64,000 nucleotides of DNA from an uncultured Candidatus Saccharibacteria bacterium (GCA_964557535.1 CAZLAD010000002.1:85560-149559), one strand, 5' to 3'; positions 1-64,000 are shown, counted from the first letter of the stretch. Notes: generated by a model from the letters alone, not told the origin. Made by a program: numbers and translations.

Positions 1-47
1 AATCTCTAACGGGACAAGTAACCCCAAGTATATACAAAAATAGCCTT

Positions 48-1919
48 TTATTCCACCGTTACGGATTTGGCCAAACCTTCGGGCTTGTCTGGATTTTTAC
101 CCTTCAGAACCGCCAACTCAAAAGCCAATATTTGAAGAGGTATAACATTAACAAACGGTGAAAATTCCTCTTTGACTTCTGGCATTTCAATGTGTACCGT
201 CGCCGGAATATTTGCCTTATTTCCCCTAGTCACAAGAGCGATGATCGGTGCTCCGCGCGCCTCAGCTTCTTTTATATTAGAAATCATTTTATCAATCTGT
301 GAAGACGAAGTGGCAATAGCAACAACCGGCATATGTGCACCCAAAAGACCGATTGGGCCATGCTTCATTTCTGAGGCAGCATAACCTTCGGCATGAATCC
401 CGGCGATTTCTTTGATTTTCAGAGCACCCTCAAGCGCTATCGGATAAGAAACGCCTCGTCCCAGATAATATGCGCTCGTAGCGTCTTTTAAAATGGAAAT
501 TGCCCGATTAATACTTTCTCTGTTCATGGAAACAACTTCATCAATATAAATTGGCAGTGACTGAAGTTCCTCGAACATTTTTTGATAAACATTTTTCGAG
601 AGATTTCCATTAATTCTAGCCAAGTGCAAAGAAAGCATCATGGCAACAGTCATCTGTGCCATAAAAGCTTTTGTCGAAGCAACGCCGAGTTCTCGTCCTG
701 CACGCAAAAATATTCCCGCATCGGTCATTTCAGCCAAATGAGACCCTTCGACATTACAAATCCCAAGGATTATGGCGCCGAGTTCCTTGGCATGTTCAAG
801 AGCCCCAATAGTATCTGCGGTCTCACCAGACTGAGAGATCCCAATAACAATACTTCCTGGACCAACCATTGTTTTTCGATACCTAAACTCACTTGCAAGT
901 TCCACGCTTACAGCAATACCGGCAATTGCCTCGCACCAATATTTAAAAAGTAGCGCAGAATTATAGGAAGTGCCATGCGCTACAACATAGATAACAGACG
1001 CTTGTGCCAAAACTTTTTCGTATTCTTTGATCCCACCCAAAACCACTTCCATGTCCTTATGATGCAACCTGCCCTGTAAAACATTTTCAATCATGCGTGA
1101 TTGTTCGTGAATTTCTTTATCCATCCAAAACTTATATTCTCCTTTTTCAACAGCATACAGAGTGGATTCCAGGTGTTTTATTTCAGGAATCTCTTCTTCC
1201 CCCGTACGGGAATCTTCTACTGTATAACCATCTTTGGTCGCAGTAATAATTCTGTGTGATGGAACAACGACATACGTTTCTGTATAATGTGCAAATGGAT
1301 AAACTTCCGAAGCAATGAAAAATTCCTTTTCACCGTCGTGTTCACCCACTCCAATACGCATGGTACGACCTCTAACCGCACCAACAAATGTCTCGGGTTC
1401 ATCAAGCGACATAACAATAAAAGCAAACGTTCCCTCTACTTGACCTAGTGCCAAACGAACGGATTCTTTTAGATTTTTATTTGATATTTTTTGGATGTAC
1501 TCAATCCAATTAACTAAAATCTCCGAGTCAGTGTCAGAAGCAAGTTTTAGTTTCTTGCCAGTTTCTTTCTCGATTGTTTCTTTGAGTGATAAATAGTTTT
1601 CTATGATTCCATTATGAACAATTATTAACCGTTGATTTTGGCTTAAATGAGGATGAGCATTGCGATCTTCGGGAGCACCATGGGTCGCCCAACGATTGTG
1701 CCCAATGGCAATGTTGGATTTCATGGATTCGTGATCGTGAACAACAACTAAAAATTCTTCTAGACAATCTTCGCCACCCTTTTTCCTAATTAAAAATTTA
1801 TCACCAGAAGCGATAGCAATCCCGAAGCCGTGATACCCTCTAGTCTCCGCCCTTTTTAGAGCGTCGATAACAATATCCGGGGCATTTCTCTTACCTATAT
1901 ATCCAATAATTCCACACAT
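48..1919 (-). CDS. glmS: glutamine--fructose-6-phosphate aminotransferase
   Basis: N-terminal MCGIIGY class-II amidotransferase motif, two C-terminal SIS domains, ends KSVTVE. ATG at 1919; the ORF track extends to a TTG at 1937. Confidence 0.93.
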   Translation of the reverse strand: MCGIIGYIGKRNAPDIVIDALKRAETRGYHGFGIAIASGDKFLIRKKGGEDCLEEFLVVVHDHESMKSNIAIGHNRWATHGAPEDRNAHPHLSQNQRLIIVHNGIIENYLSLKETIEKETGKKLKLASDTDSEILVNWIEYIQKISNKNLKESVRLALGQVEGTFAFIVMSLDEPETFVGAVRGRTMRIGVGEHDGEKEFFIASEVYPFAHYTETYVVVPSHRIITATKDGYTVEDSRTGEEEIPEIKHLESTLYAVEKGEYKFWMDKEIHEQSRMIENVLQGRLHHKDMEVVLGGIKEYEKVLAQASVIYVVAHGTSYNSALLFKYWCEAIAGIAVSVELASEFRYRKTMVGPGSIVIGISQSGETADTIGALEHAKELGAIILGICNVEGSHLAEMTDAGIFLRAGRELGVASTKAFMAQMTVAMMLSLHLARINGNLSKNVYQKMFEELQSLPIYIDEVVSMNRESINRAISILKDATSAYYLGRGVSYPIALEGALKIKEIAGIHAEGYAASEMKHGPIGLLGAHMPVVAIATSSSQIDKMISNIKEAEARGAPIIALVTRGNKANIPATVHIEMPEVKEEFSPFVNVIPLQILAFELAVLKGKNPDKPEGLAKSVTVE

Positions 1920-1988
1920 GAGTATGATTTTACACAAAACAAACCCCTTTTAAAAGGCAGAAATCTATCACTTTTAAATAACAAATCT

Positions 1989-2026
1989 GTATCATTTTTG
2001 TGGACGACCGTCCACAAAAATGATAC
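1989..2026. repeat. 38-bp near-perfect palindrome GTATCATTTTTGTGGACG-AC-CGTCCACAAAAATGATAC (copy 1)
   Basis: Seen directly. Abuts the stop codon of the wHTH-Cas2-like gene. Confidence 0.85.
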
Positions 2027-2028
2027 GC

Positions 2029-2613
2029 CTACAGATCAAATATTTTCTTCAATCTTTTTTCATTCTCTATATAACTTGTTTCCAAATAAATCACCTCTTC
2101 GACGAGCTTCGTGTCGGTCTTTATAAGATCGATCAAACCTTCACTTTTGTATGGGTACACCCACACGCTTGTTTGTAAAAGTCGAAACCCAATTTCTTGG
2201 AGTTTTCGACGGAAACGATTTCTACTCCCGCGACTTTTCTCCGGCACATCATAGACAACTACTCGCCATTTACCATCCCATTCTTTTTTGATTGGAATCT
2301 TATAGATATTCTTAAGATATGAGTCCCCTTTGTCTGTGATTTCCACATAAACTTCCCCACCACGAACACTCCTTTTTAAAAGTCCGAGCTTTATCAGTTT
2401 TTCCATCGAACGCTTGGCGCGAAAAATATGAGAGCGATTATCTCCAAGTTTTAGATTTTTTAATATCTTAATGGCGTTTGGCGCCATCATCGTCATACTC
2501 AACATCCCAGCAGTATAAATAGTCCGAAGCAAAACTTCCTGCCAATTTATTCTGTCTTTCCCTGCATATTTCGGCAATTTTATTTTCTTACGTCTTTCAC
2601 CACCCTTACTCAT
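2029..2613 (-). CDS. winged-helix DNA-binding domain fused to a Cas2-like domain (putative regulator)
   Basis: The N-terminal half has wHTH-like features (GLLKRSVRGGEVYVEITDKG wing). The C-terminal half WRVVVYDVPEKSRGSRNRFRRKLQEIGFRLLQTSVWVYPY follows the Cas2/VapD-fold pattern (VxxYDV..RRR..kL...G.R.Q.SVf). Long palindromes flank it on both sides. Confidence 0.55.
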   Translation of the reverse strand: MSKGGERRKKIKLPKYAGKDRINWQEVLLRTIYTAGMLSMTMMAPNAIKILKNLKLGDNRSHIFRAKRSMEKLIKLGLLKRSVRGGEVYVEITDKGDSYLKNIYKIPIKKEWDGKWRVVVYDVPEKSRGSRNRFRRKLQEIGFRLLQTSVWVYPYKSEGLIDLIKTDTKLVEEVIYLETSYIENEKRLKKIFDL

Positions 2614-2620
2614 TTTTTAA

Positions 2621-2662
2621 ATGTAACATTTAGTTGGACGACCGTCTAGTTTAATGTGACAT
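2621..2662. repeat. imperfect palindrome with the same GGACGACCGTC core (copy 2)
   Basis: 15 of 20 arm positions are symmetric. Lies 8 nt upstream of the start codon of the wHTH-Cas2-like gene. Confidence 0.6.
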
Positions 2663-2691
2663 AACTATGTTGAAAAATTAAAATAAAAGCC

Positions 2692-2943
2692 CTATTTAAA
2701 AGGCATTAAAAACGAACGAAGCCCCGACGCATTTGCGTGGGGCTTCGGCATGTAGTACTTACCCCGTGGGGTTTCCTTTTGTTGTCTTGGGTTTTGTTCG
2801 ATCTTCAAGTTAAAGTGCTTGCTCCAATAAGGCGCAGTCACCAATACGAGGAAGAGAAGGACGAAGAAAACCAAGATTCCAGTGTATTCGTTTGGCTCGG
2901 GTTTGATTCCAAGCTTTTTGCTAATTCCGTATCCTGGTCCCAT
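2692..2943 (-). CDS. small membrane protein (hypothetical)
   Basis: 83-aa ORF with a central hydrophobic helix. Its 3' end runs through a terminator hairpin (2711-2748) and the stop codon lies in the U-tract. Confidence 0.4.
   Translation of the reverse strand: MGPGYGISKKLGIKPEPNEYTGILVFFVLLFLVLVTAPYWSKHFNLKIEQNPRQQKETPRGKYYMPKPHANASGLRSFLMPFK
2711..2748 (-). terminator. terminator GAAGCCCCGACGC-AUUUGC-GUGGGGCUUC plus U-tract
   Basis: Overlaps the 3' end of the small membrane-protein ORF. Confidence 0.6.
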
Positions 2944-2978
2944 GTGCGCTTGTTTTAAACAAAAATATTATAAATGTT

Positions 2979-5069
<2,091 letters not shown>

Positions 5070-5133
5070 TTACCGCATTTTTAGCTTATTGTGGAGCAAA
5101 ATCTAAATTTTCTAAATCCCAATAACTTGTTAA

Positions 5134-5265
5134 GCGAAACGAAACCATTCATGAAAAGGACTTTCGGAGGCGAGCCTGCCTTTTGAAGGACAGGCTCGCC
5201 GAGAAGGAACGGACGGCCATTTACAGGCCGTACCGTGTGCCTTTTCATGAATGGCTTCGTGGAGC
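5134..5265. repeat. GC-rich multi-hairpin element A, closed by a roughly 20-bp outer stem
   Basis: Outer stem CGAAACCATTCATGAAAAGG / CCTTTTCATGAATGGCTTCG. Inner hairpins GGCGAGCCUGCC-UUUUGAA-GGACAGGCUCGCC and ACGGACGGCC-AUUUACA-GGCCGUACCGU. Confidence 0.6.
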
Positions 5266-5297
5266 AATTTAATAAGTCAAATTTTTAAGCGGAGTAA

Positions 5298-5366
5298 GGC
5301 GGGGCTTTTGAAAGTCTGAGGACGTAGTGCAAAGACACGCTCCCGCGGGACTTGAAAAAGCCCCGC
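5298..5366. repeat. GC-rich hairpin element B with conserved 33-nt core
   Basis: GGCGGGGC...GCCCCGC closing stem. Core GAGGACGTAGTGCAAAGACACGCTCCCGCGGGA is shared with the element at 52684-52773. Confidence 0.65.
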
Positions 5367-5380
5367 TTTGCGAAGCCTTT

Positions 5381-5860
5381 TTAGTAGGTTACTTCGATTA
5401 CACGCTCAACGGTTCTCTCAGTATTTTCTCCGCACGGAGTATTTGTCCCCTTTGAAATAATTCGAACTCCGCCAAATGGATCAATCTTATCGACGGACAA
5501 ACTCGCACAAGTAGAAGACGTTCCATCAGACAAAGGAATTTCAAATGTCGCAACAGACGGTTGTAAATAATTTACTTCGATAGCAATGCCCGCACAATCT
5601 ATCCCATTAAGTCCTTGACCAAAAGAATTGACGCGCAAATCGTGATAAAGCGCACACTCAACTCCAGAGTCAGCCGCATAAAAGGATTTATTGGCATCGG
5701 TTGCCGATCCAGACAAAACAACTTGCTTGAGCGAAATATTGGCAATACCCACCGCCATCGCCAAAACAACAGAAGCCAAAAGGACGGAAAAAAGCGCCAC
5801 AAATCCGCCAGATGATTCACTGCTCGCTTGGGATTTTAAATTTTTTAATGAGATTTTCAT
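5381..5860 (-). CDS. membrane-anchored Cys-containing protein at the distal end of the pilus operon (possible minor pilin-like)
   Basis: N-terminal SSGGFVALFSVLLASVVL hydrophobic segment resembling a prepilin leader but lacking Glu+5. Four Cys in the extracellular part. Confidence 0.45.
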   Translation of the reverse strand: MKISLKNLKSQASSESSGGFVALFSVLLASVVLAMAVGIANISLKQVVLSGSATDANKSFYAADSGVECALYHDLRVNSFGQGLNGIDCAGIAIEVNYLQPSVATFEIPLSDGTSSTCASLSVDKIDPFGGVRIISKGTNTPCGENTERTVERVIEVTY

Positions 5861-5876
5861 AATTTATAAATTTATT

Positions 5877-6542
5877 TTATGGATTGATCCAATTCGAAAG
5901 ATTATATTCGTAGGAAACACTATGAGTTTTCGTACCCTGTATCCAATCCACTCGTGAAGTCACAGTAATTTCCGACGGAGAGATACTTTCGATTGATATG
6001 CTTCTGGTAAAAATTGAAGCAAAAGAGTCCAGTCCATCAATCGAATCATAACTAAAGTGACCAGAGCTTTCTGTGTAGGTCATCGGCGGACAACCTTCAT
6101 TAGGACAAGCAACCGGAGTACTGATCGTCCAAGGATCAACGTAACAAAACTCTGAAGAGATACAATAATCAAGTTCAGATAAAACGGCAGACCATCCGCC
6201 AGATGGATTTGAAATCGATACTGTGTCTCGAATGTTGTGAATCAATTCTGCGCCCTCCATGGCCAAGTAACCAGCCGTAAATTTATTTTTCACAAAATTT
6301 GTATTAGCAATTCCCGAAGCCGTAATAGCGATTAGACCCGTGATTGCTGTGGCAAATATAGCCACGGCGACGAGTGTTTCGATAAGGGTGAATCCGCGCA
6401 CCAAATTTGGTTTATTTTGTGTATCTCCGAAGAAACTGCCATGAGGATTTTTCTTTGAATTTGGTGTTCGGATAAATCCGCGCGTAAAATTCGCATTTTC
6501 TGAATCGGTCTTTATTGTTTTTTTATTTAAAGGAATATTCAT
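5877..6542 (-). CDS. type IV pilin-like / pseudopilin protein
   Basis: Prepilin cleavage-methylation motif RGFTLIETLVAVAIFA (G-1, F+1, E+5). Start taken at MNIPLNKK (6542) rather than the track start 6701, which overlaps the upstream gene. Confidence 0.75.
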   Translation of the reverse strand: MNIPLNKKTIKTDSENANFTRGFIRTPNSKKNPHGSFFGDTQNKPNLVRGFTLIETLVAVAIFATAITGLIAITASGIANTNFVKNKFTAGYLAMEGAELIHNIRDTVSISNPSGGWSAVLSELDYCISSEFCYVDPWTISTPVACPNEGCPPMTYTESSGHFSYDSIDGLDSFASIFTRSISIESISPSEITVTSRVDWIQGTKTHSVSYEYNLSNWINP

Positions 6543-6552
6543 AAATTTAATA

Positions 6553-7284
6553 TCAAGGACCAGCCGGACCAGCAGGACCAACCGGTCCACCGGTTGAGCC
6601 AGTACCAGTGGTTGTAGTAGATCCGTTGTCTGGTATAGAAACAACATCAAGCACACGCTGAGACACTGTCGTCTGCATATTAAAATCTGTCTCGGCGCCA
6701 CTTAAATTTACAGTACCGACCAAAATGATGGTTATGGTTGGTTGTTTGCCGTCATCTATCTGCGAACCATCGACGATGAAGCCAGATTTATCTGGATCTA
6801 TGTATATCTCCGGTGGAGTAATTGGAACCATCGTCCCAGAAGCAAAGTTGAGATTGTTATAATCTTTTTTCCAAATAATGCCACCGTTTATATAATAAGC
6901 GACTTGATTATACGGATCAGCTGATGAATATTGCCAATAAGGTTCAAAAGAAATACTTTCACACGGACCAAAGCTTGGGTTATCTGGACCATCGTTGGTC
7001 AATGGACCAGATGAAACACTATAAACATCGTTATACGTAACTGCACCAGAATCCACACAAACAAAGTAATTCCCCAATCTCATCGAGCGGGCCATATCTT
7101 CCATGATAAAGCTCATGTTGTCGATGATGGCGCGCATGGACTGGGTTTTTCTACTCGTGGTATTCACACCCAGCACCGCACCGATACCAACAACCATGAT
7201 CACCGTAAACAAACCAATAGAAATCATCACTTCCACCAAAGTAAATCCTTTCTCGTATTGTTTTTTGACTGTTGCACGCTTCAT
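6553..7284 (-). CDS. type IV pilin-like protein with collagen-like Gly-Pro C-terminal tail
   Basis: KGFTLVEVMISIGLF prepilin motif. C-terminus ...GTGSTGGPVGPAGPAGP. Confidence 0.8.
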   Translation of the reverse strand: MKRATVKKQYEKGFTLVEVMISIGLFTVIMVVGIGAVLGVNTTSRKTQSMRAIIDNMSFIMEDMARSMRLGNYFVCVDSGAVTYNDVYSVSSGPLTNDGPDNPSFGPCESISFEPYWQYSSADPYNQVAYYINGGIIWKKDYNNLNFASGTMVPITPPEIYIDPDKSGFIVDGSQIDDGKQPTITIILVGTVNLSGAETDFNMQTTVSQRVLDVVSIPDNGSTTTTGTGSTGGPVGPAGPAGP

Positions 7285-7293
7285 GATTTTATT

Positions 7294-8034
7294 TTATCTG
7301 ATGTTTATATATCCCGAAGACCAAATAGAAACGTATTTGTGCGATCCTGACGGAGAAGTAATTTTCAAGAAAACATTGTTGTGTGGTGATACACCACCAT
7401 CATCCTGTGCGCCGTCTAGAATTATCGGGTTACCGCGCGGACGAGTAAAAGAGATAAAAGCTTGTGTACCCAAAACACCGTCGCAAGACAAACCAACGTA
7501 CTCAAAATCAAAACAAATCATGTCAATCACGTCACCGGAAGTTATCCTGATTTCTTCTAAACACTCTGATTCGGCACCAAGTCCGAAGCATCCTTCATAA
7601 GTCGATTCCGTAGTATCCCAAAAATCCCTATCGATCTCTATAACATTTGGATCGAGAACGGAGTTTTTGTTGAAATAATAAACGAAACCTTTGCCGGCCA
7701 AATCCCAACCATTTTGCGTATCTGTCTGAAATGCAATACCGTAACTCGGTTTCCAATCAAGAGGAGTTGACTGAATACTTCCGGGCGGAAATACTGGCAA
7801 ACTTCCAGACACCGCATCGGTCTGCGCACGCTTGATCTGCAGAGCAATATCCTGAGCTAAATTTTGCAAAGACACGTTGTTACTAAAATTTCTGTAATTG
7901 AAAAGTACGGTCGAAGAAATAGCCGCAAATATTCCCATCACGACAACAAGCTCAAGGGCGGTCATGCCCTTGTTTGTTGAAACGCTTCTATCAGAAGCGA
8001 GCCTGATTATTTTTTTATAAAAAAATCCAAACAT
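7294..8034 (-). CDS. type IV pilin-like / pseudopilin protein
   Basis: KGMTALELVVVMGIFAAI prepilin-type N-terminus after a basic leader. Confidence 0.75.
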   Translation of the reverse strand: MFGFFYKKIIRLASDRSVSTNKGMTALELVVVMGIFAAISSTVLFNYRNFSNNVSLQNLAQDIALQIKRAQTDAVSGSLPVFPPGSIQSTPLDWKPSYGIAFQTDTQNGWDLAGKGFVYYFNKNSVLDPNVIEIDRDFWDTTESTYEGCFGLGAESECLEEIRITSGDVIDMICFDFEYVGLSCDGVLGTQAFISFTRPRGNPIILDGAQDDGGVSPHNNVFLKITSPSGSHKYVSIWSSGYINIR

Positions 8035-8855
8035 TAGAACAAACTTCCAAAGAATACTCCAATGGAAGACATATCAACATTATACAAGAACGCTACTATT
8101 GCGCCTACAATAATAAATGGTCCAAATGGAATTTGATCGCTTGGTTTCTTGCCATAAATAATCATGAGCGCGATACCAAAAACAGCGCCAATCCAAAAAG
8201 CCAAGAGAAGTCCAGCAAATCCATAAGATAGTCCGAGAATCCAGCCAATTGGCAGAGCAAGTTTTACATCGCCAAAGCCCATTCCTCGCCCACGTGTTAT
8301 CGCCCACAAGACAAAAATCGGCAAAGCAAGAATCGGTCCAGCAAGAAATCCCAAAAATGGCAGTCCCCCATAAACAAGCGGAATAATGGACAAAATCATA
8401 AGCGGATAGACGAAATCGTTTGGAATTATCTTGTGACGAAAATCATAGACAAAAATCAAAATCAGAAAACTGTAAACAGTAAAGTAGAAAATGATGTTGA
8501 GCAAAAACGATTCGGGTCGCAAGTAAAGAAGCGGTAGAAAATGCGACACAATTGCCACAAATCCCACTCCAGTAAAAAACTCTACGAGCGGATACTGCAA
8601 AGATATACGCGCGCCACCGTGACGAGTTCGACCACCTTGGATGATATATGAAATGATCGGAATAAGCTCAAACCAACGCAAAGGCTTGCCTGTAACAGCA
8701 CATTTTGATCGGCCACCAAGACCTCGACCAGTACCATAACGCAAAACTACGACGTTTAGAAAACTTCCGATAATTGAACCAAATACAAAAATAAAAATAG
8801 ATGTAACTAAAGACATGCCTAAAGTATAACCCAAAAAGACTTGAAGGGTTATCAA
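8034..8855 (-). CDS. pilD: prepilin peptidase (A24 family)
   Basis: GSFLNVVVLRYG and Cys-containing N-terminal region, FGDVKLALPIGWILG aspartyl-protease motif, 7-8 TM helices. The real start may be M14 (8816). Confidence 0.88.
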   Translation of the reverse strand: MITLQVFLGYTLGMSLVTSIFIFVFGSIIGSFLNVVVLRYGTGRGLGGRSKCAVTGKPLRWFELIPIISYIIQGGRTRHGGARISLQYPLVEFFTGVGFVAIVSHFLPLLYLRPESFLLNIIFYFTVYSFLILIFVYDFRHKIIPNDFVYPLMILSIIPLVYGGLPFLGFLAGPILALPIFVLWAITRGRGMGFGDVKLALPIGWILGLSYGFAGLLLAFWIGAVFGIALMIIYGKKPSDQIPFGPFIIVGAIVAFLYNVDMSSIGVFFGSLF

Positions 8856-8867
8856 ACCTGGTGAAAA

Positions 8868-8900
8868 ACAAAAACCCCGCCGAAGCGGGGTTTTTGTTTT
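8868..8900 (-). terminator. terminator AAAACCCCGCCGAAGCGGGGUUUUUGUUUUUU
   Basis: Immediately downstream of the major pilin gene. Confidence 0.85.
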
Positions 8901-8913
8901 TTAAGACAATTAA

Positions 8914-9417
8914 CTAAGGGGTTGGTTCACATCTGTACGGATCACTTGAAGTTCCGGCTCCTGCAATAGAATAATCAGTCGTAGCGGTTCCTCCTCCGGC
9001 AAAACCCTGAGAATCTACACAAAAGAATGTACCGTTTGCAAGCATTTGCATGTGAGCGGCCCAACTACCGTTATTAGAGTTGCAGTCGGCACCAGCGAGC
9101 GGACCATTTGAGCTGTTATCCCATTGTCCAACTTGTTTTGCGGCCGCTTCGAACAAGCCGTAAGGGTCAGATGTTGGAACGTTACAAACATCGTTATAAG
9201 AAAGAGTATCATCAAACATAATCTCCGCTTCGGCGCGCATGGAGGAGAGACTTCCCTTTGCACCAGCGTCACGGCCCTTGCTTCGAGCCGTTCCCAGAGA
9301 TGCGAGAACGATTGAGGCGAGGATACCGATGATCGCGACCACGACCAAAAGTTCAATTAGAGTGAAACCCTTCGCGTTGCTCAGGGCCTGCGGCCCCTTT
9401 TTAAATCCAAATTTCAT
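8914..9417 (-). CDS. major type IV pilin
   Basis: [21 protein letters not shown] canonical class III signal. 167 aa with C-terminal Cys pair. Followed by a strong terminator. Confidence 0.9.
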
Positions 9418-9514
9418 ATTAAAAAATTTCGTTAGTTATGCTTATAAATTTTTAGATGACTTTATTATATCACGCAATGGATTGGTCAATACAACCAAAA
9501 GACAAATCTGTGGA

Positions 9515-10717
9515 TTAAGCGATCGAACTTGCAATGTTGTAAATCGGCACCAAAATAGAAGTTAGGAGAATTCCAACCCCAAGACCGAGAAGCACGATCA
9601 TCGCTGGCTCAATAAGACCAATCAATGTGTCAACCGCGTCGTCGACTTCGCGTCGATAAAAATCCGCAAGAGTTTTTAGAATTGATCCAAGTGAACCCGT
9701 CTCTTCACCGACTTTAATCATCTGCACCATTATTGATGGGACCTCGACATGTCGCCCCATGGCTTCGGACAAAGTCTTTCCGGATTTTACTGATTCCAAC
9801 GCTTCTCTTAGGATAACTGTGTAAACTTGATTGCCCACCACATCAGCTGTGATTTCAATAGCCCGAACGATTGAAATACCCGAAGAAAGCATCGTGTTTA
9901 AGTTGTCAGAAATACGCGAAAGATACATTTTTTTGTACAAATCACCGATAAGCGGAAGAGAAATTTTGAGATGGTCCAAGTACTGTTTTCCCTTGTCACT
10001 TCGATGAAACCAGAAAAGGTAAACGATAAGTGCTACGAAAAATATCGCAATGAAAATTCCATAATTGACCAAGAAGCTACTTATGCCGATGATGATACTA
10101 GTATAGATGGGAATTTCTTGACCAGATTCGAGCAAAAGCTGTGACAGGTTTGGGATGACCATCGTAAACATAAGAAGCATAACGGTGATAAACACCACGA
10201 TAACAAATGCCGGATAAATCAAAGCGTTGCGAGTTTTTGAAGTCAAATTATACTGTCGATCCAAATACTGAGCCAAATATTCAAAAGTTTCGTTTAGTTT
10301 TCCAGATTCTTCACCGGCTTTTATCATGTTTACATAAAATTCCGAGAAAGTGTCAGGGTGCTTGGCTAATGCGTCAGATATGGACGAACCTGCCTGTAAA
10401 TCGTCACTAACTCCGCGCAACTGATTTGCCAACATTTTGTTGTCGGCATTGTCGGAAAGCATGGTAAAAGCTTTCAAGGCCGAAATTTGTGAGGAAAAGA
10501 GTGTGGCGAGTTGTCGCGACATGACCACCACGTCACGAAGCGGTACCCGATCAAGAAAAGTCCCTCTCAAAAAAGATTTGCTTTCTTCTCCTTTGAGCGA
10601 CACCACGATAAATCCGCGTCGCTGAAGTGCAGAAATTGCCACGGTTTTATTTAGGGCATCAATTGAACCGTCTTTTTTCTTCCCTTCTTGGTCTAGGACT
10701 TTGTATTTGAATAACAT
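9515..10717 (-). CDS. pilC: type IV pilus assembly platform protein PilC (GspF family)
   Basis: Two GspF repeats, three TM segments. 400 aa. Confidence 0.9.
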   Translation of the reverse strand: MLFKYKVLDQEGKKKDGSIDALNKTVAISALQRRGFIVVSLKGEESKSFLRGTFLDRVPLRDVVVMSRQLATLFSSQISALKAFTMLSDNADNKMLANQLRGVSDDLQAGSSISDALAKHPDTFSEFYVNMIKAGEESGKLNETFEYLAQYLDRQYNLTSKTRNALIYPAFVIVVFITVMLLMFTMVIPNLSQLLLESGQEIPIYTSIIIGISSFLVNYGIFIAIFFVALIVYLFWFHRSDKGKQYLDHLKISLPLIGDLYKKMYLSRISDNLNTMLSSGISIVRAIEITADVVGNQVYTVILREALESVKSGKTLSEAMGRHVEVPSIMVQMIKVGEETGSLGSILKTLADFYRREVDDAVDTLIGLIEPAMIVLLGLGVGILLTSILVPIYNIASSIA

Positions 10718-10723
10718 AAATTT

Positions 10724-11788
10724 TTATAACAATGCTTCAAAACTTTTTTTGTTGAACGCATGATAACGTGCGTCTTCGACACTAATTTCACCCCGACGAA
10801 CCAAATCAAGAAGTGAGTGATTCATATCAATCATGCCCTGTTGAGAACTGGTCTCGATAATCAAATCTATCTCATGAGTACGATTTTCACGGATAAGATT
10901 TGCTACGGCTTTGTTGTTGATCAAAAGTTCGTAAGCCGGCACAAGTCCGCCGTTGATACGAGGGATAAGCCTCTGAGAGAAAATTCCTGCCAAAGAATTC
11001 GCAAGTTGTGACCTAGCTTGGTCTTGTTGTTCTGCAGGAAAAGAGTCGATGATACGATCGATTGTCTGTGAAGCGTTGTTGGTGTGAAGCGTTGAAATAA
11101 CCAAATGACCTGTTTCGGCGGCAGTTACGGCCGCAGAAATAGTGTCGCGACTACGCATTTCGCCAATCATCAAAACATTTGCATCCTGGCGAAACGCGGA
11201 TTTCAAGGCTGTGGCAAAAGTTTGGGTGTCGATTCCGACTTCTCGCTGATCGATGATGGATTTTTTGGATTCAAACAAATATTCGATTGGTTCTTCGATA
11301 GTGATGATGTGCTCAGATCGTTCGTTGTTGATGAGATCTATTATCGAAGCCATTGTGGTCGATTTACCCTGTCCGACTGGACCAACAATCAGGAAAAATC
11401 CTTGTTTTATTCTGGCAAATTCTGCCAAGGACGGCGGAAGTCCGAGTTCGGCAAAAGTTTTGACCTGTGGGATAAGTCGAAGAGCGATTCCGATTTTACC
11501 TTTTTGAAAATACGCATTTCCGCGCAGACGATTTGTTTTTTGGTAATTGTAAGCGAAATCAATTTCCTGATTTACTAAAAATTCCTGAAATTTTTTATCA
11601 TCGCCAATCATGTGTTTTATCATGGCGATGACCTCTTCTTGCCCAAGAGGTTCTTGGTTGACCATCGGCACTAACTGAGTCGCGACTCTGATGTTCGGTA
11701 CTCTATCGGTTGCCAAATGCAAATCAGAACCGTTGGCAACAACGACCTGTTCGATTAAATTTTGTAATTTTTGAACTGCTGAATCCAT
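10724..11788 (-). CDS. pilT: twitching motility ATPase PilT
   Basis: Walker A GPVGQGKSTT. Asp box and His box LVISTLHTNNASQTIDRI. 354 aa. Confidence 0.9.
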   Translation of the reverse strand: MDSAVQKLQNLIEQVVVANGSDLHLATDRVPNIRVATQLVPMVNQEPLGQEEVIAMIKHMIGDDKKFQEFLVNQEIDFAYNYQKTNRLRGNAYFQKGKIGIALRLIPQVKTFAELGLPPSLAEFARIKQGFFLIVGPVGQGKSTTMASIIDLINNERSEHIITIEEPIEYLFESKKSIIDQREVGIDTQTFATALKSAFRQDANVLMIGEMRSRDTISAAVTAAETGHLVISTLHTNNASQTIDRIIDSFPAEQQDQARSQLANSLAGIFSQRLIPRINGGLVPAYELLINNKAVANLIRENRTHEIDLIIETSSQQGMIDMNHSLLDLVRRGEISVEDARYHAFNKKSFEALL

Positions 11789-11817
11789 CCCGTTAGAGAT
11801 AGCAAACTTTCGTTTGC
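11789..11817 (-). promoter_or_regulatory. proximal half of the leader-helix motif (AUCUCUAACGGG-AUG) plus hairpin GCAAAC-GAAA-GUUUGC upstream of pilT
   Basis: CCCGTTAGAGAT sits directly 3' of the pilT start codon on the plus strand. The hairpin co-varies with the pilN copy. Confidence 0.5.
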
Positions 11818-11869
11818 GTATCTAATTTATTATTTTGTAAATAATCGACGACCATCTGATTTAATCTAA

Positions 11870-13618
11870 TTAAAACTTATAAACTTCAGTTATCGGAATT
11901 TGGCCGTTTACAGCCTTGATCAAAGCATCTTCTTTCATCGTAAGCATTCCCTTTGATCTAACAACGGCGTGAATGTCGAGCTCTGTCGGTGATTTCAATA
12001 TTGCCGACTCAACGTCTTTGTCTACTTCAAACATTTCAAAAATCGCCATACGTCCTCTTGTTCCCGAAGGACAGGTTGCTGAAGGCACTGTCTTAATCAT
12101 TTTATCACCTATTTTTATTTTTGCTCTATGTTCTGCTGGAAAATCAGCAAATTCTTTGTTGATAATTGCAGAAATAGATTCATCCATAGGCACTTCTTCG
12201 CGTGCATCTTCGCAGGTCTTCTTTGCAAGTCTCTGAGCAATCGCGAGTACAAGTGTCGGTGCAATCAAAAATGGATCAACACCCATGTCGATAAGACGTG
12301 GGATTGCTCCAGCTGAGTTGTTGGTGTGGAGCGTCGATAATACCAAGTGACCGGTCAATGCCGCTTGTATGGCAAGTGAGGCCGTTTCCTTGTCGCGAAT
12401 TTCTCCAACAAGAATAACGTCCGGATCTTGGCGCAAAATTGAACGAAGTCCCGAGGCAAAAGTATACCCGATTTCCGGCATAACCTGAGACTGACTAACG
12501 CCGTCGACATGATATTCGACTGGATCTTCAAGGGAGACGACGTTTTTGGATTCGCGATCGATTTCGTTTAGCATGGCGTATAGGGTCGTAGTTTTACCGG
12601 AACCTGTCGGACCCGTAATCAAAACAATTCCGTAAGGCACTTCTAGTGCGCGCTTCACCATCTCTAGATGTTCTGAAGTCATATCGAGATCTTCCAGACT
12701 TTTTACGCCCTTTTCTGCATCCAAAATTCGCATAACGACTTTTTCTCCATAATACGCAGGGAAAGTCGAAACACGTAAATCAATTTTGCGTCCATCAATT
12801 TTTGCCGTGAATCCACCGTCTTGGGGTTTGCGTTTTTCGTCGAGACGGAGTTTGGATAGTATTTTTATACGCGCGACAACCCCAGAATAGACATTTAGGG
12901 GGAGAGTGAGCGAGGTGTGCAATTCCCCATCAACACGAAAACGGACTTTGACTTCTTTGCCGGTATTTTCGATATGAATATCAGAAGCCATTCCTTCGAC
13001 AGCGTGGCGTAAAATGACGGCGACGACTTTGATGATAGGTGCTTCTTCGACAATCTTTCTCTCGTCGACTTCCTCGGCTTCGGTCTCAGAAATTCTCGAA
13101 CCCTTGGCATTCTTTTGATCTCTCATTTGGGCTTCGGCTTGAGACAACTCGGTATCAAGATCCGAAAGGGCCTGATCAACCTCTCCGGTCATTCCTCGAT
13201 AGCTATCCAAAACAGCGTCATAGGTCTTTTTGGTTATAACAAAAAGTTTATATGGGAGTTCATTTCTAGAAGAAATAAATTGTAAAGCATCAAGCGAATC
13301 GGTTCTGGCGGGATTGACGATTCCCACTTCCAAAACTTTATCTTTGAGTCCAACCGGCACGAACCCATACTGACGAGCTGAATCTTCGGATAGATACTCC
13401 AAAACCCTAGGGTCAAGTTCTTTTTGAGTAACAGACTTTGAAGGAATGCCAAAGAACTGGCTCTTGAAAGCAAGTAGTGCTTCATCATCGATATCTGTTT
13501 CTTTGGCCAAAGCCTCATCGACGTCACCGTTGTATTTTTTTTGAGCAGCTGTGGAAACCCGTGCCAACAACTCTGGCGTCAAAAGACCTTGTTTGACGAG
13601 TCCCTCAAGAAAACTCAT
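11870..13618 (-). CDS. pilB: type IV pilus assembly ATPase PilB (GspE family)
   Basis: Walker A TGPTGSGKTTT. LVLSTLHTNNSAGAIPRL. N-terminal GSPII domain. 582 aa. Confidence 0.92.
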   Translation of the reverse strand: MSFLEGLVKQGLLTPELLARVSTAAQKKYNGDVDEALAKETDIDDEALLAFKSQFFGIPSKSVTQKELDPRVLEYLSEDSARQYGFVPVGLKDKVLEVGIVNPARTDSLDALQFISSRNELPYKLFVITKKTYDAVLDSYRGMTGEVDQALSDLDTELSQAEAQMRDQKNAKGSRISETEAEEVDERKIVEEAPIIKVVAVILRHAVEGMASDIHIENTGKEVKVRFRVDGELHTSLTLPLNVYSGVVARIKILSKLRLDEKRKPQDGGFTAKIDGRKIDLRVSTFPAYYGEKVVMRILDAEKGVKSLEDLDMTSEHLEMVKRALEVPYGIVLITGPTGSGKTTTLYAMLNEIDRESKNVVSLEDPVEYHVDGVSQSQVMPEIGYTFASGLRSILRQDPDVILVGEIRDKETASLAIQAALTGHLVLSTLHTNNSAGAIPRLIDMGVDPFLIAPTLVLAIAQRLAKKTCEDAREEVPMDESISAIINKEFADFPAEHRAKIKIGDKMIKTVPSATCPSGTRGRMAIFEMFEVDKDVESAILKSPTELDIHAVVRSKGMLTMKEDALIKAVNGQIPITEVYKF

Positions 13619-13691
13619 ATTAAAAAGAGGTTAAATTTTCTAATATTCCATGAACAACGACTTTTGATTGTAAATTCTTTACTGACATAAT

Positions 13692-14423
13692 TTACATATT
13701 TCTTTGAATAAATTCACCAAAAGCGTTTTTGTCTTCACTTGAAATTGTTCCGCCAAGTACCTCAACTGTCACATTTTTCAAACAGGTTTTTGTTGACACA
13801 CCATACTGAAAAGCGCCAAACGAACCAGTAGTGCAAGAAGATTGTGGTCCACCATAAACAACCGACAAACCATTTGGTAACTTAAACGTATAACCAACTA
13901 TCGGCGGTGGTGTTACGCCCTGCGCGCTGTAATTTATAGTAGTCGGTGTCCAAGAACTAGGATAAAAAATATCGGTATTACCAAGTTTTACAGCACTCCA
14001 CGCCTCCGGACCAGGAGTAAATATGACATCTCCTCCAGACCCCAAACCAGTATCAGTATTGTCAGCTCCAAAAGGGGCAAATGGATTTGGACGACCTTCG
14101 TTGCCCGGCTGGACAAGCGTGATACTGAAATCTTGTAGTGACTGGAAAGCGAGTGAGGAAAAAATATCATCATTTAATTTAATAGCTTTTAGATTGATTA
14201 GCTGATTGACAAACTCTTGGCTAATCTTGTTGGCTTCTGCTCCTGTTAGGGGGTTTGGATTTACAATTGAACTAACTGGACTACTGCCGGCCGAGGTTTC
14301 GAGGGTGTTGTTTGGTGTCACCGTCTGAACATTTTTTGTTTTACCGAAAAATAGAAAATACGCCAGTCCCAACAGAGCCAAAATTATAACGAAGATTATT
14401 ATGTTTTTGATATTCTTACCCAT
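13692..14423 (-). CDS. membrane-anchored hypothetical protein in the pilus operon
   Basis: N-terminal TM helix, Ser/Thr/Gly-rich extracellular region. Sits between pilO and pilB. Confidence 0.55.
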   Translation of the reverse strand: MGKNIKNIIIFVIILALLGLAYFLFFGKTKNVQTVTPNNTLETSAGSSPVSSIVNPNPLTGAEANKISQEFVNQLINLKAIKLNDDIFSSLAFQSLQDFSITLVQPGNEGRPNPFAPFGADNTDTGLGSGGDVIFTPGPEAWSAVKLGNTDIFYPSSWTPTTINYSAQGVTPPPIVGYTFKLPNGLSVVYGGPQSSCTTGSFGAFQYGVSTKTCLKNVTVEVLGGTISSEDKNAFGEFIQRNM

Positions 14424-14426
14424 TTT

Positions 14427-15068
14427 TTAATCCTTAAGACGATAAGTATTAATCTTGAACAAATATTTATATTGATCGGTATAAACTTTGTCCTTTTCAG
14501 AAGTTCCTGGGGTGAAAGTAATAGACTGAATATCGATCAGACGCAAACTTCTCTCCATCAGCCCCATAAAAGCCACGAAATCTTTGTATGAACCCTCGAC
14601 AGAAAATTGAAGTTCGAAAATATCGTAATCCAAGTTGTCTGTTGGCGATACGGCTGTTCGACGAACCGGCGTGGTCGCTGTAGTAGAAGTTGTTGAGGCG
14701 GTGTTTTCTGTTGATCCTTCTGGTTTTTCTTCTTCCTCTTCCACGAATTGCTTTGGCTCAAATTGGACGTTTCTGACAACGATGCCTTGGTTGGAGGCTT
14801 GTTCTTGGATCTCTAAAATAAGTTTGATGTTATCAACAGTGTCTGGTAACATTTTTTCTAATTTTGCCAAATCTTCTGGGGCAAAACTATTCAATTTGGT
14901 GGTCAAACGATCGCGTTCTTTTTGGAGGTTTGCAGAATTTTGTAGGGCTTGCTCGTAAGCCTCACTCTCCTTCTGGATAGTTTCGATTTCAGAATATATG
15001 GGTTTTGTAATAAGGATAAATCCCCCGATTCCAACCCCTATTAAAACTATTGGTAATAACCATTTCAT
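14427..15068 (-). CDS. pilO: PilO-like pilus assembly protein
   Basis: N-terminal TM, coiled-coil, acidic low-complexity linker. Position in pilMNO. Confidence 0.6.
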   Translation of the reverse strand: MKWLLPIVLIGVGIGGFILITKPIYSEIETIQKESEAYEQALQNSANLQKERDRLTTKLNSFAPEDLAKLEKMLPDTVDNIKLILEIQEQASNQGIVVRNVQFEPKQFVEEEEEKPEGSTENTASTTSTTATTPVRRTAVSPTDNLDYDIFELQFSVEGSYKDFVAFMGLMERSLRLIDIQSITFTPGTSEKDKVYTDQYKYLFKINTYRLKD

Positions 15069-15071
15069 AAA

Positions 15072-15767
15072 TTAACTTTGATTAGGCATCACATTAGAAG
15101 CATCATCTGTTGGTAATGTTGGCGATACGGGCAATGTTTCGGGTATTATTTCTGGCTCGTTCAATGATTGCTGTCTTTCTAGGAAAGATTCATACACGAC
15201 CAGAGACTTGTCCACAGAAAAAGTTAGGTTGAAAGAAATGTTCCCGAACTGATCAAGTGTAAAACTAGAAAATATTGGATTTTTAATGAAATTATTTTGA
15301 GCAAAGAGATCCGACTGCAATGCAATATAATTATAACCTTTTGCTTGACCGTTTATCTTTATATTAACAAGATTTGGATTTTGTTTATTGAATTCATAAG
15401 AGAAATCAGAATAACGAACTGTCGGAAGAGTAATTTCACCCAAAAGAGAAAATATAGGTGAAACAGCAACATGATTATCTAAAATTATCGTAGACGCCTT
15501 CATGCGCTTATCTAGAAGTTGGAGTTTTGTTATAAGTGTTGGCTCAAAAGCCGCTTTCGCTCTGACCAAAGATTCTTTGTAGGACTCCAGAGTATTTAAA
15601 AGAGAAGAACGATAGAAATAAACCCCTCCGGCACCCAAAATTGAAGCGATAAAAATCAAAAGCGCCAAAAGATTTAATAGACCACCAAAACCACCCCCCG
15701 AACGCTTTGGTTCGCGCTCTGCTATCGTTTTTTTAGGTACAAAAGATGTTTGAAATTCTTTATCCAT
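15072..15767 (-). CDS. pilN: PilN-like pilus assembly protein
   Basis: Single N-terminal TM after a basic cytoplasmic segment, periplasmic domain. Follows pilM. Confidence 0.6.
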   Translation of the reverse strand: MDKEFQTSFVPKKTIAEREPKRSGGGFGGLLNLLALLIFIASILGAGGVYFYRSSLLNTLESYKESLVRAKAAFEPTLITKLQLLDKRMKASTIILDNHVAVSPIFSLLGEITLPTVRYSDFSYEFNKQNPNLVNIKINGQAKGYNYIALQSDLFAQNNFIKNPIFSSFTLDQFGNISFNLTFSVDKSLVVYESFLERQQSLNEPEIIPETLPVSPTLPTDDASNVMPNQS

Positions 15768-15883
15768 CCCGTTAGAGATAGCAAATCTTTAGATTTGCGT
15801 ATCTTTTTTATTATTCTTTGAGTAATTCACGACCATATTTTTGTATCTTTTGTGATTAACTTTAACTATAACATCTCTAACGG
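15768..15883 (-). promoter_or_regulatory. structured 5' leader upstream of pilN, closed by the 12/11-bp helix CCGUUAGAGAU ... AUCUCUAACGGG, ending directly at the AUG
   Basis: Plus-strand CCCGTTAGAGAT at 15768-15779 and ATCTCTAACGG at 15873-15883. Internal hairpin GCAAAUC-UAAA-GAUUUGC. TAGAAT sits 10 nt upstream of the distal half. Confidence 0.6.
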
Positions 15884-15896
15884 TATCCATAAAATT

Positions 15897-17036
15897 CTAT
15901 ACTAATTCTCTGAGTGCGAGTCCAGCTGCAACTCCAAACTCTGGACCAGATTCAGCTAAAATGTTTTCCAGAAACGCCGGTGCTTCGATCTGCGCAAATG
16001 AATTACCCATTGATACTTCTGTTCCGAATTTTTCCTTTGCTATCGGCAGAATACCTTTTAACAAAACTCCGCCACCAGTAAGTATAACTTTGTCGATGCT
16101 TTTATTATACTTCTTTTCATAATTCAACACCACATTACCTGCTTCAAAAAAAATATAATCAAGCGTCGATTGTATAACGGCAGACGCTTTAGGTTGTTTA
16201 GGATTATCATTTAATCCAAATTCTTTTTTCATATTTTCAGCATCATGAAAACTCAAACCCAAAGCCGTAACCATAGAGGCGGTGATATCGTGCGAGCCAC
16301 GATTAATTATGTGGAAGTCCTGAATAATGCCACGATCGACTATTGAAATCTTAGTTTTGGCTGCACCAATATCGAGTACCATCGATGTAGCGAGATCTCG
16401 TCCGAGACTTGAGCGCACAGAAGAAAACATTTCAATCTCAAAAAATTCCGTCGAGAGTTTGGCGTCAGCCACGAGACTTTTGTACTTATCGAGCGCTTCA
16501 TTGTGAATTGCGGCAACCAGTACTTTGGTTTTTTCTTGTTGCATATCGCCCGTGGTTGGTTTGTCTGAATCGTCTGTTAAATTATCGAGCGGACGTTTTG
16601 GCACAAGCCACCAATCAATAGACACTTCAGTGATTGGAACGGGAATGTAACGCCTGGCTTCGTTGTAAATAATCGAAGAAATATCTTTTTCATTTATATT
16701 TCCTGGAAGCTCCACTAGAAAAACAAGAGAGGCTGACGCGGGTATCGACATGGCGGAGTTATGAGTTGTTATATTTGCTTCCAGAAACAAATCATTCAGG
16801 GCTTTGACCAGCGCCTCTTCTGGGACAGATATTACTTGTCCGGCCTCGCCTTCTGCGTATGGGGCAACAGAAATAGAACCGTAAGTTTCCAAAACTGCTC
16901 TACCAGAAACTTTCTTGATCTGAACAACTTTTATAGCCGAAGCACCAACATCAATACCAATGACGCTTCCGCTGGAACCACTTTTTAAAACCCCAGAGAG
17001 TTTACCCAAGAGCCCTTTTAGCACTCCTTCTAACAT
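15897..17036 (-). CDS. pilM: type IV pilus assembly ATPase-like protein PilM (actin/FtsA fold)
   Basis: IGIDVGASAIKVVQI phosphate-1 motif, FtsA-like. 379 aa. Confidence 0.85.
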   Translation of the reverse strand: MLEGVLKGLLGKLSGVLKSGSSGSVIGIDVGASAIKVVQIKKVSGRAVLETYGSISVAPYAEGEAGQVISVPEEALVKALNDLFLEANITTHNSAMSIPASASLVFLVELPGNINEKDISSIIYNEARRYIPVPITEVSIDWWLVPKRPLDNLTDDSDKPTTGDMQQEKTKVLVAAIHNEALDKYKSLVADAKLSTEFFEIEMFSSVRSSLGRDLATSMVLDIGAAKTKISIVDRGIIQDFHIINRGSHDITASMVTALGLSFHDAENMKKEFGLNDNPKQPKASAVIQSTLDYIFFEAGNVVLNYEKKYNKSIDKVILTGGGVLLKGILPIAKEKFGTEVSMGNSFAQIEAPAFLENILAESGPEFGVAAGLALRELV

Positions 17037-17093
17037 ATATAGTAAAATTGTATCACAATATAATGATTGATATGGTTAAATTTGTTGATAATT

Positions 17094-17741
17094 ATGAGGA
17101 GTTTGATTAAAAAATTCTTTGCTAGCCTCTTTCCCGCCAAATGCGTGGTCTGTCGATCTTTTGGAACATTTATTTGTGAAAAAGATTTACGACAAATTCC
17201 CTTGTGCGCCAGACCAGACAAGGATTGGATTATTTCTGTTTGGAGCTACAAAAGCCCAGTGATTAAAAAACTTCTCTGGATGCTTAAATTTGAAAACAAG
17301 TTTGCCGTCATCGATGATATCGGCCAAAGTCTTTACGATCACCTCTTTGATGAGCTCACCGAACGGAGTATTTTTGACAATACCCAATCCCCAATTCTCG
17401 TCCCCATTCCACTTTCAAAGAAAAGTTTGCGTCGTCGCGGATACAACCAGTCAGAAATAATCGCAAAAGACCTAAGCGTGCGAAGTCAGGATAGATTGGT
17501 TGTAGAAAATATTTTGAAAAAAATAAAAGAAACGCCGACACAACATTCGATAAAAAATCGCAGTGTTAGGTTGCGAAATCTTCAAAATTCTTTTGCGATT
17601 AAAGATGACGTGTCGTTAAAAGGTAAAAATATAATTCTCGTTGATGACATAACGACTACGCACGCAACGCTTGTCGAAGCCAGACGAACGCTCAAAAACG
17701 CCGGAGCACGGAGCGTGATTGGATTTACCGTGGCGCACTAA
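17094..17741 (+). CDS. comFC: ComF-family phosphoribosyltransferase (competence protein ComFC-like)
   Basis: N-terminal Cys pairs (CVVCRS...C), C-terminal PRTase motif ILVDDITTTHATL. ATG at 17094 (MRSLIKKF); the track start at 17067 is a TTG. Confidence 0.8.
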   Translation: MRSLIKKFFASLFPAKCVVCRSFGTFICEKDLRQIPLCARPDKDWIISVWSYKSPVIKKLLWMLKFENKFAVIDDIGQSLYDHLFDELTERSIFDNTQSPILVPIPLSKKSLRRRGYNQSEIIAKDLSVRSQDRLVVENILKKIKETPTQHSIKNRSVRLRNLQNSFAIKDDVSLKGKNIILVDDITTTHATLVEARRTLKNAGARSVIGFTVAH

Positions 17742-17937
17742 TGGCGCTTTGTAGAACTTGAATTTTCTAACTCCAAAGAAGCGGGTTTTTGATGTTCTTG
17801 TACTTCCCGATCATCGATCTTCTATTTCTCACGAATATATTTTAGCATGTCTAAATAGTCGGTTTTTGTTTCGAATATCACCTGCTCGCGCGCCGACACC
17901 TCAATCAAATGACAAAAGTCATTTTCTTGAGTCATTG

Positions 17938-18024
17938 CGGAGACGAGAGGATTCGAACCTCCGAGGGCTTTTACACCCTACCTCGTTAGCAGTGAGGCGC
18001 TTTCGACCACTCAGCCACGTCTCC
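17938..18024 (-). tRNA. tRNA-Ser (anticodon GCU), class II with long variable arm
   Basis: Reverse complement folds as acceptor GGAGACG/CGTCTCC, D-loop GAGTGGTCGAA, anticodon loop CUGCUAA, long variable arm, T-loop GGAGGTTCGAATCCTCT. No encoded CCA. Confidence 0.85.
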
Positions 18025-18182
18025 ATGAGGCTCACATTAACATAAAATATGTGTATAATAAACCCGCGTAAATGGATGATTGGATGAGATGGGCAAGACA
18101 CAAACTGCTTTGTGTCGAGCCGGAGCCGAAAGCTCCGACCACGAATCCAATTGTCCCGAAGGGCGACAACGCAAAGCATGTT

Positions 18183-18269
18183 GGAGGATTGGATGAGTGG
18201 TTTAAATCAGCGGTTTACTAAACCGCCGGCTGGTAAAACGGCCCGTGAGTTCGAATCTCACATCCTCCG
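18183..18269 (+). tRNA. class II (Ser-like) tRNA with apparent ACU anticodon (unusual; possible pseudo- or atypical tRNA)
   Basis: Acceptor GGAGGAT/ATCCTCC, T-arm GTGAG-TTCGAAT-CTCAC, anticodon arm GCGGT-UUACUAA-ACCGC, long variable arm. Shares the GAGTGGT D-loop with the neighbouring tRNA-Ser. Confidence 0.6.
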
Positions 18270-18289
18270 CAAATTTTCTAAAAAAGCAA

Positions 18290-18311
18290 CCCCGGGCACT
18301 GTGGCCCGGGG
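18290..18311 (-). terminator. GC hairpin CCCCGGGC-ACUGUG-GCCCGGGG followed (minus strand) by a U-tract
   Basis: 8-bp GC stem. The minus strand continues UUGCUUUUUUAG. Lies 25 nt downstream of the small minus-strand ORF. Confidence 0.6.
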
Positions 18312-18335
18312 TATGAGGAGGTTGACCCTCTCGGA

Positions 18336-18446
18336 TCAACTACCAATGGTTAAAATCATGCACAGACAGATGAGGAAGACTACCACGAAAAGTCTTGGTC
18401 TCGTGGTGATCTCATCAAACAGATGCCAGCTGTACTCGGTCTTCAT
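18336..18446 (-). CDS. 36-aa hydrophobic peptide (MKTEYSWHLFDEITTRPRLFVVVFLICLCMILTIGS), candidate small membrane protein or type-I-toxin-like
   Basis: Not in the ORF track (under 60 aa). ATG 18446, TGA 18336-18338. Preceded by TTGACC-N16-TATTAT (18466-18493, minus strand) and followed by the terminator at 18290-18311. Confidence 0.35.
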   Translation of the reverse strand: MKTEYSWHLFDEITTRPRLFVVVFLICLCMILTIGS

Positions 18447-18465
18447 GGTGGTGTGGTTTTCCTTC

Positions 18466-18493
18466 ATAATACCCCAAAAGCAAATTTGGTCAA
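18466..18493 (-). promoter_or_regulatory. sigma70-like promoter TTGACC-N16-TATTAT
   Basis: The minus-strand -35 (18488-18493) and -10 (18466-18471) match the consensus. A G-tract block GGGTGTGGGGGTAAGGGGAGAGG lies just upstream. Confidence 0.45.
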
Positions 18494-18659
18494 GATTTAC
18501 CCCCATTTTCCTCTCCCCTTACCCCCACACCCATATTTATGTTTTTTAGGATGTTGTACGTTAGTTATTCTCTGAATATAGGTTTGGACTTGCACTCTCT
18601 AGGGGGAAATAGTGTATAATTAAAGGCGTTAGTAATTTATCAATTTATTTAAGGAAATT

Positions 18660-18920
18660 ATGCCAGCAAAAAAAGCAAACTCTGCATTTATGAAGCCGAT
18701 GACAATCTCTGCTGAACTAGCAGAAGTTGTCGGAAAAGGCCCAATGCCTCGTTCCGAAGTCGTCAAAGCTCTCTGGGCTTACATCAAGAAGAACGATCTT
18801 CAAGATCCAAAGAACAAGAGAAATATCAACGCTGATGCCAAACTCCAAGCCGTATTCGGTGGAAAGAAAGTAGTCAACATGTTTGAGATGACAAAGCTTG
18901 TCTCAAAACACCTTTCTTAA
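18660..18920 (+). CDS. SWIB/MDM2 domain protein
   Basis: 86 aa, ...VVKALWAYIKKNDLQDPKNKRNINADAKLQAVFGG...MFEMTKLVSKHL, typical of the SWIB fold. Confidence 0.7.
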   Translation: MPAKKANSAFMKPMTISAELAEVVGKGPMPRSEVVKALWAYIKKNDLQDPKNKRNINADAKLQAVFGGKKVVNMFEMTKLVSKHLS

Positions 18921-18929
18921 TCTTCCGTA

Positions 18930-18963
18930 GCAATCAAAAAATCCCCGTGAGGGGATTTTTTGA
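18930..18963. terminator. bidirectional rho-independent terminator AAAAAATCCCCGTGAGGGGATTTTTT
   Basis: Perfect hairpin with an A-tract on one side and a T-tract on the other, between convergent genes. Confidence 0.85.
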
Positions 18964-18967
18964 TTGC

Positions 18968-19474
18968 TTAGTTATTTCTTTGTTTATCACCAGGGACATC
19001 ACCTGTTCCAGATGAATAAAGTGTTTTATCTACAAACTTACCCTCTTTATCTCTTCCTATATATTTCCATTTTCCTAATGCTTCTTTATAAGCTTGTGCA
19101 ACTTTTGCACCCTCTGTTACAAGATAGTTTTCGTAAGCTTTTATCAAGGCTGGGTTTTCTTCCATTCTCTTTTCACCAAGCTTTGAATATTTTGCTGATA
19201 GTTGTTCTGGAGCCTGACCAAAAAATCCCATGATCTTACTTTTCAATGCTTCCATTTTGCCACCTTTCTCTGTCGCGGTTTCGGGTGTTTTATTTTCTAG
19301 TTGCCCCTTAGTTGCGTCTGCCCTGATTGCATCAGATGATTCACTGTCAATCATTCCTGTCTTTTCAGCATGTTCAACAGTCATTCCTGAGTCTACCCTC
19401 TCTTTAACGGCCTCATTAGATGTAAGTTCTTCTTTTCTGCCAGGCGCAACTTCTACTTTTGGTGCTTCTCTCAT
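18968..19474 (-). CDS. hypothetical hydrophilic protein (168 aa, Lys/Glu-rich)
   Basis: Long ORF with a TTTGTA-N17-TATAAT promoter upstream (19490-19520, minus strand). No recognisable domain. Confidence 0.55.
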   Translation of the reverse strand: MREAPKVEVAPGRKEELTSNEAVKERVDSGMTVEHAEKTGMIDSESSDAIRADATKGQLENKTPETATEKGGKMEALKSKIMGFFGQAPEQLSAKYSKLGEKRMEENPALIKAYENYLVTEGAKVAQAYKEALGKWKYIGRDKEGKFVDKTLYSSGTGDVPGDKQRNN

Positions 19475-19552
19475 AAAATTTAAAAATTAAATACTAATTT
19501 AGCGTCTTCTAAGAACTGGCTAAATTATACCAAAATCTCCAAAAGCTACAAA

Positions 19553-20695
19553 CTATAACCCTGTAGAAAATATCGCATTTAGTATCTCTTTTGTTTTTGG
19601 CCCCACTACCCCATCAGCTTTTAGACCATTGGCTTTTTGAAAATCCTTGACGGCCTGAAGCGTACACGGACCGAAGTTTCCTGTAAACGGACAGTCGTTC
19701 ATCGTCTTTGGCGGGTAGAAACCAATTTCGCGCAGACCATATTGGAGCGCCATAACGTCATTTGACAGACTCTTGCCTATCGGCTCTTTGCCCCATGAAT
19801 ACAAAAGGTTCTTCATGTCTTGGCGACCATTTAGATAATCATAAATTCCTCGTGTAGTGGCTCTAGCCATAACAAACGCCGACAAATCAAAAACCTCCGG
19901 TCGAGTTTGCGGTTCATAAATGTACGAATACTCGACGAGAACGCTCGGAATCTTTAGCGTTCGGTTTGACCCGAGGGCAATCAGATTAAAATCGGTAATA
20001 ACACCATTTTCGTCGGCCTTGTTCTTCTCGAGAGGCATGTCACTCACCGGAAAAGTCTGTTTCATTCTCTGGCCTATCGCTTCACCGATAATGATGGCGT
20101 CGTCGTGGTTTGGTAAATTTTCATCTGGGACATAAATAGAAAATCCAGAAAAGTCTCCACGCTCTTTTGGAGAATGGTTCGTGTCATCATTGAAATGAAT
20201 ATTGATAATGATATCGAAATCATTTTCACTGGCCCATTTGTTCACCCCATATAGTTGATAAGCAACTGTCGGCAACGCATCCGCGTGCGGAACTTGTTCG
20301 CCGGGATCAATTTCATTTTCACTAATCGCATTTTTAGTGCTTTCTTTGTGATTTTTTATAAATCTATTTATCTCTCGTTCTTCTTCATCAAAATATTCCT
20401 GAATTTCTGGTATATAGCCGTCGTCGTTTCTAGTTACCGTAACGCTTAATTGTGGATCTTTGGTTAGCTCTTCTTTGATCTTGTTGGCAAGTTGTAAATT
20501 TATAGCCTGCTCACTAACACCGTTGAAATATGCCCCCGAATATTTCTTGTCGTGACCTGGAATGACGAGAATTTTAATTGTTTCTCCCGCACGATAACGT
20601 AGAGCGTTTGGCAAAAACGCTTCTTCGCCAAATGACACTTTTGGTAAAAAACCAAAGATTATTATGATGGCGAAAATATTTAATTTCATAATCAA
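19553..20695 (-). CDS. N-acetylmuramoyl-L-alanine amidase (Amidase_3-like) with C-terminal peptidoglycan-binding domain
   Basis: Signal/TM N-terminus, KILVIPGHD zinc-amidase region, C-terminal LQAVKDFQKANGLKADGVVGPKT PG_binding_1 motif. Confidence 0.75.
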   Translation of the reverse strand: MIMKLNIFAIIIIFGFLPKVSFGEEAFLPNALRYRAGETIKILVIPGHDKKYSGAYFNGVSEQAINLQLANKIKEELTKDPQLSVTVTRNDDGYIPEIQEYFDEEEREINRFIKNHKESTKNAISENEIDPGEQVPHADALPTVAYQLYGVNKWASENDFDIIINIHFNDDTNHSPKERGDFSGFSIYVPDENLPNHDDAIIIGEAIGQRMKQTFPVSDMPLEKNKADENGVITDFNLIALGSNRTLKIPSVLVEYSYIYEPQTRPEVFDLSAFVMARATTRGIYDYLNGRQDMKNLLYSWGKEPIGKSLSNDVMALQYGLREIGFYPPKTMNDCPFTGNFGPCTLQAVKDFQKANGLKADGVVGPKTKEILNAIFSTGL

Positions 20696-21498
20696 TGTTT
20701 TATAGGCAAAACAACCCGAAACGTACTGCCGTGTCCCATGCCAGCAGAATACGCGGAAATCTCGCCGTGCAAAGCATGTACTATTTGCCTAGCCAAATAC
20801 AACCCAAGTCCCGAACCAGCCTCGGAAGCTTTCCCGGCTTTGCCACGCAAAAATTTATCAAAAAGCTCCGAAAGCTCCGCCTTATCAATACCAGGACCTG
20901 TGTCTTTGACCTCGACAACGGCCTTGTGATCTGGCTTCTTGAAACTTACACTGATTTCTCCTTTGTTGGTGTACTTAATAGCGTTATCAATCAAATTAAC
21001 AAAAACCTGTCGCAATTTATTTTGATCTGAACGAATAAAACATGGATTGTTATCGCCCTGAAAGACGAGTCTTAGACCCTTGGCCTCGGCCGACATGCGA
21101 AATTCCTCGACCAAACGACCAACGAAATCATGCAAATCAAATTCTTCGAATTTCATGACCATTCCGCCTTGTTCCATTTTTGAAATATCGAGTAAATCAT
21201 TGACTGTGCCGATGAGATCGTCAGTGGTCAAAAGCAGGTGGTTTACCGTTTCTATTGAAAACTTTTCTTTGAGTGAATCTAGTCCCCATTTTATAGAAGT
21301 AAGTGGACTGCGTAACTGATGTGTCGCAAAAGACAAAAATTCGTTTTTCCTTGCATCTAGATCTGTGAGGTTGGTGTTTAATTTCTGGAGCGCGTCTTTC
21401 TGTCGGCCTTGAGCTCTAGAATTTCTGATCAACAAAGCACCGATTGCCATCATAACAAGAAGCGTTCCAGTCAAAACGATATTTAGGGTTGTCTCCAT
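20692..21498 (-). CDS. sensor histidine kinase
   Basis: N-terminal TM, HisKA H-box (ATHQLRSPLTSI), N-box NLIDNAIKYT, DTGPGI, GSGLGLYLARQIV. Overlaps the amidase start by 4 nt. Confidence 0.88.
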   Translation of the reverse strand: METTLNIVLTGTLLVMMAIGALLIRNSRAQGRQKDALQKLNTNLTDLDARKNEFLSFATHQLRSPLTSIKWGLDSLKEKFSIETVNHLLLTTDDLIGTVNDLLDISKMEQGGMVMKFEEFDLHDFVGRLVEEFRMSAEAKGLRLVFQGDNNPCFIRSDQNKLRQVFVNLIDNAIKYTNKGEISVSFKKPDHKAVVEVKDTGPGIDKAELSELFDKFLRGKAGKASEAGSGLGLYLARQIVHALHGEISAYSAGMGHGSTFRVVLPIKH

Positions 21499-21528
21499 GC
21501 AAATATTTTAACACATTTACGAAACGAT

Positions 21529-21556
21529 TTGCGTGTATTTTATAACATAGTAGAAT
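21529..21556 (+). promoter_or_regulatory. sigma70-like promoter TTGCGT-N16-TAGAAT for the receiver gene
   Basis: The -10 ends 9 nt before the first base of the CCCGTTAGAGAT leader element. Confidence 0.5.
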
Positions 21557-21565
21557 TAAGCTCGT

Positions 21566-21681
21566 CCCGTTAGAGATGTTTTGTTTTACATAACTACGAA
21601 AGCGGTGACGTTACTATTTATAAAAGGTTTATCAAAATTTAATCAAGGTACGTCAGCCCAAGACTGACTATCTCTAACGGG
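21566..21681 (+). promoter_or_regulatory. structured 5' leader closed by a 12-bp long-range helix (CCCGUUAGAGAU ... AUCUCUAACGGG), ending 4 nt before the ATG
   Basis: Perfect 12-nt inverted pair at 21566-21577 and 21670-21681. Internal hairpin GUCAG-CCCAAGA-CUGAC at 21652-21668. See findings. Confidence 0.6.
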
Positions 21682-21685
21682 ATAA

Positions 21686-22042
21686 ATGAAAAAAGTTTTA
21701 ATTATCGAAGACGATTCTTTCCTTCAAGGACTAGCCGCGAACAAACTTTCAAAAAGTGATTTTGCCGTTACAACAGCGAGCAAGGGCGAGGACGCGGTAA
21801 CAAAAATAGTCAACGAGAAATTTGACTGTATACTGCTTGACCTTATGCTTCCAGATATTTCAGGATTCGACATTTTGAAAAATATCAAAGACGCTCACCA
21901 AAAAGTCCCTGTCATCGTTTTCTCCAACCTTTCGGACGACAAAGATATCAAAAGAGCCATGGATTTGGGCGCCGAGGAATACCTCATCAAATCAAACTTC
22001 ACTCTCGAAGAACTCGTCGAAAAAGTCAAAAAAGCCGCGTAA
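21686..22042 (+). CDS. stand-alone response-regulator receiver domain protein (CheY-like)
   Basis: DD...D...T...K receiver residues (IIEDD, ILLDLMLPD, VIVFS, K). 118 aa, no output domain. Confidence 0.88.
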   Translation: MKKVLIIEDDSFLQGLAANKLSKSDFAVTTASKGEDAVTKIVNEKFDCILLDLMLPDISGFDILKNIKDAHQKVPVIVFSNLSDDKDIKRAMDLGAEEYLIKSNFTLEELVEKVKKAA

Positions 22043-22065
22043 ACGACCCTTAAAAATCTCCGCAC

Positions 22066-22223
22066 TAAAAACAAGATGTTTTGCCTTAAAAGTCCGTTCT
22101 GTTTGAGGAGTGTCTAAACACTCCGAGTTAACGGATCTTTTTGGCTTAAAACATCTTGTTTTTAGGCTAGATTTTTTCTGGGTCTTGAATTTTTGGTTAC
22201 TTTTGCTTCAAGGCAAAAGTAAC
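22066..22223 (+). promoter_or_regulatory. nested hairpin region between the receiver gene and recG (terminator or attenuator-like)
   Basis: 18-nt perfect inverted repeat CTAAAAACAAGATGTTTT at 22066-22083 and 22148-22165, enclosing hairpin GGAGTG-TCTAAA-CACTCC (22107-22124). A third hairpin GTTACTTTTGC-TTCAAGG-CAAAAGTAAC lies at 22196-22223. Confidence 0.5.
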
Positions 22224-22250
22224 GGAGAGAGCTACTGTATAATAGAACTC

Positions 22251-24455
22251 ATGCAAATCTCGGAAAGGATTGAAGATAATTTTAGATTAACTCCAGACCA
22301 GAAAAAGGCTCTTTCGCGTCTCGGCTTGCAAACGATTGAAGATCTCCTATTTTACTTCCCCACCCGCTACAGCGACATAAGCGAAATCAAACTCATCCGC
22401 GATCTCGTCGCCGGCGATGTCGCGACAGTTTATGGCGAGATAAATAAACTCAAAGTCAAAAAAGCCTTTCGAAGCAAAATACCTATGGCCGAAGGCGTCA
22501 TCGATGACGGCACCGGCCGACTCAAAGTCACATGGTTTAACCAAGCCTACATCGGAAAAATGCTTCACGACGGACAGAAGGTTTCACTAACTGGAAAAAT
22601 TAGCGAAGGCAAATACGGCATGTCGATGTCGAATCCTGAATACGCGCCGACAGCTGGTCTCCCTATCGACATGCACAACACACTTTTCGCTGGAGAAAAT
22701 TCCGAAGAATTTTCATATCCAATTTATCCCGAAACTCGCGGCATCACTTCAAAATGGATTTATCACGCCGTGCAAAAAATTGTTGGGAGTGGAATCATAA
22801 AAAGTCTGAACGAATATATTCCGGAGGAGATTTTAGAAAAGTATCATTTACCGAAACTTTCAACAGCGCTGGTATGGATCCATATGCCAAAGAAAAAATC
22901 TGACGCCGATTCAGCTCGAAAACGTTTTGCCTTCGAAGAAGTTTTTATGATTCAGCTCGAAAAAGCCCGCGAGCGCGAAGAAAATCGCGAGAAAAAATCT
23001 TTTAAAATTTCTGTCGACAAAAAAGATATTCTGGATTTTACAAAACGCTTTCCATTCGAAATGACGGCCGGACAAAAATCAGCAATCGATGACATACTTC
23101 AAGACTTCCAAAAAGAATATCCGATGTCGCGACTTCTCGAAGGAGACGTTGGTTCGGGCAAAACAGCCGTCGCAGCCACGGCAGCGTATGCGGTGATCAA
23201 CAATAAGCCCTTCGACGTTGCTCGGGGCCGTTTGCAGACCTTCGGAAATCTGCAAACGGCCTACATGGCGCCGACGGAGATCTTGGCCAATCAACATTTT
23301 GAAAGTTTTATAAAATATTTTACTCACCCGTCCGAACGAGACGGTTCGGCTCGGGCGGGTACCGGCATCCAGGTCGGACTAATCACCGGCTCGGGATGCA
23401 AGAAGTTTCCGTCAAAAATAAACCCGACGGAGTGGACGGATATTTCAAAAGCCCAACTACTAAAATGGGTGGCCAATGGCGAAATCCCAATCCTTATCGG
23501 CACACACGCCCTCATTTACAAGTCCGTCAAGTTCAAACATTTGGCGCTTACCATCGTCGACGAACAGCATCGCTTCGGAACAAAACAACGCGGCAAATTG
23601 GCGAAAAAAGATGAATTTGCACCACATTTTCTGTCGATGACGGCGACGCCTATTCCCCGCACGCTCGCGCTCACCATCTACGGCGACCTCGATTTGACGC
23701 TCCTAGATGAAATGCCGGCTGGCCGAAAAAAAGTCATCACTGAAATCATCGCGCCCAACAAACGTGACGAAACATATGATTTTATAAAAAGTGAAATGGC
23801 AAACGGTCGCCAGCTCTACGTCATCTGCCCGAGAATTGATGAACCTGATCCGGATAAAGAATTTGCGTTACAGGCAAAGTCGGTCAAAGCCGAGGCACAG
23901 AGATTGAAACGTGAAATTTTCCCCGACAAAACAATCGGCATTCTGCATAGCAAAATGACACCAGCCGAAAAAGAACGCGTCATGGAAAAATTTGAAAAAG
24001 CCGAAATTGATATTTTATGCGCGACGTCAGTCGTCGAAGTCGGCGTGAACGTCCCAAACGCTACACTCATCATAATTGAAGGCGCGGAAAGATTCGGCCT
24101 GGCCCAACTTCACCAGCTTCGTGGACGTGTTATACGTTCGAACCATCAGGCGTATTGTTTCGTCATGCCAGAAAGCGTTAGCAAGAAAAGTGTGGATAGA
24201 TTGAAAGCTTTGAAGACTGCCAAAAATGGATTTGAACTTTCGGAACTCGACTTACAACTTCGCGGTTCAGGAGACCTAGCTGGCATGAAGCAATGGGGCG
24301 TCACAGACCTTGGTATGGAAGCGATCAAAAATATTAAAATGGTCGAAGCCGCGCGAAACGAAGCGCGTGAAATCGTAACCAACAACCTCCTGCCTAAATT
24401 CCCCGCCCTAGAAACTGAATTCCTAAAACGAGAAAAGAAAATTCACTTTGAATAA
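22251..24455 (+). CDS. recG: ATP-dependent DNA helicase RecG
   Basis: Wedge domain, helicase motifs GDVGSGKT, DEQHRFG, TATPIPRTL. ATG at 22251 (MQISER...) sits 7 nt after a TATAAT box; the track start at 22110 is upstream of that box. Confidence 0.92.
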   Translation: MQISERIEDNFRLTPDQKKALSRLGLQTIEDLLFYFPTRYSDISEIKLIRDLVAGDVATVYGEINKLKVKKAFRSKIPMAEGVIDDGTGRLKVTWFNQAYIGKMLHDGQKVSLTGKISEGKYGMSMSNPEYAPTAGLPIDMHNTLFAGENSEEFSYPIYPETRGITSKWIYHAVQKIVGSGIIKSLNEYIPEEILEKYHLPKLSTALVWIHMPKKKSDADSARKRFAFEEVFMIQLEKAREREENREKKSFKISVDKKDILDFTKRFPFEMTAGQKSAIDDILQDFQKEYPMSRLLEGDVGSGKTAVAATAAYAVINNKPFDVARGRLQTFGNLQTAYMAPTEILANQHFESFIKYFTHPSERDGSARAGTGIQVGLITGSGCKKFPSKINPTEWTDISKAQLLKWVANGEIPILIGTHALIYKSVKFKHLALTIVDEQHRFGTKQRGKLAKKDEFAPHFLSMTATPIPRTLALTIYGDLDLTLLDEMPAGRKKVITEIIAPNKRDETYDFIKSEMANGRQLYVICPRIDEPDPDKEFALQAKSVKAEAQRLKREIFPDKTIGILHSKMTPAEKERVMEKFEKAEIDILCATSVVEVGVNVPNATLIIIEGAERFGLAQLHQLRGRVIRSNHQAYCFVMPESVSKKSVDRLKALKTAKNGFELSELDLQLRGSGDLAGMKQWGVTDLGMEAIKNIKMVEAARNEAREIVTNNLLPKFPALETEFLKREKKIHFE

Positions 24456-24460
24456 AAACA

Positions 24461-24488
24461 AAACCACCCTTTCGGGTGGTTTTGTTTG
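24461..24488 (+). terminator. rho-independent terminator AAACCACCCTTTCGGGTGGTTTTGTTTG
   Basis: Hairpin plus U-tract immediately after the recG stop. Confidence 0.85.
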
Positions 24489-24494
24489 CAAATT

Positions 24495-25718
24495 TTATTT
24501 TTTAGCTAACTTCTCTTGCAATGAATTAATAATGACTGCATTTGCTATGTTCTGCCAAAGAACGGCACTTTTACCAGTTCTATTAGGATTACTACCATAC
24601 TCTTTCGTGTGGGCTTCTAGGATTTGACCAACTAGTTTTGAACCGTGTTTCTCCAAAAAATCTTCTGGAGCAACAGCCCAATCAAGTTCACCTTCTCTTT
24701 CTTCGAGTAAGAAACGTAGAGATGCGAATATAGGCATTATAAAACCTTTTGCAAGCCTGTAATCAACAATCTCTCCTGTGAAAGGTAACTTAATCTCTAA
24801 TGCTTTTTTATTTTCACCTTTCCCTCTATATTTTTCAACGCCTTTTATTCTACCGAAAATTTTAGTACCTGAATTTTTGGCGTAATCTTCAAAATTTTTG
24901 TAGAGATATTCGTATAATCTGACAATAGAAGGAAGTAGATGGTATATCTTTTCATAGGATGAACGATTTTTCTTGTTCGACCATTTTTTGAAACAAGAAT
25001 TGAGACCTGTATATGTAACTGTTGGTTGATTTGTTTCCGAATAAAGTTCTCTGTTAAGGGCCGTCATAAGTGCTATGAGTTCTTCGATTGGGAATACCGC
25101 TTCGTCGTCGCCTATATCCTGATTTTGATAGAAAATTATTTTCCTACTCAAACTTCCTAGTGCTTCTTTTATTGGATCAAACTCTTTATTTTGGTTACTT
25201 ATTGATTTTTCATCAACCTGCACACTTGTATTTCTCGCCCTCGCCAATTTAGTAGCAAATTCATCTGCCCCTTCTATGACTGTTACAAATATGGGTAGAT
25301 CTTTGAGTGATTCATCTTTTATTACTTTCTTCAATACTTCATATGTATGTCCCCCATCGACAAGACCTCCTTCTGAATTACCTTCTTCATCCTGACCAAA
25401 ATCAATAATTACTCTCTTGTCTTGATCATTAACTGCTGGAAAGTGTACCTTTTTAGCAATTAAGAGTAGTCCTCTGTTACAATCTGTGAAATATTCTGGT
25501 TCATCTTCCAAGGTTTCTAACATTTGTTTACATGGTTTACTATTGATATCAGGTTTTCTCGGATTAGGTACTAGTGGTATATCTTGAGGAAGGTCTTTAA
25601 GTAAAATAAAAAGGAAATGCGTCTTTATGACATCATTCCCCTCTGTGTCGTTATAATGCAACTTGCGAGTTATAGTCCTAGATTGTGAGTAATTAAACTC
25701 AAGATTTGTGTTCGTCAT
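24495..25718 (-). CDS. orphan 407-aa protein in an AT-rich islet next to a tRNA; possible ParB/Srx-fold (DGQHR/DGQQR-like) defence-associated protein
   Basis: GC about 36% against about 40% in the flanks. Motif GLVDGGHTYEV resembles the DGQHR/DGQQR signature of DndB/DUF262 ParB-like nucleases. Sits between the recG terminator and tRNA-Ile, with no integrase. Confidence 0.5.
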   Translation of the reverse strand: MTNTNLEFNYSQSRTITRKLHYNDTEGNDVIKTHFLFILLKDLPQDIPLVPNPRKPDINSKPCKQMLETLEDEPEYFTDCNRGLLLIAKKVHFPAVNDQDKRVIIDFGQDEEGNSEGGLVDGGHTYEVLKKVIKDESLKDLPIFVTVIEGADEFATKLARARNTSVQVDEKSISNQNKEFDPIKEALGSLSRKIIFYQNQDIGDDEAVFPIEELIALMTALNRELYSETNQPTVTYTGLNSCFKKWSNKKNRSSYEKIYHLLPSIVRLYEYLYKNFEDYAKNSGTKIFGRIKGVEKYRGKGENKKALEIKLPFTGEIVDYRLAKGFIMPIFASLRFLLEEREGELDWAVAPEDFLEKHGSKLVGQILEAHTKEYGSNPNRTGKSAVLWQNIANAVIINSLQEKLAKK

Positions 25719-25861
25719 ATATTTCTTATCTATAAAATTAATAATTTTACGTCAACTCAAAGCAGGGTTACTTTGGCCAACTTTGATCTGCGACAAGGTT
25801 GTCTTCAAATCAACATTGAAATTATATACTATGGAATATCTATTGTCAAAAAAATATTTTG

Positions 25862-25936
25862 TCCACCCTCCACGACTCGAACGTGGGACCCTCGAGGTAT
25901 AAGCTCGATGCTCTAACCAACTGAGCTAAGGGTGGT
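25862..25936 (-). tRNA. tRNA-Ile (anticodon UAU)
   Basis: Reverse complement: acceptor CCACCCU/AGGGUGG, D-arm GCUCAGUUGGUUAGAGC, anticodon arm UCGAG-CUUAUAC-CUCGA, T-arm CCACG-UUCGAGU-CGUGG, discriminator A. Confidence 0.8.
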
Positions 25937-25979
25937 CGGTCGCCCCATTATGCCTATTCGAGGGGGCGATTTCAAGCGA

Positions 25980-27983
25980 CTATTTCTTCAAGTCTTTCTT
26001 CTCGACATCTGTCATTTCTGGTTTTGGATCACCTTTTTTCTTTGATTCGGGGAGAACTTTTGGTTCGATGCCGAATTTTTTGATGAGTTCGTTGTATTCT
26101 TTTTGCTCCAGCGTTTCTTTTTCTATCAAAGCATTGGCAATTGCATCGAGGACTTCTCGCTTTTCGGCCAAAACTTTCTCGGCGACTTTCAAGCTATCAT
26201 CGATAATCTTTTTAACTTCTGAATCGATCGTCATGTTCATCTGATCAGAATATTCTTTCTCGCCAAATCCGCGTCCAAACATTACTTCCGAGTCATGTCC
26301 TTCGAGAGCAATCGGACCGATGGCGTCAGACATACCCCACTTCGTCACCATGGCGCGGGCCAATCGTGAAGCAACTTGTAGATCCGAAGAAGGTCCCGTT
26401 GTAACATCTCCAAAAATCATTTTCTCGGCTACATACCCGCCCAAAGACATGACGATGTCGTCGAGAAATTCTTTTCGTGTTTGAAGTTTGCGTTCTTCAA
26501 GTGGAAGCTTCATAGTAAATCCACCAGCGCGTCCGCGCGAAACGATTGTCACTTTATGAACTGGATCAGCGTCTGGAAGTACCGAGGCGATGAGCGCATG
26601 ACCGGCTTCGTGATACGCAGTGATTTTCTTTTCTTTTGGTGTGAGCAAATGACTTTTGCGTTCTGGACCAATGAGAACTTTTTCGATCGAGCTCAATACG
26701 TCTTCTTGGACCACCTTTTTTCGATCAGCGCGCGCGGCACGGATTGCGGCCTCGTTCATAAGCGACGCAAGGTCTGCGCCAGAAAATCCTGGTGTTCTCT
26801 CAGCTACAACTTTCAAATCAATATCAGTTTCAAGAGGTTTTTTCCTCGAGTGAATTTTGAGAATTTCTTCGCGGTCGCGTCTGTCTGGCAAATCAACCAT
26901 CACACGCCTATCAAATCGTCCGGGACGCAGAAGCGCTGGGTCGAGAACATCAGATCTGTTTGTCGCCGCCATGACGATAACTTTTTGATTTTGTTCGAAG
27001 CCATCCATTTCAGTCAAAATTTGGTTCAATGTTTGTTCGCGCTCGTCATTTCCACCACCAAATCCACTTCCTCGTTTGCGACCAACAGCATCAATCTCGT
27101 CGATAAAGACGATTGCCGGTGCGGCACGTTTGGCCATTTTGAAAAGATCGCGCACACGCGACGCGCCGACACCAACAAACATTTCCACGAAATCAGATCC
27201 AGATAAATGAAAGAATGGCACATTCGCTTCCCCAGCAACAGCTCTTGCAAGCAATGTCTTGCCTGTTCCTGGAGCACCTTCGAGAAGCACACCTTTTGGA
27301 ATTGAGGCGCCAATGTCTATAAACTTTTTCGGATTTTTCAAGAAGTCGACAATTTCTTCGAGTTCGGTTTTCGCCTCGCGGACACCGGCCACATCTTTGA
27401 ATGTCACGCGATTATTTTTGTCATCGGGATCCGTAAGTTTGGCTTTTGACTGACCAAAAGAAAATGCTTGCATACCGGCACCTTTTGCCTGACGAGACAA
27501 AAACCAAAAGAAAAGCAAAATAAAAATTACCGGGATCAAAAATGGCAACAAGTTGCCGATCCAATACCAAAACCCTGATTCGTTTTTGATTTCAATGTTT
27601 GATCGACTTAAATCATCGGCGGTTACGCCATAATTTGACAACGTTTCAGTCAGAGATGACTCTAATTCTTTTTTGGAAGTAACGACCGTACTCGACACAT
27701 CGTTTAAAGTAATTTCAAGTTTTTCTCCTTCAACTAAAATACTTTTTATTTCGCCCGCTTTTATTTTTTGGGACAAGGCAGAAAGCGTGATGTTTTCTGG
27801 TTTTGATTTATCAGAAGCAAAAAGAGAATACAGGGCCATAATAGTCAGGAGTATCAGAAAAACGCTCCACAATTTCGACATGAAACCGCCGTCGTTTTTC
27901 TTTTTGTTCTTATTTTTCTTGTTATCTTTCAATATTTCCATAATTTTTAAGTGTTTTGGATAAAACGTCCCGCTATTATACAA
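25980..27983 (-). CDS. ftsH: ATP-dependent zinc metalloprotease FtsH
   Basis: Two N-terminal TM helices, AAA Walker [22 protein letters not shown], zinc motif HEAGHAL. The start is uncertain (27983, 27941 or 27881). Confidence 0.92.
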
Positions 27984-27992
27984 TGAAAACCT

Positions 27993-28448
27993 ATGTCAGG
28001 AAAGCCGGAAACATTATTAAAAAACGCCAAATTTGGCCGAGATTACGAAACGATCGAGAAATACGAAGCGGGTATTTCCTTGCGCGGATTTGAGGTCAAA
28101 TCACTCAAAGATCACCAGGGCTCTATCAGCGAATCTTATGTCGCTATCCGTAATGGCGAGGCCTACCTTCTAAACGCCCATATCCCCGCCTACCAGCCCA
28201 AAAATACCCCCGAGGGCTTCGACCCGTACCAAGAGCGCAAACTGCTCCTATCGAAGCGTGAGCTCACCGAACTTGCTGACAAAGTCAAACGCGGTAACTT
28301 GACAATTATGCCTATTTCAATGTATAATAATGGCAAGAAAATCAAGGTAAACTTGGCTTTGGCGCGCGGTAAGAAAAAGTTCGACAAGCGTCTTAGTATA
28401 AAGAAAGCGGACATTGAAAGAGACTTGGGCCGAAGATTGAAAAATTAG
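27993..28448 (+). CDS. smpB: SsrA-binding protein SmpB
   Basis: 151 aa, typical SmpB sequence ([18 protein letters not shown]...), basic C-terminal tail, followed directly by tmRNA. Confidence 0.92.
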
Positions 28449-28508
28449 GACTTTGAAAATTTATTCCCGGCCGTTCACGATGGCTTGATGATTATTCGTC
28501 TGGCTTTC

Positions 28509-28884
28509 GGGGATGACCGGCTTTGACATTTGATTCCCTTTTGTTAGCGCATGTCGAGCTGAAGTAACTCGTCAAACTGCTTCAAACCCTTAGATGCAAA
28601 ATCTAAAGGACTAGTGAAGTCTCCATTTCAAATGAAGGCTTTCACTCCAGCTTTCGCGTAAGCCAGGGCTGGTGTCATTCATTCTGAATCCTGATACGGA
28701 TGAATGGCATAATAAAATCGGGATAAGCGCTCGGCCTTCTCGCCCGCGCGACAAAAATCTAGAGATCGATTCGTGTTTGTTTTGTTTATCCTATAGAACA
28801 CGTCTCTAAATCAAAAGATAAACTACACATGTAGACCCTAGCAGAAGCATCTTATGGACGGGGGTTCAATTCCCCCCATCTCCA
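28509..28884 (+). ncRNA. ssrA: tmRNA (SsrA)
   Basis: 5' GGGGAUG pairs with 3' CAUCUCC including the G3-U wobble. T-arm GGGGGUUCAAUUCCCCC then ACA. An internal reading frame ends ...QMKAFTPAFA*. Terminator follows. Confidence 0.8.
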
Positions 28885-28890
28885 CAATTA

Positions 28891-28922
28891 GCAAAAGACT
28901 CCTTCGGGGGTCTTTTGCTTTT
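28891..28922 (+). terminator. rho-independent terminator GCAAAAGACUCCUUCGGGGGUCUUUUGCUUUU
   Basis: Hairpin plus U-tract after tmRNA. Confidence 0.8.
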
Positions 28923-28962
28923 GGTGGTAAAATATAATTATTAGAAGCTTAAGAAATTTCTT

Positions 28963-29391
28963 ATGATCGAAATAAATTGGTTAGCAATTGTTGTGTGTGG
29001 AGTCGTGGCGATGATTATCGGCATGATTTGGCACAGTAAAGTTTTGTTTGGCCCTACATACATGAAAGCTATCGGCGCCGACCCAAATATGTCAAAGGAG
29101 AAAATGGCCGAGATTCAGAAAAAGATGTGGCAGCTCTATATCGCACAATTTGTTTTGGTGTTACTACAGGTCAGGGTTTTGTGGTATTACATCGCCGGAG
29201 CAATCCAAGTAATGTCTCCGATTTCAAATGCCTTCTGGATTTGGCTTGGATTCGTCCTACCAACACTTGCTGGACAATGGATGTGGAGCGCTCGTCCACG
29301 TAAATGGGCCTGGAAAGGATTTTTGATTTCCGCTGGATACAATCTCGTCCTCTTCATCGTCTTTGCGCTCATACTTGGAGCTTGGATGTAA
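28963..29391 (+). CDS. small integral membrane protein (DUF-type, 4 TM)
   Basis: Hydrophobic throughout, Trp-rich. Followed by a terminator. Confidence 0.6.
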   Translation: MIEINWLAIVVCGVVAMIIGMIWHSKVLFGPTYMKAIGADPNMSKEKMAEIQKKMWQLYIAQFVLVLLQVRVLWYYIAGAIQVMSPISNAFWIWLGFVLPTLAGQWMWSARPRKWAWKGFLISAGYNLVLFIVFALILGAWM

Positions 29392-29407
29392 TCTAAAATT
29401 TAGAAAA

Positions 29408-29440
29408 GAAAAGCCCCGACATGTCGGGGCTTTTCTTTTA
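29408..29440. terminator. bidirectional terminator AAAGCCCCGACAUGUCGGGGCUUUUCUUUU
   Basis: Between convergent genes. Confidence 0.85.
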
Positions 29441-30157
29441 ATCCAACGTATATTCCCCCACCCTTGTCCTCTTTATCGAATATGCGATCCCGCCCATTTC
29501 ATTTGCAATACTTCGAACATAAGTTCCCGAGGAACAATTTATTTTAAATTTTGCGATTTGGAATTTCTCTGGAGCATTTTCTAAAATGTTTTTCCAAGCA
29601 CTTTTGATTTCTTCTTGACGGAAATCACCATGAACGAGATTGATTCGGTGCTGAATTTCCATCAAAACATCTTTCGCGGAAATGAAGTGCTCCTCCAATT
29701 TATCTAAACTAAAAATCTCAATTTCTTTTGTCGGCGCCTCAAAATCAACTCCATCTCGCGCCATTTGAAAAAGTGGTTTTCCGTCTACCGTCTTTGACGA
29801 ATACGCCGGATATTTTTGTGTATGTTTTCCAACAAAACTATCCTCGCTACCCATTACCATTTTCTCGCGGTCGCGAATGTTTGGTAATCTTGGGATTCCG
29901 AGGATGTCGTATGTGTCGGTTTGAACTCCGAACAAAACTTCGAAAATGTATTCTTTATCGAGACCCAAATACTCATCTTTCTTCTTGCATTCCTCGCCCG
30001 TGAGCACTATCAAAAGCCCCTCAGCCATTGGGTCCAGCCGTCCAGCATAAGTCATGGGAACACCATTGTATTCTGAATTCTCTGCGCGAAATCTCTCCAG
30101 ACACTCAAGCGGCGTTTCGCCAAGATTTTTGTAGAGTTTTAAAACAATCTTATTCAT
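29438..30157 (-). CDS. truB: tRNA pseudouridine(55) synthase TruB
   Basis: GRLDPMAEGLLIVLTGE catalytic Asp motif. 239 aa. Confidence 0.88.
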   Translation of the reverse strand: MNKIVLKLYKNLGETPLECLERFRAENSEYNGVPMTYAGRLDPMAEGLLIVLTGEECKKKDEYLGLDKEYIFEVLFGVQTDTYDILGIPRLPNIRDREKMVMGSEDSFVGKHTQKYPAYSSKTVDGKPLFQMARDGVDFEAPTKEIEIFSLDKLEEHFISAKDVLMEIQHRINLVHGDFRQEEIKSAWKNILENAPEKFQIAKFKINCSSGTYVRSIANEMGGIAYSIKRTRVGEYTLD

Positions 30158-31023
30158 TTGATAATAGTTATTAGGACTATTCCTAGGGTAAAAAGAATTA
30201 ACGACAAAATCTTTCGTTTTGTTAACTTCTCTTTCAAAACGAACACGCCCGACAATACGGCAAACAAGAATCCGGTTGATTGTACAGCCAAGACATAGGA
30301 CGTTGGACCACTAGAGAAAGCAAACATCGTCGATACATAACTAAGTGCCATAAAAATTCCAAATAAAGTCAGTGGCCAGAATTTTGGTTTTATTTTTTGT
30401 AAGTCATCTTTCTTTTTATAAATAAAAATAAGTATTAAGAAAATTATAGAAGCCCCCAAAGTATTCACGAAACTATAGAAGACAGGCGTTGACACAGTTA
30501 ACGAAACTTTGTCCAGAGTTGATCCGATAGCCATACAAAACATAGCAATAATCATATAGACGACCGCCCTATTATATTTTTTACCGCTATCGCCCGAGAC
30601 ATTTTCTGAAAGTAAAAGATATGTAGCGTACACAATAACAAAAATACCAATAATTCCAACAAGGCTCGGCACCTCTTTAAGTAAAATAAAAGATGTCCCA
30701 ATATTAAAAACCGGAAGTATAGCTTTTATTGGAGTAACTTGGACGATTTCACCCTCTCGTATGGCTTTATATAAAAAGTGTGTTTGTACTGGATATAAAA
30801 CAAACCAGATAATCAAAAGTGGCCACCAGAAACGCCAAGGCAAGTGCCAAATATCGTTAGGTATTGGTAAAAACAAAAACAGCAACAACATGGGTAGTAG
30901 ACAAAAAGTTTGCATGACAAAACCCATACCGAAATTGCTGAAAGAACCCGTAAGACTTTTTTCATACGTTCTCCGAGCACCAGAAGTAATAGCACTAAAT
31001 AAAGCAAAAGGGAGCCATGGCAT
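30154..31023 (-). CDS. EamA/DMT-family membrane transporter
   Basis: About 10 TM helices in two repeated halves. Overlaps the truB start by 4 nt. Confidence 0.6.
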   Translation of the reverse strand: MPWLPFALFSAITSGARRTYEKSLTGSFSNFGMGFVMQTFCLLPMLLLFLFLPIPNDIWHLPWRFWWPLLIIWFVLYPVQTHFLYKAIREGEIVQVTPIKAILPVFNIGTSFILLKEVPSLVGIIGIFVIVYATYLLLSENVSGDSGKKYNRAVVYMIIAMFCMAIGSTLDKVSLTVSTPVFYSFVNTLGASIIFLILIFIYKKKDDLQKIKPKFWPLTLFGIFMALSYVSTMFAFSSGPTSYVLAVQSTGFLFAVLSGVFVLKEKLTKRKILSLILFTLGIVLITIIK

Positions 31024-31049
31024 AAAAGTATTCTAACATAGCCATAGGC

Positions 31050-31077
31050 TTGGCTTTTTCCAAAAATCGGGTAGAAT
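31050..31077 (+). promoter_or_regulatory. sigma70-like promoter TTGGCT-N16-TAGAAT, 7 nt before the efp ATG (leaderless-type)
   Basis: -35 at 31050-31055, -10 at 31072-31077, ATG at 31085. Confidence 0.5.
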
Positions 31078-31084
31078 ACGGAAC

Positions 31085-31678
31085 ATGTTATCTTATAGTG
31101 AAGTTCGAAAGAACAAAGTAATTATGTACGAAGGCGAGCCTTGGCTTGTCGTTGACGCGCACGTTTTTAGAAAGCAACAACGAAAACCAGTAAACGCCAC
31201 CAAACTCAAGAACCTCATTTCTGGGCGTATGGTCGAGACGACTTTTCACGTCTCGGACAAAGTCGAAGAAGCCGACATGGGTAAACGCACAATCAAATTC
31301 CTCTTCCAGAAAAAAGATGAGCTATGTTTCGTCGATCCGAAAAACCCAGCCGATCGCATGTTTCTCTCTGGCGAACTTCTCGGTGACCAAATAAAATTTT
31401 TAAAAGAAAATACCGAAGCAACCGCCAGCATCTTCACCAACGATGACGACGAGGAACAAATTATCGCTATCGAGCTCCCGGTCAAGATGGCTTTCGAAGT
31501 CAAAGATGCGCCACCATCGATCAAGGGCGACACCGCAACCGGCGGCAACAAAGTTGTGACTTTGGAAAACGGTGCGAAGCTCGACGTTCCCCTATTCGTG
31601 GAAGCTGGAGATAAAATCATCGTAAACACTGAAACTGGAGAATATGTCGAAAGGTACAAGGAAAGTTTTGATGCGTAG
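31085..31678 (+). CDS. efp: elongation factor P
   Basis: 197 aa, three-domain EF-P, N-terminal KOW-like region. Confidence 0.9.
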   Translation: MLSYSEVRKNKVIMYEGEPWLVVDAHVFRKQQRKPVNATKLKNLISGRMVETTFHVSDKVEEADMGKRTIKFLFQKKDELCFVDPKNPADRMFLSGELLGDQIKFLKENTEATASIFTNDDDEEQIIAIELPVKMAFEVKDAPPSIKGDTATGGNKVVTLENGAKLDVPLFVEAGDKIIVNTETGEYVERYKESFDA

Positions 31679-31735
31679 TGTGAAGTGAGTCGGAAGTAGC
31701 AAGTCGTAAGTCGCAAAGAAAATACAAAGAGCGAA

Positions 31736-31764
31736 GGGCCGAAAGACTTACAGTCCCTCGGCCC
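31736..31764 (+). terminator. hairpin GGGCCGA-AAGACUUACAGUCCC-UCGGCCC after efp
   Basis: 7-bp GC stem followed by a U-rich stretch. Confidence 0.5.
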
Positions 31765-31788
31765 TTGGTGTTTCGGTCTAAGCCGAAC

Positions 31789-31998
31789 TCAGAAATACAT
31801 GACAACGTACTTTCCGTCTGATCCCCTCTCGACGTGGAAGATGACGTTTTCTGGTCCGAGATAAGTGGCCTTATCTGGTCCTTTACGTCTAAGGAGATCG
31901 AGTCTGACCCTTCGCCCTTCGGAGAATGGTGTTGGCTCTGTTATCACGTTGTCAAAAGAACGATCCTGTCCTGCTTGAGTCCCGGTGGTGGTTGGCAT
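31789..31998 (-). CDS. small GC-rich orphan ORF (about 69 aa, MPTTTGTQAGQDRSF...GKYVVMYF)
   Basis: GC about 55% with atypical codons. Its own promoter-like TTCGCA...TATATT lies upstream. Downstream of the purA terminator. The track ORF is longer (to 32256) and overlaps purA. Confidence 0.35.
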   Translation of the reverse strand: MPTTTGTQAGQDRSFDNVITEPTPFSEGRRVRLDLLRRKGPDKATYLGPENVIFHVERGSDGKYVVMYF

Positions 31999-32049
31999 GG
32001 GATGTAAAATGTTCGTTGGTTGATAATATAACACGAAATCCCAAAATGC

Positions 32050-32078
32050 GAAAGCCCCGCGAGAATACGCGGGGCTTC
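32050..32078 (-). terminator. terminator AAAGCCCCGCGAGAAUACGCGGGGCUUCG
   Basis: Hairpin 20 nt after the purA stop. Confidence 0.7.
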
Positions 32079-32098
32079 GCCTTGTGGGCGTAAAAGAA

Positions 32099-33453
32099 CT
32101 AAGTGCTTTCCTCAGAGACTTCCGAATCAGACTTCTGGTTGATGCCAAGCCCAAGGAAAGATTCAGCTCCGAGAGCTTTGTGAGCACCGACTTGATCACG
32201 ATGAACCGTTTCCTTACGATCGGGGCCCATGGAGATCGTGTTGATGGGAACTCCAACCGCTTCTTCGATCAGGTTGACGTACACTTGAAACTGACTCGGC
32301 AGGCCACGATCGGCTTGCAAGCCATTCCATCCCGGCAACACCGTGTATTCGGGCTCAACGCCAATAGTGATGTCGTAAGGCATGCAGTCCGTCAACTTCC
32401 CGTTGATACGGTAGTGCGTACAGACCTTCACGAAATCGAAACCGTTCAGAACGTCGGCTTTCGTCATCGCAAGCTCGGTGATACCGTTCACCATCACTGC
32501 ATAACGCAGTGCTGGGAGATCAAGCCATCCACAACGACGCGGGCGTCTCGTGGTACTACCGAACTCGTCTCCAGCCTTGCGGATGGCTTCACCGATTTCG
32601 TTATCAAGCTCGGTCGGAAACGGACCACTGCCAACCCTAGTACAGTACGCCTTGAAGATCCCAGTGATATTCCCGATCCTGTTTGGAGCAACACCAAGTC
32701 CAGTACAAGCTCCTGCAGAGATCGTGTTACTACTCGTCACGAACGGGTATGTACCGAAATCAATGTCGAGCAATGTACCTTGAGCCCCTTCGGCCAAGAC
32801 ACGTTTACCTGCACGTAAAGCATCGTTCAAGTAATGCTCGCAATCGACCATCTTGAATTCACGCAACTGCTCCACCGCATCCAGCCACTCCTGTTCGGCT
32901 TCGGTTTTCATACCGGGCCGATCATAAAGAGAGAGTAGTCTTTCGTGCTTTAGTACAAGCGTTGCGTAGCGATCCCTGAAAGCTGGCAATGAAAGGTCCC
33001 CGAGACGCAGACCGTTACGTCCGGTCTTGTCCATATAGGTTGGACCAATGCCCTTTAGGGTACTACCGATTTTCTCGAGTCCCTTTTCGGCTTCGCTTGC
33101 GGCATCAAGTGCACGATGCGTTGGTAGGATGAGGTGTGCGCGACGCGAAAGCAGTAATGCCTTGCGCACATCTACGCCGTCAGCTTCCAGGGCCTTCGCC
33201 TCCTTCAGGAAGATCACCGGGTCCACCACCACACCATTCCCCACCAAGTTCACAGTGCCCTCGCGGAACACACCGCTTGGGATGGTATGCAGGACATGCT
33301 TGTGCCCTTCGAAGAGCAGTGTGTGACCGGCATTCGGTCCACCTTGGAAACGAGCAACAATGTCGTAATCCGGCGCAATCACATCAGTGACTTTTCCTTT
33401 GCCCTCGTCGCCCCACTGGGCGCCAAGGAGAACATCCATTCTAGTGTGTCCCA
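32099..33453 (-). CDS. purA: adenylosuccinate synthetase (GC-rich, probably horizontally acquired)
   Basis: P-loop GAQWGDEGKGK, GTP and IMP-binding motifs. GC about 55% against about 40% genome-wide. Start taken at MGHTRMDVLLG. Confidence 0.9.
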
Positions 33454-33567
33454 TTTGTGGGGGTTTTGGTTTTTGTTTCAATTTTTAAAGCCCAGGGAAT
33501 CCCTAGGCTTTGCAATCCTCGACAAATTTATATGAAATTACATCTCGTGTCAATTCAAATCTCAAAA

Positions 33568-33600
33568 GAAAAGAGCCCCGAGAATACGGGGCTCTTTTCT
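33568..33600. terminator. bidirectional terminator AAAGAGCCCCGAGAAUACGGGGCUCUUUUCU
   Basis: After the secY stop. Confidence 0.85.
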
Positions 33601-33627
33601 CATTTCCAATTTCTAACCTCTAACTTT

Positions 33628-34896
33628 TTAGTATTGTCTCATTGAAACCTGTCCTTCGACTTTCTTCAAAATATCCAGGATGACCGACACGACGATTAGC
33701 ACTGCCGTACCTCCGATGGCCAAAGTCGAAAGCCCTGTCACTTGTTGCATAATTATCGGAAGCACAGCCACAAGACCAAGGAAAATCGCACCCAAAAAAG
33801 TGATTCGAGAAACAATCTTACCAATATACTCACTCGTCGAAACTCCTGGACGAATACCTGGAATAAACGCACCATTTTTCTGTAAATTTGTAGCAACAGA
33901 ATCCGGATCAAAAGTTACTGCTGTGTAGAAATATGTAAACAAAAACACCAGAACAAAGTACGCCAGAGCATAAATCCAAGTAGATTGCATAAACCAAGTC
34001 ATGGCTTTTGAAACAGCCAACAAGAACGCATGTGACGAATTAGCGAAAAAGTTAGCAATAAGTTGTGGAAACAAAAGTAACGATAGCGCAAAGATGACTG
34101 GCATAACTCCGGCCTGGTTGATACGTAGTGGTAGGTATGATGATCTAGCTGCCGCAGTTCCTCCGGCTCTAGCCTGATTTGCGTATGTTATTGGAAGCAA
34201 TCTTTCAGCTTCGGTGATGATAATAATTCCCGCAATAAGAATTAAAGCGACGACGACGAATCCGATATAAGTTAGAAGTTGTGCCTTGTCAAAAGTAAAT
34301 ATAAGCTGACTAATTTGTCCTGGGAGCGCTGCCACAATACCCGCAAAGATAATAACGGATACACCATTTCCAATACCTCGTTCTGAGATAAGCTCACCCA
34401 ACCAAACCAAAAACATAGATCCGGCCATAACAACAATCATTGCGAGAGCTTTCTCGTAAGCGGTCAAAGCTTCCAGAACGCCATTTTGAAAAAGAATAGT
34501 TAGAAGCGCGTATCCTTGGATAAGAGAAAGTGGGACTGTCAGATATCTAGAATATTTGGCAAATTGTGTTCGTCCCATCTCGCCCTCTTCATGATACATT
34601 GACTTAAGTCTAGGAGACATAAGAGTCAAGAGTTGCATGATAATTGATGCAGTAATATAAGGACCGACTCCCATCATTACAATAGACAAGGCTGACAATC
34701 CACCACCAGAGAAAATATTTAAAACACCCAGAAGCTGGTTACTCTCGAGGAATCCTTGTAGACGAAAAGCATCAACACCTGGTATCGGAATAGTCGAAAG
34801 CAATCTAAATATTGCCAATATTAACAAAACAAAAATTATTTTCTTGCGAAGATACTTGTCCGTGAAAACTAATTTTATTTTTTGCCAAAGTGTCAT
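33628..34896 (-). CDS. secY: preprotein translocase subunit SecY
   Basis: 10 TM helices, typical SecY. 422 aa. Confidence 0.95.
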   Translation of the reverse strand: MTLWQKIKLVFTDKYLRKKIIFVLLILAIFRLLSTIPIPGVDAFRLQGFLESNQLLGVLNIFSGGGLSALSIVMMGVGPYITASIIMQLLTLMSPRLKSMYHEEGEMGRTQFAKYSRYLTVPLSLIQGYALLTILFQNGVLEALTAYEKALAMIVVMAGSMFLVWLGELISERGIGNGVSVIIFAGIVAALPGQISQLIFTFDKAQLLTYIGFVVVALILIAGIIIITEAERLLPITYANQARAGGTAAARSSYLPLRINQAGVMPVIFALSLLLFPQLIANFFANSSHAFLLAVSKAMTWFMQSTWIYALAYFVLVFLFTYFYTAVTFDPDSVATNLQKNGAFIPGIRPGVSTSEYIGKIVSRITFLGAIFLGLVAVLPIIMQQVTGLSTLAIGGTAVLIVVSVILDILKKVEGQVSMRQY

Positions 34897-34897
34897 T

Positions 34898-34959
34898 CCA
34901 TTAGTAAATTAAATTTGTAATTTTTTTATCAACTTATCTTCCGCTGATTTACTAACGGG
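34898..34959 (-). promoter_or_regulatory. variant leader helix upstream of secY (CCCGUUAGUAAA ... UUUACUAAUGG-A-AUG)
   Basis: Same architecture as the pilN and receiver leaders, with compensatory changes on both strands. Confidence 0.55.
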
Positions 34960-34969
34960 ACAAGTCATT

Positions 34970-35419
34970 TTACTTTACTGAACCGCCAGCTTTTTCAATT
35001 GCTGTTTTTGCTGTTCCGGAAATTTCTAAACCTAGAATTTTGAATTTCTTTTTGACTTCTCCTCTTGCGAGAATTTTTACGTTAGGATTCTTGCCGCGAA
35101 CTTTTTTGACCAGACTCTTTTCCAGAAGCGCACTCAAATTTATCGTATCTCCATCTTTGAAATTTTCTTCTAGAACGTCAATGTTTACGACTGTTGGTCG
35201 AATTTTTGATCCATCGACACTTGCTGATCTATTTTTACCGTGTCCGCGAAGTTTTGGAAATTTCTTGATGGTGTCACGAAGCTCAGGACGAACTCCATGA
35301 GAACCGTGTGCCCACTGACCTTTTGTTCCGCGTCCAGAAGTCTTGCCACGCTTGCCTCCTCGGCCGATAAGCTTGGTTTTCTTGTTCTTGGTTTTTCTTA
35401 CTAAATTATTTGTTTGCAT
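34970..35419 (-). CDS. rplO: 50S ribosomal protein L15
   Basis: Gly/Lys/Arg-rich N-terminus (GRGGKRGKTSGRGTKGQ). Confidence 0.93.
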   Translation of the reverse strand: MQTNNLVRKTKNKKTKLIGRGGKRGKTSGRGTKGQWAHGSHGVRPELRDTIKKFPKLRGHGKNRSASVDGSKIRPTVVNIDVLEENFKDGDTINLSALLEKSLVKKVRGKNPNVKILARGEVKKKFKILGLEISGTAKTAIEKAGGSVK

Positions 35420-35429
35420 AAAAGTCTTA

Positions 35430-36053
35430 TTATTCTACCACTTCACCCTTGGCTTTTGGTAATTTTGCTGGTTTCAAAGTCTTTAGGGCGATGACGACGG
35501 CCTTGGCGTTATTCAAATGAGTCTTTGAGCGAGAAAAGATTTTACTGGTGACATTTTTCAAGCCACCCAAAATCATAATGTCACGAATTGCACCACCCAC
35601 AACCAGACCCTTGCCCGAGTTTGGCATAAGCATAACGCGAGACGCCTTGAATTTACCTTCGACTGCGTGACTTATGGACATGTCCTTGGTTGTCGCGATT
35701 TTAAACATGTGCTTTCGAGCAGAGGCAACGGCTTTGTTGATGGCAAGAGTTGTGTCAGAAGATTTACCAAGACCAAGACCAACTGAACCCTTTTTGTCTC
35801 CCACAAGCATTGCTACTGAAAAAGAGAATCGGCGACCACCAGAAACTACACGCGTAACGCGACGAATAGACAGGATTTTCTGATCAAATTCAGGCTTTTC
35901 TCGTCGTTCAGAAGTTTTGCGTCTATCACCACCTCGGCCATAAGAACGTCCAGAAGAAGATGTCGATCCCGAGCCTTTTTGGTATGACGAAGGAGACTTT
36001 GGAGCCACGGCTACGTCTGTCTTTACTTCTGTTGTTGTATTTGGAGTATCCAT
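35430..36053 (-). CDS. rpsE: 30S ribosomal protein S5 (with N-terminal low-complexity extension)
   Basis: RVTRVVSGGRRFSFSVAMLVGDKKGSVGLGLGKS core. Confidence 0.93.
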   Translation of the reverse strand: MDTPNTTTEVKTDVAVAPKSPSSYQKGSGSTSSSGRSYGRGGDRRKTSERREKPEFDQKILSIRRVTRVVSGGRRFSFSVAMLVGDKKGSVGLGLGKSSDTTLAINKAVASARKHMFKIATTKDMSISHAVEGKFKASRVMLMPNSGKGLVVGGAIRDIMILGGLKNVTSKIFSRSKTHLNNAKAVVIALKTLKPAKLPKAKGEVVE

Positions 36054-36062
36054 AAAAATTAT

Positions 36063-36413
36063 TTAAAAGTTTAAACCGCCTTCGCGCGCACTGTCGGCCA
36101 AAAGCTTAACTCGACCAGTATAATTAAATCCGTTTCGATCGAACACGACTGAATCGATTTTGGCAGATTTTGCGAGTCCAGCCAAAAGCTTTCCAACTTC
36201 GACAGCTCGATCTCTTTTGGTGCCTTTTTTGATCTTGATGTCAGAAGCAGAAACCAAAGTAGTTCCTTTCGTATCATCAATAATCTGCGCATAAATGTTT
36301 TTGTTGGAACGATAAACAGAAAGTCGTGGTCGCTCTGATGTACCAGAAATTTTCGTACGAATCTTGCGCTTGATTCTGGCTCGACTATTTGATTTTCCTT
36401 TTCTTGTTTGCAT
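36063..36413 (-). CDS. rplR: 50S ribosomal protein L18
   Basis: 116 aa, L18 family. Confidence 0.9.
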
Positions 36414-36428
36414 ATAAGTATTTCAAAA

Positions 36429-36965
36429 TTATACGGCCTTCTTACCTTGTTTTCGGCGGATAAACTCACCTTCGTATCGAATTCCCTTGCCTTTGTATGG
36501 TTCTGGTTTCTTCCAATCACGTAGCTTGGCAGCAAAAGCACCAACAGATTCTTTGTCTGAACCGGTAATAGTAACAATGTTTTTTTCTGCCGTAACCTTT
36601 AGATCTGCCGGAATAGGAACAATGACTGGATGAGAAAACCCGAGAGCCAACTTGATACTATCACCAGTGACTTCGGATTTGAATCCGACACCTTCGATAA
36701 TAAGCTTCTTTACGAAAGGTTCGTTTACGCCCTTGATCATATTTTTAACATGCGAAGCGTATGTTCCCCAAAGAGCTTTGGTTGGACCTTCAGCATTGGC
36801 TGGAGTGAAAGTTATCTCGTCGCCAGCAATATTAATAGCTACGATTTTCGTTTTAAAATCTTTTTTTAGCTCACCCTTTGCACCTTTTACTGTCAAAGTG
36901 ATACCCTCAAGAGCGACAGTGGTGCCGGTTGGGATTTTTATAATTTGTTTTCCTACTCGTGACAT
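36429..36965 (-). CDS. rplF: 50S ribosomal protein L6
   Basis: 178 aa, two-domain L6. Confidence 0.93.
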   Translation of the reverse strand: MSRVGKQIIKIPTGTTVALEGITLTVKGAKGELKKDFKTKIVAINIAGDEITFTPANAEGPTKALWGTYASHVKNMIKGVNEPFVKKLIIEGVGFKSEVTGDSIKLALGFSHPVIVPIPADLKVTAEKNIVTITGSDKESVGAFAAKLRDWKKPEPYKGKGIRYEGEFIRRKQGKKAV

Positions 36966-36994
36966 ATATGTTTATTTATAGTGAGTTTATCGAA

Positions 36995-37384
36995 CTACCA
37001 AATTCGGAATAACGCTTCCCCGCCGACCAATTCTTTGCGGGCATCGTCTGCAATCATCACACCTTTTGGCGTCGACAAAACCATCATGCCATACCCCTGG
37101 CGAACAGGCTTGATGTCTTTGGCTTTGATGTACACACGCTTTGAAGGTTTGGAAATTCGCTCGACATCAGTGATGCGAGGTGCTTTGTCTTTGACGATTA
37201 GTTCCATTTCTAGGAAAAATTTATTACCCTCGGTCGTCATCTTCGAAGCCTTGGCGATAAATTTGCCTTTAACCAAGCAATTGGCAATAGCGTGGCGAAG
37301 ATTTGAATAAGGAACAAGAACCGTTTTGTGTCCGGCGATTCCAGCGTTCTTGATCTTTATTAACATGTTGGCAATTTTGTCCAT
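36995..37384 (-). CDS. rpsH: 30S ribosomal protein S8
   Basis: 129 aa, S8. Confidence 0.93.
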   Translation of the reverse strand: MDKIANMLIKIKNAGIAGHKTVLVPYSNLRHAIANCLVKGKFIAKASKMTTEGNKFFLEMELIVKDKAPRITDVERISKPSKRVYIKAKDIKPVRQGYGMMVLSTPKGVMIADDARKELVGGEALFRIW

Positions 37385-37427
37385 ATATTTTATTTAGTAA
37401 GTCGGAAGTAGTAAGTCGTAAGTCGCT

Positions 37428-37697
37428 TTACCAAGATGACTTGCGAACACCTGGAACTTCACCTATAGAAGCTAATTCGCGGAATTTGATACGAGAAAGT
37501 CCAAAGTCTCGTAGATATCCTCGTGGACGACCAGTGATCCCGCAACGATTCTTTACGCGTGTTGGACTAGAATTTTTTGGAAGCTTCTGAAGACCTTCGT
37601 AGTCTCCGGAAGCCTTAAGAGCTGCTCTTTTAGCAGCGTATTTTGCAACCATTTTGATGCGCTTATTATTTCGCGCGATTACTGATTTTTTAGCCAT
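37428..37697 (-). CDS. rpsN: 30S ribosomal protein S14 (long form)
   Basis: 89 aa, C-terminus [33 protein letters not shown]. Confidence 0.93.
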
Positions 37698-38133
37698 TGT
37701 TTTTTAGCTGTTAGCTTCTGGCCATTAGCTATTAGCTAAAGGCTAATGGCTAATGGCTCCGGTTCAGTAATATCTCACGTTTTTTCTTGAAGGTCCCGAG
37801 GGGCATTCAAGGAGAAACGCGGATTAAACTGAACTGAGGGCTATATTAGCAGATTGAGATTTTATGTCAATCAAAATAATTTGAGCCCCGGTCTTGTTAG
37901 ACCAGGGCCCCATAGCTGACACGTAAAGTGCTTTTGATAGCGACTTGAATAGCCAAAGGACTTTGGTCCTCGGCAGGGGCAAGAGCACCTGCAAGAATGC
38001 TCTGCCACCCGCCGAGACCATACGACTTGTTGGCATGAACTCTATCATACTCCAACCATATTGTCAAGCGATTTTGGACAATCTTTTACTACCCTGAATT
38101 TATTCATTCCAACGTTCCTCATTGTCTCCACCG

Positions 38134-38170
38134 GACCGTCTCCGCTAGGCCGGACCTAGCGGAGACGGTC
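38134..38170. repeat. perfect 16-bp GC-rich hairpin GACCGTCTCCGCTAGG-CCGGA-CCTAGCGGAGACGGTC
   Basis: Seen directly. Adjacent to palindrome copy 3. No U-tract on either strand. Confidence 0.7.
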
Positions 38171-38184
38171 TCGCGGATAAAAAT

Positions 38185-38222
38185 GTATCATTTTTGTGGA
38201 CGGTCGTCTCAAAAAATGATAC
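38185..38222. repeat. long AT-arm/GC-core palindrome, copy 3 (GTATCATTTTTGTGGACGGTCGTCTCAAAAAATGATAC)
   Basis: Near-identical to the palindrome at 1989-2026 downstream of the wHTH-Cas2-like gene. Confidence 0.8.
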
Positions 38223-38290
38223 GCAAGAAAAATTATGAGATATGAAACAAGAAAGCCCGCGGGCGGCTTTCAAGGGCCAAGAGCGGGCTA

Positions 38291-38689
38291 TTAGGCAGAT
38301 TTGAGGTGGTAACGGCCTTCGAGATAGACACGAAGGGCGTCTTGTACGATTATCAGATCTTTTGTTTCTAGCTCCTCAGACAGAAGGTTCGGCACCATCT
38401 CGATGAAATAGTGCTGGAACATGGCCGCTAGATCATCCAACTCTTCGTTGAAGTTTGCCATGTCTTTTGGAGTAGCTCTGTGATTCCATTCAGTAATCGG
38501 TAGGGCTGCTGGCACGCGATTTCCAGAAAGCCCTTTAAAGGCTATCCTATGCGCTTTTGAGAGAGCTATGTCGATCATACTCACCAACGTGAGCAAACGA
38601 CTCGCCTCTTTAGGGAACAGTTCGCGAATGAGATCGTGCACTGTGGGGATCTCATTTTTTGAGGTCTCATTTTTAGTTAGCATGGCCAC
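38291..38689 (-). CDS. orphan 132-aa protein inserted between rplE and rpsN
   Basis: Higher GC (about 47%). Five spaced His residues (possible DinB-like helical bundle, speculative). Confidence 0.55.
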   Translation of the reverse strand: MAMLTKNETSKNEIPTVHDLIRELFPKEASRLLTLVSMIDIALSKAHRIAFKGLSGNRVPAALPITEWNHRATPKDMANFNEELDDLAAMFQHYFIEMVPNLLSEELETKDLIIVQDALRVYLEGRYHLKSA

Positions 38690-38775
38690 TGAGTTTGTTT
38701 TACCTTACACCAATCTCTAAAAAAACAAAAGCCCCTTTTGGGGCGATTGTTTTCTTAATACTTAATTCCTAATTC

Positions 38776-39315
38776 TTACTTCTTAAACGGAATTCCGAGG
38801 TAATCGAAGAATGCTTTAGCTTCTTCTTTGTTCTTTGCAGTCGTTACAAATGTGATCGCGAGGCCAAAAACGTCTTTGAGTTCTTCGTCCCCTGTTTCTG
38901 GGAAGATCGTGTGTTCTTTGATACCGATTGTCAGGTTTCCGACGTCATCGATTCCTTTCGATTCGAGTCCGCGGAAGTCTTTGGTTCGAGGAAATGACAC
39001 ATGGATTAGTTTGTCGACAAACGAATTCATGCGTTCACCGCGAAGTGTAACCATCTGACCAATGACTTCGTTTTCGCGAAGTTTGAAAGACGCGATTGAC
39101 TGTTTGGCTGCACGTGGAGATGTTTTCTGGCCAGTAATCTTGGCAAGTCGGTCAGCGATAAAATCATTTTTATTTTTATCGTTTTTCATTTTCGATCCTG
39201 TTCCAGAAGAAACAACGACTTTTACCAATCGTGGCGCAGACAAAGGATTTTTGTAACCAAATTTTGGTTTCAAAACCTTGTAAGTATTTGCTAGTTTTTG
39301 TTTAGTAGTTTCCAT
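38776..39315 (-). CDS. rplE: 50S ribosomal protein L5
   Basis: 179 aa, L5. Confidence 0.93.
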   Translation of the reverse strand: METTKQKLANTYKVLKPKFGYKNPLSAPRLVKVVVSSGTGSKMKNDKNKNDFIADRLAKITGQKTSPRAAKQSIASFKLRENEVIGQMVTLRGERMNSFVDKLIHVSFPRTKDFRGLESKGIDDVGNLTIGIKEHTIFPETGDEELKDVFGLAITFVTTAKNKEEAKAFFDYLGIPFKK

Positions 39316-39352
39316 ATTCTAAAGGTTATAGGTATTAGGTGATAGGTTATAG

Positions 39353-39652
39353 TTATCTGATTTCATTGCCGGATTTGGTGGCAACACGGACCTTTTTACC
39401 ATTAATAAGTTTTGCTTTAACTCTGGTCGGTTTGTTGTTGTCGACAAGCATGACATTTGAGGCGCTGATTGGCGCAGACATTTCAATTATTGCCCCAGCT
39501 TTGTTGGCAGTCTTTTTCTTGTGAACTTTGCGGACATTGACACCTTCGACGATAACTTTGTTAGCCTCACGAAAAACCTTCAAGACCTTGCCTGTCTTGC
39601 CTTTGTCAGATCCTGCTACCACTATTACGTTGTCGTTTTTTCTGATATTCAT
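39353..39652 (-). CDS. rplX: 50S ribosomal protein L24
   Basis: KOW motif region. 99 aa. Confidence 0.92.
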   Translation of the reverse strand: MNIRKNDNVIVVAGSDKGKTGKVLKVFREANKVIVEGVNVRKVHKKKTANKAGAIIEMSAPISASNVMLVDNNKPTRVKAKLINGKKVRVATKSGNEIR

Positions 39653-39656
39653 AAAA

Positions 39657-40028
39657 TTATAGAACCTCTGGGGCTAGTGACACGATTTTCTGATAACCTT
39701 TTTCACCAATTTCTCTTGGAATTGGACCGAAGATTCGTCCAGCCTTTGGTTCGAACTTACCTTTTTCGATGATAACTACAGCGTTGTCGTCAAAAGAAAT
39801 ATATGAACCATCTTTGCGACGAAAAGGTTTGGTCGTACGTACAACAACAGCGTGATGAACGTCTTTCTTTTTTATCATCTTGCGAGGCGAAGCTGTTTTG
39901 ACAGCGATAACTACCAAATCACCAAGCGAAGCATATCGACGTTTTGATCCGCCGAGAACTTTGAAGACGCGAGCTGACAAAGCTCCTCCGTTATCTGCCA
40001 CTGTTACATTTGTTCCGTCTTGAATCAT
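39657..40028 (-). CDS. rplN: 50S ribosomal protein L14
   Basis: 123 aa, MIQ... Confidence 0.93.
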   Translation of the reverse strand: MIQDGTNVTVADNGGALSARVFKVLGGSKRRYASLGDLVVIAVKTASPRKMIKKKDVHHAVVVRTTKPFRRKDGSYISFDDNAVVIIEKGKFEPKAGRIFGPIPREIGEKGYQKIVSLAPEVL

Positions 40029-40034
40029 AAAAGT

Positions 40035-40292
40035 TTAGATTTTCTTAGTTACTTTGAAATACTTCGTTTTCGAAATCGGACGTGTTTCAATCATTTCTAC
40101 CTTGTCACCGATTTTGAATTCATTGTTCTCGTCGTGAGCCTGGTAACGCTTGTCTTTCTTGAAAAATTTCTGATATTTGGCGTGCTTGACGAATCTTGGC
40201 ACAGTAACAACCACGGTCTTGTCGTTGCCGTCCTTGACCACAGTTCCCTGTAGTACTTTTGGTTTTTTAGTTGTATTACTGTCTGTTTTCAT
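40035..40292 (-). CDS. rpsQ: 30S ribosomal protein S17
   Basis: 85 aa, S17. Confidence 0.92.
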   Translation of the reverse strand: MKTDSNTTKKPKVLQGTVVKDGNDKTVVVTVPRFVKHAKYQKFFKKDKRYQAHDENNEFKIGDKVEMIETRPISKTKYFKVTKKI

Positions 40293-40300
40293 AAAATTTA

Positions 40301-40486
40301 TTATTTTGTATTACGAGCGGTAAGCTCTGTGTTGATACGAGCAATGTCTCGTCGCAACTCTTTCATGCCGTGGTTTTTGGCTCGGCCAGAAACGTTGAAT
40401 CGCATTTTTTGCAATTCGGCTGATTTTTCAGCCTTTTGCTTATGCAAATCAGCAACGCTTGTGGATTTTAAATCAAGTTTCTTCAT
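40301..40486 (-). CDS. rpmC: 50S ribosomal protein L29
   Basis: 61 aa, L29. Confidence 0.9.
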   Translation of the reverse strand: MKKLDLKSTSVADLHKQKAEKSAELQKMRFNVSGRAKNHGMKELRRDIARINTELTARNTK

Positions 40487-40495
40487 ATTACATTT

Positions 40496-40921
40496 TTATT
40501 TATTTCTGGCAACTACGCGAGTCTTGACTGGCAATTTTGTTCCCGCTTTGCGCAAAGCCTCTTTGCAGATAGCTTCTGTCGCACCGTCGGCCTCGAAAAT
40601 GATGCGTCCTGGGTGAACTTCGAAACAGTACCCCTTCAAATCTCCTTTTCCCTTACCCATTCCGACTTCTGCGGCCTTGGCAGTAACTGGTCGGTCAGGG
40701 AAAATACGAATCCAAGACTTACCTTCTTTGGTCAAATGTCGAACCATAGCCTTTCGAGCAGATTCAATCTGAGCGGAAGTAACACGAGCCATAGATTCAG
40801 CTTTCAAGCCAAAAGACCCGAAGCTCACTTCTATTCCACGAGTGTCGGCACGCTTCATCTTAAGAGGATTTTTGCGGGCCGTTTGCCACTTTCGATATTT
40901 AACTTTTTTAGGAAACATCAT
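40496..40921 (-). CDS. rplP: 50S ribosomal protein L16
   Basis: 141 aa, L16. Confidence 0.93.
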   Translation of the reverse strand: MMFPKKVKYRKWQTARKNPLKMKRADTRGIEVSFGSFGLKAESMARVTSAQIESARKAMVRHLTKEGKSWIRIFPDRPVTAKAAEVGMGKGKGDLKGYCFEVHPGRIIFEADGATEAICKEALRKAGTKLPVKTRVVARNK

Positions 40922-40934
40922 ATAAATTCATTTA

Positions 40935-41618
40935 TTACTTGCCGTGAGCATTAGTCGAACGGTCTTTTTCAAAAACCTCGCCTCGGTAGATCCAGACCTT
41001 GATACCAAGTGTTCCATAGTAGAGCACTGCACGTTCGCGAGCAAAATCAACATCAGCACGCAAAGTTTGAAGCGGGATAGAACCTTGTTTAACTTCTTCT
41101 CGACGAGCCATGTCAGCACCGTTCAAGCGACCCGAAACAACGATACGAGCTCCTTTGACTTCGCGAGAAGCCATGACTTTATCAAGAGTCTGCTTGATAA
41201 CGCGTCGGAATGGAAGACGTTTTTCGAGACCCTCGACGATGGTATATGCCACGATTTGTGCGTCTGCATCAGGGTTCGTTACTTCCTGAATATCGATTTT
41301 GAAATCTTCTGGAATAGAGATTTTATTTTTTGTCATCATCTTCGTCAAATCTTCGCGAAGCTTTTTGGCACCCTCGCCTGATCGGCCGATGATAACACCA
41401 GGACGAGCAGTCTTGATGATGATGCGAGCGCCTTTGCGTGAACGTTCAATTTCAACAGACGACAAATATGCTGAGCGCAGTTTTTTCGTAAGCCAAGCAC
41501 GAATCAAAATATCAGACTTCAAAGTCTCGGCGAATTTCTTGCCAGTAGAAAACCAGCGAGATTTCCAATCTCGAAGCACTACTAGTCTATGTGAATATGG
41601 GTTTACTTTTTTTGACAT
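40935..41618 (-). CDS. rpsC: 30S ribosomal protein S3
   Basis: KH domain. 227 aa. Confidence 0.93.
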   Translation of the reverse strand: MSKKVNPYSHRLVVLRDWKSRWFSTGKKFAETLKSDILIRAWLTKKLRSAYLSSVEIERSRKGARIIIKTARPGVIIGRSGEGAKKLREDLTKMMTKNKISIPEDFKIDIQEVTNPDADAQIVAYTIVEGLEKRLPFRRVIKQTLDKVMASREVKGARIVVSGRLNGADMARREEVKQGSIPLQTLRADVDFARERAVLYYGTLGIKVWIYRGEVFEKDRSTNAHGK

Positions 41619-41622
41619 ATTA

Positions 41623-42090
41623 TTAGCTGTTAGCTGTTAGCTTTTGGCTTTTAGCTTTTTTGGCGACCCCCGCTCGGGCTGGCTTTTTGACTGTAGCCTT
41701 CTTGGCAACGGGTTTTTCGGCTTTTTCTACTTTGATCTCTGCTACTTCCTTGGCACCAGCAGATTTTTTGGAAGCCAAAGTTACCACAACATGGCAAGTT
41801 CTTTTATTTATCGGATATCCGGAACCACGAGCACGAGGTCGCATACGTTTCAATGTGATGCCTTTGTTGACCTCGATACTTTTGACCATCAAATCAGCAG
41901 TGTCGACACCAGAATTTACGCGAGCATTAGCGATCGCAGAATCAATCAATTTTTTGATTGGGTCAGCAGAGCGTTTCGGCATAAAAGACAAAATCAAAGA
42001 CGCATTCTGAGCAGATTTACCAACGACGGCCTTCGCCACTAGGCGGACCTTTCGAGGTGATTGTCTGTAGTTTTTAAGAATGGCTTTCAT
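41623..42090 (-). CDS. rplV: 50S ribosomal protein L22 (with C-terminal Ala/Lys extension encoded by a TAGC-type repeat)
   Basis: 155 aa. The C-terminal tail ...KKAKSQKLTANS is encoded by the GCTAA repeat block at 41625-41665. Confidence 0.92.
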   Translation of the reverse strand: MKAILKNYRQSPRKVRLVAKAVVGKSAQNASLILSFMPKRSADPIKKLIDSAIANARVNSGVDTADLMVKSIEVNKGITLKRMRPRARGSGYPINKRTCHVVVTLASKKSAGAKEVAEIKVEKAEKPVAKKATVKKPARAGVAKKAKSQKLTANS

Positions 42091-42095
42091 ATATT

Positions 42096-42452
42096 TTATT
42101 TCTTCTTATCAGCACCCTTATCTGCAGTCGCGGCTTTGGCAGACTGAGCAGCTGCGATTTCAGATTCTTTCTTCTTCTGCTCAAGCTCTTTCATAAGCTT
42201 ACCGCCGTGTCGGTGGAATTTACGGGTCGGAGAAAATTCACCCAATCGGTGTCCAACCATGTCTTCGGTGACGAAAACTTTGATGTGGTCTTTGCCATTG
42301 TGAACGCCAAAAGAAAAGCCAATCATTTCAGGAGCGATTTGGGAAGCTCTGGCCCACGTGTTAATAACCCCAGTTTCTTGGGGCTTTTTTCCAGCAATCT
42401 TCTTTAGAAGCTTTGCATCTATGTATGGACCTTTTTTAAGTGATCTTGTCAT
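42096..42452 (-). CDS. rpsS: 30S ribosomal protein S19 (with C-terminal extension)
   Basis: [18 protein letters not shown] motif. Confidence 0.93.
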
Positions 42453-42632
42453 TGTTGTTTAATGAGAAATCGTCGTCATGGCTAGGTCGTGGGTCTCTAG
42501 AGAATCCAGAGCGTCACCGCCATCTTCGTATTTCATTTTCAAAAAAATTCAGGCCCTTCGGCCGAATAGGTAGCATACTAGCAGATAGGGTTTTGAAAGT
42601 CAAACTTGGTAAGCCAGTTTCTTTTTAATAAT

Positions 42633-42660
42633 TGACAATATGGCTTATATATGATACTAT
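42633..42660 (+). promoter_or_regulatory. sigma70-like promoter TTGACA-N16-TACTAT for the opposite-strand lipoprotein gene
   Basis: -35 at 42633-42638, -10 at 42655-42660, ATG at 42679. Confidence 0.5.
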
Positions 42661-42678
42661 CATGCAAAACCAACCCTG

Positions 42679-43182
42679 ATGAAGCACCTGCTCTTCCTTT
42701 TTTCCTGTGCGTTGTTCATCTTCTCCTGCGCCAACCCTTCCCTCGAGGAAGAAGCGATGGGTGAGATCACACAGCTCCAACCCAACAACCAAAGCGCATC
42801 TATGGAACCAACGAGTGCAATAGATGAGCACCTGCGGTTCAAACTCCCCCAAGGTTCATACCAGAATCTGGTCTATCTGATGGAGTTGAATGCAATAATC
42901 GGCGAGCATGCTGACCTGACCACTTGGTGGTATGCGACCCCACCGATAAATGGGTACGTTCACGACCTGAACGTAATACAAGGACCTACACCTGAGGAAT
43001 GGCGTCAACTCCAAACTCCTCGATGGATCCTGGTCCATGTGAGATCCAAAGGTGCACCTTGGGGAGAGAAATTGTTTTCCTACAGTCTTCTGCCGAGCGA
43101 TGACATCCTCTTCGATTCACCCGCAGACACGGTCCATGCAGACATGATCCGAGATGCTATAAACGAAATACTGAAGGAGTAA
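42679..43182 (+). CDS. putative lipoprotein (167 aa), high-GC, inserted antisense within the S10 operon
   Basis: Signal peptide with a lipobox-like LFSCA/IFSC. GC about 50% with atypical codons. Has its own promoter and terminator. Confidence 0.6.
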   Translation: MKHLLFLFSCALFIFSCANPSLEEEAMGEITQLQPNNQSASMEPTSAIDEHLRFKLPQGSYQNLVYLMELNAIIGEHADLTTWWYATPPINGYVHDLNVIQGPTPEEWRQLQTPRWILVHVRSKGAPWGEKLFSYSLLPSDDILFDSPADTVHADMIRDAINEILKE

Positions 43183-43202
43183 ACGCACTAATGAACAACG
43201 CG

Positions 43203-43236
43203 AAAGCGCCCCGAGTATACGGGGCGCTTTCTGCTT
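43203..43236 (+). terminator. terminator AAAGCGCCCCGAGUAUACGGGGCGCUUUCUGCUUUUCU (bidirectional-capable)
   Basis: Perfect hairpin plus U-tract after the lipoprotein gene, 3 nt from the rplB stop. Confidence 0.8.
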
Positions 43237-43238
43237 TT

Positions 43239-44093
43239 CTACACAATCTTCTGCTGATTTCTCTTTGTTTTTCTGCGAGTAACCACTTGATTGTTTGAGT
43301 ATTTCTTTGATTTTCGAGTTTTGACTCCGTAAGCGAGTTTTCCGTGACGAGTCTTTGGACCTCGGCGAAGTCCGATTCCCTGTCGTCCTTCTCCTCCACC
43401 GTGTGGGTGATCAACTGGACTCATGGCCGAACCGCGAACCGTTGGGCGAATGCCCTTCCAGCGACTTCGTCCAGCTTTACCAAAGTTTGTAAGTTTCCAT
43501 TCAGCGTTTGAAACTTCGCCGACACATGCCCAAGCAAGCGTTGGAACTTTTCGAACTTCAGTTGAAGGCATTTTTAGGAATGTCTTGTCGCCATCATGTG
43601 CCACAACCTGCAGGAACGATCCAGCAGACCTGGCGAGCTTGGCACCGCCGTTTGTCTTGATCTCGACGTTGTAAACAAAAGTACCAACTGGAATATTTAC
43701 AAGCGGAAGTCGATTACCAAGTTTTGGTTCGGCAGTCTTTGAGACAATAAATTTGTCTCCGACTTTTGCACCCTTTGGAATTACGACATAACGTTTTTCA
43801 CCATCAGCATAAACAGCAAGTGATATAAAAGCGTTTCGATTTGGATCGTATTCGACGGTTGTAAATTTAGCTGGGATATCAAATTTGTTGTATTTGAAAT
43901 CGACATCGCGATAAGAACGCTTGTGTCCACCTCCTTTGTGCGGAGTAGTAATGCGTCCCTGGTTGTTGCGACCAACATGGCGTTTACCACCTTTGGTCAA
44001 TTTCTTGTGCGGATGCTTGGTCGTCAAATTGTCTCGATAAGAAACAACTGTCATTCCACGGCGTCCGGCTGATGTTGGTTTGAACTTCTTCAT
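43239..44093 (-). CDS. rplB: 50S ribosomal protein L2
   Basis: 284 aa, L2. Confidence 0.95.
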   Translation of the reverse strand: MKKFKPTSAGRRGMTVVSYRDNLTTKHPHKKLTKGGKRHVGRNNQGRITTPHKGGGHKRSYRDVDFKYNKFDIPAKFTTVEYDPNRNAFISLAVYADGEKRYVVIPKGAKVGDKFIVSKTAEPKLGNRLPLVNIPVGTFVYNVEIKTNGGAKLARSAGSFLQVVAHDGDKTFLKMPSTEVRKVPTLAWACVGEVSNAEWKLTNFGKAGRSRWKGIRPTVRGSAMSPVDHPHGGGEGRQGIGLRRGPKTRHGKLAYGVKTRKSKKYSNNQVVTRRKTKRNQQKIV

Positions 44094-44215
44094 TTGATTA
44101 TCGTTTTTAAAACACTACTTATCGGCAAGTGCAACCATAATTTGTAAATTAAGAAGCCTTGAGCCCTTAGCTTTTAGCCGTTAGCTAACGGCCAATGGCT
44201 AAGAGCTAACAGCTC

Positions 44216-44653
44216 TTAGATGAATTCTATCTTGTCTCCCTTTTTCAAGGTGACGTATGCTTTGCGACCTCCGCGCTTAACGCCATTTGCCGTCTGACGG
44301 AACACTCGTTTCGTCGGAATTGCGAGGACGTTTACGCGAACCGGTGTAAAACCGTAAATTGCCTTGATGGCTTTTACGACTTCAATCTTGTTCGCGCCCG
44401 GATAGACATCAAATGTATAGACGTTTTGATCTGAGACATTGGCGGCCTTCTCCGTAATACGAGGATTTCGGATAACCATAGAATCAACTTTGGCTGTTCC
44501 CTTCTTTGCCTCCTTTACGACCGCGGGCTTTTCGGCTTTTTCTGCAACCCCCGCCCGAACGACCGATTTTCGGTCGGGCAGGTTTTTAGCCGCTACTTTT
44601 TTTGTAGCTGGTGCTGGCTTCTTCTTGTCATCAGATTTTGAAAAAATTCCCAT
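44216..44653 (-). CDS. rplW: 50S ribosomal protein L23 (with N-terminal basic extension)
   Basis: 145 aa. Confidence 0.88.
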   Translation of the reverse strand: MGIFSKSDDKKKPAPATKKVAAKNLPDRKSVVRAGVAEKAEKPAVVKEAKKGTAKVDSMVIRNPRITEKAANVSDQNVYTFDVYPGANKIEVVKAIKAIYGFTPVRVNVLAIPTKRVFRQTANGVKRGGRKAYVTLKKGDKIEFI

Positions 44654-44654
44654 A

Positions 44655-45320
44655 TTATTTATCTAATTTAGCTGACAAAGTCGCGAGTGACTCCGCAGGA
44701 TTGACTATTAATAGGTATCGGTGATTCAAAACATCTGACACGGAAAGATTTCTAAGCTCGTTAACTTCCACGTACGGAATGTTGTTGTAGCTTTTCTTTA
44801 CAGTTTCGTTTACTTGATCAATCGCGACCTGAGCTACGACTTTCTTTGAGCCTTTCAAGCGCTCAAATCCAGATATATTTCCAAGTGCGTTCATGATAGT
44901 TGCAGCTTCTTTGGTCTTGATGGTCGATGGAGAAATGTTGTCGACAAACAAGATCTGACCTTTGCGGAATTTCTCTGATAGTAGTGTGAACAAAGCCGCT
45001 CGGTTCATTTTCTTGTTAATCTTTTTCTTGTAGTTTCTCTCAGGCGTTGGACCATGAGCAATACCTCCACCAACCCAAATCGGTGAACGTTTAGAACCAT
45101 GTCTGGCGCGTCCTGTACCCTTTTGTTTCCAAGGCTTCTTGCCTGTTCCCGAAACTTCTGAACGATCTTTAGTTTTTGCGGTATTGGCCCGAGCATTTGA
45201 TTGCTGTGACGTAAATACTTGGTGAACCAAGTCGGCATTCCAATTAAGCCCGAAAATACTTTCCGGAAGTTCAATACTTCCTGCTTCTTTTCCTTTTTTA
45301 TCGTAAATTAAAGCTTTCAT
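44655..45320 (-). CDS. rplD: 50S ribosomal protein L4
   Basis: 221 aa, L4. Confidence 0.93.
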   Translation of the reverse strand: MKALIYDKKGKEAGSIELPESIFGLNWNADLVHQVFTSQQSNARANTAKTKDRSEVSGTGKKPWKQKGTGRARHGSKRSPIWVGGGIAHGPTPERNYKKKINKKMNRAALFTLLSEKFRKGQILFVDNISPSTIKTKEAATIMNALGNISGFERLKGSKKVVAQVAIDQVNETVKKSYNNIPYVEVNELRNLSVSDVLNHRYLLIVNPAESLATLSAKLDK

Positions 45321-45324
45321 ATAT

Positions 45325-45948
45325 TTATCCGGTTATTGTTACCAATGTTCCACGTCGACCAGGAATTGCTCCCTTTACCAATATTTTTGAATTTTCATTG
45401 TCTACTGCTAGAACTTTCAGATTCTTTACAGAGACGATATCTCCGCCCATGCGTCCGGCCATGCGAATGTCTTTGGCTACACGTCCGCCGGCTCGTCCAC
45501 CCGAACCAGAAATTGTTCCGGCTTCACGCTCAGAATGTTTCTGACCGTGTGAACGGCGACCTCCTTTGAAGCCATGTCGTTTAACAACACCCTGAAAGCC
45601 TTTACCCTTTGACACGCCTGTAACCACAACAGTATCACCAACGGCAAATGTCGTAGCATCTACTGTGTCACCGAGATTAAGTCCTGATGTTGCGCCTTTT
45701 TCTAATCGGTATTCTTTCAAGTGACGGAAATTTCCAAGACCTTTTAGATGACCTTTTAGAGGTTTGTTGACGCGAGATTCTTTCATTTCACTGTAACCAA
45801 ACTGAATAGCATCATAACCATCAGTTGCCACAGTTTTGATTTGGACGACTTTCATCGGTCCTGCTTCGACGAGGGTCGCTGGGAACACGTTCCCTGACTC
45901 GTCGAAGAACTGCGTCATATTTACTTTTTTTCCTAATATAAATTTCAT
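45325..45948 (-). CDS. rplC: 50S ribosomal protein L3
   Basis: 207 aa, L3. Confidence 0.93.
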   Translation of the reverse strand: MKFILGKKVNMTQFFDESGNVFPATLVEAGPMKVVQIKTVATDGYDAIQFGYSEMKESRVNKPLKGHLKGLGNFRHLKEYRLEKGATSGLNLGDTVDATTFAVGDTVVVTGVSKGKGFQGVVKRHGFKGGRRSHGQKHSEREAGTISGSGGRAGGRVAKDIRMAGRMGGDIVSVKNLKVLAVDNENSKILVKGAIPGRRGTLVTITG

Positions 45949-46022
45949 AATTTTTAGTTAAGTTACTCCCTCCGCGTCAAACGCAGTTAGAGCATTGTAA
46001 CCATAAGTTCGAAGTCTGGTAA

Positions 46023-46388
46023 TTACACCATCTTTACATCAATCTCGACTCCCGAAGGCAAATTCAAGTTTGTAAGTGCTTCAATCGTTTTCGCAGATGG
46101 ATTCAAGATGTCAATAAGACGTTTGTGCGTCCTGATCTCGAACTGTTCTCGTGCATCTTTGTAAACGAATGGTGAACTATTTACAGTGTACTTCTTGATC
46201 TCTGTCGGTAGAGGTACCGGACCCAGAATCGTCGCATCGTGGCGAGCGGCTGTGTCGATAATCTGTTTGACTGAGTTGTCGAGAATCTTATTTTCATAAG
46301 CTCGGACACGAATTCGAAGCACTACTTTGTCTGACTTTGTAGTCGTTTTCTTTACTGATGTTTTTGATTGTGCTTTTTTTGTCGCCAT
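46023..46388 (-). CDS. rpsJ: 30S ribosomal protein S10 (with N-terminal extension)
   Basis: 121 aa. Confidence 0.92.
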
Positions 46389-46414
46389 AATTTAATGAGC
46401 TAATTATTTTTGAA

Positions 46415-47614
46415 TTATTTTGTGATCTTTGTGACGACTCCAGCACCGACAGTTCTGCCTCCCTCTCGGATAGCAAAACGCATCTTTTCTTCGAGTGCGA
46501 CCGGTGCAACCAATACAACCTTCAAGTTAACAGTATCTCCAGGCATAACCATTTCGGCTCCTTCTGGGATAGTAACTTCTCCGGTAACGTCAGTTGTTCG
46601 GATGTAAAACTGTGGTTTGTAACCTTTGAGGAATGGAGTGTGTCGGCCACCTTCTTCTTTCTTCAAGATGTAGGCTTCACATTCAAATTCTGTGTGAGGT
46701 GTAACTGATCCAGGTATTGCAAGAACTTGTCCACGGTGAACATCTTCTTTCTTCACACCTCGGAGCAAGATTCCAGCATTGTCTCCAGCCATACCTTCGT
46801 TTAGCTGTTTGTTAAACATTTCGATTCCAGTAACTGTTGTTTTAACAGTGTCTTTGATACCGACGATTTCAACGTCTTGACCAACTTTGACAACTCCTCG
46901 TTCGATTTTACCTGTAGCAACTGTTCCACGTCCTTCGATAGAGAAAATGTCTTCGATAGGCATAAGGAAAGGTTTTTCAAGATCACGAACTGGTGTTGGG
47001 ATGTAAGTATCTAGAGTATTTGCAAGTTCTAGAACTTTCTGGGCCCATTCGTCATTGTTATCAGCTGATTCAAGAGCTTTTAGACCTGAACCTCGGATAA
47101 CTGGGGCACCGGCACCATCAAATCCCTGCTTTGTAAGCAATTCACGGATTTCTTCTTCGACTAGGTCGATCATGTCTTTATCATCAACCATGTCGCACTT
47201 GTTTAGGAAAACGATAATCTTTGGCACACCTACTTGCTTTGCAAGCAAAACGTGTTCGCGTGTCTGTGGCATCGCACCATCAGTTGCGGCTACGACAAGT
47301 ACAGCGCCGTCCATTTGAGCGGCACCAGTAATCATGTTTTTGATGTAGTCGGCGTGACCTGGGGCGTCGATGTGAGCGTAGTGACGATTTGGAGTTTCGT
47401 ACTCATTGTGAGAAAGGGCGATGGTGATACCACGAGCCTTTTCTTCTGGAGCTGAGTCAATGTCGTTGACACCTTTTAGCTTCGCAGAGTAGCCCCCTCC
47501 TTGTCGTCCAAGGACAGAGAGAATAGCGGCTGTTAATGTTGTCTTGCCGTGGTCGACGTGGCCGATTGTACCAACGTTGACGTGAGGCTTACTTCGATCA
47601 AATGCTTCTGCCAT
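46415..47614 (-). CDS. tuf: elongation factor Tu
   Basis: [19 protein letters not shown] GTPase motifs. 399 aa. Confidence 0.97.
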
Positions 47615-47834
47615 ATATTTACATTGGTTGACGGGCGTAACTTTTAGACACGAGAACGCGCTCCAAAAATTAAACTCGCCAACATATATTAATTTTTAAT
47701 AAAACCGCGAGCTTCAAACAAGTCTGATAAATTCAGCCCGCGTTTGACGCGGGAAATTCGGCAGAATCGCTAGAAGCTATTGCGTAAGGACATACTATAT
47801 TAGAAGTTTAGACGAGTCAAGTATTTGGGTAACG

Positions 47835-47858
47835 AAAAACCCCGCCTTGCGGGCGGGG
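47835..47858 (-). terminator. terminator CCCCGCC-UUGC-GGGCGGGG plus U-tract (minus strand)
   Basis: 30 nt downstream of the 114-aa gene stop. Confidence 0.75.
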
Positions 47859-47887
47859 CTCTCACAATCGTTCACAAGGCAACTTGC

Positions 47888-48232
47888 CTAGTCGGCTCTC
47901 ATCTGCAGTACTGGCACCCAACTTCCCGTTGCAAGACCGTGGATCACGTAGGTTCTGTCGAACCAAACGCGAAAGAGTCGCTCTTTGAGCACGGCCCTGA
48001 TCACTTCGTACCAATCACTCTCCTTTCTGATGCAACGCTTCAGGTGGGTTTCATGCTCCAACACTTCAGATCTCCACATGCTTTCCTTTGCTTGAAGATC
48101 AATGCCCTTGTCCACATCCTTGAAATCGATTTGAAATTCGAAGTCAAGGTCTGCATCGCTTTTGGAAAGCTTCTCAGCTATTTCTTTCAACTGTCGGAGT
48201 CCTGCTAGGATATCCGTGCTTCGCTTTGTCAT
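47888..48232 (-). CDS. orphan 114-aa protein, higher-GC, own promoter and terminator
   Basis: GC about 48%. TTGACA-N17-TAATTT lies upstream on the minus strand. No recognisable domain. Confidence 0.5.
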   Translation of the reverse strand: MTKRSTDILAGLRQLKEIAEKLSKSDADLDFEFQIDFKDVDKGIDLQAKESMWRSEVLEHETHLKRCIRKESDWYEVIRAVLKERLFRVWFDRTYVIHGLATGSWVPVLQMRAD

Positions 48233-48285
48233 CGGCGTGGGTTTTGTTGAAAATTATCATGCATTCTTGTTATTGTCAAACTTCA

Positions 48286-48314
48286 TTGACTTCCCTGTAT
48301 TTTCAAGCTAGAAT
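48286..48314 (+). promoter_or_regulatory. sigma70-like promoter TTGACT-N17-TAGAAT for infC
   Basis: -35 at 48286-48291, -10 at 48309-48314. Confidence 0.5.
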
Positions 48315-48345
48315 TGCCAAACGTTTAAAGAAAAACAAGGAATCA

Positions 48346-48864
48346 TTGAGAAATAGAATAAACAACCAAATACGTACCGAAGAAGTTCGTCTCATCGAAG
48401 GTGCCGAAGGTATGCCGACCGGCGTCATGAAGACCGCCGACGCTATAGCACTCGCCGCCGAACACGGACTTGATCTCATCGAGATTACCGCGACTGCCAA
48501 CCCACCCATTGCAAAAATAATGGATTATGGTAAATTCGAGTACGAACAAAACAAGAAGCAGAAAGTTGCAAAGGCAAATGCACACCGAACCGAGACCAAA
48601 TCTATCCAGATTAAAGTCGCAACAGGTGACCACGATCTCGCTCTAAAAGCGAAAAAGGCGTCCGAATGGCTCGCCGAAGGACATCGTGTAAAGATTGAAC
48701 TGTATCTCGTCGGTCGCTCGAAGTACACCGCTGACACTTTCAAAAAAGAACGTCTAGATCGAGTACTTCATCTCATCACTGAGAATTACAAAATTGCCGA
48801 GGCCTACAAACCAAGTCCCCGTGGCGTCATGATCACCATCGAGAGAGACACAAAGAAAAATTAA
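48346..48864 (+). CDS. infC: translation initiation factor IF-3 (non-AUG start likely)
   Basis: RINNQIRTEEVRLI...GVMKT...DLIEI... typical of IF-3. The track N-terminus (from 48226) lies upstream of the promoter, and a TTG at 48346 follows AAGGAA. The start position is uncertain. Confidence 0.8.
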   Translation: MRNRINNQIRTEEVRLIEGAEGMPTGVMKTADAIALAAEHGLDLIEITATANPPIAKIMDYGKFEYEQNKKQKVAKANAHRTETKSIQIKVATGDHDLALKAKKASEWLAEGHRVKIELYLVGRSKYTADTFKKERLDRVLHLITENYKIAEAYKPSPRGVMITIERDTKKN

Positions 48865-48932
48865 GAAAGCCATTAGCCTTTAGCCATTAGTTTTTAGCTA
48901 ACGGCCAACGGCTAAGAGCTAAAAGCTATAAT

Positions 48933-49157
48933 ATGAAAACAAACAAATCACTAGCCAAAAGAATAAAGATCACCAAAACCGGCAAGCTCAAAGCTCGCAA
49001 ACCTGGTTTTAACCATTTCAATGCAAAACAAAAGCGCCGAAAGCAACTCCAGGGCAAGACAGCTATCGACATGGTGCTGACAAACAGAGCCAAGGCCCGA
49101 TTCTTCCCTTACGCGAATACAAAGGTCCGAAAGCCAAAACCGGAAACTAAAAAATAG
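48933..49157 (+). CDS. rpmI: 50S ribosomal protein L35
   Basis: 74 aa, basic. Confidence 0.85.
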   Translation: MKTNKSLAKRIKITKTGKLKARKPGFNHFNAKQKRRKQLQGKTAIDMVLTNRAKARFFPYANTKVRKPKPETKK

Positions 49158-49182
49158 CCACTAACAACTAAACACTAATTCT

Positions 49183-49527
49183 ATGACTAGAGTAAAACGA
49201 GGAACAATTTCGCTAAAACGAAGAAAGAATGTATTGGCCAAGGTCAAAGGCTATCGATTTGGACGTTCAACCAAAGAACGCGAAGCAAAAGTCGCTATCA
49301 AACACGCTGGTGCTCACGCCTTTGCTCACCGCAAGGACAAGAAGGCCGACAAGCGCGCCCTCTGGCAGGCAAAAATAAACGCCGCTGTTAGACCACTTGG
49401 CATGACCTACTCACGATTCATCGAAGCCTTGAAGAAGAAAAACATCGAACTTGACCGCAAAATCCTCGCTGACATTGCCAAGAATCATCCAGAAAGTTTC
49501 AAGGCGATTGTGGAACTAGTGAAATAA
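49183..49527 (+). CDS. rplT: 50S ribosomal protein L20
   Basis: 114 aa, MTRVKRG... Confidence 0.93.
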   Translation: MTRVKRGTISLKRRKNVLAKVKGYRFGRSTKEREAKVAIKHAGAHAFAHRKDKKADKRALWQAKINAAVRPLGMTYSRFIEALKKKNIELDRKILADIAKNHPESFKAIVELVK

Positions 49528-49647
49528 ACCCACACACCAAGTTTTTGATTAAACCAGTTGCGATCATACGTTTTAGATAAAAAGATAATTATTAGTTACA
49601 CACTTAGAATTATTTAAAACTTGGTGTGCGGGTAAAATAATCTAAAT

Positions 49648-49676
49648 CAAAAAATCCCCGGGCGGGGATTTTTTGA
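49648..49676. terminator. bidirectional terminator AAAAAAUCCCCGGGCGGGGAUUUUUUG
   Basis: Between convergent genes. Confidence 0.85.
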
Positions 49677-49680
49677 TTAC

Positions 49681-50478
49681 CTAATTAATTTCTACCGACC
49701 CTAAATCAATCAATGTAGCGTTTTGGATTACCAAAGTCTTGCCATTCTTTTTGTACATATAAGATGTTTCCGTTCCACTATCCGTTTGAACGGATCCGTA
49801 ATAAAATATTTTGCCGTTAATAGTGGTTGTTTGGTTAAAGAAAGAAGGATTGAAGTTAGAGGGTAAATTATAAGGATAGAATTTTATACTATTAAATTTA
49901 TTTCCTGACGACAATTCAACATAAGTACCATTTGGAATATTGCCGGAGGTAATATTTACTCCAGCGTCATGATTGAAAGAGAAACCTTGGCCACTATAAG
50001 AGGTGTTTGAATTTTGAATTGCCGGCGTTGTAACTGTAAACGTTCCGCTTTTTACTACGAGGCTTCCTGATTCGATCCCTATCTGATAACTATTTGTATT
50101 TAATCCCGTGAAACTCTTACCTGGATTGATGGCTGTCCACTGATACGAACCTTGCGATGCAGGAATAGGGGCTTGAGTTATTTGACCATGATCTTTTCCT
50201 CCGCTCATCAAACCAATAGTTACATTCTGAACCCCACAACTTGTCCATTTGATAGTCACCTGTTTACCCGTAGTGTATGCCGCGCCCTGAACTGGAGAAC
50301 TAACGGTAATACTAGGCGTACAAGCAATTGGATCTGTTTGTGGCTTCGGAGTCGTCGAATTTGCCGGTTCCGTTTCTGGCCAAGGTTCGTAGGATACGTT
50401 TGATTTCTTGTGCGTGAAAAACAAAAACGCAAAGACCAAAACCAAGGCGACGAGAATTGCGATGATTATGTTTTTCAT
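49681..50478 (-). CDS. membrane-anchored surface protein (hypothetical)
   Basis: ATG at 50478 (MKNIIIAILV...); the track extends to 50571. TM anchor, Ser/Thr/Gly/Asn-rich beta-rich ectodomain. Confidence 0.55.
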   Translation of the reverse strand: MKNIIIAILVALVLVFAFLFFTHKKSNVSYEPWPETEPANSTTPKPQTDPIACTPSITVSSPVQGAAYTTGKQVTIKWTSCGVQNVTIGLMSGGKDHGQITQAPIPASQGSYQWTAINPGKSFTGLNTNSYQIGIESGSLVVKSGTFTVTTPAIQNSNTSYSGQGFSFNHDAGVNITSGNIPNGTYVELSSGNKFNSIKFYPYNLPSNFNPSFFNQTTTINGKIFYYGSVQTDSGTETSYMYKKNGKTLVIQNATLIDLGSVEIN

Positions 50479-50533
50479 ATGATCGAATTTTACCTTTTTG
50501 TCGAGATTTCTGGAATTGGTTGTGGGGATAAGA

Positions 50534-50557
50534 GAACAGCCCCCGCGGGGGCTGTTC
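50534..50557 (-). terminator. hairpin GAACAGCCCCCGCGGGGGCUGUUC
   Basis: Perfect 11-bp stem after the 118-aa gene stop, with a weak U-tract. Confidence 0.5.
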
Positions 50558-50578
50558 CAAAGTTGGTACATTCACCAT

Positions 50579-50935
50579 TTACGGCGAGTAAGTCTTGAGC
50601 TCTTCCAGCAAGGGGGCGGTGCTTATTTTCGAACCGCCCGAAAAGCTTTGATGTGACGCGCTCGTGCTTCGGCTGATAGTGTCAAAGACGATCTCGTCCC
50701 ATCCGGCCGGTAACGCTCGCCAAAACCTAACCGTAAGTGGCGACCGGCACGAGACGCCGATGTTTGTGCTATTGAAATCCGACAACGTCACGGCCTTTTT
50801 GTACGCCTCGTTCTCGAGCGCGGTCTGAAATACTCCTCCAGCGACGGTGTCCAGTTCGTTGTCAGGAGCAAAGGCCTGGGCCCGCAAGAATGTGCTCACA
50901 AGCACGAAAAGTACAGCAGCAATGATGTTCTTCAT
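50579..50935 (-). CDS. secreted 118-aa protein, GC-rich (about 52%)
   Basis: Signal peptide MKNIIAAVLFVLVSTFLRAQA. Atypical composition. Confidence 0.55.
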   Translation of the reverse strand: MKNIIAAVLFVLVSTFLRAQAFAPDNELDTVAGGVFQTALENEAYKKAVTLSDFNSTNIGVSCRSPLTVRFWRALPAGWDEIVFDTISRSTSASHQSFSGGSKISTAPLLEELKTYSP

Positions 50936-50962
50936 GGCAATCGGGTTTTGCTTATTATACTC

Positions 50963-52666
50963 CTATTTTATCTCTACAATCCTAAGCCTGATTTCTTTCT
51001 TATATCCAAAAACGGATTTTTCAATTGTGGCATAGAGATTTATACGTCCGTCGGGTTTTACGCGATCGCCAAAATCTTCGGGCTTTTTGAAAAAACTTAT
51101 CGCCTTCACGGCTTGCCCGCGAGAATTTTTGAAAGATAGTTCCAAATGATCCTTGGCCTTGCCGAAAATTTTCACATCAAAAATTTCAACGTCTTCGAAA
51201 AGAAATGTTGGTTTCGGATTCCCTGCCCCAAATGGCGCCAGGCGATCTATTTCGTTAAAAGTTTTTTCATTTACTTCATCGAGCGTTAGTATCGAATCAA
51301 AAGTAATTTGTTCGTCAGAATTTACTGAGACTTTCTCGGTTTTGTCATACGCTTCGACAAGTCTTTCCTCCAAAAAATGAATTTCTTCGTGCGAGACAGA
51401 GAATCCTCCGGCGCCAGCATGTCCGCCAAACTCCAGTAATGAATTTTCCCTCAGATTTGTCATGAGCTCGACAATGTTAACTGAGCCATCCGAACGACAT
51501 GAGCCTTTGATGACCGTTCCGCCCTCAAGTCCCCAGACGAAAGCCGGCTTTTTGTACTCGTCGACAATTTTCCCGGCGACTAGTCCCAAAACCCCAGCGC
51601 GCCACGTCGGATCACCGACGACCATAATACTGCGCTCAGCACGTTCCGGATGAGAAAAAGTTTTTTTGACCGATTTCATCATCGTCGCGACGAGAATTTT
51701 CCTCTCGTCATTCATCTTGGTCAGATTCATGGCGGCAAGTCCGGCCACGCCTTCGTCACTGGCCGACAGAAGTTCGTAGGCACGCATTGGAGAGTCCATT
51801 CTCGAGGCCGCGTTTAATTTCGGACAAATTGAAAACGTCACGTCGTCTTCTTGGAGATTTCTCGAATCAACATTAATCCGACGCAAAAGTTGTAAAAGTC
51901 CCGGCCGACGCGTCTGGCGCAAAACCTTCAGCCCGTAGTAAGCGAGCGCGCGGTTTTCCCGCACAAGCGGAACCATGTCGGCGAGCGTTGCGAGTCCTAC
52001 CATATCAAGCATCCATTTATCCGCGCCTTTCTTTACACCAAATTCTTCGCCGTACTTTTGGAAAAATCCTTGGACCAGTTTGAAAAAAACTCCCGAACCA
52101 CAAAGCATGTTGTCGGGATATTCGTCGCCTGGTTGTTTGGGATTTAGTATTAAACAATTTGGCAAAACGTCTTTCGGTAAATGATGATCGGTGATGATAA
52201 CTTCAAGTCCGAGACTCTTGGCAAATTCGACATCTTCAACCGCCGTGATGCCGAGGTCGATCGTGATAATAAGCTTCGCACCACGTTCGGCAATCTCCTT
52301 GAGCGCTTCAGGATTGAGACCGTAGCCTTCTTTGTGTCTATCAGGGATATAGATTTCAAAATTTTCATATCCAACACTTTTAAAAAAATCGTTCGCTATC
52401 GTCGCCCCCGGAATACCATCGCAGTCATAGTCAGCAAATATGCAAATTCTCTCGTCACCCGTAATAGCCTGATGAACCCTCTCGACGACAGCGTCCATGT
52501 TCTTCATGAGATACGGATCATAGACGTGATTTTCATATGAAGGATTTAAGAATTCCTCGGCCTCGTCACTCGAAGAAATATCGCGATTAAAAAGAAGTCT
52601 TCGCGTCAGAGGCGAATATTTATCAAGCTCTTTTTCAACTTTTTTCGGAATTTCCTTCAAAGGCAT
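50963..52666 (-). CDS. recJ: single-stranded-DNA-specific exonuclease RecJ
   Basis: DHH and DHHA1 motifs (ICIFADYDCDGIPGA, DHH), C-terminal OB region. 567 aa. Confidence 0.9.
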   Translation of the reverse strand: MPLKEIPKKVEKELDKYSPLTRRLLFNRDISSSDEAEEFLNPSYENHVYDPYLMKNMDAVVERVHQAITGDERICIFADYDCDGIPGATIANDFFKSVGYENFEIYIPDRHKEGYGLNPEALKEIAERGAKLIITIDLGITAVEDVEFAKSLGLEVIITDHHLPKDVLPNCLILNPKQPGDEYPDNMLCGSGVFFKLVQGFFQKYGEEFGVKKGADKWMLDMVGLATLADMVPLVRENRALAYYGLKVLRQTRRPGLLQLLRRINVDSRNLQEDDVTFSICPKLNAASRMDSPMRAYELLSASDEGVAGLAAMNLTKMNDERKILVATMMKSVKKTFSHPERAERSIMVVGDPTWRAGVLGLVAGKIVDEYKKPAFVWGLEGGTVIKGSCRSDGSVNIVELMTNLRENSLLEFGGHAGAGGFSVSHEEIHFLEERLVEAYDKTEKVSVNSDEQITFDSILTLDEVNEKTFNEIDRLAPFGAGNPKPTFLFEDVEIFDVKIFGKAKDHLELSFKNSRGQAVKAISFFKKPEDFGDRVKPDGRINLYATIEKSVFGYKKEIRLRIVEIK

Positions 52667-52683
52667 TTTTCGATTATAGCAAA

Positions 52684-52773
52684 GCGGGGCCAGATTGCGG
52701 TTTTGACAATCCGAGGACTATAGTGCGTAGACACGCTTTCGCAGGATTGGAAAAATCTGCAATCTGGCCCCGC
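52684..52773. repeat. GC-rich hairpin element C (second copy of the B family)
   Basis: 13-bp perfect closing stem GGGGCCAGATTGC/GCAATCTGGCCCC. Core GAGGACTATAGTGCGTAGACACGCTTTCGCAGGA. Confidence 0.65.
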
Positions 52774-52794
52774 GCCCTATGCTACAATTTATTT

Positions 52795-53193
52795 ATGAAA
52801 ACAATTTTCGAGAAAATTATTGATGGTGAGATTCCATCGACAAAGGTTTACGAGGACGACAAATTCTTGGCTTTTTTAGATATTCATCCGGTTTCCAAAG
52901 GTCACACACTCCTAATAACCAAAACCCACTACACATGGATACACGAAGCACCCGATGAAATTGTCGGAGAAATTTTCATCAAGGCGAAAAGTCTAATCGA
53001 AGCGATGAGGGCAGGTCTTCCATGTGATTACGTTCAAGTCGGAGTCGTTGGCAACGAAGTCCCTCACTTTCACATCCATCTAATTCCAAGATTTTTGACC
53101 GAGGAAGTTCATATGTCATCAAGACCAGAAACTCCCTATGAAAATTCTGATGAGATGTCCGAATACGCCGAGAAAATAAAATCCCACCTCTAA
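52795..53193 (+). CDS. HIT-family (histidine triad) hydrolase
   Basis: HFHIHLIP histidine triad. ATG at 52795 (MKTIFEKIIDGEIPS); the track start at 52723 is upstream. Confidence 0.85.
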   Translation: MKTIFEKIIDGEIPSTKVYEDDKFLAFLDIHPVSKGHTLLITKTHYTWIHEAPDEIVGEIFIKAKSLIEAMRAGLPCDYVQVGVVGNEVPHFHIHLIPRFLTEEVHMSSRPETPYENSDEMSEYAEKIKSHL

Positions 53194-53211
53194 GCTCCAC
53201 TTACCGACGGA

Positions 53212-53347
53212 GCAAAACCTATTTAAATTTTTCTTCAACATCACCCGTAGGGTGCGCGCTAGTGAAAGCTTGGTAATCTTTGGTCTCCCGAGTGCTCGGA
53301 GGGAGACTTTGGCGCGCATCTTGAAGAAAAATTTAAATAGGTTTTGC
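53212..53347. mobile_element. MITE-like element: perfect 27-bp terminal inverted repeats flanking an 82-bp GC-rich structured core
   Basis: Left GCAAAACCTATTTAAATTTTTCTTCAA (53212-53238), right TTGAAGAAAAATTTAAATAGGTTTTGC (53321-53347). The core contains GCGCGC pairs and a CTCCCGAG/CTCGGAGGGAG hairpin. Between convergent HIT and pgk. Confidence 0.5.
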
Positions 53348-53358
53348 GAAGTTCCTTG

Positions 53359-54477
53359 CTACTGTTCTAGTGCTTGTATCCCCGGCAATGTTCCCTTGGC
53401 CAAAAATTCTAGCATTGCCCCACCACCAGTTGAGACAAATGAAATTTTGTCTTGAAGTCCCATTTCTTTGACCAAGTTCACGGTGTCGCCGCCACCGAGA
53501 ATTGACGTGGCGCCAGATTCGGCAATCGCTCGAAGAACTTTTTTACTGCCATCGGCATAACCTTCTTCATAAAGCCCAAGCGGTCCGTTCCAGAGAATTG
53601 TCTTGAATGTTGGAATAGTTTTTATAAGCTCAGCCAAAGTGTTCGGGCCAACATCGACAATTACATCTTCTGCGACAATATTTGGAAGTTCCTTGGCCTC
53701 CCCGCCCCCAACCACAACATCAAAAGGAATTTTAATATGATCTTTGTTGAAAAATTCCGCAACTTTAGCATCTTTGTCTACCAAAGATTTACCAACGTGC
53801 AAGCCAATCGTTTGGAAAAAATTGTTTGCAAGAGCGCCACCGATAAAAATCTGATCAGCGATCGTTTCAAACTTCCTGATCAAAGCAATTTTGGTATCAA
53901 ATTTCGCCCCGCCCAGGATAAATAGGAACGGGTGTTCAGGCTTTTCGATTGCTTTACCCAAATTCGCAATTTCTTTCTGTAGCCAAAATCCCGCATACGC
54001 CTGTAGATAGTCCGGCACGCCGACGATAGAGGCGTGAGCCCGATGCGACACCGCGAAAGCATCGTTGACATACATGTCGGCAAGCGAGGCCAAGAAACTT
54101 GCGAACTTCTCATCATTTTTCTCTTCGCCGTCGTTTTGTCGCAAATTTTCAAGGAGGATAACATCACCCGGCATCATATCCTGCACAATCGCCCTGATAG
54201 TATCGTGATCCCATGTCGGCACAAAATTTACTTTGACGAATTGTTGTAAATATTCGGCAATAGGTTTCAAAGATTCTTTTTTATCTCTGCCTATATGGCT
54301 CATGACTATCACTTTCGCTCCGCCTTTTTGCAAAAAATTGATAGTTTCTAGACTTTTCTGTATGCGCCAATCTTCACTTGCATCCACGGTGCCGTTTTTG
54401 CCAAGCGAAACATTGAAATCCACGCGCACGAGCACTTTCCTTTCTTTTAAATTTGTAACTTCTTGGATATTTTTCAT
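53359..54477 (-). CDS. pgk: phosphoglycerate kinase
   Basis: 372 aa, RVDFNV..., hinge and C-terminal nucleotide-binding motifs. Confidence 0.92.
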   Translation of the reverse strand: MKNIQEVTNLKERKVLVRVDFNVSLGKNGTVDASEDWRIQKSLETINFLQKGGAKVIVMSHIGRDKKESLKPIAEYLQQFVKVNFVPTWDHDTIRAIVQDMMPGDVILLENLRQNDGEEKNDEKFASFLASLADMYVNDAFAVSHRAHASIVGVPDYLQAYAGFWLQKEIANLGKAIEKPEHPFLFILGGAKFDTKIALIRKFETIADQIFIGGALANNFFQTIGLHVGKSLVDKDAKVAEFFNKDHIKIPFDVVVGGGEAKELPNIVAEDVIVDVGPNTLAELIKTIPTFKTILWNGPLGLYEEGYADGSKKVLRAIAESGATSILGGGDTVNLVKEMGLQDKISFVSTGGGAMLEFLAKGTLPGIQALEQ

Positions 54478-55247
54478 TACTTGTTTGATTCTGACGTGAT
54501 TTTGATAATTTCACCAAAAAGTTTCGGTGTCAGGCTCGCTCGTCCGACAAGGAAACCATCGACGCCTGAGGTTTTCAAAATATCTTCGGCGTTGTTTGTC
54601 GAAACTGATCCGCCGTAAATAATTTTAACCGGCGGGACACTCGAGGTTTTGTAAATATCACCGACAATACGTTTGATCAATATCACGATTTCTTCTACTT
54701 CTGACGGCTTCGCATCACGCTTGGCGTTCTCGCCTATTGCCCAGACGGGCTCGTAAGCAACAATCACGTCTTTGACTCGCGACTTCGGCACGTCTTTGAA
54801 ACCTTCGGTTAATTGAAGTTTGAGAAGTCCCAGATATTCCAAATTCGGATCGCGTTTGGCCTCACCGATGCAAAGAATCGGCCTGACACCGACGGCGAGG
54901 GCGGTTTTCACTTTCTTGTTTATGAAGATATTGTCCTCTCCCATCGCCCGGCGTTCAGAGTGGCCGATGATGGCGTATTTGATCTTGGTTTCAAGAAGCG
55001 CCGAGTAGCCGGTAGAACCAGTATGTGCACCGTTTGGTTCTGGGAAAAAGTCTTGAGAGCCGAGAATGGCGGGCTTTGATGAAGCCTTGAGGCTCTCTAG
55101 GAATATAACTGGCGGACAAACCACGACTTCGACGTTTTTGAATTTTTTGGCGAATTTTTTGGTTTCGTTTAGGTAAGATTTGGCGAGTTTCAGGGTGTCA
55201 GGATTCGCCTTCCAGTTAGCCACAATGAGTTTTTTGTCGGATTTCAT
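54477..55247 (-). CDS. tpiA: triosephosphate isomerase
   Basis: ANWKAN, IGHSERR, AYEPVWAIG motifs. Confidence 0.93.
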   Translation of the reverse strand: MKSDKKLIVANWKANPDTLKLAKSYLNETKKFAKKFKNVEVVVCPPVIFLESLKASSKPAILGSQDFFPEPNGAHTGSTGYSALLETKIKYAIIGHSERRAMGEDNIFINKKVKTALAVGVRPILCIGEAKRDPNLEYLGLLKLQLTEGFKDVPKSRVKDVIVAYEPVWAIGENAKRDAKPSEVEEIVILIKRIVGDIYKTSSVPPVKIIYGGSVSTNNAEDILKTSGVDGFLVGRASLTPKLFGEIIKITSESNK

Positions 55248-55400
55248 AATCTAAATTGTAGCACGAACCCATTTTTATCATCCATAAAAGCATTAACCAC
55301 TTACTTGACAAAGATAGCTTTATATGATATCCTTCAACCAGAGAACCTTTACACAAATCCCGTCCCTTGGTTACACCAGGAAGACACAAACTGACAAGAA

Positions 55401-55673
55401 ATGAGAGAGACTAAGCTCAGAATTGAGAATTTCCTCCGCTATGTTGAACACCGCCCCTCAAGTGAGATCGTGGATTTCGCAAGATCACTACACTGGGATA
55501 TCATCAGGAACCTCCAGGAGTACAGAAGGATGATAAAGAATCCTCTTGGAATATCTAAGCGTTCCTTGTTCACTGAAGGTGTGCTTGGTCACGTTTCCAT
55601 CAATGTGGCAAGGTCTAATTTATTAGATATTGCCACAGCTAAGCAGATTGTGGATAACACCAAGCAAACCTAA
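55401..55673 (+). CDS. orphan 90-aa protein (higher-GC cassette, gene 1)
   Basis: GC about 47%. No recognisable domain. Confidence 0.45.
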   Translation: MRETKLRIENFLRYVEHRPSSEIVDFARSLHWDIIRNLQEYRRMIKNPLGISKRSLFTEGVLGHVSINVARSNLLDIATAKQIVDNTKQT

Positions 55674-55712
55674 CTAGGGTAGAGATTCACCTCTCTACCC
55701 TACTGTCCACGA

Positions 55713-56252
55713 ATGTGTGTTCGTGCTGATGAGTCCAAAAGGACGAAACAGTTGCACTTTAAAACAAATGAACCACCCCACCTCATGAACACCCCCAGTA
55801 ACGAACTGCACGCAATGGCAAACGAGCCAAAGCCGAACATCGAACAGGTGATCCTTGAGTGGGTCATACTGCTGAATAAGCTCAGTATCTTACACGGACA
55901 AGTGTTCATCTACGGAGTTAGCGAACAATTAGCCCGCAAAGCCTATTGCATGCTGCTAACCGAGGTGGAAAGCTCGCACGACAACACGGCCTTCGAAGTG
56001 ATGATCATGAGTCATGCCCAGCAGATCGTCAGCGAAGAACATGTCGATAATCCAATCTGGTCGTATTTTACTCGTGATGGGCAGGCTGGGATCGAACGTT
56101 CCAGTAATGAAGATCTCGATGCTTCCATTGTGCCCTTCATTGGGTTCCGAGGTACATGGGAAGAAGTGGCTCGCAAGCTCTTCGAGCTCGAGAAGCTCAT
56201 GCTTGCAAAAGCACAGGTTGCGGAGGTTCCGGAAGATCTGAAGAAGCAGTGA
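55713..56252 (+). CDS. orphan 179-aa protein (higher-GC cassette, gene 2)
   Basis: ATG at 55713, preceded by intercistronic hairpin GGGTAGAGA-TTCACC-TCTCTACCC. Terminator follows. Confidence 0.5.
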   Translation: MCVRADESKRTKQLHFKTNEPPHLMNTPSNELHAMANEPKPNIEQVILEWVILLNKLSILHGQVFIYGVSEQLARKAYCMLLTEVESSHDNTAFEVMIMSHAQQIVSEEHVDNPIWSYFTRDGQAGIERSSNEDLDASIVPFIGFRGTWEEVARKLFELEKLMLAKAQVAEVPEDLKKQ

Positions 56253-56270
56253 CCATGTTGTTCACACAGC

Positions 56271-56298
56271 GAACCCCGGCTAGTCCGGGGTTTTCTTC
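56271..56298 (+). terminator. terminator GAACCCCGGCUAGUCCGGGGUUUUCUUCU
   Basis: After the two-gene cassette, before nusA. Confidence 0.8.
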
Positions 56299-56437
56299 TA
56301 CTCATTTGACGAAAATCCTGTTTTCGTTTATTATTAGTACGTTATTGTCCTGGCTCGCGCCGGGATTTATTGTTAAAAGAGGCATTACAATTAAATAAGC
56401 TAAGGGCCAATGGCTAAAAGCTAACGGCTCAAAACAT

Positions 56438-57697
56438 ATGTTAGACCTAAAAACATTAAAATCCGCCCTGCTCCAACTCGAAGAAGAGCGAAAAATCCCA
56501 AGAGATAAAATCATCGACGCCATCGAGCAGTCTTTGGCGGCGGCGTACAAGAAAGATTACGGCAAGAAAGGCCAAATCATCCGCGTCAAACTCGACCTTG
56601 ATTCCGGCGCCCAAGAATTCTACCAAGTCAAAATCGTCGTCGATGAATCAACAGTTAGATTTCTAGCCGAAGGCGAAGAAGCTGATTTTGGCGATGACGA
56701 GAAACGCCCAAGCCGATTTGAACCGGTCGTTGAAAAAAATCCAAACGAGCCTGAACCACTCCCTGTTTTCAACCCAGAAAAGCACATGCTCATCGAAGAC
56801 GCCAAGAAAATCAAAAAGAACGTGGAACTTGGCGAAGAAATGATCTTCCCCCTCGAACTCAAAGACGACTTCGGACGCATCGCCGCTCAAACAGCCAAAC
56901 AAGTTATCATTCAAAGAATTCGTGAAGCTGAACGTGGCGCGGTCATGGAAGAATACGGCGACAAAGCCGAAGAAATAGTTTCCGGTGTTGTTCAAAAAGT
57001 TGAACGCGGGGTAATCTTTGTCGACTTCAACCGCGCAACCGGTGTGCTGGGCCGAGAAGAGCAAATCTTCGGCGAACGATTCATGCCGGGCCAGCGCATT
57101 CGCGCATACTTGATGGCCGTCGAAGAAACACCTCGCGGAGTAAATTTGGAACTTTCGAGATCTCACCCACGATTCCTCGAAGGTTTATTTGCAATTGAGT
57201 CTCCAGAAATAGCAAACGGTGTCGTCGAGATCAAGGCCATCGCTCGCGAAGCAGGGTCCCGATCGAAAATGGCGGTAAGTTCAAACGACAACAACATCGA
57301 TCCAATCGGTGCTTGTGTCGGTCAGAAAGGCTCACGCGTCACAACTGTCATGAATGAACTTGGTGGCGAGAAAATCGATATTATCGAATGGAGTGACAAC
57401 CCGACGGAATTTGTCGCGGCCTCACTTTCTCCTGCTAAAATCCAAAACATTGAACTAAACGAAGAAGAAAAAATTGCTACTATTACCGTTGCAAATGATC
57501 AGCTTTCACTTGCTATCGGCAAGGGCGGACAAAACGTTCGCTTGGCTGCAAAACTAACCGGCTGGAGAATCGATATCAAAAGCGATGAACCAGAACCGGT
57601 AGAAGAAGAAACTGTCGAACCATCTCCAGAAGAAGTTGTGGCAGAATCAGTAGAGGAAACTCCTAGCGCCGAAACGCCTGACAAGTCAGATGAATAA
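56438..57697 (+). CDS. nusA: transcription termination/antitermination factor NusA
   Basis: N-terminal domain, S1, two KH domains, acidic C-terminal tail. 419 aa. Confidence 0.9.
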   Translation: MLDLKTLKSALLQLEEERKIPRDKIIDAIEQSLAAAYKKDYGKKGQIIRVKLDLDSGAQEFYQVKIVVDESTVRFLAEGEEADFGDDEKRPSRFEPVVEKNPNEPEPLPVFNPEKHMLIEDAKKIKKNVELGEEMIFPLELKDDFGRIAAQTAKQVIIQRIREAERGAVMEEYGDKAEEIVSGVVQKVERGVIFVDFNRATGVLGREEQIFGERFMPGQRIRAYLMAVEETPRGVNLELSRSHPRFLEGLFAIESPEIANGVVEIKAIAREAGSRSKMAVSSNDNNIDPIGACVGQKGSRVTTVMNELGGEKIDIIEWSDNPTEFVAASLSPAKIQNIELNEEEKIATITVANDQLSLAIGKGGQNVRLAAKLTGWRIDIKSDEPEPVEEETVEPSPEEVVAESVEETPSAETPDKSDE

Positions 57698-57720
57698 TTA
57701 TAATTTTTAATCAAAAAATT

Positions 57721-58305
57721 ATGGCAAACATAAACGAAAAACCATCTAAATTCATGTACAACCTTCTTCACGTTCTTCCACCGTTTGTGGACGAGGCGAA
57801 AGGAATAGTAAACACAATTGTTGAAGTTTCTGCGGGAAGCATAAATAAATACGAACTAATTACCGAAAGCGGCCAACTAAAACTTGATCGTGTCGGATAT
57901 TCTTCCTTAGCATATCCATTTACCTATGGAGCAATTCCAGCAACCTGGGACTTCGATGGTGACCCGCTAGACGTTGAGATTGTAAACATTACCGAGCCTC
58001 TTGTTCCGGGATCTCTGGTAGAAATTCGAGTCATCGGAGTTATGAAATTCGTTGACGGAGGCGAAGTCGATGACAAAATTATCGCAGTTTTAAATAACGA
58101 TAAACGTTCTGACCACATCAAAAGCTACAAAGATTTGGGTGAGTACTGGGAAAAAGAGACGAAATACTATTGGGAGAACTACAAGGCCATGAAGAAGCCT
58201 GGCACGGGAGTAGTCGAGACTTTCCACGGACCAGAGGAAGCTATAAAAGTAATAAAAGAATGCGCGGAAAGATATCAAAAAGATTACGCGCCTAAACTTT
58301 CTTAA
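57721..58305 (+). CDS. ppa: inorganic pyrophosphatase (family I)
   Basis: DGDPLDV metal-binding motif. 194 aa. Confidence 0.88.
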   Translation: MANINEKPSKFMYNLLHVLPPFVDEAKGIVNTIVEVSAGSINKYELITESGQLKLDRVGYSSLAYPFTYGAIPATWDFDGDPLDVEIVNITEPLVPGSLVEIRVIGVMKFVDGGEVDDKIIAVLNNDKRSDHIKSYKDLGEYWEKETKYYWENYKAMKKPGTGVVETFHGPEEAIKVIKECAERYQKDYAPKLS

Positions 58306-58306
58306 A

Positions 58307-59326
58307 ATGAGCATCGAAATAAAAAAACTAGAAAAATCATTGGTGGAAATAAAAGGCGAAATTGACGCCGTGGAGCTCGAAAGTTTCCGCGCGACGGCTT
58401 TGAAAAAGCTTGGCGAATCTGTCGAAATTGATGGTTTCAGAAAGGGTCATGTACCGGCAAATATCCTAGAGCAAAAGCTTCCGGAAATGGCGATTTTGGA
58501 AGAAATGTCGCAAATGGCCTTGTCAAAAAATTACGGCAAAATCCTGATCGATAACAAAATCGATGCTATTGGCTATCCGAAAATAAATATTACGAAACTC
58601 GCCAAAGGCAATCCTCTCGGTTTTACTATCACTGTTGCCACACTTCCGGAAATAAAACTTCCCGACTACAAATCTCTCGCGAAAAAAGCGAATTCAAAAG
58701 AAGAAAAAGTCGAAGTGACTGACGAAGAATTCGAAGCTATCATCAAACAAGCCAAGATAATCCGCGCCAAAGAAGCGGTCAAGGGTGGCGAAATTGATGA
58801 GAATGCCCTACCGGAGCTCGATGACGAATATGTGAAAACTCTAGGTGGTTTTGAAAACCTAGAAGACTTCAACAAGAAAATTCGCGAAAATGTTCTCGCA
58901 GAAAAAGAGATGCGGGCCAAAGACAAGAAACGTTTAGAAATCATCGAGGCAATTATTTCTGAAACAAATCTCGAGGTTCCGGAAGTTCTCATTGATTCCG
59001 AAGTCCACAAAATGATTCATAAGATGAGAAATGATATCGAAGCCATGGGACTAAAATATGATGACTATCTGAAAACCCTAAACAAAACAGAAGCCGATCT
59101 TCACAAAGACTTCGAAAAAGACGCCGAGAAGCGTGCCAAGCTCCAACTCATCGTCGGCGAAATCGCCAAAGCTGAGAAAATCGAAGCACCAAAAGAAGCC
59201 GTGGAAGCCGAGGTAAAAAAAGTTACTGAAATTTACAAAGACGTAAGCCCTGAAAATGCCCGTGCCTATATCGAATCAGTCCTCCAGAACGAAGAAGTCT
59301 TCAAATTCCTCGAAGCCCAAAAATAG
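58307..59326 (+). CDS. tig: trigger factor (short form)
   Basis: N-terminal ribosome-binding GFRKGHVP signature. 339 aa. Position upstream of clpP. Confidence 0.8.
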   Translation: MSIEIKKLEKSLVEIKGEIDAVELESFRATALKKLGESVEIDGFRKGHVPANILEQKLPEMAILEEMSQMALSKNYGKILIDNKIDAIGYPKINITKLAKGNPLGFTITVATLPEIKLPDYKSLAKKANSKEEKVEVTDEEFEAIIKQAKIIRAKEAVKGGEIDENALPELDDEYVKTLGGFENLEDFNKKIRENVLAEKEMRAKDKKRLEIIEAIISETNLEVPEVLIDSEVHKMIHKMRNDIEAMGLKYDDYLKTLNKTEADLHKDFEKDAEKRAKLQLIVGEIAKAEKIEAPKEAVEAEVKKVTEIYKDVSPENARAYIESVLQNEEVFKFLEAQK

Positions 59327-59384
59327 TGTAGAATCAATCCATTACAAGCTAACTGCTAAAAGCTAACAACTAATAGCTCCAAAA

Positions 59385-59975
59385 ATGTTAATCCCAACCG
59401 TAATCGAAAAATCTTCATTCGGCGAAAGAGCCTACGACATTTATTCCAGACTTTTACGTGAACGAATCATCTTTGTCACGGGAGAAATAAATGATCAAAT
59501 GGCCAACACTGTCGTTGCTCAATTACTATTTCTTGAATCCGAAGATCCGAAAAAAGACATTAGTCTATACGTCAACTCCCCGGGGGGATCGGTCTCGGCT
59601 GGTATGGCAATCGTTGATACGATGAACCACATCAAACCGGAAGTTTCGACCATCTGCGTCGGTATTGCAGCCTCGATGGGCGCCTGGATCCTCTCTCAGG
59701 GCCAAAAAGGTAAAAGATTTGTCCTACCAAATGCTGAAGTGTTGATTCATCAACCACTTGGCGGAGTTTCTGGTCAAGCATCTGACATACTCATCACTGC
59801 CGAAAATATCATCAAAATCAAAAACAAGATGGCGAAAATGCTTGCAGACGCAACCGGTCAAAAAGTAGAAAAAATAATAAAAGATGTCGATCGCGATTTT
59901 TGGATGGACGCCGATGAAGCCAAAAAATACGGAATTGTCGACAAAATAATGACCAAACCGCCTTCAAAGAAATAA
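59385..59975 (+). CDS. clpP: ATP-dependent Clp protease proteolytic subunit
   Basis: Ser-His-Asp triad context ([15 protein letters not shown]). 196 aa. Confidence 0.93.
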
Positions 59976-60011
59976 GCGGAACAAAACATAATTTAAAAAG
60001 ACAATACGGAG

Positions 60012-60090
60012 AAAGGTCTGCCTTTTGAAGGACAGACCTTTCGAGTCTTTAGCGGCTCGCTGTTTACAAGCGAGAACGCGTGTCTTTTTT
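60012..60090 (+). terminator. clpP 3' hairpin cluster ending in ACGCGUGUCUUUUUU
   Basis: Hairpin AAAGGUCUGCC-UUUUGAA-GGACAGACCUUU (60012-60040), also found at 5170-5200. A second hairpin and a U-tract follow. Confidence 0.6.
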
Positions 60091-60109
60091 AATTATGTTT
60101 TGCGGAGCG

Positions 60110-61735
60110 CTACCTACTCAAGTCAAATCCCCACAAGATACCGTCCTTTTTGTTTATGAAGCCGAGATAATCTTCGGAAGCATTTAATTGCAAGTTTGTG
60201 GCATCAATATAAGCTTTGTCCTTGGAGATAAAATCATAAATAATATTGCCGGTCATGTCTGTGGCATTTATTGTCCACAAAACATCATTGAAACTAATTT
60301 TACCTTTGTACCAATCATCCGGATAAAGAGCATTGGCCATGCTCGTGGCTGCAGCACAGTAAATTTTCTTGGAGTCTTTTGTCCAAACGCACTTTTCTGG
60401 CAGAGTCGATGGCGATATAGAAGTCTTTTTGCCAGAAGCAGTCTCTAAAATAAAAGTCGATAGGCTGTTTTTTGCATACACAGAATACAAAATCTTTTTA
60501 CCGTCAGGACTTGAAAGTGTAGTAAGCCCATTTTCGCCACCTAAATTTTTCGCAAATGTTCCACTTGGATTACCGAGAGTATATGAGTAACCGAGGGCGC
60601 GTCCCGAAGCTTTGGTCGTGAGATTAATTTTTGCATTATTTGCAAAATCCGCTATCCACTCTGTTATAGGACTCGTGAAAATTTGTTTCTTGGCCTTTGT
60701 GGCAAAATTATAAGTAAAACCACTAACTCCTCCAGAGACCGGACCCAGATAAAAGAAATTCTTTTTGTCTCGAGACAAAGCGACAGTCTTTATGTTTTCT
60801 GGTAAATAATCCCCGTTGACCTCGGCAACTTTCGGCACAGCGTCACGCTCTTCTTTGGTTAGATTTGGATCGATTTTAGGAAAAGTAAGTTTGGCAACAT
60901 AAGTCTCTATTTTTCTATCTTTCAAATATCGAAAAACAACATTTGTAGCCGTATCATCAAAAAAGGCTTCGACGACAGACGGTATGGTTTTGTTTGAGCG
61001 AACGATTGGTTGTTCTTTCTTCCTTGTAGCATTATCAAAAACAGTTCCAGAAACAGCATCTACAAATCTAGCCACCAACACACTTTCGGTCTTTGGAGCT
61101 TTTTTAACCTGAGTGAAATTTGTAATTCCTTGGAAAGAGTTTAGTTTGCCGTAGGTTTTCGGACCAATAACCCCATCCCCCGTCAAGCCATTTTTGTTTT
61201 GGAAATCAACGACGGCGTTTTTCATATCGGTGTCGTAATTGTTATCAACGATAAGCCCCGGGGTTGGAGTCTGTCTATTTAGAACTGTCTTGATCGCCAC
61301 AACCTCATCGGCCTTGTCACCAAAGTTAATCGTTTTATATCCAGAAAAATCAAAAACTTCGACAATGTTTGTTTCTGGTGTATTTGAATCAACTTCTGGA
61401 AGTTCGCGTTCTTCACTAATAAATGTAAATCCAGCAACAGGCGCAGAAGAAAGCGGTTTCAAAACAGGATTATCTTCTATGATAACGACGGTGGTGCTTG
61501 GAATCGGACTTTCTGGATTATTTTGATTTGAGGATGATGTTTCGGATTTCGGTTTGTCTTTGCCATTCAGATCATTCTCCCCCGAACTCGTGCCAAATGG
61601 ATCTTCAATACCCGTCGAAGTTGGAGTGTTTCGGATTTTTTTATTTTGAGCATCCTGAACAACGATCCAGGTAAAAATTATTACCAAGAAAAGTGCAACG
61701 AAACCCAGGATTTTAAATAATTTCTTGTTTTGCAT
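60110..61735 (-). CDS. membrane-anchored extracellular protein with peptidoglycan-binding domain and beta-propeller-like C-terminal region
   Basis: N-terminal TM, PG_binding_1-like AVVDFQNKNGLTGDGVIGPKTYGKL. 541 aa. Confidence 0.6.
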   Translation of the reverse strand: MQNKKLFKILGFVALFLVIIFTWIVVQDAQNKKIRNTPTSTGIEDPFGTSSGENDLNGKDKPKSETSSSNQNNPESPIPSTTVVIIEDNPVLKPLSSAPVAGFTFISEERELPEVDSNTPETNIVEVFDFSGYKTINFGDKADEVVAIKTVLNRQTPTPGLIVDNNYDTDMKNAVVDFQNKNGLTGDGVIGPKTYGKLNSFQGITNFTQVKKAPKTESVLVARFVDAVSGTVFDNATRKKEQPIVRSNKTIPSVVEAFFDDTATNVVFRYLKDRKIETYVAKLTFPKIDPNLTKEERDAVPKVAEVNGDYLPENIKTVALSRDKKNFFYLGPVSGGVSGFTYNFATKAKKQIFTSPITEWIADFANNAKINLTTKASGRALGYSYTLGNPSGTFAKNLGGENGLTTLSSPDGKKILYSVYAKNSLSTFILETASGKKTSISPSTLPEKCVWTKDSKKIYCAAATSMANALYPDDWYKGKISFNDVLWTINATDMTGNIIYDFISKDKAYIDATNLQLNASEDYLGFINKKDGILWGFDLSR

Positions 61736-61737
61736 AA

Positions 61738-63258
61738 TTATTGTGTAACTATAGCATTTCCCCCCTCACTTGTAGGATACTTACTAAAGTGCATTGCGTC
61801 TTTCAAAGTGGCCCAGCCTCCTCCCCAACCCCAACCCTGTTCCGTCCACATTTGTACAAAGGCTGGTGGCATATCTGTAGTAAGTTGATTTTGACTAGGT
61901 GGACTAAATGGATTTTGTGCTGGATTTATATCTACAGCAACACCGAAAGCATGGGCCGACCAAGTATTTGTCCCTTTGACTTTTCTACAATTATAACCGC
62001 CGATGCTTTTTATTTCGTAAAAATCTTGTCCGCCAGCGTTAACCCACTGAGCGTTGACTGCCTGAATACTACTCACCAAACCTTCATAGATTTTAAATGT
62101 CTTACCAAAAGCGGTAACTTGTTCCATTTTTGTTTGATCACAAGCGGCTAGAGTTGTAGTAGTCCCGTCGACTAAGTTTAGTGTTATTGTCTCACCCACC
62201 GCACCCGTACCGATACCAGTTTCTGGTTCACTTGCGGGGTTAATATAAACGACCGGTATATTTATTCCCAAATTCGCAGCTAGGTTTGGATTGATTGTGT
62301 TTAAAATAATCCACGCACCGAGAGCAAGCACTAGACCCAAAACCGCATTCAACATCATTTCCTTGCCCGAACTTTTACCACCAATAGCGTCTGTGGACAT
62401 GTACGTGATCGCCCCAACAACAATCATGATAAACGCGAGTATCCCAGCCACAACGATAAGTAGTGTGAAAAAACCTCGAATGAAATTACCGAGCGCTGAA
62501 CATGGCGGATTTTCGCAGGTATTCGAAAATCCGGGCAATTGGACCAGAGGAAAGGTTTGTGGATCAAAAGTGGTGCTTATGGGAGCAGAATTGAATTGAT
62601 CCAAAGAATGAGAAAATCCGTATGGAAAGATTCCATTCTCACTTCCGGGCATGTTGTTACTTTCGTCTTCCATAACTCTAACCCACGCTGGAGGAGAACC
62701 ATCGCATACTACCCCGAGAAAACCATCTTCACAATCATAGGTCAACATTGCCCCTGAAACATAATAGGCATCCGATGAAGACACGAGCGCTATTGTCGAA
62801 TAATAAGACGAATCAAAATCTCCACCAGGAACGACCAAGTGGAAATAGAATTGGCAATCCCATCCACTATAATCAGTTAAACACCCCTCTGTAGTGGCTT
62901 TGTAAATTAAAGTAAAATCATTTTGCAAAACAGTGATTGGGTCTCCATCTGCCACATCAATGTCCGGATCTGGAATAAGCCCAAACTGAGTATAAAAATT
63001 GTAACTTCTTATAGTAATCTCTATTGCTTGATCGATACAATTTTGTGTCTTAATATCTACATAGACAAGCGGCTCATTGCCAGGATAAGTAAAATCATCC
63101 GCAGGCATATCAGCATTGGTGCGCCACTTAGCAGCAACAACTTCACACTCGCCCGTCTGTGCCGAAACCGGCTCTGAAAAACTACAGAATAAAAAAACAA
63201 CGGTAACAAGCAAGGATACTATTAGAAATGTCGTTTTTTTGTTCTGAAATATCTTCAT
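61738..63258 (-). CDS. secreted Cys-rich protein with two TM helices and C-terminal LAS/M15-type peptidase-like motif
   Basis: Signal peptide. Hydrophobic hairpin GFFTLLIVVAGILAFIMIVVGAI...AVLGLVLALGAWIIL. C-terminal SAHAFGVAVDI (SxHxxGxAxD) and DAMHF motifs. Confidence 0.55.
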   Translation of the reverse strand: MKIFQNKKTTFLIVSLLVTVVFLFCSFSEPVSAQTGECEVVAAKWRTNADMPADDFTYPGNEPLVYVDIKTQNCIDQAIEITIRSYNFYTQFGLIPDPDIDVADGDPITVLQNDFTLIYKATTEGCLTDYSGWDCQFYFHLVVPGGDFDSSYYSTIALVSSSDAYYVSGAMLTYDCEDGFLGVVCDGSPPAWVRVMEDESNNMPGSENGIFPYGFSHSLDQFNSAPISTTFDPQTFPLVQLPGFSNTCENPPCSALGNFIRGFFTLLIVVAGILAFIMIVVGAITYMSTDAIGGKSSGKEMMLNAVLGLVLALGAWIILNTINPNLAANLGINIPVVYINPASEPETGIGTGAVGETITLNLVDGTTTTLAACDQTKMEQVTAFGKTFKIYEGLVSSIQAVNAQWVNAGGQDFYEIKSIGGYNCRKVKGTNTWSAHAFGVAVDINPAQNPFSPPSQNQLTTDMPPAFVQMWTEQGWGWGGGWATLKDAMHFSKYPTSEGGNAIVTQ

Positions 63259-63262
63259 AAGA

Positions 63263-63949
63263 TTATTGAACGTTTAATTTCAAAGATTCAGTAAATTTAC
63301 GAAATAGCTTTTTTTCTTCGTTGTATTCTAGAGAAACATTTATGACACCCGGCTTGTCTGTAATTACCCCCAGAGTATTTTTATCTCCTGCGCTCGCTGG
63401 CTGATTATTTAACCGCCAATTCATCACTATACTATTGCCTGTATACCAATCTTTGGCTAGAAAGTACGGTTCTGCGACCAAAGTAATTCTTGGTTGTTTT
63501 ATTGAAGTGTTTCCTGTAAAGGCTTTGGAATAATTTGGGGCGCCACGTAATTGATTGTACTCGTAAAAGACGATTTCTGGCTCGAACAGAGGAACGACGA
63601 TTGAGGCTTTGGCTGTTTTCTCGCTACTTGCCACAGACACGTCTATTTGATTGTTTCTATCTAAAATCTGATTACCAAAAATCATAGAGTTTTTACCAAA
63701 CCCTGATTGCGGAGCCAAATTTTTACCGTCTTTGGTCCAAGTATAGACGAAATTTTTGGCCGAGATGTTTATGCCCTTGCCATCTTTAACATTTGGAATA
63801 GCCGACACCCTAATAATTCCCTGTTTTATGGGCAGAGTCTTACCACGATAAAATGGCGGAGTATAACCATCGACTGATTCCCATATCAAATCAATTTCTC
63901 CGTCAAATTTAATGGTTTGTGTTTTCTCTACTTTGGTTCCATTTGCCAT
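63263..63949 (-). CDS. hypothetical beta-rich secreted protein (possibly N-terminally truncated by the window end)
   Basis: ORF-track protein. No domain recognised. Confidence 0.4.
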   Translation of the reverse strand: MANGTKVEKTQTIKFDGEIDLIWESVDGYTPPFYRGKTLPIKQGIIRVSAIPNVKDGKGINISAKNFVYTWTKDGKNLAPQSGFGKNSMIFGNQILDRNNQIDVSVASSEKTAKASIVVPLFEPEIVFYEYNQLRGAPNYSKAFTGNTSIKQPRITLVAEPYFLAKDWYTGNSIVMNWRLNNQPASAGDKNTLGVITDKPGVINVSLEYNEEKKLFRKFTESLKLNVQ

Positions 63950-64000
63950 AGTAACAACGACGAGTACTTGTTTCGACCCGCCAACAGGTGGAGCCGTAAA

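Follow-up and report, generated by a model that had tools for sequence, protein, structure and literature searches.

A hypervariable gene islet and a candidate leader RNA between rplB and rpsS of an uncultured bacterium

The rplB-rpsS junction and its inserted gene

The window analyzed here, a 64,000-nucleotide stretch of DNA from an uncultured bacterium deposited as Candidatus Saccharibacteria (GCA_964557535.1 CAZLAD010000002.1:85560-149559), carries the tuf-S10-spc ribosomal supercluster on its minus strand, with no rRNA genes found within the 64 kb. Between rplB and rpsS, a 167-aa ORF occupies positions 42679-43182 of the plus strand, as the first-pass annotation of this DNA had stated, and both flanking genes are confirmed by Pfam. 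We use the label orfX for this inserted gene. The features of the junction, with positions counted from the first nucleotide of the window and the basis of each assignment, are the following.

42096-42452, minus strand: rpsS (uS19), opening the distal transcription unit; Pfam PF00203, E 3e-32
42473-42573, minus strand: candidate rpsS 5' leader RNA, conserved and structured; alignment, covariance model and covariation
42575-42603, minus strand: predicted rpsS promoter, TTGACT-N17-TAGTAT with an upstream TG (extended -10); scan and conservation
42632-42660, plus strand: predicted orfX promoter, TTGACA-N17-TACTAT with an upstream TG; motif scan, conserved in relatives
42679-43182, plus strand: orfX, a 167-aa ORF in the ORF list, member of a small protein family
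43202-43241, plus strand: predicted orfX intrinsic terminator, 12-bp stem, 6-nt loop and T-rich tail; conserved in relatives
43239-44093, minus strand: rplB (uL2), with which the proximal S10 transcription unit ends; Pfam PF00181 and PF03947

With respect to the host, the rplB of the window is closest (58-68% identity) to MAGs labeled Saccharibacteria, Patescibacteria group, Taylorbacteria or Kaiserbacteria, L15 directly follows the S5 gene without an intervening L30, and Shine-Dalgarno (SD)-like motifs are found upstream of only 6 of the 71 window genes. The uS19 protein has an Ala/Lys-rich C-terminal extension, a feature reported for Parcubacteria (PMC9297842). Taken together, the rplB matches, the S5-L15 order without L30, the uS19 tail and the rarity of SD motifs indicate a Parcubacteria-type CPR bacterium.

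The predicted product of orfX consists of a lipobox signal peptide, a disordered linker (approximately aa 19-50) and an alpha/beta domain (aa 50-167). Its N-terminus, MKHLLFLFSCALFIFSC, matches a PROSITE-type lipobox regular expression (N-terminal basic residue, hydrophobic core, [LIVMFWSTAG]2-[LIVMFYSTAGCQ]-[AGS]-C, with the Cys at position 15-35), and it is the only one among 71 ORFs in the window to do so. The protein resembles bacterial lipoproteins (PROSITE PS51257-type lipobox) in Lys2, in the hydrophobic core and in the I-F-S-C motif with Cys at position 17 (codon 42727-42729), but the Phe at position -2 is atypical. The proposed lipoprotein identity would thus apply to the window protein and not to the family, since the lipobox cysteine (...IFSC) is kept in only three of eight members, P0001-P0003, which are the closest homologues of orfX. 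The five more distant members lack the Cys and resemble signal-anchor proteins, with P0004, P0005, P0007 and P0008 having a hydrophobic, predicted uncleaved anchor without it, so that a hydrophobic N-terminus is found in seven of the eight aligned members. P0006, the exception, has a start 35 residues short of that of P0007, to which it is closely related. As a family, these proteins are predicted to be membrane-anchored or exported, with only the window's subtype being lipoprotein-like, and we infer that the orfX product is an exported, membrane-tethered surface protein.

Structure prediction, which the first-pass annotation had suggested, gave an AlphaFold2 model (m063f5f5d736b, from an 8-sequence alignment) with pLDDT > 90 over aa 50-167. 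The modeled domain (~115 aa) comprises a helix, five or six strands and a long C-terminal helix, and is preceded by the disordered linker. Foldseek searches with this model returned nothing at E <= 0.001 against either the PDB (best E 0.26, TM 0.30) or BFVD (best E 0.02, TM at most 0.39). Furthermore, Pfam gave no matches for the orfX family and NCBIfam no significant match, the best hit having an E of 0.008 for one member only. The alpha/beta domain is therefore a confident prediction of a fold without detectable relatives in the databases searched.

In base composition, orfX is somewhat atypical, as had been claimed, but it lies in an upper tail that it shares with several other window genes of equal GC or GC3. 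Its GC is 0.500 versus 0.434 +/- 0.036 across 74 window ORFs (z ~1.85), its GC3 is 0.565 versus 0.42 +/- 0.08 for window ORFs (z ~1.8), and its codon usage is the third most deviant of 71 ORFs and the most deviant among the 28 ORFs of 120-220 aa. GC3 is higher in the plus-strand genes taken together than in those of the minus strand (0.49 versus 0.40). The homologues of orfX have a GC of 0.49-0.56 whatever the GC of their flanks (0.445 to 0.58), and the high-GC look of the gene arises because the window represents a low-GC lineage.

The orfX promoter boxes, TTGACA (42632-42637) and TACTAT (42655-42660), are those of the first-pass annotation and are conserved in relatives; the spacer is 17 nt long, not 16 nt. 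A promoter of this type is found at a fixed distance of -46/-47 from the ATG in the window and in L006, L007, L091, L093, L096 and L088. The orfX and rpsS promoters lie back to back, their -35 boxes separated by 28 bp. The 5' UTR of orfX would be ~12 nt long and carries a conserved CAAAACC without an SD sequence, which is normal for this host genome given how rare such motifs are in it. At the other end, the perfect hairpin that had been reported to abut the rplB stop codon is confirmed, with a 12-bp stem GAAAGCGCCCCG/CGGGGCGCTTTC (43202-43231) followed by TGCTTTTCTA, 7 nt from the stop codon. The ends of orfX and rplB meet head to head on this hairpin, and because its minus-strand tail is only GCGUUGUU, it would be at best a weak terminator for rplB. 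In all eight loci examined, the GAAAG...CTTTC stem is kept with inner pairs covarying and a T-tract on the gene's strand. Within a single sequence, promoters and terminators are not above chance, with three of each found in the region versus 3.5 expected from shuffled sequence, and the case for both signals consequently rests on their conservation in relatives. This conservation supports the view that orfX is a self-contained unit with a sigma-70-type promoter and an intrinsic terminator of its own. As a separate observation, the signal-peptide codons at 42709-42719 and the 3' UTR at 43191-43201 contain the arms of a perfect 11-nt inverted repeat, which is absent from all homologues and which we regard as chance.

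The orfX family and the contents of the spacer

Three protein database searches, covering 1.8-5.8 billion proteins, yielded eight members of the orfX family (P0001-P0008), with 28-72% BLASTP identity to the window protein and 14 invariant columns in the alignment across the eight. Translated ORFs of the loci themselves gave two more, a 167-aa protein of L106 that belongs to the family and L107_178, a shorter match, so that the full-length proteins number nine in total (from the 5.8 billion searched plus L106). No homologues were found among the 1.8-5.8 billion proteins outside the rplB-rpsS junction or outside one Parcubacteria clade, and patterns derived from the proteins of the three closest homologues retrieved no relatives when scanned against metagenomes.

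We observe that orfX lies at the rplB-rpsS junction, on the opposite strand, in every locus that reaches a neighboring ribosomal gene or the rpsS leader (L007, L088, L091, L092, L093-97 and L106, with L090 being too short to place). In L006, orfX is separated from the leader by purC and two more genes. The antisense arrangement is shared with homologues of 60, 34, 34, 31 and 28% identity, at loci whose rplB, rpsS and rpsC are 83-96% identical to those of the window. Since the same junction and the same orientation are kept down to 28% identity, orfX is, by this comparison, a long-term resident of the clade rather than a recent foreign insert. No integrase, transposase or flanking direct or inverted repeats were found at the cassette.

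The DNA between the rplB terminator and the rpsS promoter, which we call the islet, holds 0-6 genes in 0.3-3.9 kb. Its contents across the loci compared are listed below; in L099-L101, L103, L104 and L107, rplB is not on the short contig.

L102: empty
Window and L091: orfX alone
L007: orfX and a partial ORF with homology to the L099 protein (contig without rplB)
L089, L092 and L093-97: orfX and a 155-157-aa membrane protein
L006: orfX and purC, a 207-aa HExxH protein and a 73-aa protein
L088: orfX, a 157-aa ORF with a hydrophobic N-terminus and a 126-aa ORF
L098: a 171-aa protein
L105: a 157-aa lipoprotein-like protein and a 115-aa ORF
L106: six genes in 3.9 kb
L100, cargo next to the leader: purC (contig ends before rplB)
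L099, cargo next to the leader: a 280-aa signal-peptide protein (contig ends before rplB)
L101/L104, cargo next to the leader: a TM protein (contigs end before rplB)

Besides orfX, the cargo includes g157, the 157p lipoprotein family and a 171/142-aa protein, with purC and g157 being on the same strand as the ribosomal genes, and Pfam gave no match for most cargo genes. Several genes recur, namely a 207/206-aa protein in L006 and L106, purC in L006 and L100, and the 171/142-aa protein in L098 and L106. In more distant Parcubacteria, the junction is short or holds MazE/MazF, DgkA or ORFs of no assigned function. Comparison of these loci shows the spacer as a hypervariable accessory islet, with a recurring pool of cargo reshuffled between lineages.

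Integration hot spots and genomic islets between conserved core genes are a known element of bacterial genome organization. The islet is like them in its constant flanks and in a cargo of 0 to 6 genes drawn from a shared pool, which in a more distant relative also includes a toxin-antitoxin pair. It differs in lying inside the most conserved bacterial gene cluster, without an integrase, tRNA or att-like repeat, and in having small cargo genes that each carry a promoter and terminator of their own.

An insertion between these two genes is unusual, with the approximate rplB-rpsS gap being at most ~105 nt in ~70 non-CPR genomes. The claim that rpsS and the later genes have a promoter of their own holds, as this promoter is near-invariant in relatives: TTGAC and TAGTAT are invariant in six loci, with a block consensus of TTGAC(A/T)-N17-TAGTAT. 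In the distant Parcubacteria (L008-L015), TTGAC[AT]-N17-TA is found before rpsS in all seven loci examined and TAGTAT in four of them; a short hairpin and a U-rich tract follow the promoter in five of the seven, and the P1/P2 element of the leader described below is absent. Such conservation supports a separate promoter for rpsS and the genes after it.

The empty site L102, whose rplB C-terminal fragment and rpsS are 93% and 92% identical to those of the window, has a bidirectional terminator after the rplB stop codon, a spacer of ~100 nt and then the same promoter and leader. The leader is also present with other cargo in L098-L105. As promoter and leader are found both at the empty site and with other cargo, the cassette did not create the operon split, contrary to the first-pass annotation, and sequence conservation at these sites shows the split of the S10 cluster to predate the cassette and not to depend on it.

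These comparisons bear directly on the original explanation of the locus, in which the cassette is a recent foreign acquisition that exerts antisense or terminator control over the downstream half of the S10 cluster, so that rpsS requires a promoter of its own. The composition of orfX (GC 0.50 versus 0.434, GC3 0.565, codon usage third most deviant of 71) and its convergence with rplB onto one shared hairpin are in line with this explanation. The GC of orfX is above that of its flanks in the window lineage and not in relatives, a pattern that fits import of an allele from a higher-GC relative. A broad distribution of the same arrangement had been named as a sign of ancient rather than recent acquisition, and the junction comparison finds it clade-wide, to 28% identity, with no homologues elsewhere, no mobility genes and no flanking repeats. 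The promoter, the leader and the rplB terminator are moreover present at the empty site and with unrelated cargo. Both "recent" and "foreign" are contradicted by these data, and we consider the explanation unlikely.

The divergence of orfX does not follow that of its ribosomal neighbors. Between L093 and L096, uS19 is 100% identical at the amino acid level (dS 0.29), with orfX at 41% (dN 0.58, dS 1.12); the corresponding identities are 97% and 30% for L088 and L093, and 89% and 61% for the window and L007. The dN/dS of orfX is 0.41-0.54 in the two closest pairs, versus 0.12 for rpsS, based on NG86 estimates over 115-180 codons in which dS is noisy or saturated for most pairs. This incongruence with rpsS and the patchy presence of the gene (L102 being empty and L098-L105 having other cargo) suggest that orfX alleles have been exchanged or replaced among members of the clade, and patchiness and incongruence together support exchange within the clade, not foreign origin, as the probable source of the pattern. 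In line with such exchange, the tandem cassettes of L088 have an identical terminator-promoter-UTR module, and L107_178, which may be a bridging or mosaic protein, has matches to orfX (E 3e-11) as well as to the 157p family (E 8e-12). A possible orfX-157p paralogy would rest on this protein, since profile comparison of the two families by hhalign is weak (probability 17%, 24 columns). With the conserved family, the dN/dS values, the AlphaFold2 domain and the conserved promoter and terminator, orfX is shown to be a real gene, for a small protein that is predicted to be exported.

A candidate leader RNA upstream of rpsS

Wherever the region lies on a contig, the leader sits between the TTGAC-N17-TAGTAT promoter and the rpsS ATG. 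A hairpin with a U-tract had been reported on the minus strand at 42552-42563; it is present, and we find that it extends to UUCGGCC-GAAG-GGCC(U)GAA at 42566-42548 (core GGCC-GAAG-GGCC, 42563-42552), followed by U7 at 42547-42541. It starts ~8 nt past the predicted transcription start. The leader, with a structure derived from RNAalifold and a covariance model (R1), reads from 5' to 3' as this hairpin, a U6-7 tract, an A-rich linker, GAGAUGGCGGUGA, a variable hairpin and CACGACCUAGCCAUG. Helix P1 is invariant, with AUGGCGGU (42523-42516) pairing with ACC..GCCAU (42487-42478), and encloses the variable hairpin P2 (42511-42495). The conserved block ends 25-65 nt before the rpsS ATG across loci.

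Model R1 scores 51-112 bits in 23 loci, in addition to the window at 95 bits; the rows represent 17 distinct lineages, as L094/L095 and L097 repeat L093 and L096, and L099 and L103 are identical. The proportion of paired cells is 94%, versus 84.5% in shuffles and 19-50% in slid controls. Compensatory changes are found in 9 of 20 pairs (6 of 6 in P2 and 3 of 5 in the 5' hairpin) over 16 leader sequences, 14 of them distinct, and none of 500 shuffles reaches these values. The alignment was fitted to the model, but the raw alignment shows the compensatory changes as well. For the window leader, the minimum free energy is -30.1 kcal/mol (z -2.6). A DNA-pattern scan of metagenomes for the leader recovered eight more loci, all with rpsS directly downstream. 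We also considered a leader peptide encoded by the conserved ATGGCGGTGA..., and rejected it, since its length and frame are not conserved and the base pairing is.

No family in Rfam 15 matches the leader, the best matches in the region being terminator look-alikes with E of at least 0.2, and the papers found describe neither an rpsS leader in CPR bacteria nor an interrupted rplB-rpsS junction. The closest counterparts are the E. coli S10 leader/L4 attenuator and the candidate "L2 r-leader", which precedes rplB-rpsS-rplV-rpsC in Alphaproteobacteria (PMC7247131). They are likewise structured RNAs in the 5' UTR of an S10-cluster gene block, and likewise have a hairpin followed by a U-tract. The rpsS leader differs from them in its position before rpsS, rather than rpsJ or rplB, in its occurrence in Parcubacteria, and in having no Rfam 15 match. 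In addition, the order of a classical attenuator is reversed, with the terminator-like hairpin coming first, within ~35 nt of the predicted start, and P1/P2 after it. A 2020 list of 20 candidate leaders includes no S19 or Patescibacteria leader (PMC7247131). We therefore put forward the rpsS leader as a candidate for a previously undescribed structured leader RNA. It may regulate the translation or stability of the rpsS mRNA, possibly via a ribosomal protein, and its promoter-proximal hairpin-U7 could act as a terminator or insulator, or as a 5' stabilizer.

Possible roles of the islet and its cargo

In our reading, the exported-protein gene is probably one cargo of a hypervariable islet in a gap of the S10 cluster that was split beforehand, with alleles that are replaced and a role at the surface, not in translation. 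Transcription of orfX would run from ~42667 to termination at 43231, rplB transcripts would be at most partly stopped by the shared hairpin, and rpsS and the downstream genes would be transcribed from ~42568. The gene may persist at this junction because the inter-operon gap is permissive, and its alleles would be replaced by recombination between relatives. The protein, tethered to the membrane, would act at the cell surface in an interaction under diversifying pressure, such as contact with a host, a phage or a neighbor, and would not act in translation. The divergent arrangement with a strong rpsS promoter may tie orfX expression to growth.

The S10-spc cluster is a textbook case of frozen gene order and forms the backbone of the ribosomal-protein trees that place CPR bacteria. 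One of its junctions would here be a transcriptional break that collects fast-turning accessory genes, which matters for binning and for synteny-based marker extraction. The leader would add a candidate ribosomal leader RNA to a phylum with almost no known regulatory RNAs, and the exported-protein family, diverging far faster than its neighbors, offers candidate host- or phage-interaction factors in organisms not yet grown alone. A split S10 cluster with a candidate leader RNA and a hypervariable islet of cassettes for exported proteins makes the context of the locus more interesting than the horizontal transfer that had first been proposed for it.

A more specific version, which we advance tentatively and regard as possible rather than probable, holds that the islet is a recombination-driven, hypervariable surface-protein locus in the S10 cluster, in which modular cassettes (a shared promoter, 5' UTR and anchor joined to divergent alpha/beta domains of new fold) are swapped between lineages and expressed back to back with the promoter of a new rpsS leader class. 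If this version is correct, ribosome synthesis and surface variation in episymbiont-type bacteria would be physically linked, and the link might extend to regulation. The Mollicutes have variable surface lipoprotein loci of this general kind in vlp and vsa. By analogy, the islet would share with them clustered small genes for lipoproteins or membrane-anchored proteins, a conserved promoter/5' UTR/anchor module with divergent mature parts, and a small-genome, host-dependent bacterium as its bearer. It differs from them in that neither an invertase nor a phase-variation tract (homopolymer or tandem repeat) is seen, in the lack of sequence or fold similarity, and in that its variation is seen between lineages, not within a clone.

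Apart from a foreign origin, the cassette may matter through its transcription rather than its protein, with convergent transcription or the antisense RNA itself insulating the two ribosomal operons or tuning read-through from rplB to rpsS. The shared hairpin lacks a good minus-strand U-tract (GCGUUGUU), which makes rplB read-through plausible, and at the opposite end of the cassette there is a hairpin with U7 (42566-42541). This hairpin-U7 is however located downstream of the rpsS promoter and is part of the leader even without an antisense gene. Relatives do without the cassette (L102) or have same-strand purC or g157 in its place, and the coding capacity, domain and invariant residues of orfX are conserved, leaving a role for the act of transcription improbable.

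The raised dN/dS (0.4-0.55 versus 0.12 for rpsS) and the lack of a known domain would also fit a neutral hitchhiker that landed once in a permissive gap, is hard to lose, and diverges by decay under relaxed constraint. Against decay, the ORF is intact in all lineages examined, its motifs, confident fold, promoter and terminator are conserved, putatively paralogous cassettes have expanded in L088, L106 and L107, and dS is incongruent with the flanks, pointing to replacement. We give this explanation little credence. That the orfX protein is tied to ribosome biogenesis or translation, and is kept in the ribosomal cluster for that reason, is highly improbable: its strict position beside rpsS and the back-to-back divergent promoters 28 bp apart agree with such a tie, but the protein has a secretion or membrane-anchor signal, is absent from the close relatives L102, L098 and L100, diverges extremely fast beside near-identical ribosomal proteins and gives way to unrelated genes at the same site.

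A minor observation concerns gene starts in the family: P0002 and P0003 are annotated with an "N-terminal extension" of nine residues, which is the promoter region read as codons.

Promoter and leader RNA ahead of rpsS

The rpsS gene is preceded by one conserved segment:

42473-42603, minus strand: near-invariant promoter and structured leader RNA, 5' of rpsS

The structure of this leader is backed by covariation, and the leader is present in 23 related loci, some of which are devoid of the inserted gene. No match was found among Rfam families, and we regard it, from sequence comparison, as a candidate new ribosomal-protein leader.

Cargo at the rplB-rpsS junction of relatives

With respect to the islet, the variable-cargo spacer between the rplB terminator and the rpsS promoter, we observe two proteins that each occur in two lineages:

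L099 137-979, plus strand, and L007 1374-2018, minus strand: 280-aa signal-peptide protein
L006 570-1193, minus strand, and L106 8473-9093, minus strand: 206-207-aa protein

The 280-aa protein is rich in beta-strand-like sequence, ends in ...GYLFITL and has a weak Pfam match to an OMP beta-barrel (E 0.012). Such an islet protein is odd in this group, whose members are presumed to have no outer membrane. The two copies of the 206-207-aa protein share 59% identity and carry a HELFH (HExxH-like) motif, with no Pfam family found.

Among more distant Parcubacteria, the junction holds a MazE/MazF toxin-antitoxin pair (L015 4898-5493) or a diacylglycerol kinase gene (L011 4905-5312), in both cases on the operon strand and 5' of an rpsS promoter.

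A second interrupted junction, rplE-rpsN

The ribosomal cluster is interrupted at another junction besides rplB-rpsS, between rplE (38776-39315) and rpsN (37428-37697), where the gap spans 1,078 bp, compared to 190-547 bp in relatives:

37698-38775, minus strand: rplE-rpsN gap
38744-38731, minus strand: terminator 3' of rplE
38291-38689, minus strand: 132-aa ORF without assigned function
38271-38251, minus strand: the ORF's own terminator
about 38067-37875, minus strand: candidate small RNA gene
38067-38039, minus strand: its candidate promoter, TTGACA-N17-TAGAGT
37910-37883, minus strand: its candidate terminator, a 12-bp hairpin ~130 nt past the promoter
37870-37843, minus strand: second conserved promoter, followed by a hairpin-rich leader, ahead of rpsN

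The rpsN promoter-leader segment shows 71-86% identity in two related loci (L091 and L105). For the candidate small RNA, the long internal hairpin gave no Rfam match, and blastn against related loci revealed no conserved counterpart.

A repeated motif and other features of the window

The motif AGCTAAYAGCTAA occurs in 8 copies in the window versus 0.17 expected by chance, all immediately 5' of a start codon, as follows:

37704-37739, minus strand: ahead of rpsN
41623-41642, minus strand: ahead of rpsC
44174-44186, minus strand: ahead of rplB
59347-59373, plus strand: ahead of the gene at 59385

Since the genome is largely without Shine-Dalgarno sequences (an SD-like upstream motif precedes just 6 of the 71 window ORFs), the motif could be a translation signal or a stop-rich insulator.

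Across the whole window, GC3 is clearly higher in plus-strand genes (0.49) than in minus-strand genes (0.40). The L30 gene is absent between S5 and L15, which directly adjoin (35419-35430), a trait reported for CPR bacteria. Three further RNA genes were located:

28509-28887, plus strand: tmRNA gene (150 bits)
25862-25935, minus strand: tRNA gene
17938-18024, minus strand: tRNA gene
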